A DNA stretch of 20,571 nucleotides from a virus (Duplodnaviria > Heunggongvirae > Uroviricota > Caudoviricetes). The stretch is taken from IMG/VR virus record IMGVR_UViG_3300010365_001539, positions 64,076 through 84,646 of that record; one strand, 5' to 3'. Below are positions 1-20,571 of this stretch, one piece after another. The stretch's first letter is position 1; the number at the start of each line of letters is the position of its first letter. A model generated the notes under the pieces. The model saw nothing but the letters and a program-made list of their open reading frames with translations, was not told where the DNA came from and ran no database searches. A program made the position numbers and the translations under genes.

Positions 1-195
1 ACAGAAACACATACCTATAAGAAATGGGGATTGTTTGGTGATACCATCACAGAAGAAGTGCCAAAACATGTATTCACTATTGATGAAGCAATAACCAATC
101 CAAACAAATCTAAAGAGTGGTGGGAGAAAGAATTATTAAAAGAGATTAAACTACTTGATCGTAAAGAAGAAATCGAAAGAGGTGAGTTTATATAA
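1..195 (+). CDS. Hypothetical protein, 3' part only (5' end outside window)
   Basis: Frame 1 open from base 1 (TETHTYKKWGLFGD...ERGEFI) to TAA at 193-195. Confidence 0.6.
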   Translation, partial: TETHTYKKWGLFGDTITEEVPKHVFTIDEAITNPNKSKEWWEKELLKEIKLLDRKEEIERGEFI

Positions 196-206
196 CAACT
201 AAACCA

Positions 207-395
207 ATGAGAAATAAGATAACAAGAAAAGATAAAAAAAAACTAAGAGCCATAATGCTATGTCATACTGGGAATCCTGATTGTAGAAAAACTACCTATG
301 GGAAAGAACATTGGTTGAGACTCAAAATTATGTATAAAGTATGGTTGTCTTGTTTTAGAATGAGTGATAGAAAAACAGCTAATACAGTAAGATAA
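207..395 (+). CDS. Small basic hypothetical protein
   Basis: 62-aa ORF in the same orientation as its neighbours. Its stop overlaps the next ATG (TAATG). Confidence 0.5.
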   Translation: MRNKITRKDKKKLRAIMLCHTGNPDCRKTTYGKEHWLRLKIMYKVWLSCFRMSDRKTANTVR

Positions 396-508
396 TGGCA
401 GAAATAGGTATACCAGTAAGATTAAAAGTTAAAATGGTTATTGGTGGGATAGGTGGAGTTGCAATAATAGTTCCTTTAGTACTAAAAGTGGTTGGTATTA
501 TAAAATAA
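395..508 (+). CDS. Possible 37-aa hydrophobic peptide (MAEIGIPVRLKVKMVIGGIGGVAIIVPLVLKVVGIIK)
   Basis: ATG overlaps the previous TAA. One hydrophobic stretch. Too short for the ORF track. Confidence 0.3.
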   Translation: MAEIGIPVRLKVKMVIGGIGGVAIIVPLVLKVVGIIK

Positions 509-585
509 TATAAAAATTACAAAAAGTGAGTTTTTATACTTAATATATAATCATATAAAAAATAATAATTTAAAAATACAATAAT

Positions 586-951
586 ATGGAATGTACAATA
601 TGTAAAGATTTATGGAGAGTATCTGTAAAATTAATAACGACTTTAAAATATTTTTTTCATAAAGATTTTATAAAACAAAATTACGATAAACATTTTTTTT
701 ATACTAGAGAGATTTTAATATATCTTTTTATAATACTAAGTTTTTTACCATCATTTAGGGAAACCCAAATGGTCTTTAAAGTACTATTAGGATTTATTAT
801 AGGTGGTGGAATAAATTGGTTTAGAGAAACCACATTACAAGCTAAATATAAAGCTCCATTTTCAGAAGAAGACATTATATTTGGAAGCTATGGGGGTTTG
901 ACAGCTGGAATTATAATTGACTTAGGATTAACACTTTTAAAATTAAAATAA
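586..951 (+). CDS. Small multi-pass membrane protein
   Basis: Three hydrophobic segments (ILIYLFIILSFL, FKVLLGFIIGGGINW, IIFGSYGGLTAGIIIDLGL). TAATATATA motif upstream at 541-549. Confidence 0.7.
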   Translation: MECTICKDLWRVSVKLITTLKYFFHKDFIKQNYDKHFFYTREILIYLFIILSFLPSFRETQMVFKVLLGFIIGGGINWFRETTLQAKYKAPFSEEDIIFGSYGGLTAGIIIDLGLTLLKLK

Positions 952-1026
952 TATTAATATAAAAACATAAGTTTTTTTGACTTTTTAAATATAATATATA
1001 CATTATAAAAAAGTATAAAAATAGAA

Positions 1027-2529
1027 ATGAAAAAAATAATAGTAACTTTATTTTTACTAGTAACAATTATTAGTAATTCACAAACAACTCAAATAAGTTA
1101 TCAACCAAGTAATGATATTATAGCAAATCCAGATAGAGGTATGTATTATCACACTTCTACTAATTCAAGTGGATATAGTTTATTAAATCAAACTACTTTA
1201 ACTAATAAAAGACTAAATGATAAAATAACTTTAATTCTCAGAGTGTTTTATTTAGAAGATTTTAAAACATCTGCAATATCTCAATCTTATTTAGACAATA
1301 TGCAGATAGATTTTAATAGATGCAGAAATGCAGGAGTTAAAGCCATAGTTAGATTTGCCTATAATAGTAGTTCCTCTCAAACAGATGCAAGTAAAACTAT
1401 TGTATTACAACATATTAATCAATTATCTTCTGTAATAAATGAAAATAAAGATGTAATAGTTTGTATTCAAGCAGGATTCATAGGTAGTTGGGGAGAGGGA
1501 TATTATACAACTAATTTTGGAAATGCAGGAAATTTAACAAACCAAAACATAATTGACAGGAATGAAGTATTGAAAGCAGAGTTAGATAATTTTAATAGTG
1601 TACTACAAGTTAGAACACCACTGTTTAAAACTAGATTTATTGGAGATTTAAACCCATTAAATTCTTTTGAAGATAATTACAGAGGGAGAATAGGACACCA
1701 TAATGATAGCTTTCTATCAAGTAATTCAGAACAAGGAACATACAGTAATGTAGCACAAGAAAGAGCTTATGTAAAACAAGACTCAAAATTTGTTCCAGTT
1801 GGAGGAGAAGCAAATGAATACCCAACTGCCTACACTGATAATGTTTTAACAGATATGGATGAATATAATTATACTTATTTTAATTCTGTTGGTTATGCAT
1901 CAGGAATTATAGCTGATTGGGATTCAAAAGGATGGTTATCCACCATTAAAAAGAAGCTAGGATATAGATTTAATTTAAAAGCTAGTGATTTTACAATTAA
2001 TAATAACACATTAACAGTTAATATACAGATTAGAAATGAAGGTTTTTCAACTCCTTTTAAATATAGAAAAGTATATTTAATGTTGAATGATATTCCATAT
2101 GAAATAAATACAGATATTAGAACTTGGACAACCGAATTAACAATATCTACCATAATAGATATAAGTAGTTTAAGTAATGGAATCTATAACACCTATCTTT
2201 ACATCCCAGATAATGATAACCCAACAAATCCAAATTATGCTATACAACTAGCAAATGTAAATACTTGGGAACAATCAACTGGCTTTAATAAGTTGAATTA
2301 TTCTTTTGAAAAAACAGATTTAGGTGTTAATACATTAAATGAAATGGATAGTTTTTACTATGAAGATAGCAGTATTATTTTACCATCAGAATTAGAGTTT
2401 GGAGTGTATAATATGTTAGGTCAAAAGGTATATTCAGATACATCTGACAAGATAGAGTTAGGTAGTTTACAAAAAGGAATTTATATAGTTAAATTCAAAA
2501 ACTATAAATCAATTAAAATAGTAAAATAA
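1027..2529 (+). CDS. Secreted DUF4874/DUF4832-like (glycoside-hydrolase-like TIM barrel) protein with T9SS type A C-terminal sorting domain
   Basis: N-terminal signal peptide MKKIIVTLFLLVTIISNSQ. Family motifs NPDRGMY, QAGFIGSWGE, GHHNDSFL, VGGE, KKLGYRF. C-terminus YNMLGQKV...LQKGIYIVK...KIVK is typical of Por/T9SS sorting domains. Confidence 0.8.
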   Translation: MKKIIVTLFLLVTIISNSQTTQISYQPSNDIIANPDRGMYYHTSTNSSGYSLLNQTTLTNKRLNDKITLILRVFYLEDFKTSAISQSYLDNMQIDFNRCRNAGVKAIVRFAYNSSSSQTDASKTIVLQHINQLSSVINENKDVIVCIQAGFIGSWGEGYYTTNFGNAGNLTNQNIIDRNEVLKAELDNFNSVLQVRTPLFKTRFIGDLNPLNSFEDNYRGRIGHHNDSFLSSNSEQGTYSNVAQERAYVKQDSKFVPVGGEANEYPTAYTDNVLTDMDEYNYTYFNSVGYASGIIADWDSKGWLSTIKKKLGYRFNLKASDFTINNNTLTVNIQIRNEGFSTPFKYRKVYLMLNDIPYEINTDIRTWTTELTISTIIDISSLSNGIYNTYLYIPDNDNPTNPNYAIQLANVNTWEQSTGFNKLNYSFEKTDLGVNTLNEMDSFYYEDSSIILPSELEFGVYNMLGQKVYSDTSDKIELGSLQKGIYIVKFKNYKSIKIVK

Positions 2530-2762
2530 TGAGCTGTCAAGGGAAAACAAAAAGCAGATGTGGTAAAAAACAATATAGTGCCTGTATATTTTATGAGAAA
2601 GACTTACCCGATTTTTCGGAGTTACAGGATTGTGTAACAATAGAAGAGACAACAGAAGAATTGTACAATTTAGTTGGAGAAATAAAAGAGGAATTAGACC
2701 TATCTACTTTAGACAACGAATGCTTAACATTTCCATCTATTGTAAATTTAAAGTCTGTATAA
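2529..2762 (+). CDS. Cys-rich phage-type protein, apparently C-terminally truncated
   Basis: Coupled to the upstream gene by TAATG. MSC...RCG...SAC...DC pattern recalls Flavobacteriia phage late-region proteins. Ends abruptly where HAD-gene sequence begins. Confidence 0.55.
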   Translation: MSCQGKTKSRCGKKQYSACIFYEKDLPDFSELQDCVTIEETTEELYNLVGEIKEELDLSTLDNECLTFPSIVNLKSV

Positions 2763-3175
2763 ACCTAATCTCAATACTTGATGATGAAGGACAACTAGCC
2801 AGTCCTCAACTACCTAAAGACATCAAAAACTACCTTATAGATATAGATGGTACTATCACTGATGATGTACCTAATGAAGAACCTGAAAGAATGTCTGTGG
2901 TTATACCTTATGCTGGTTCTATTGAAACCTTAAACAAATGGTATGAACAAGGTCATATAATAACATTCTTTACTTCCAGAACAGAAGAACATAGAGACAT
3001 AACTGAAGCTTGGTTAGATAAATGGGGATATAAGTATCATGGATTACTTATGAATAAACCAAGAGGTGGTAACTATCATTGGGTAGATAACCATATAGTA
3101 AAAGGAACAAGATATGAAGGTGTATGGAGTGATCTGGTTAAAGAAGAAAGAACAATAGAAGTATTCCCATCATGA
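2720..3175 (+). CDS. HAD-superfamily phosphatase of the small Bacteroidota type (often annotated phosphoheptose isomerase). Native 5' end apparently lost.
   Basis: DIDGT motif I, FFTSR motif II, KPRGGNYHWVDNH. Homologous-looking sequence starts near 2759 (INLISILDDEG). The nearest in-frame ATG upstream of the DxDxT motif is 2720, inside the previous ORF. Confidence 0.8.
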   Translation: MLNISIYCKFKVCINLISILDDEGQLASPQLPKDIKNYLIDIDGTITDDVPNEEPERMSVVIPYAGSIETLNKWYEQGHIITFFTSRTEEHRDITEAWLDKWGYKYHGLLMNKPRGGNYHWVDNHIVKGTRYEGVWSDLVKEERTIEVFPS

Positions 3176-3177
3176 AA

Positions 3178-3843
3178 CTACTCAACACATTTGAAATTCT
3201 TTAAGGTAGTAACTGGTTCTTTACCAATCTCCTTTAAAAAGGCATTTAAAATTGTTAATGAACAACAAGGATTACCATCTTCATCTAAATAGGTAGGATC
3301 CATATAATTGAATAGTTCTAATTTATCCTTATCTTTAAATAATTCCCATATTTCAAATATTGGATTAGTAATAATACAAGTAAAGTCTTTACCTATTGTT
3401 CCTATACCCAAAAATGACATTAATTTACCTTTCTCTCCACTAGAAGTTTGACATATATAATTACCTCCTACTGACTTAGGACCACCTTCTAATGAAGTTA
3501 ATTGGTTTCCAGAACAACCAAATGAATCTCCTACTGTCTCAGGGCCACCTTCTAATGAAGTTAATTGATTTCTAGAACAATCAAAATATCCTGATACAAT
3601 TTGTGGAGCACCTTCTAATGAAGTTAATTGATTTCTGTCACACTTAAAATTATTAACTTTCCTAAATTTTAATGGAAGCTTAGTTAATCCTAAATTTGTC
3701 AACCTAACACTATCATCATAAACATCTATACTTCCATCCTCATTTATAGTATATTCTTTTATATCATATTTCTTACATATAAATACAATTTCTTGTCTCT
3801 CTTGCGGACTTAAATTTTCAAAAATTCTTCTTAAATATTTCAT
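3178..3843 (-). CDS. Leucine-rich repeat protein (LTSLEGxP 21-aa repeats) with MKYLRRIFEN leader
   Basis: Three NQLTSLEG(A/G)PxxVxxxFxC repeats plus a degenerate LTKLPLKF repeat. Start at 3843 preferred over 3873 because TAATATATA lies 5 nt upstream and the N-terminus matches the array leader. Confidence 0.8.
   Translation of the reverse strand: MKYLRRIFENLSPQERQEIVFICKKYDIKEYTINEDGSIDVYDDSVRLTNLGLTKLPLKFRKVNNFKCDRNQLTSLEGAPQIVSGYFDCSRNQLTSLEGGPETVGDSFGCSGNQLTSLEGGPKSVGGNYICQTSSGEKGKLMSFLGIGTIGKDFTCIITNPIFEIWELFKDKDKLELFNYMDPTYLDEDGNPCCSLTILNAFLKEIGKEPVTTLKNFKCVE
3485..3630. repeat. Three identical 20-mers CCTTCTAATGAAGTTAATTG at 63-bp period (coding LRR units)
   Basis: Copies at 3485-3504, 3548-3567 and 3611-3630. 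Confidence 0.9.
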
Positions 3844-3951
3844 AAATCTATATATTATTTTTCTATACCACATATTTGGTTAATACATTTATTCTCCTTA
3901 CATTTGTATCACTGAATTGGTAATCAATCCAACAGGGGGCGTACTATAATG

Positions 3952-4590
3952 GTGGAAGAGTGGACTCCGTTATTGATTATTAAAAAAATAAGTAGGGTAT
4001 TTATCACTATCAATTCTTTTTCTAATTGTTCTATGTGCTAAAGATAATGCAATAGTAGCCTTCTTTATACTACTGTATTCCACACCATCTATAGTACAAC
4101 CAAATCCTAGTGTTTTACTTATATTGTCTTTCCAATCTTCTGTTAGAATTACTTTCTTTCTAGCATCTGATAATTTTTTTCTTTCTTCTTCTGACCATAC
4201 TTTACCATAACAAGGATTATTTTTACCTTTATTTAATAATCTTAATTTGTCAATAGTTTCTTTAGTATGTTTACCATCTTCACCACCATCTGTACTATTG
4301 GTTAAATTAGTAAATTGTGTGATCCAGTATTTCTCCCTTTCAGACCAATTTAATTCATTACACTCTTCTATTAGTTCTATTATAGGTAGTTTATTAGAAG
4401 TTTTTAATTTTTTAATCCATTTAACCTTATGACTATTATCTTTCAAATCAGTTACATGTTCTCTATGTCTATGTTTTAATTCTCTACCTGTCTTTCCTAT
4501 GTATCTTACTTCTTTTGTATCTGGGTCTAAAAGACCATATATTCTTATTATATCCATATACTATATATAAAATAGAGTCCACTCTCCTAC
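3952..4590. mobile_element. Endonuclease cassette bounded by 16-bp imperfect inverted repeats
   Basis: GTGGAAGAGTGGACTC (3952-3967) and GAGTCCACTCTCCTAC (4575-4590) are complementary at 14 of 16 positions, with the inner 11 bp perfect. They enclose only the gene and its upstream motif. Confidence 0.6.
3970..4557 (-). CDS. GIY-YIG homing endonuclease with NUMOD3-like DNA-binding repeats
   Basis: RIYG...RYIGKT motif, R...H, E (REKYWI), N (LTNSTDGGE), then KHTKETIDKL and KVWSEEERKKLS repeats and a C-terminal helix-turn-helix-like EYSSIKKAT segment. Confidence 0.88.
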   Translation of the reverse strand: MDIIRIYGLLDPDTKEVRYIGKTGRELKHRHREHVTDLKDNSHKVKWIKKLKTSNKLPIIELIEECNELNWSEREKYWITQFTNLTNSTDGGEDGKHTKETIDKLRLLNKGKNNPCYGKVWSEEERKKLSDARKKVILTEDWKDNISKTLGFGCTIDGVEYSSIKKATIALSLAHRTIRKRIDSDKYPTYFFNNQ

Positions 4591-4595
4591 CCAAT

Positions 4596-4627
4596 TATTG
4601 TTAAAAAATGCACAGATTTTAACAATA
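4596..4627. other. Perfect 11-bp inverted repeat (hairpin or operator)
   Basis: TATTGTTAAAA (4596-4606), 10-nt loop, TTTTAACAATA (4617-4627). Confidence 0.75.
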
Positions 4628-4629
4628 GG

Positions 4630-4661
4630 TTTGGTAGAACCATATAACTTCCTTATCTTTG
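4630..4661 (+). promoter_or_regulatory. Bacteroidota primary-sigma promoter (-33 TTTG / -7 TAnnTTTG)
   Basis: TTTG 4630-4633, 20-nt spacer, TATCTTTG 4654-4661, ahead of ATG 4685. Confidence 0.8.
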
Positions 4662-4684
4662 TGTAACAAATAAAGAGATATACT

Positions 4685-5053
4685 ATGGCTTATATTACTA
4701 CAGAGAAGGTTAAAGAAATGAGAGATAAATTAAAAGAATTGTTCCCAGCTAAAAAAGGATGGAAGCTTTCTATAACCAGAGAACACTATTCTGGTGTTAA
4801 CTGTTCTATTCTTACTGCTCCTTTTGAATTAAGATTAGATACCACTAGAACTAATGAGAGTGTTAACCATTACTATGTTAAAGAACATTATAATGATAAC
4901 CCAGCATCTAAAGAAGCACTCTTGAGTATATTACAAGTTTTGAATACAAATAACTATAACAACTCAGATGCTCAATCTGATTACTTTGATGTAGGTCACT
5001 ATGTTAGTTTAAGTATTGGTAAATGGGATAAACCTTTTTCAGTTAAAAAATAA
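4685..5053 (+). CDS. Conserved phage early hypothetical protein (possibly an LPD-type polyvalent-protein domain)
   Basis: Motifs LSITREHYSG and SDAQSDYFDVGHYVSLSIGKWDKPF are familiar from phage early genes. First gene behind a host-type promoter. Confidence 0.7.
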   Translation: MAYITTEKVKEMRDKLKELFPAKKGWKLSITREHYSGVNCSILTAPFELRLDTTRTNESVNHYYVKEHYNDNPASKEALLSILQVLNTNNYNNSDAQSDYFDVGHYVSLSIGKWDKPFSVKK

Positions 5054-5067
5054 TAATAATAATCACT

Positions 5068-5166
5068 ATGAGTGCAATTAAAGAATACTACCATGAACAA
5101 ATATGCCAAGGTCTTGAAGAACAAAGAAAATACCTTGAAACACTAGAAAAAGAAGCTAATGACTAA
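5068..5166 (+). CDS. 32-aa hypothetical peptide (MSAIKEYYHEQICQGLEEQRKYLETLEKEAND)
   Basis: Fills the gap between two + genes and overlaps the next ATG. Confidence 0.55.
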   Translation: MSAIKEYYHEQICQGLEEQRKYLETLEKEAND

Positions 5167-5413
5167 CCAAGAAACACTATTAATACAACAAGGTTTTGAG
5201 TTCACTCACCAAGACAACTCAAGAACACACTACTGCAAAGACTTAGGTGGTGATGGTTTCACATACCTACATATATTCCTGAAACCTGATGGTTCTTTCT
5301 CTGGTGAACTACAAGAGTTCCTATATGAAGATGATGGTTCTCAATATGACCAAATCACAAAAGAATATGTAGAAGAAGGTGAAACATTACAAGACTTCCT
5401 AAATAGAATATAA
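5159..5413 (+). CDS. Acidic hypothetical protein
   Basis: 84-aa ORF in the operon. Its stop overlaps the next ATG. Confidence 0.7.
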   Translation: MTNQETLLIQQGFEFTHQDNSRTHYCKDLGGDGFTYLHIFLKPDGSFSGELQEFLYEDDGSQYDQITKEYVEEGETLQDFLNRI

Positions 5414-5615
5414 TGAAAAGAATAACCATCTATAAGAAACTGTGGAACTTATCACCAGACCTTATTTACAATATTCACCAGGTGGATTATACTCACATAA
5501 ATTAAGTATAGTGATTGATTTTAATGGTGAACCCTATGATATAACTGTAATTAAAAGTGATTTCATAACTGTAGAACAATGGAGAAATAATCAACTCAAT
5601 AAGATTCTTTCTTAA
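5413..5615 (+). pseudogene. Frameshifted small gene with C-terminal RxxQLNKIL tag
   Basis: MKRITIYK frame closes after 30 codons. A second frame reads ETVELITRPYLQYSPGG...VEQWRNNQLNKILS to TAA 5613-5615. Adding one A in TATAAGAAACT joins the two. Confidence 0.55.
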
Positions 5616-5812
5616 CCTGGTGAACCATTCTTGTCACCAGGTTTCATACCATGTCTTTCTAAGAACTCTTCTAAGATCAACTCTATTAGTCTTGGTCTGA
5701 TGTAATCATGCTCTTCACAGTAGGTGGTGAATTCATCATGTACAACATCACTTATAAACACTACCACACGCTTTGTAGGTAACTTAAATCCTTTTTTAGC
5801 CTTCTCATACAT
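5612..5812 (-). CDS. Ribbon-helix-helix-like (CopG/Arc-type) DNA-binding protein
   Basis: KRVVVFI (strand), SDVVHDEFTTYCEEH (helix), RPRLIELILEEFLER (helix). Start at 5812 has TTATATATA 5 nt upstream, so the longer 5920 start is unlikely. Confidence 0.6.
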   Translation of the reverse strand: MYEKAKKGFKLPTKRVVVFISDVVHDEFTTYCEEHDYIRPRLIELILEEFLERHGMKPGDKNGSPG

Positions 5813-5930
5813 ATGAATATATATAATGTCTTGGTGGCTACCTATTTGCATAATTGCAAAAACTTGCAAGTACAAAAGTGAGTGTTTGAACCAAGAACTT
5901 ACAGGAGCTGATAGGATCAACTATAAATCT

Positions 5931-5956
5931 TGTTAAAAAACAACCATTTTTTAACA
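5931..5956. other. Perfect 10-bp inverted repeat
   Basis: TGTTAAAAAA (5931-5940), CAACCA, TTTTTTAACA (5947-5956). Same arm core as 4596-4627. Confidence 0.75.
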
Positions 5957-6000
5957 GCTTTGGTAAAATAATCATTTTTCACTCATTTTACTAGTTTCAA

Positions 6001-6273
6001 CTATTTTTCAAGAATTTTTATTAAATTGTGCTCTCTTACACATTGTTTAGCTAGTTTGATAGCTTCATTATAGAATTTATTATTGACTTCATTTACTCTA
6101 TTATAATCTATAAAAACAATATATTGGTGAATATAATCACCAGGCCATATAGTAATTATTTCATCTGTGTTTGATGGTAGAAGAGGTAGTATATCATTAA
6201 TATCATTAGATATTTTATACCCAAGTATAATTCTTTCATCATTAGAGTAATCATATTTGAGTAGTATATACAT
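6001..6273 (-). CDS. Small hypothetical protein with C-terminal tag (VREHNLIKIL)
   Basis: 90-aa ORF. Terminal motif shared with neighbours. Confidence 0.65.
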   Translation of the reverse strand: MYILLKYDYSNDERIILGYKISNDINDILPLLPSNTDEIITIWPGDYIHQYIVFIDYNRVNEVNNKFYNEAIKLAKQCVREHNLIKILEK

Positions 6274-6281
6274 AATAAAAG

Positions 6282-6530
6282 TTATAATTTAATTATTTCA
6301 AAGTTTTCATACTTATTGTGTAGGTAGTCATAAACTTCTTGTTCAGAGTCATCTTCTAAATCAAGTCCTATTAAGTCAAGTTGTTTAGGTTCATCATTAG
6401 TAATTTCATATAGTGTGATTAGTTTACTTCCTGTACATTCAAGTCTATCATCACCATAATCTTCTAGTGTCTCTGACACTCTGTCTTTAGACAGTACTGC
6501 AATATCTTCTGTATAGTATATCTTTTTCAT
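6282..6530 (-). CDS. Acidic hypothetical protein
   Basis: Likely start MKKIYY at 6530. The longer 6626 start overlaps the divergent gene and reads as antisense sequence. Confidence 0.65.
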   Translation of the reverse strand: MKKIYYTEDIAVLSKDRVSETLEDYGDDRLECTGSKLITLYEITNDEPKQLDLIGLDLEDDSEQEVYDYLHNKYENFEIIKL

Positions 6531-6588
6531 ATAGATTATATGGAAACTTCTTCTATATGTTTTGATATAAACACTAAATATAATTATT

Positions 6589-7008
6589 ATGACTAAGGAG
6601 TTCCATATAGAAATGATTGATAGCATAGAAGACTATACTAAGAGGTTTACTATAGTTAGGGGTTATTGTGATATAGTTGAGAAGAAGTTGGGTGTATTTT
6701 CTTCACCTGGAAGTAACTATGTTATTACTAACAATGATTATTGGACTATGTTGGGTAATTTGCATGATGATGCTATTAAAGAGGTATTTGATGATAGTTA
6801 CTTTGGTTCTGATGATGGAGTTGAGAGAGTGGGATGTTATGAGTATAAGGCTTCAATTTATTATGAGAGTGGTACTTGGAATGAGCCTGGAGAGTTGTAT
6901 ATAGATTATATAGACTTTGTGTTTATTGAGACATTTGAGTCGAGGTTGAGAGAGCAGAAGTTGAATGAGTTGTTAGGCAAAGATTTATTTGATACCCAGT
7001 TGTTTTAG
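6589..7008 (+). CDS. Acidic hypothetical protein with C-terminal tag (LREQKLNELL)
   Basis: 139-aa ORF. Terminal motif shared with neighbours. Confidence 0.75.
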   Translation: MTKEFHIEMIDSIEDYTKRFTIVRGYCDIVEKKLGVFSSPGSNYVITNNDYWTMLGNLHDDAIKEVFDDSYFGSDDGVERVGCYEYKASIYYESGTWNEPGELYIDYIDFVFIETFESRLREQKLNELLGKDLFDTQLF

Positions 7009-7257
7009 TTTAGTTTCTCTTAGTTCTTGTATATTTATGAACATATCTTTGTTCATATAATGTGGTTCTTTTAGGTCATCTATTATACAGATTTGGTAGG
7101 TGCGTTTATCTTGAAATTGTGGATCATTGGATAGTTGGTAGTATTTGCCTATGGTTAGGTATGTACATAGGTCAGTTGTTTCACCATCTTTATTTTCTGT
7201 CCAGTTTCTTATACATTTATATAGTCCTTGATTTGGTTCTGATACATGCAACATCAT
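6985..7257 (-). CDS. Small hypothetical protein with C-terminal tag (LRETKLKQLG)
   Basis: YKCI...LTIGKYY...IIDD...MF...ELRETKL pattern. Converges on and overlaps the previous gene. Confidence 0.7.
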   Translation of the reverse strand: MMLHVSEPNQGLYKCIRNWTENKDGETTDLCTYLTIGKYYQLSNDPQFQDKRTYQICIIDDLKEPHYMNKDMFINIQELRETKLKQLGIK

Positions 7258-7264
7258 GATATTA

Positions 7265-7429
7265 TTATATAGATTTTAATTTTAGAATTCTTTCAATTTT
7301 ATGTTTTCTTAGTCTTACTTTCATATATTGAGTATATATGTCATTAATATCTTTTTGAGTTAATGTTTTCATATTAGGGTCTTTCCATTTATCAAGAGGT
7401 CTATTGATATTAATGTTCATATTATTCAT
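7265..7429 (-). CDS. 54-aa hypothetical protein with C-terminal tag (LRKHKIERIL)
   Basis: Translated by hand: MNNMNININRPLDKWKDPNMKTLTQKDINDIYTQYMKVRLRKHKIERILKLKSI. ATG directly follows the upstream stop. Confidence 0.65.
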   Translation of the reverse strand: MNNMNININRPLDKWKDPNMKTLTQKDINDIYTQYMKVRLRKHKIERILKLKSI

Positions 7430-7711
7430 TTAGTCTAAGATAGAGTTATCTATATCAATAATTAGGTTGCACCAAGAATAGACATTTTTATTTATTGTAG
7501 TTTCATCACCAAGAATTTGGTTAATTTTACTATCTCTTCTTTTTTGAATTGTGTATTGGTTGATAGCTTCTTGTATATCTTCTTTGATTACATTTTGTCT
7601 TGCTGGTGTATTGTATAGGTATGAGTACTTCATAGTTATGTCAGTAACAATTTGTTTTAAGTCATCTTCATTGAGGTCATATTTGTTTATATCATTTACT
7701 TCTATTTTCAT
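7430..7711 (-). CDS. Small hypothetical protein with tag (RRDSKINQIL)
   Basis: 93-aa ORF in a tightly packed minus-strand run. Confidence 0.7.
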   Translation of the reverse strand: MKIEVNDINKYDLNEDDLKQIVTDITMKYSYLYNTPARQNVIKEDIQEAINQYTIQKRRDSKINQILGDETTINKNVYSWCNLIIDIDNSILD

Positions 7712-7712
7712 C

Positions 7713-8009
7713 TTATGATCTGTGTATTTTTTTTATTTTTGGTATTTTTCTTTTGGTTGGAAAAGTAATATCTTTTTGAGGTATGATATAGGTTTTTTGT
7801 TCTGTTATATTAGATACAAATTGTGTTAGTGCAGGGTCATCCATTGTTGGGATTGGTGTACCAAAGGGAACTTCTATAGTTGATTTGAAGCGTATGTTAC
7901 ATTTCACTATGAAGTTGTTTTTATTTTTCTTTACCTTTGTTATATTGATAAGACTTGGTTGGTATTTTATCAGGTGATTTTGGATGATTGTTATTTTAGA
8001 TTGTTTCAT
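7713..8009 (-). CDS. Basic hypothetical protein
   Basis: 98-aa ORF abutting neighbours. A/C-biased codons. Confidence 0.6.
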   Translation of the reverse strand: MKQSKITIIQNHLIKYQPSLINITKVKKNKNNFIVKCNIRFKSTIEVPFGTPIPTMDDPALTQFVSNITEQKTYIIPQKDITFPTKRKIPKIKKIHRS

Positions 8010-8289
8010 TGTGTGTGTTATTTAATAATATGTTTAGTTTATAATCTCTTAGTTTGTTTATATTAATTTCAAGTGTTGTTTGGGTTCTTTTGGGTTGGTT
8101 AGAAGCTTTATTTGGTTCAAGACTAACTCTTAGTACATGAGATATATTTGTTGTTCTAATCAGCTCTATATTGGTTATATTATGTTCGGATAGTTTTGTT
8201 TTGGAGAAGAAGTGATTAATTATATCTTCTGTTAGTGGAACTCTCTGAAAGAGTATATTTAGTTTACGTATGTTGTGGTGTATTATCAT
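7996..8289 (-). CDS. Small hypothetical protein with C-terminal tag (LRDYKLNILL)
   Basis: 97-aa ORF overlapping both neighbours. Confidence 0.65.
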   Translation of the reverse strand: MIIHHNIRKLNILFQRVPLTEDIINHFFSKTKLSEHNITNIELIRTTNISHVLRVSLEPNKASNQPKRTQTTLEININKLRDYKLNILLNNTHNETI

Positions 8290-8545
8290 CTTGTAGTAGT
8301 AGTAGTGTTAGTTTATATTGTCTTATTATTTCTTTGGGTAGGTTTATGACTTGGAATGCTGATGTTAGTATGCTTTCATAGGTTGGGTATGATATTGAGT
8401 TATCTAGACCATAGCCACCATTACCCATCCATCCTGTTGGGGTTTGTATATCATAAGAGTATCTGTGTGTATTTAATTTCTTTTCAAATTTTCTATAGAT
8501 TGTTATGGTTGAATTGTCTATTACAATAGTTTTGAATGTTTTCAT
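8264..8545 (-). CDS. Small hypothetical protein with C-terminal tag (IRQYKLTLLL)
   Basis: Likely start MKTFKT at 8545. The extension to 8638 runs through G-tract and hairpin sequence. Confidence 0.65.
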   Translation of the reverse strand: MKTFKTIVIDNSTITIYRKFEKKLNTHRYSYDIQTPTGWMGNGGYGLDNSISYPTYESILTSAFQVINLPKEIIRQYKLTLLLLQDDNTPQHT

Positions 8546-8625
8546 AGGGTTTATATGTTTGGGTGGGGTAAAAGTTTTGGTTGATTTAGGATTGTGGTGG
8601 GACCAACTGGGTGGGTCAGGAACTT

Positions 8626-8672
8626 TTGCCTTCGGCAAGTAGTTTTCAGGGTCTCACGTGCTAACGCACGTG
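8626..8672. other. Two GC-rich hairpins at a divergent gene junction
   Basis: TTGCC-TTC-GGCAA (8626-8638) and CACGTGC-TAAC-GCACGTG (8655-8672). Confidence 0.7.
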
Positions 8673-8682
8673 TGTGGTGTTT

Positions 8683-8713
8683 TTTGATGTATATGAGAAT
8701 AATTTTATTTTTG
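8683..8713 (+). promoter_or_regulatory. Bacteroidota primary-sigma promoter upstream of the paralogue array
   Basis: TTTG 8683-8686, 19-nt spacer, TATTTTTG 8706-8713. The T-rich context makes a chance match possible. Confidence 0.6.
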
Positions 8714-8724
8714 TGAATAGATTT

Positions 8725-8733
8725 TTATATATA
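8725..8733 (+). promoter_or_regulatory. T(A/T)ATATATA motif, putative phage late promoter
   Basis: TTATATATA 4 nt before ATG 8738. The same motif sits 4-5 nt before five other starts. Confidence 0.6.
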
Positions 8734-8737
8734 GATA

Positions 8738-9214
8738 ATGAGAATTAAAATGTATGAGAACTTTACAGAGAATATCAATGATATTGTTAAGAGAAGGGTT
8801 TCTTTTATCAAGAAGTTTAGATCTGGTGTTGAGGATATATTTGTGGAGTTGTTGGATAATCATTTTTTGGTTGATGTTAATGTTACAAATAACAATAATA
8901 GTTACAATGGTTATTTCAAGTGTTGTGTTGTAATACAATTATCTAAGTTTTCTAAGAAGGATATTTTCAGGTTTGAAGATATTAGAGATTCATTAATTAT
9001 GTTTGAGGATTATGCCCAAGAGTGTGGTATTGTTCCTTTAATTGATGGTACTGGAAAAGGTTTTGAAATAGAGATGGCTTATCATGAGGAAAATAGAGAA
9101 TATGGATTTAGTCATGTTGTTAGTAGTTTTGATACTTTTGGTGGTGATATGGATTGGTTGGAATCAGCGGATATGAATCGTTTAAAAATTGAGGTTTATG
9201 TAAAACATGATTAA
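8738..9214 (+). CDS. Array paralogue 1 (leader + DIFVELxD domain)
   Basis: MRIKMYENFTE; VEDIFVELLD; SLIMFEDY. Confidence 0.85.
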   Translation: MRIKMYENFTENINDIVKRRVSFIKKFRSGVEDIFVELLDNHFLVDVNVTNNNNSYNGYFKCCVVIQLSKFSKKDIFRFEDIRDSLIMFEDYAQECGIVPLIDGTGKGFEIEMAYHEENREYGFSHVVSSFDTFGGDMDWLESADMNRLKIEVYVKHD

Positions 9215-9602
9215 TATAAAGTTATTTGAGGATTTTACTGATAAGTCAGATAAGGTGGAAAAGATAAGACAGGATTTAGAGGATATTTTTGTTGAGTTGA
9301 GGGATGTTAAGTATTCAGTAAAGGTTAATGCTTTACAGTATGATATTACACCTAATACACATTATGAGGTTATATTGGTTAGGAATTCAGGAATAGATTT
9401 TTCAGAGCTTGAAGAGTATGTAATGATGTTTAAGGATTACTTGAATGATTATGAGTATCACAATATGAAATGGCATTCATGGTCTTTAGGACATTCTAAG
9501 TATAGGATAGATAATGAGTTTGATGAGATAGAGAAGAATCGTGTTGAAGAGTTTTTCATAAGTAATGCAATAGGTATAAAAATTAGTTTCTTTGTGGTAT
9601 GA
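9207..9602 (+). CDS. Array paralogue 2
   Basis: MINIKLFEDF; LEDIFVELRD; EYVMMFKDY. Confidence 0.85.
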   Translation: MINIKLFEDFTDKSDKVEKIRQDLEDIFVELRDVKYSVKVNALQYDITPNTHYEVILVRNSGIDFSELEEYVMMFKDYLNDYEYHNMKWHSWSLGHSKYRIDNEFDEIEKNRVEEFFISNAIGIKISFFVV

Positions 9603-10396
9603 GGATAAAAGGATATAATGAGTTTATTACAGAGGAAAAATCAGTTGATAAGTTTGGTATAACACCAGAGTTGGAGTCAGATGTAAAGGATATCTTTGTA
9701 GAGTTAAGGGATGAGGGTATTGAGGTTGATACACAGCGTTGGGACTCACAATCAGATATGATTTGTGTTACACTTTCACCAATAGATGTGGAGGGAGATA
9801 GGCATTGTTTTAAAGTAGGATCTGTTAAAGAGTATGTGATGATGTTGATTGATTATATGAAGTTAAAGTATGATGTTAAGAAAGTGAGTTATGATGTTTG
9901 TTTAGGGGATTTTAGTACTAATTGGGGTGATACTGTAAATCGTTCATTTAGTGAGTTTCCAGATAAATATGCTGAATTAGATACAGATGAGTTTGGAATA
10001 AACTTTGAGGTGCCAGATTATGAGATTAATGAGGGTTTTGGTGGTTTTGTTGGACCAGAGTATGATAAGATAGAATCTGATGTTAATGATATGTTTATTG
10101 ATTTAAAAGATAATGGTGCAAAGATTGATATTTATTTTTATCATAAGGGAGCTGGATATGGTGCAGGTGCAGAGGATTATATGATAAAGGTAAAGATTTA
10201 TTCAGATAGAAAGTTTAGTATGACTGAGGTTGAAGAGCCAACAAGGATGATGGTTGATTATTTTCAGGATTTGACAGATAAGAAGGTTGATATGGAGTAT
10301 AATATGTCAAGTGATTATACTAATACAAGACAGAGGGAGTTTAACCCATACTCTTTTGATAATGGGGTAACAATATATTTAATAGAAAGAGGATGA
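9599..10396 (+). CDS. Array paralogue 3 (two tandem domains)
   Basis: MRIKGYNEFITE; VKDIFVELRDEG; linker EINEGF; VNDMFIDLKDNG. Confidence 0.85.
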   Translation: MRIKGYNEFITEEKSVDKFGITPELESDVKDIFVELRDEGIEVDTQRWDSQSDMICVTLSPIDVEGDRHCFKVGSVKEYVMMLIDYMKLKYDVKKVSYDVCLGDFSTNWGDTVNRSFSEFPDKYAELDTDEFGINFEVPDYEINEGFGGFVGPEYDKIESDVNDMFIDLKDNGAKIDIYFYHKGAGYGAGAEDYMIKVKIYSDRKFSMTEVEEPTRMMVDYFQDLTDKKVDMEYNMSSDYTNTRQREFNPYSFDNGVTIYLIERG

Positions 10397-11292
10397 GATA
10401 TTTAAAGAAATTTAATGAGGGTTTTGATGAGATATTAACAAATCTTACAGATGGGAATTTTGATTCTTGGATTAGGATTGAAGACAATGTGAAGGATATT
10501 TTTGTAGAGTATTCTGATTCACATGATTTGGATGTGGTTGTTGGTAGAGGTCATTTACCAATGACTATGGCTAAATTAGATGAGAAAGTAATTGAGGTAA
10601 AGTTATTTGAGCAGAGGGGAATTAGGTATGGGGATATAGCTGATGAAGTTGGTATGTTAATAGAGTATATGAAGTCATTGACTGATAAAGAGGTTGAGAT
10701 TTATTATGATTTAGATAGAAGTGGATTGAGACATTGGAGACCATTGGCTGGTAATAGTGAGTATGAGCATGATTATAATTTGGATAGTAATAAGGTTAGG
10801 TCATTTAATACAATAAGAATATACTTTGTGGAGAGTGTTGGTAAAGTTACTGAGAGTTTCATTACAAATACTAACTATAAGGATAAGATTGTTGAGGACA
10901 TAACAGATATGTTTATTGAGTTAAAGGATGCTGGTTTGAATTGTTTAGTTTCAATGCAGGATAATAGTACAGTAGATATTGCTATTTATAAGAAGAAAAA
11001 AGGTGTGGTATTTGATTTAGATTTGGTGAGGGATTGTGTAGAAATGGCTAAGCATTATTTATCTGATTTAGGTGATGTAACAGAGTTTTATAGATTTGGT
11101 TATGTAAGTGAGAGAGTTACTGCTAGAATGACAAATGCTGGTACTATTTATGATAAAAAACAAAGTAGAGATAATATAGAGTATTCAAGTTTCCCAGATA
11201 ATTGGAATGAAGATGTAGAGAATAAACATGCTTTAGAACACAGATTTGATTATGAGTTAGAGGGTATAAAAATAGTATTTAAACAAAAATGA
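10393..11292 (+). CDS. Array paralogue 4 (two tandem domains)
   Basis: MRYLKKFNEGF; VKDIFVEYSD; linker VTESF; ITDMFIELKDAG. Confidence 0.85.
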   Translation: MRYLKKFNEGFDEILTNLTDGNFDSWIRIEDNVKDIFVEYSDSHDLDVVVGRGHLPMTMAKLDEKVIEVKLFEQRGIRYGDIADEVGMLIEYMKSLTDKEVEIYYDLDRSGLRHWRPLAGNSEYEHDYNLDSNKVRSFNTIRIYFVESVGKVTESFITNTNYKDKIVEDITDMFIELKDAGLNCLVSMQDNSTVDIAIYKKKKGVVFDLDLVRDCVEMAKHYLSDLGDVTEFYRFGYVSERVTARMTNAGTIYDKKQSRDNIEYSSFPDNWNEDVENKHALEHRFDYELEGIKIVFKQK

Positions 11293-11669
11293 GAATAAAA
11301 TTATTTGAGCAATTTTATAAGGCTACTGTGTTAGATCAGGTTAATGATTGTTTAGTGGATTTAAGAGATAAAGGATTTGAGTGGAGTTGTTCATATGAAC
11401 AATTACATTATTCTGTTTTAGATATGTCATTAAAGAAGATTGATAGAAGTAGTTTTGTTATTGATGATATTAAGGATTCAATAGAAACTATGATAGAGTA
11501 TTTTGATGAGAAGTATGGTGTTAAGTCATATTCTATAACTAAACCAGATAGTCCAGGTCCTGGAATAGAGGTTAAATTGTATGATGAGGATGATGATTCA
11601 GTGATAGCAAGACATGGTAGGTTAAAGAAGTTGAATTGGTTAAATATAAAAATCAATTTAGGTAAATGA
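11289..11669 (+). CDS. Array paralogue 5
   Basis: MRIKLFEQF; VNDCLVDLRDKG; DSIETMIEY. Confidence 0.85.
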   Translation: MRIKLFEQFYKATVLDQVNDCLVDLRDKGFEWSCSYEQLHYSVLDMSLKKIDRSSFVIDDIKDSIETMIEYFDEKYGVKSYSITKPDSPGPGIEVKLYDEDDDSVIARHGRLKKLNWLNIKINLGK

Positions 11670-12019
11670 GAATAAAGTTATTTGAAAGTTTTAGTGATGA
11701 GAATAAGATTAAGTCAGATATTAAGGATATCTTTGTAGAGTTGATTGATTCAGGATTTGATTTGAATGTTATTACTTACTTTACAAAGCATCAATATTAT
11801 GTGAATATACAGAGAATTGATAAGCAATTATTTGATGTTGATATTATAAAAGAGTATGATTTAATGTTAAGAGATTACTTACAAGATGTTCTACCAATTT
11901 TTAAGATTGAGTATTTACTTTATTCAGATAATGGTGAATATGCAACAGAGTATGAAATAGGAAGTGGTTATGTACCAAGGTTAGTAATAAAAGTTATAGG
12001 ACAAGATGAGAATAGTTAA
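11666..12019 (+). CDS. Array paralogue 6
   Basis: MRIKLFESF; IKDIFVELIDSG; EYDLMLRDY. Confidence 0.85.
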   Translation: MRIKLFESFSDENKIKSDIKDIFVELIDSGFDLNVITYFTKHQYYVNIQRIDKQLFDVDIIKEYDLMLRDYLQDVLPIFKIEYLLYSDNGEYATEYEIGSGYVPRLVIKVIGQDENS

Positions 12020-12391
12020 TTATAGTAATTTTATAAATGAGGCAGTGAATCATGATGCTTTAATGGCAATTATGAAATTGATATAGAAAAAATAGGACTT
12101 CAAGTATTATCATTTGAGAGTTCAGAGTTTTTATTTAGATATGAAGAAGTTTCTGAATATTTAAAAACAATTAATGAGTATATCAATCATATTGAATATT
12201 CTAACCCTCATACAGGATGTTATGTTATTTTTCAAAAAAGAGATACTATGTCTAAAAAAGTTGAGTGTACTTGGGATAGATTTATTTTTCTTGAAGAGAA
12301 ATATGTAAACAGAGATGTTATTAATAAGAGAAATTCTGATGTGAATAAATTTACTTATATAAAACTAATATTTAGAAAAAGTAAAAGATGA
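12006..12391 (+). pseudogene. Array paralogue 7, frame-disrupted and lacking the signature helix
   Basis: MRIVNYSNFINEA frame stops at TAG 12084-12086. A second frame opens near 12056 (FNGNYEIDIEK...EYLKTINEY...IKLIFRKSKR) and ends at TGA 12389-12391, overlapping the next ATG. Confidence 0.7.
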
Positions 12392-12834
12392 AGTTTATAA
12401 AATTATTTGAGTTTTTTGATTATGAGAATCATATTTCTAAATCTATAAGAGATATACTTATTGAGTTAGAAGATGAGGGTATGCAAGTTAAGATTGAATA
12501 TCAACCTGAGAGTTTTAAGTATGATAGACCTAAATATGCTTTAGAGGAACCAAAGAAAACTATTATACAACCAGGTGTTAAAATTGAAATTACTGGTAAA
12601 CCGCTTCCAGAAGACCAAACTGCGAGTTATCCTGAGCTTTATAAAGAGTTTGAAGTTAGTTCAATAAGAGATTACATTGATACAGTTGTTGATTTTATTG
12701 AAGATATTTGGCCAAGTTATGATTTATACTTTGAGAAGTATGATACAGATGATTCACATATTCAAGATGGTGAAGTATTGAAGGATGGTGTGTGTGGTTC
12801 AATAATAATACAAATACATAAAAAAGAGATATAA
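12388..12834 (+). CDS. Array paralogue 8
   Basis: MKFIKLFEFF; IRDILIELEDEG; DYIDTVVDF. Confidence 0.85.
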   Translation: MKFIKLFEFFDYENHISKSIRDILIELEDEGMQVKIEYQPESFKYDRPKYALEEPKKTIIQPGVKIEITGKPLPEDQTASYPELYKEFEVSSIRDYIDTVVDFIEDIWPSYDLYFEKYDTDDSHIQDGEVLKDGVCGSIIIQIHKKEI

Positions 12835-12839
12835 AGAAG

Positions 12840-13678
12840 ATGAAGTATATAAAATTATTTGAAAATTTTAATGATAGCTTCCCTTTTTCTATCAGACAGG
12901 ATATTAAAGATATATATTTGTTGAGTTAATTGATGAGGGATTTAATGTTAGATTTAGACCAACTCTTATAAGGAATTTTTTAAGAGCAGTTAATGAAGTT
13001 GATTTTAGTATTATTTTAGAAAGAGAGAGAGATGACACATATGACTTTCAAATTAGTGAAGTTTATGAATACATTATGATGTTGATTGACTTTGTGGAAT
13101 CTGTTGGTATTAATAGTAAAGTTTGTTTTAAGGCATCAACAAGAAATAAGAGAGGTTCAAACTATATTAAGAAGATGACTTTAACACAATTAGAAAAGTT
13201 TGCAGAGGAAAGTAAACCAATTAATTTTATAGAAATAGTATTTGAGAATACTATTAATGAAAGTTATGATAGTGATGGTAAGTTTACCATTGATGACAAG
13301 TTCAAGAAAGATATTAAAGATATGTTTGTTGAATTAGAAGATGATGATTGGTTAGTTGATATAGATTATTTAGATAAGGGTAAAGGAATACAAGACATTA
13401 TGGTTATGATAAACAATGATGAGAATGATAAGTTATTCAATTCAAATATGGTTAAAGATTACTTCTTAATGTTATTAGATTATACTAAAGATTATTATGA
13501 TGTATTAACACATAAGTTTGCTGTTTATAAGAGGATACAAAATTATGATGCTGTGACTGGAGTAAGAAGAGGTTATGGACCATTTCAAACAGATACAAAA
13601 TACTATGATGAATTTCCAGATAATCTTGATGGTCTTGAATGTATGGGAATAGATATAATAATGAGAAGTGAAAGATGA
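12840..13678 (+). pseudogene. Array paralogue 9 (two domains), frameshifted by an extra TA
   Basis: MKYIKLFENF...DIKDI, then GATATATATTTGTTGAG (12909-12925). Removing one TA gives DIFVELIDEG, open into the 13076..13678 ORF (linker TINESY; IKDMFVELEDD). Confidence 0.8.
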
Positions 13679-14082
13679 AGTATATAAAATTATTTGAGAG
13701 TTTTGATATAAGAGAAGAAAATACAAAAAGTGATATTTATGGAATTTTTGTAGAACTTGTTGACTTGGGATATGAAATAGAAGTTGATATTGATAGAAGT
13801 GTAACTGGTGATCAAATATATGTTGAAATCTCTAAGGATTATTTTGGTGACAATTTAGAAAAAATAGGTGAATATACAGAAATGTTAGAGGATTATTTAA
13901 AAGAATATTTGAACAATTATGAAGTTATTTATAGAGCAGGATATAAGTTTAGTTATTCAAGTACTGATAATTTGGATTATAGATATATGGGTAATACTTA
14001 TAATGAGTTTATGAAGAGAATGTATGAAAATAATTTCTCAAAATCATTAAAATCAATAAGAATATTAGTATTGGAACAATGA
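13675..14082 (+). CDS. Array paralogue 10
   Basis: MKYIKLFESF; IYGIFVELVDLG; EYTEMLEDY. Confidence 0.85.
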   Translation: MKYIKLFESFDIREENTKSDIYGIFVELVDLGYEIEVDIDRSVTGDQIYVEISKDYFGDNLEKIGEYTEMLEDYLKEYLNNYEVIYRAGYKFSYSSTDNLDYRYMGNTYNEFMKRMYENNFSKSLKSIRILVLEQ

Positions 14083-14483
14083 AGTATATAAAAGTATTTG
14101 AGAAGTTTGACCAGTATGACTTTTGGAACTATGGTTCTATGAGTAAGATTAAGCAAGATATTGCTGATATGTTCATTGAATTAACTGATGAAGGTTATGA
14201 GGTTGATGTTAAAATGATTGGTACTTTACAAGTCTATATTGAGGGAAAGAATGATTGGTTCTTCTTTGATGAGATATATGATACTGTATTAATGTTGATT
14301 GATTATGTTGAGAGTGAGTTTGAAGATGTTAAGATTAGTTATGATTATGAAGAGTATAATGATCCTAAGAGAACAATAACTGGTAGTAGAGAATACAAAC
14401 AAAAAGTAATGCAGAAAGAAGACAAACATGTTCTTTTTAGTCATTTTACTATAGAGTTTGCAACAGGAAATAAAAAGTTATAA
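14079..14483 (+). CDS. Array paralogue 11
   Basis: MKYIKVFEKF; IADMFIELTDEG; DTVLMLIDY. Confidence 0.85.
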   Translation: MKYIKVFEKFDQYDFWNYGSMSKIKQDIADMFIELTDEGYEVDVKMIGTLQVYIEGKNDWFFFDEIYDTVLMLIDYVESEFEDVKISYDYEEYNDPKRTITGSREYKQKVMQKEDKHVLFSHFTIEFATGNKKL

Positions 14484-14484
14484 G

Positions 14485-14682
14485 ATGAGATATATAAAAC
14501 TATTTGAAGGATTTGATGAGAATGATTGGAACAATGTTAGTAATAACATTGATGATATGTTATCTGCTGAGTTAAGAGATGTTGGACTTTTATATTCTAT
14601 TAATTATAGAAAACAAGAAAAGAGTTTGATGTCAAAGAGCGTTTTCAAAAATCCAGCCTACAAAATATCCTATAATGATTGA
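14485..14682 (+). pseudogene. Array paralogue 12, truncated at about 14636
   Basis: MRYIKLFEGF; IDDMLSAELRDVG. Only about 50 codons before running into the antisense of the convergent gene. The second helix is missing. Confidence 0.7.
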
Positions 14683-14838
14683 GAAAAACAAAAATGCCAT
14701 AAAAATTTTATCTCCTTGATATTGAATTATTGCAGTTTTGTAACCTATCCAATACCCAAGTATGTTACCAAGTATCATCACATGTCCTATCCAATCGAAT
14801 AGTAAGTTTCTAATTTTTTCTAGTTTAAATTTGTTCAT
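14632..14838 (-). CDS. Two-helix membrane protein, probably truncated (holin-like size)
   Basis: Two hydrophobic segments. Its end IIIGYFVGWIFENA resembles FIIGGGINWFRE of 586..951, which continues about 40 aa further. Confidence 0.55.
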   Translation of the reverse strand: MNKFKLEKIRNLLFDWIGHVMILGNILGYWIGYKTAIIQYQGDKIFMAFLFFSIIIGYFVGWIFENAL

Positions 14839-14843
14839 GATTT

Positions 14844-15293
14844 CTAATGAATTGGATTAATAAATATTGTTTTTTCTTTATATAAATAACTTGGTAATTC
14901 CTTTTTAATTGTGCCTTTCAGAGCATGACGAATGATATTAAGAAACGTGAAACGAGTTAATAGGTAACGTTCAAAAATCAATATCCAATCATAGTTTAGG
15001 CATATCATTATATCTATAAATTCTCGGTCGATTTTGTAACCTACATAACCCATTGAATTACGCCAATCGTGAATGAAAGCTGCAACTTCAAAAATAGTTT
15101 CGTTGGTGCGCTCTTTTACAAATGTGGCACCGTCATAACTAAATTTTTCGCTTTCAAAATCGGCTTTCGCTAACATTAAAATCATTCTAATAGGATGTTT
15201 TAAATCTAAATGCCGAAGTTCTGAATCCATATAGCTATATCCTTCCGATAGTTCGGAATAGGTGAATTGGCTGTGTGTTTTGTTTTTTGTCAT
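14844..15293 (-). CDS. Hypothetical protein with AAFIHDW motif (DUF1353-like)
   Basis: YDGATFV...AAFIHDW recalls the AAxxHD motif of DUF1353 phage tail-region proteins. Confidence 0.55.
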   Translation of the reverse strand: MTKNKTHSQFTYSELSEGYSYMDSELRHLDLKHPIRMILMLAKADFESEKFSYDGATFVKERTNETIFEVAAFIHDWRNSMGYVGYKIDREFIDIMICLNYDWILIFERYLLTRFTFLNIIRHALKGTIKKELPSYLYKEKTIFINPIH

Positions 15294-15679
15294 TAGAGAT
15301 TAGAAGCGTTTATGAATATGTTATCTAATTCTATTTCTGTTTTATTAAAAGCCAATCCGATTACTGATATGAAAGGATTGTTTCTTTCAAACACATTTGC
15401 TTTTCTAAGTGAAATTTTTGCCAATTCTCCACTAACAGATGGTAATTGTTCATTAGCTACAAGATAATCTATTGTTTCACGAATTGCAGTTTCAGTAATT
15501 CCTTCTAACAATAATTGTGAAAAGAATTGCAAAGCGGTAATCTCTTCTGGAACAATTACTAATTCTGTATATTCTTCAAAGTCTGTTTCTATGTAATTTA
15601 CACCATCTGGAATTGACGATAAATCTAATGTATCAATTTGCTGATTATCTACTGTATATGTATATTTTTTTATGCTCAT
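15293..15679 (-). CDS. Putative tail-fibre assembly chaperone
   Basis: Immediately follows the tail-fibre gene. Pattern ITALQF...ANVFERNNPFI...ELDNIFINASNL resembles phage fibre chaperones. Confidence 0.55.
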   Translation of the reverse strand: MSIKKYTYTVDNQQIDTLDLSSIPDGVNYIETDFEEYTELVIVPEEITALQFFSQLLLEGITETAIRETIDYLVANEQLPSVSGELAKISLRKANVFERNNPFISVIGLAFNKTEIELDNIFINASNL

Positions 15680-15681
15680 AA

Positions 15682-17901
15682 TTATTGTGATTGAAATTGC
15701 ATTTTATCGGCTTCATAAGTTCTTGCTGATGTACCATTTGTTTTTGAAATTGAGTGATTTAATGATACAGGAATGTTAGGTACATTTGTAGTATGCGTAG
15801 CAACTAAAACATTATCAATGTAAAACATAACAGTGTTTGTACCAGTTATAAAGTATATTAATAATTCATACCATTGGTCAGCAACTACTATAACGCCCGT
15901 ATCAGTAAACGTTCTACTAGATGATAATGAAGTAACTGTTTTAAATTTTATGCTACCTGGTGAAGCACCAGAAGCAAATGAACCTTCAGTGTCATATAAA
16001 AAAAGAATTGAAGCTGATGGATTAACTCTATTACCATTGCCTATGAAACCATCTTGAATATAAAATGCTTCTGATGTGGTAGATAAAATAGGAATTTTAA
16101 CCCTTCTCTTCATATAAAACGAACTGTCAGACAAATTAATTGGTGGTGTATTTACATTACCAAACACAATAGCTCCCAATCCAAAAGAAGTTACTGTTCC
16201 TGTTGATAAAACTAAACCTCCAAATTTTGCTCCAGTAACATTTGAGCCACTTGTTGCACTACCACCACTACCACTTGCACTTGTATATGGAGCAGTAAAT
16301 GAAGCTCCTATATAATGTTCCATTATATAAACACCTTCATTCCAATCAAATTCTTTTCTTAGATTGTTGTTTATCAATTTTGAATTAATTGTACTTATTG
16401 AGTTTCCAATATTTTCAAACTCTGTCTTAAGTGCTGCTTGAGTAACACCACCATCAGTATTACTAGTTAAAATATTATTATATAGTTTAGCTAATCCTTT
16501 TGTGATAATGGATGCGTCAGGAATAGCAGCTAATGCTCTAGCAGATGTAAAGTATAAATTAGTAGTACCTTCAGGTAATGCATCGGTTGTGGTTAGAGAT
16601 ACCGAACCGCTTAAAACCCATCCTTCGTCGGCATCCCAAATATACATTTTAGCATCGCTGCCAGAACCTGCGTCAACTAAAGCATAATCGCCTAAATTAG
16701 CTGTTGAATGTGCTGTTTGAAGTGCAGAAATAGAAGTATATGTACCTTTGTAATGTTCGTTTATTGCTGTAATATCTGCCAAAGTTGCTAAAGGAGATGA
16801 TGGTCCGCTTGGTAAATGATAAATAATGCCATTTCTTGTCAGGCTATCTCTATTTAACACTAAAAAAGGCGTACTTGCGTCTGTAATTACTAAACCTCTA
16901 CCATTATCAAAACCTATAAAGTCGGATTGTTGGTTTGTGTCAAAAACTGAAACCCCACCATTGCCATCCAAAATCAATGAATTATATGAATCATAAGTAC
17001 CAAAAAAAGTAGTAAAGGAATTTATCCTAAAATTATCTAGATTATACTCTATATAATTATCATCGTCTATCTTTTGTATGAAATTTTTAGTGGTTACATT
17101 TCCCTCTGTTAATACTTCTTCAAACGTTGGAGTACCGCCACCGCCTGAAATATCTGCTAATGTTGCCAACGGCGAACTTACTCCTGTTGGTATAAGATAC
17201 TCGCCGTTTTCTGTGGTTATCTTTTCTTTTAAAAATGCACTTTCATTACCTGTCGTATCTACAACATAAAACCCTAAATCATCACGGTATGTTAAATTTT
17301 CATCATCAAGATTTGTAATTTCCACGTTTCCTCCACTAAATGCTAAACGCTTGTTTCCTCCAATAATGAAAACTTCAACATCATTGGCAACGTTACCGTT
17401 ATCTAAAACACTTTGCAAATCAACTACAACTGATGGAGTAGTTTGTCCGTTTACAGAAGTGATGCCACCCGCTTCAATTTCTAATGTAACCTTTCCGCCA
17501 CCGTCATCCGTTACCGTTGCTCCAATGACTTCTATTTCGTTTATATCAACTATCGGTGTTTCTCCGCTTTCGTAGATTGTTAAGGATGAACCGGTTGGTC
17601 CAGTTGGTCCAGTAACACCTTGAATACCAGTTGCACCAGTAACACCAATAGTTCCTAATCCAAATTCAATTAAGTCTGTTGGTCCTACACCATCTCTATA
17701 CCAAAACTTTTTTGACTCACCACCAACTATAAGTCTGACTTCCATTGATTGAAATCTAGTTTCAACTGGAATAGTTAAGTTGGCTAAATCTATAGCATCT
17801 TGTAATGATACACCATCATATGGACCAGACCATGAATCAACTGGGACTGGGTTAACTGGTTGAATACCAAATGGTAATTGTAATCCTTGTGTTATTGACA
17901 T
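15682..17901 (-). CDS. Chimeric tail-fibre / receptor-binding protein
   Basis: N-terminal PVPVDSWSGPY domain, collagen-like G-x-T repeats, two LQ/FExVLxxGN...SSPLATLADI modules, TTDALPEGTTNLYFT fibre motif, and a C-terminal lectin-like beta-sandwich (FYIDNVLVATHTTN). Confidence 0.75.
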   Translation of the reverse strand: MSITQGLQLPFGIQPVNPVPVDSWSGPYDGVSLQDAIDLANLTIPVETRFQSMEVRLIVGGESKKFWYRDGVGPTDLIEFGLGTIGVTGATGIQGVTGPTGPTGSSLTIYESGETPIVDINEIEVIGATVTDDGGGKVTLEIEAGGITSVNGQTTPSVVVDLQSVLDNGNVANDVEVFIIGGNKRLAFSGGNVEITNLDDENLTYRDDLGFYVVDTTGNESAFLKEKITTENGEYLIPTGVSSPLATLADISGGGGTPTFEEVLTEGNVTTKNFIQKIDDDNYIEYNLDNFRINSFTTFFGTYDSYNSLILDGNGGVSVFDTNQQSDFIGFDNGRGLVITDASTPFLVLNRDSLTRNGIIYHLPSGPSSPLATLADITAINEHYKGTYTSISALQTAHSTANLGDYALVDAGSGSDAKMYIWDADEGWVLSGSVSLTTTDALPEGTTNLYFTSARALAAIPDASIITKGLAKLYNNILTSNTDGGVTQAALKTEFENIGNSISTINSKLINNNLRKEFDWNEGVYIMEHYIGASFTAPYTSASGSGGSATSGSNVTGAKFGGLVLSTGTVTSFGLGAIVFGNVNTPPINLSDSSFYMKRRVKIPILSTTSEAFYIQDGFIGNGNRVNPSASILFLYDTEGSFASGASPGSIKFKTVTSLSSSRTFTDTGVIVVADQWYELLIYFITGTNTVMFYIDNVLVATHTTNVPNIPVSLNHSISKTNGTSARTYEADKMQFQSQ

Positions 17902-17916
17902 TTTTATCTATTTATT

Positions 17917-19218
17917 TTATATTCTTGTTACTTGATGTCTATGATTAGAAGTATATGCAATTGCATTTGTCATTGTATATACATCATATGATACATTTGT
18001 TCCAATAAAATCCAATACACCAAATGTATTTTTTATGTATGAATCTGTTATGTTTGCACTCAAAGCATCAATATCCAAAACTTCTGACAATTCTAATGTA
18101 GATGGTATTGCAACAACAAAATTATTATATACTGACCCAGTATTCAATGTAAATGGATTTGAACCATCTGTAAATATTCTATTTGTGAATAATCTTACAT
18201 CTCCACTTGTTGTTGGTATTGAACTTGTTGGTCCATAAAATATAATATTCAATAAGTTTACTAAACTTGTAGAACTTGTAGTAGTTTGATAAGAATCAGT
18301 AACTTGAACTCTATAACCAATTGAAGTTGCATCAGATAAGTTGATAGTATCATTATGATTTGTTGTTGATATTGCAGCAGTTGCACCACTTATACTTACA
18401 GTAGAACCTATTGGTAACCAAGATCCTGAACCATTTTTTTGATATTGTAATTGATAGTAACTTAATCCAACATTTGTGGAATTTCTTGTTATTAATCCAC
18501 TTAGATTAGATGATATATTACCTTTTTCTCTTTTTGAATTTGTTTCAATAAATGATGTGGTTGCTGCAATAACATTAAAACTAATACTTGGTGCTATATA
18601 TGAACTTGGTGTTATATCTTTTATTGTAAAATTAGTAGCTCCTTGACTATCTGTTACAGTATATTTATAATTAAAAGGCTCTGTTGCAAATGCACCATCA
18701 GTTAATGAATGTATAAATGTAAATAAATTTATATCTGTTGATAAAGTTGTCCAAGAACCTGTGTTATTTCTTCTCCATTCTAATAAAACAGATACTGCAG
18801 TTGCTCCTAAACTATTAATAGAATAAGTGTAAGTTAATAAGTTTGATATTGCAGTTTGGTTAAATACAATAGTACTTAAACTATTTAATGATATAGTTGG
18901 TATAATAGGTTCAGTAAGTGAATCAATTATTACCTCAACTGCAGTTTTACCATATGCAGGTATTAAATCACCATTAGTATATTTACCAAAAGATTTACCA
19001 GATGTTAAACTAACTAATATATCGGATGGGAAAGTTTCTAAAACTCCTGATGCAGTTGGTGCAACCCCAATTCTTGATATAACACCTTGGTCATTCTTTT
19101 GACTTAAAAATCCTGTTGCACTATCATATGCAACCAAATGACTACCTGTTGATGGTGTTGCTGCTAATACCAGATCTGTTGAACTTCCAAATATTAAATT
19201 ACTACTATTATTACTCAT
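17917..19218 (-). CDS. Ser/Thr-rich virion structural protein with Ig/FN3-like beta domains
   Basis: 433 aa, S/T/N rich, YKYTVTDSQG and YRVQVTDSY strand motifs. Upstream of the fibre gene. TAATATATA 4 nt before ATG. Confidence 0.65.
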   Translation of the reverse strand: MSNNSSNLIFGSSTDLVLAATPSTGSHLVAYDSATGFLSQKNDQGVISRIGVAPTASGVLETFPSDILVSLTSGKSFGKYTNGDLIPAYGKTAVEVIIDSLTEPIIPTISLNSLSTIVFNQTAISNLLTYTYSINSLGATAVSVLLEWRRNNTGSWTTLSTDINLFTFIHSLTDGAFATEPFNYKYTVTDSQGATNFTIKDITPSSYIAPSISFNVIAATTSFIETNSKREKGNISSNLSGLITRNSTNVGLSYYQLQYQKNGSGSWLPIGSTVSISGATAAISTTNHNDTINLSDATSIGYRVQVTDSYQTTTSSTSLVNLLNIIFYGPTSSIPTTSGDVRLFTNRIFTDGSNPFTLNTGSVYNNFVVAIPSTLELSEVLDIDALSANITDSYIKNTFGVLDFIGTNVSYDVYTMTNAIAYTSNHRHQVTRI

Positions 19219-19236
19219 AAAGTATATATTATTTTT

Positions 19237-19329
19237 TTATAATTGATTTATTAATATATATCCATCTTTCTTTCTTTTATCTTTATAAAAATTTTCAGAT
19301 ACTACTTTACATTTACTACATTTTTTCAT
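19237..19329 (-). pseudogene. N-terminal remnant of a Zn-finger (HNH/EndoVII-type) homing endonuclease
   Basis: MKKCSKCKVVSENFYKDKRKKDG then YILINQL and stop. CxxC...FYKD..KKDG is the usual start of such endonucleases. Has its own TAATATATA 4 nt upstream. Confidence 0.65.
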
Positions 19330-19376
19330 AAATTATATATTATTTTTTAGTTTCTTCCTCTAAAACTTCTCTTAAA

Positions 19377-19407
19377 TTTGTTTATAACAAAAATTGTTTT
19401 ATATTTG
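19377..19407 (+). promoter_or_regulatory. Bacteroidota primary-sigma promoter
   Basis: TTTG 19377-19380, 19-nt spacer, TATATTTG 19400-19407, ahead of ATG 19437. Confidence 0.8.
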
Positions 19408-19436
19408 TACATTATTAACCAAGTAAACTTTAGATA

Positions 19437-19670
19437 ATGACAAAAGATGATTATAAAGCAGAAGGTTTACGAAGAATGAAATTACGTAAACAAAAAAGAA
19501 ATCACGAATATAAATTAAGAATAGAAAAAGCTCAAGAGCTTGGTGTACCATTATATGGAACTAAATCAGGTGGTTATTGGGAAGATTCTTTTTCACCAAC
19601 AGGTTATTCACAAGTTTGTTCATATGAAGTATATGGAACTTGTCAATACCCTTGTAATGGAGATTGTTAA
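19437..19670 (+). CDS. Small basic protein with Cys-rich C-terminus (CQYPCNGDC)
   Basis: 77-aa ORF behind a host-type promoter. Four Cys in the last 17 residues suggest metal binding. Confidence 0.7.
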   Translation: MTKDDYKAEGLRRMKLRKQKRNHEYKLRIEKAQELGVPLYGTKSGGYWEDSFSPTGYSQVCSYEVYGTCQYPCNGDC

Positions 19671-19674
19671 ACCT

Positions 19675-19730
19675 TGTGAGATAGCTTAATGGTAGAGCTC
19701 TTTGTGGAGGTTCGATTCCTTCTCTCACTA
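19675..19730 (+). ncRNA. tRNA-like element with acceptor, D and T arms but no anticodon arm
   Basis: GTGAGA/TCTCAC acceptor stem, TA at positions 8-9, D arm GCTT-AATGGTA-GAGC, 7-nt linker TCTTTGT, T arm GGAGG-TTCGATT-CCTTC. No encoded CCA. Confidence 0.8.
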
Positions 19731-19743
19731 CAAATTATAAGAT

Positions 19744-19944
19744 ATGAATAAATTCAAAAAAGGTAATGAGGTAACACTTGTAAAAGATACTTTTGATGAT
19801 GATATTAATCATCGATTAAGTATTCAACCACAACTTATTACTGCAACAAAAATTCAATTGAATGGTCAATGGGTAAGAACTAATCATTATAATGATTGGA
19901 TCCATTTCTCATATTTTGAACTAATAAAAAATAATAAAAAATAA
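19744..19944 (+). CDS. Small hypothetical protein
   Basis: 66-aa ORF. Its stop overlaps the next ATG. Confidence 0.65.
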   Translation: MNKFKKGNEVTLVKDTFDDDINHRLSIQPQLITATKIQLNGQWVRTNHYNDWIHFSYFELIKNNKK

Positions 19945-20387
19945 TGAAGAAATTACTATTAATGTTGTTATTTACAATGACAACATTTGCACAAACCGCT
20001 AGTGTTAAAGGAGTCACACTTACTTATAATAACAAGACTAAAACTATGTTATTAAATATGTTAGAGAAAACTTTTATTGTACCAGAGAACTCTGATATTG
20101 ATGTTCAAGTAAAGATTGTAAGAGAGTTTGATTTAACTATGAAAATAGGAGACCAAGAGTATTCTATGACAGAATCATACTTTGAAACAAATGGATATAA
20201 ACATCCAATGTTTTATGTATTTTGGACTTTAACACCTGCATCTACAAGTTGTAAAAGTGTAAAAGAATCAAACTTTGTTTATAAGTTTTCCAATGTTAAA
20301 CCAGGTGAATACATAGTTGTAGTTACAAAAAGATGTGATGAAAAGTATGTAATTGAAAAATCAACCACATCACTCATAGTCAGATAA
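19944..20387 (+). CDS. Exported beta-rich hypothetical protein
   Basis: Signal peptide MKKLLLMLLFTMTTFAQ. C-terminal NVKPGEYIVVV Ig-like strand motif. Confidence 0.7.
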   Translation: MKKLLLMLLFTMTTFAQTASVKGVTLTYNNKTKTMLLNMLEKTFIVPENSDIDVQVKIVREFDLTMKIGDQEYSMTESYFETNGYKHPMFYVFWTLTPASTSCKSVKESNFVYKFSNVKPGEYIVVVTKRCDEKYVIEKSTTSLIVR

Positions 20388-20571
20388 TGGAACAATTATT
20401 AATGTGGTCTGCAATGACCTTTGCAGAGAGAAATATTTATATGGGCTATTGTACATTTGAAGAGCTAAACTCTCTTAGAAAAGGATTACAAGATGCAAAT
20501 AAGATTAATGGAATGTGGGATAGTTATTTAGATAAAATTGATGAAGAAATACTTAAAAGACTACCTGAAAT
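20387..20571 (+). CDS. Hypothetical protein, 5' part only
   Basis: ATG overlaps the previous TAA. Open to the window end (MEQLLMWSAMTFAERN...). Confidence 0.6.
   Translation, partial: MEQLLMWSAMTFAERNIYMGYCTFEELNSLRKGLQDANKINGMWDSYLDKIDEEILKRLPE

Follow-up and report, generated by a model that had tools for sequence, protein, structure and literature searches.

Conserved acidic paralogues with T4-like leaders in a giant-phage gene array: probable cargo of a T4-type head

Why should a phage carry a run of related small genes that all begin with a short leader reminiscent of T4 head proteins, and where would their products act? The window analysed here (20,571 nt of viral DNA) contains such a locus, which an earlier note had described as a twelve-gene array of packaged and injected effectors. 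The array itself was confirmed: twelve + strand genes are found at 8738-14682, with every listed leader present as quoted (Table 1). All twelve start with ATGA, and neighbouring genes are joined by a 4-nt ATGA overlap at six junctions, by a longer overlap at two (8 and 14 nt) and separated by a gap at three. The reading that we favour, with a probability of roughly 0.55, is that of a late-expressed operon of an uncultured giant phage whose head is of the T4 type, encoding proteins with propeptides of the capsid targeting sequence (CTS) type, for which we infer packaging, cleavage and ejection. Because all twelve genes begin with a T4-like head-loading tag, the array proteins are likely to be carried in the head and to be trimmed by its protease.

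Table 1. Features of the array (positions in the window)
Feature	Position	Strand	Description
Promoter-like motif TTATATATA	8725..8733	+	4 nt upstream of the array's first ATG
Gene 1, 158 aa	8738..9214	+	leader MRIKMYENFTE, one domain
Gene 2, 131 aa	9207..9602	+	leader MINIKLFEDF, one domain
Gene 3, 265 aa	9599..10396	+	leader MRIKGYNEFITE, two domains
Gene 3 linker motif YEINEGF, residues 141-147	10019..10039	+	candidate internal protease site; predicted disordered
Gene 4, 299 aa	10393..11292	+	leader MRYLKKFNEGF, two domains
Gene 4 linker KVTESF	10843-10860	+	
Gene 5, 126 aa	11289..11669	+	leader MRIKLFEQF, one domain
Gene 6, 117 aa	11666..12019	+	leader MRIKLFESF, one domain; member chosen for AF2 model
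Gene 7 remnant	12006..12391	+	leader MRIVNYSNFINE in 26-codon ORF, other frame open to 12391
Gene 8, 148 aa	12388..12834	+	leader MKFIKLFEFF, one domain, long insertion between strands
Gene 9	12840..13678	+	leader MKYIKLFENF, two domains, frame broken in window
Gene 10, 135 aa	13675..14082	+	leader MKYIKLFESF, one domain
Gene 11, 134 aa	14079..14483	+	leader MKYIKVFEKF, one domain
Gene 12, 65 aa	14485..14682	+	leader MRYIKLFEGF and truncated domain

The array and its domain family

Using a family HMM, 14 copies of the domain were found in the array (13 full-length and the truncated one of the 65-aa last gene, whose 3′ end overlaps a convergent - strand gene) rather than the 15 claimed earlier, and the same 84.6-kb contig has five further family members outside the array. 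Paralogy is far above chance, as a phmmer search with one 117-aa member matches the others at E values of 2e-11 to 2e-4, and an iterated HMM gives per-domain E values of 1e-13 to 1e-30. Two of the genes are broken in the window. In gene 9, two extra bases (AT) in an (AT) run at about 12910 disrupt the frame; they are missing in contigs of three independent runs or metagenomes (X1, X2 and X3), and removing them restores a 278-aa open frame encoding a two-domain protein. Gene 7 consists of a leader of about 19 residues followed by a frame break, past which no family domain was found with the family HMM. Run X3 matches the gene 7 stretch 12033-12282 with zero indels, and a second X3 contig departs from it after 12062 into an in-frame, family-like helix.

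The earlier note had called the array hypervariable, which is true only insofar as the paralogues share 26-43% identity with one another; each paralogue is individually conserved, every intact member having an orthologue elsewhere at 59-97% identity (74% for gene 1 and its orthologue P0022, 90% with a dN/dS of 0.20 for gene 5 and its orthologue on L007, 64-87% for the orthologues of gene 10). The second domain of gene 4 occurs elsewhere as a stand-alone gene with its own leader (P0014; L008_4270). Orthologue pairs show dN/dS values of 0.2-0.6, indicating purifying selection. Nor are the strands almost unalignable, as had been stated: in a set of 238 domains, every other strand position retains its hydrophobic core character, and only outward-facing strand positions and loops are free to vary. 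The most conserved residues form an acidic set in helices 1 and 2 (D21, E25 and D28 at 99%, D/E63 at 91%), and the array proteins have a pI of 4.3-5.3. The domain is predicted to be a small acidic alpha/beta sandwich; the AF2 model of gene 6 (pLDDT 82.9) has the order helix-strand-strand-helix-strand-strand.

The earlier note did not recognise the domain as a named family, and profile and structure searches match it to no characterised enzyme or structural family. Ten array proteins were compared with Pfam, including pfam12699 of the phiKZ-like inner-body proteins, and none reached a gathering score; structure comparison gave no specific fold match for the domain, and its Atlas neighbours are all unnamed viral clusters. 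The family is large and viral-only, with 2,368 cluster representatives at E <= 1e-3 and one to five domains per protein, and tblastn searches of phage records (E limits of 1e-3, 10 and 0.01) returned no cultured phage carrying it.

Leaders and linkers

All twelve genes encode a leader of 10-20 residues of the MKTYQEFIAE or MKTFKEF type ending in hydrophobic-x-Glu. That the leaders resemble T4-type capsid targeting sequences, as first proposed on reading the DNA, is borne out by gene 3, whose leader core YNEFITE is identical in an annotated Tevenvirinae internal head protein, that of Erwinia phage Vettismorki, and close to MKTYQEFIAE of T4 IPII/IPIII. As in T4 IPI, IPII, IPIII and Alt (leaders taken from AF158101), whose CTS is removed by the gp21 prohead protease, the pattern is Y/F-x-E/N-F-I-x-E or K-x-F-x-E-F and ends in hydrophobic-x-Glu. 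As in T4, too, the leader also sits on otherwise unrelated proteins: it is modular, and a scripted pattern detects it on 22 of the contig's 172 ORFs, with a few more recognised by eye, unrelated proteins such as a NUDIX hydrolase among them. T-even internal proteins are likewise highly diverse with the CTS alone conserved (PMC3012670), in agreement with what the earlier note had said of them. The evidence for the capsid-targeting reading, made up of these and the following observations, is circumstantial but coherent.

The motif is not confined to N-termini. Among 150 database relatives, hydrophobic-x-E-small occurs in 67 of 108 N-terminal leaders and, in the same register, in 40 of 66 internal domains (median 16 residues before the helix-1 anchor), as against 4-10% of control windows of equal length, and many fusions retain a complete internal leader. 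Roughly 38% of leaders and linkers lack the strict motif, and 21% of domains have Lys in place of the Glu. In gene 3 the linker motif has the register of the N-terminal leaders, and the AF2 model gives a pLDDT below 50 both for the leader (residues 1-19) and for the linker (residues 141-153, YEINEGFGG), which are therefore predicted to be disordered stretches adjoining well-folded domains. In the single-domain model of gene 6, helix 1 runs into the leader end (pLDDT 43), so the leader motif could be partly structural.

The mature parts of the array proteins are not homologous to those of T4 (hhalign of a 19-member family alignment against IPI, IPII and IPIII, E 0.29-0.78, probability <1%), and T4 internal proteins are basic (pI 8.9-9.5) and DNA-binding, in contrast to the acidic array proteins. 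T4 has three or four scattered genes, whereas here twelve lie in one operon with more elsewhere, and, unlike in T4, multi-domain fusions of the family keep a cleavage-like motif in their linkers. The PHROG 2667 family of 'internal head proteins' from Tevenvirinae, which includes the 99-aa Vettismorki protein, matches gene 3 at residues 4-66 (E 1.1e-5), sharing YNEFITE followed by a helix, a Gly and a V-x-V-D-V strand in the same register. However, gene 3 is the only one of ten array proteins to match, the other nine tested failing to do so; the Vettismorki protein is basic (pI 9.2), and profile-profile comparison of it with the array family was not significant (E 0.08). PHROG 2667 itself touches T4 IPII and IPIII only at the first 14 positions, that is, the leader.

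The size of the locus, which had been presented as going well beyond T4, has a precedent: paralog family B of phage SPN3US has 20 members including gp138-154 (PMC5694885). SPN3US and phiKZ, with its pfam12699 inner-body proteins, have numerous paralogous, non-enzymatic proteins inside the head, as the array phage would if the array products are packaged; in these phages too the number of members differs between relatives, diverged paralogues have conserved N-termini, and a gp21-related protease cuts after Glu, as it presumably does here (PMC5694885). The array has no sequence or Pfam relationship to these proteins, and processed head proteins of that group mostly have propeptides of >100 residues, unlike the array leaders, which are of T4 length.

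Head genes of relatives and a possible loading route

The earlier note's view depended on T4-like head genes and a prohead protease, and these were found in relatives that carry the family, but not on the window's own 84.6-kb contig. This contig is a fragment on which a PF03420 search gave no match and which lacks both a protease and a capsid gene, so that it is connected with a T4-type head through relatives that have only 9 of its 172 ORFs in common with it (E < 1e-5). In one of them, G004 (242 kb, 15 family copies), we found a portal gene (phrog_213, E 9e-58) and, in one protein with the scaffold, a head maturation protease (phrog_207, E 1.6e-30); its capsid protein is of the Gp23 type (81.5 bits). 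LR745206.1 (634,780 bp, 23 family copies) has a protease-scaffold 84% identical to that of G004 and a Gp23 capsid protein (88.7 bits), and G007, which has in common with the window a neighbouring 433-aa gene, matches phrog_207 at E 4.5e-52. The portal, protease, scaffold and Gp23 capsid module is thus of T4 type, except that in T4 the protease is not fused to a scaffold of leader-like repeats. The scaffold of the relatives consists of YSEYIAE repeats, and the G004 capsid protein has YAEFHSINE in its N-terminus. Seven protein N-termini of G004 bear the heptad [YF]x[EN][FY][ILV]xE; its scaffold repeats contain it ten times, and the other ~72,000 residues only once.

A WATATATA core, present 4 nt ahead of the array's first ATG, is enriched at leader genes: it precedes the ATG by 4-6 nt in 9 of the 22 leader genes found by script versus 18 of 150 other ORFs of the contig (11 of 24 versus 16 of 148 when two leader genes found by eye are added). 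In G004 the genes for the portal, the protease-scaffold and the capsid protein have it upstream as well, so the array has a promoter-like motif in common with these head genes.

From these features we propose the following route. The array encodes at least 14 copies of the small acidic alpha/beta domain, each protein bearing a disordered propeptide of 10-20 residues of the T4 CTS type. The propeptide, similar to the repeat unit of the phage's own protease-scaffold, may co-assemble with the scaffolding core and so carry its protein into the prohead, where a T4-type (S77/phrog_207) prohead protease would cut after Glu in hydrophobic-x-Glu-small, removing the leader, and would also split two- to five-domain fusions at the motif kept in their linkers. 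The mature domains of about 100-130 residues would then remain alongside the DNA inside the head and, when the phage infects, probably exit together with it.

Alternative explanations and significance

As to what the mature domains do, each paralogue is individually conserved, yet paralogues diverge from one another in the loops and on the outward face of the sheet; on these grounds we lean, overall with limited confidence, to an assortment of different binding modules directed at host targets. For the claim that they are diversified against host defences we found no evidence, given the orthologue dN/dS values and the individual conservation of every paralogue; an anti-defence role is attractive but has no support yet.

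It could also be that the proteins are packaged and processed but are not effectors, and form bulk internal or 'inner-body-like' material that organises, spaces or charge-balances a very large genome, with the many paralogues providing dosage and structural diversity. Parallels are offered by the SPN3US family, a head-protein family of unknown function, and by the paralogous inner-body proteins of phiKZ-like phages (PMC5694885), and the conserved acidic set points to one shared partner or ion instead of many different targets. Purifying selection fits as well, as does copy number, which differs between relatives (15 and 23 per genome, with arrays of 8-10 genes). However, bulk material would not need distinct orthologous lines while paralogues differ as much as they do, acidic filler beside DNA would be electrostatically unfavourable, and T4 tolerates the loss of its internal proteins. 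We regard this explanation as unlikely.

An equally unlikely possibility is that the proteins are not packaged at all and act in the cytoplasm, late or at another time, for example as decoys, DNA mimics or inhibitors, in which case the shared N-terminus might aid efficient initiation of translation on near-leaderless mRNAs, affect stability or localisation, or provide a handle for cassette exchange by recombination. Because only 4-5 nt separate the promoter-like motif from the ATG, translation initiation could impose constraints on the first codons; leader flavours are genome-specific (MRIKLFE here, MRVVKLYE in L008, MRKIKSFKLFE in L093), a pattern that gene conversion would also give; helix 1 enters the leader in the single-domain model; and the proteins are acidic, as known DNA mimics are. 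Against this, leader codons vary synonymously (AAA/AAG, GAA/GAG, TTA/CTA, AGA/AGG), so that conservation lies at the protein level, and the leader end is kept inside fusions, where neither translation start nor promoter proximity applies. The G004 heptad, moreover, is otherwise confined to scaffold repeats and the capsid protein N-terminus, and one leader core recurs unchanged in a Tevenvirinae protein annotated as an internal head protein. Finally, that the array is decaying junk, functionless duplicates drifting to pseudogenes, might be suggested by the two frame-broken genes of twelve and the truncated last one, but is highly improbable and largely refuted by selection and conservation, as three other metagenomes lack one of the two breaks, dN/dS is 0.2-0.6, intact members all have orthologues, the family comprises thousands of cluster representatives and the fold is predicted confidently.

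Returning to head cargo as the preferred reading, conserved CTSs on diverse cargo and paralogue families of head proteins in giant phages are already established. A broader proposal, which we consider rather doubtful in its entirety, would be that T4-headed giant phages load a battery of distinct, individually conserved acidic binding modules (at least 14 from this one operon), some cut from polyproteins by the head protease, under a leader that copies the scaffold repeat, and inject them as inhibitors or decoys of host factors (e.g. DNA-mimic-like anti-restriction). If true, internal proteins cut from polyproteins and a leader copying the scaffold repeat would broaden the T4 picture of cargo recruitment, and the leaders offer short natural tags with which large capsids could be filled with foreign proteins. 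Should the leader serve as a capsid address, what uncultured giant phages carry in their heads could be listed from sequence alone, and this viral-only, unnamed family with thousands of clusters would be a main component of that cargo.

The array and its domain family

The twelve plus-strand genes described in the earlier note, with the twelve leaders quoted there, are all present, and the paralogy of the array members is statistically secure, since a phmmer search of the contig, translated in six frames, with the gene 6 protein (117 aa) as query returned the remaining members at E-values between 2e-11 and 2e-4, and an iterated HMM of the family gave per-domain E-values of 1e-13 to 1e-30. The observation is thereby confirmed, with some corrections. 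ATGA stands at 12 of the 12 starts, and neighbouring genes overlap by 4 nt (ATGA) at six junctions and by more at two. Instead of the 15 domain copies that had been counted, the HMM finds 14 in the array, with two domains each in genes 3, 4 and 9 and a truncated 65-aa copy in gene 12; five further family members lie on the contig outside the array. The array proteins are acidic (pI 4.3-5.3).

Two array genes, 7 and 9, are frame-broken in the window. Gene 9 contains two extra bases in an (AT) run that are absent from otherwise identical contigs of three independent runs, and without them it is a 278-aa open frame with two domains; this break reflects either slippage specific to the strain or a mistake in assembly. 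In gene 7 the leader and some 19 residues are followed by a shift of frame, after which no domain can be recognised. The soil metagenome run X3 confirms the window's sequence in this region, and a second haplotype in that run departs from it and runs in frame into a family-like helix. Because of these two haplotypes, gene 7 may be the scar of a recombination event, and the population may be polymorphic for the array; contigs that are all short and of low depth hint at cassette turnover at the population level. Array content also differs among relatives (loci L008, L093-L095 and L007), one inserted gene separates the arrays of close relatives, and domains encoded by separate genes in one phage occur as fusions elsewhere. 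Gene 4 provides an example, as its second domain is encoded singly, behind a leader of its own, in L008 and in the database relative P0014; one relative encodes a 703-aa fusion of five domains.

AlphaFold2, given a 19-sequence alignment, confidently predicted the domain to be a two-layer sandwich with the order helix-strand-strand-helix-strand-strand (pLDDT 82.9). When conservation was scored over 238 domains from 150 database relatives, the best conserved positions were K4, E7 and F9 in the leader, D21, L/F23, E25, L26 (91%), D28 (99%), G30 and F31 in helix 1, F56, I61, D/E63 (91% acidic), Y71 and L72 in helix 2, and Y83 elsewhere. In the same set the strands keep alternating hydrophobic residues, and outward positions and loops are free. 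Strands and loops had been called almost unalignable, which holds for the loops and outward positions but not for the strands. Since the strand core is kept and the outward positions are free, the proposal of one scaffold with a variable face, here the sheet face and loops, stands, as a pattern that is frequent in any old family. The domain had not been recognised as a named family, and indeed no Pfam family scored above threshold, the Pfam search giving sub-threshold chance matches only (e.g. PAZ, AFG1 and GapR). Fold searches of PDB, BFVD, AFDB clusters, a wide PDB set and the Atlas gave nothing more specific than two-layer sandwiches of a generic kind, or led back to unnamed viral clusters of the family itself. 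In the ESM Atlas, both the feature-based and the shape-based neighbours are unnamed, 100% viral clusters. Of 1.84 billion cluster representatives searched with the profile, 2,368 matched at E <= 1e-3 and 224 at E <= 1e-10; the number of domains per protein ranged from one to five.

Coordinates of the array, of neighbouring features and of related head genes
Feature	Record	Position	Strand	Remarks
Hydrolase, T9SS-tagged	window	1027		WATATATA upstream
Homing endonuclease	window	3970-4557		WATATATA upstream
GC-rich island	window	8556-8692		divergent intergenic region upstream of array
Hairpins in island	window	8655-8661/8666-8672; about 8620-8636		two, 7-bp stems in the first; then T run
Promoter-like motif TTATATATA	window	8725-8733		ends 4 nt before array's first ATG
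Array, genes 1-12	window	8738-14682	+	
Gene 7, two haplotypes (run X3)	window	12033-12062		second haplotype departs after 12062
Gene 9, extra bases	window	~12910		
Convergent genes	window	14844-19218	-	149, 128, 739 and 433 aa
433-aa gene	window	17917-19218	-	WATATATA upstream
NUDIX hydrolase	G000:C1	36966-37496	- (L003:17969-18496)	Pfam E 3.5e-10; leader MIWLKLFEAF
Two-leader protein, 242 aa	G004	L069:15142-15870		
Portal	G004			phrog_213, E 9e-58
Protease-scaffold, 713 aa	G004	L070:6213-8351		N-terminal 340 residues = head maturation protease, phrog_207, E 1.6e-30; S77 weak
Gp23-family capsid protein	G004	directly downstream of protease-scaffold		81.5 bits
Family copies	LR745206.1 (634,780 bp)			23
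Protease-scaffold	LR745206.1	198546-200666		84% identity to G004 protein
Gp23	LR745206.1			88.7 bits

The leader and its retention within fusions

The T4 internal proteins IPII and IPIII start with MKTYQEFIAE and IPI with MKTFKEFTS...ITE, the leaders ending in IAE and ITE. The leaders of the window, which had been described as capsid-targeting-like, match this T4 pattern (MRIKGYNEFITE and MKYIKLFESF are two leader sequences of the system), and YNEFITE of gene 3 recurs unchanged as the leader core of a protein of the Erwinia phage Vettismorki (Tevenvirinae) that is annotated as an internal head protein. Gene 3 is matched over residues 4-66 by PHROG 2667 ('internal head protein', E 1e-5), a profile that touches T4 IPII and IPIII at its first 14 positions only; past the leader, no homology to the T4 internal proteins or to the Vettismorki protein could be demonstrated by sequence comparison. 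The leader is modular. A scripted pattern places it on 22 of the 172 contig ORFs, with a few more recognised by eye, and unrelated proteins are among them; a leader-tagged NUDIX hydrolase is an enzyme candidate for head cargo. Leader codons vary synonymously, and the leader is therefore conserved as protein. Leaders come in genome-specific flavours with highly diverged bodies behind them, a pattern compatible with co-evolution with a receptor particular to each genome but one that gene conversion would equally create. Possession of the leader pattern is not enough to define the group, because G002, a record of 508 kb, has the exact pattern without the family and without an S77 match.

In the model of the two-domain gene 3 protein, pLDDT is below 50 for the leader (residues 1-19) and for the stretch that links the domains (residues 141-153, YEINEGFGG), and the flanking domains are well folded. 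Among the best 150 database relatives, a hydrophobic-x-Glu-small motif was counted at a median of 16 residues N-terminal to the helix-1 anchor in 40 of 66 internal domains and, in the same register, in 67 of 108 N-terminal leaders, compared with 4-10% of control windows of equal length. The tripeptide NES was observed 69 times, about 12 being expected from composition. T4 gp21, the prohead protease, cleaves after Glu in (L/I)-x-Glu. The linker motif is best explained as a putative retained protease site, because only that part of the leader is kept, in a disordered linker where a translation start is irrelevant, and multi-domain members would then be polyproteins. The whole internal leader, including its Met, is kept in many fusions. 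One 242-aa protein of G004 runs from a leader-tagged Cys-rich domain through a further complete leader, internal to the protein (LESMKYLRTFNES), to a family domain, and is a fusion of two tagged genes of different families.

Head genes, scaffold repeats and a promoter-like motif

The window is the final 20.6 kb of a linear 84.6-kb IMG/VR phage contig. PF03420 (prohead protease) has no match on this contig, which, the contig being a fragment, says nothing. G004, a 242-kb IMG/VR record located via the exact leader pattern, has 15 family copies, 13 of which begin at the profile's leader positions, and head genes are encoded both there and in the uncultured phage genome LR745206.1 (see table). G007, another record, has a counterpart of the 433-aa gene adjoining the array (49% identity) and a T4-type protease at E 4.5e-52; no family copies were found in this fragment. 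G004 and the window's contig have 9 of 172 ORFs in common at E below 1e-5, so that the relatives are moderately distant and the inference of a T4-type head for this phage is indirect. CheckV completeness appears unreliable here (G004 was rated 89% at 242 kb and the window's contig 40% at 85 kb), and it is doubtful for G004 because the protease-scaffold of that record is so close to its counterpart in a genome of 635 kb.

In the G004 protease-scaffold, the C-terminal half is made up of 14-residue repeats, more than ten in number, of the form NIAYSEYIAENLDK, and in G004 and LR745206.1 alike the repeats run into a very acidic tract rich in Asp, Glu and Asn. The heptad [YF]x[EN][FY][ILV]xE is present in G004 at the N-termini of seven proteins, in ten places in the scaffold repeats and only once in the other ~72,000 residues. 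YAEFHSINE is found in the N-terminal region of the G004 capsid protein, and several x-N-E-S sites in the protease-scaffold. Because the scaffold repeats look like the leader, one could suggest a mechanism in which the leader would act as a single scaffold repeat and co-assemble with the core. A complex prediction for a leader-bearing N-terminus and two G004 scaffold repeat regions scored 0.00, which counts neither for nor against binding.

The core of the promoter-like motif, WATATATA, has fewer sites on the contig than in shuffled sequence (52 versus about 94). It occurs on the same strand within 45 nt upstream of the start of 27 ORFs, mostly at 4-5 or about 20 nt, and precedes 9 of the 22 leader genes defined by the scripted pattern versus 18 of the 150 other ORFs (11/24 versus 16/148 when two leader genes recognised by eye are included). 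It is also present upstream of the portal, protease-scaffold and capsid genes of G004. As a motif match, this is consistent with a late promoter common to the array and the head genes; if it is of the -10 type, its position 4-5 nt before many ATGs would imply nearly leaderless transcripts. The GC-rich island upstream of the array folds no better than shuffles on the plus strand (z -1.2) and mildly better on the minus strand (z -2.45), and Rfam and tRNA scans around this intergenic region found nothing. The minus-strand genes convergent with the array look structural, given a weak match to a minor tail protein and the presence of the promoter-like motif upstream of the 433-aa gene.

Divergence, occurrence and probable role

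Within the array, the nearest paralogue of a domain is 26-43% identical, whereas 13 of the 14 array domains have a representative at 59-97% identity among the best 150 database relatives. Orthologues of gene 10, from a separate search, are 64-87% identical, and dN/dS was 0.20-0.60 for six orthologue pairs. Because of these identities and ratios, each array member is a line maintained in its own right, under purifying selection that is somewhat relaxed, and not a rapidly diversifying cassette. The term 'hypervariable' is thus apt for old divergence among paralogues and misleading for rapid diversification.

Window GC is 26-35%. Bacteroidota are the probable host, as indicated by a GIY-YIG homing endonuclease and by a protein that carries a type IX secretion sorting domain. 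Near-identical DNA occurs in activated sludge, wastewater and soil metagenomes of many studies, and public runs containing the window stretch come from activated sludge, wastewater, anaerobic digester and soil metagenomes. The search for a cultured relative was negative: the entire window had no DNA-level megablast match among GenBank phages, and tblastn of three family proteins against them gave nothing below E 0.9. A locus search with one family protein returned a single locus.

The best explanation is that the array proteins are capsid cargo, to which we give a probability of about 0.55, the evidence being coherent but indirect. The proposal of the earlier note, a library of proteins diversified against host defences, is unsupported and seems unlikely. 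An array of immunity-protein or antitoxin type was set aside, the family being exclusively viral, with a leader on every copy and no toxin partner nearby.

Among the papers searched, none connects capsid targeting sequences with huge phages or megaphages. T-even internal proteins form a highly diverse set in which the capsid targeting sequence alone is conserved (PMC3012670), and the giant phage SPN3US has a 20-member family of head-protein paralogues that are diverged but have conserved N-termini (PMC5694885). In contrast to these models, the domain family here is new, acidic and viral-only, its genes form a twelve-gene operon, the fusions are polyprotein-like with apparently retained sites, and the scaffold, as seen in the relatives G004 and LR745206.1, has leader-like repeats. 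The array system joins the T-even theme and the SPN3US theme in a megaphage of the T4-head type.
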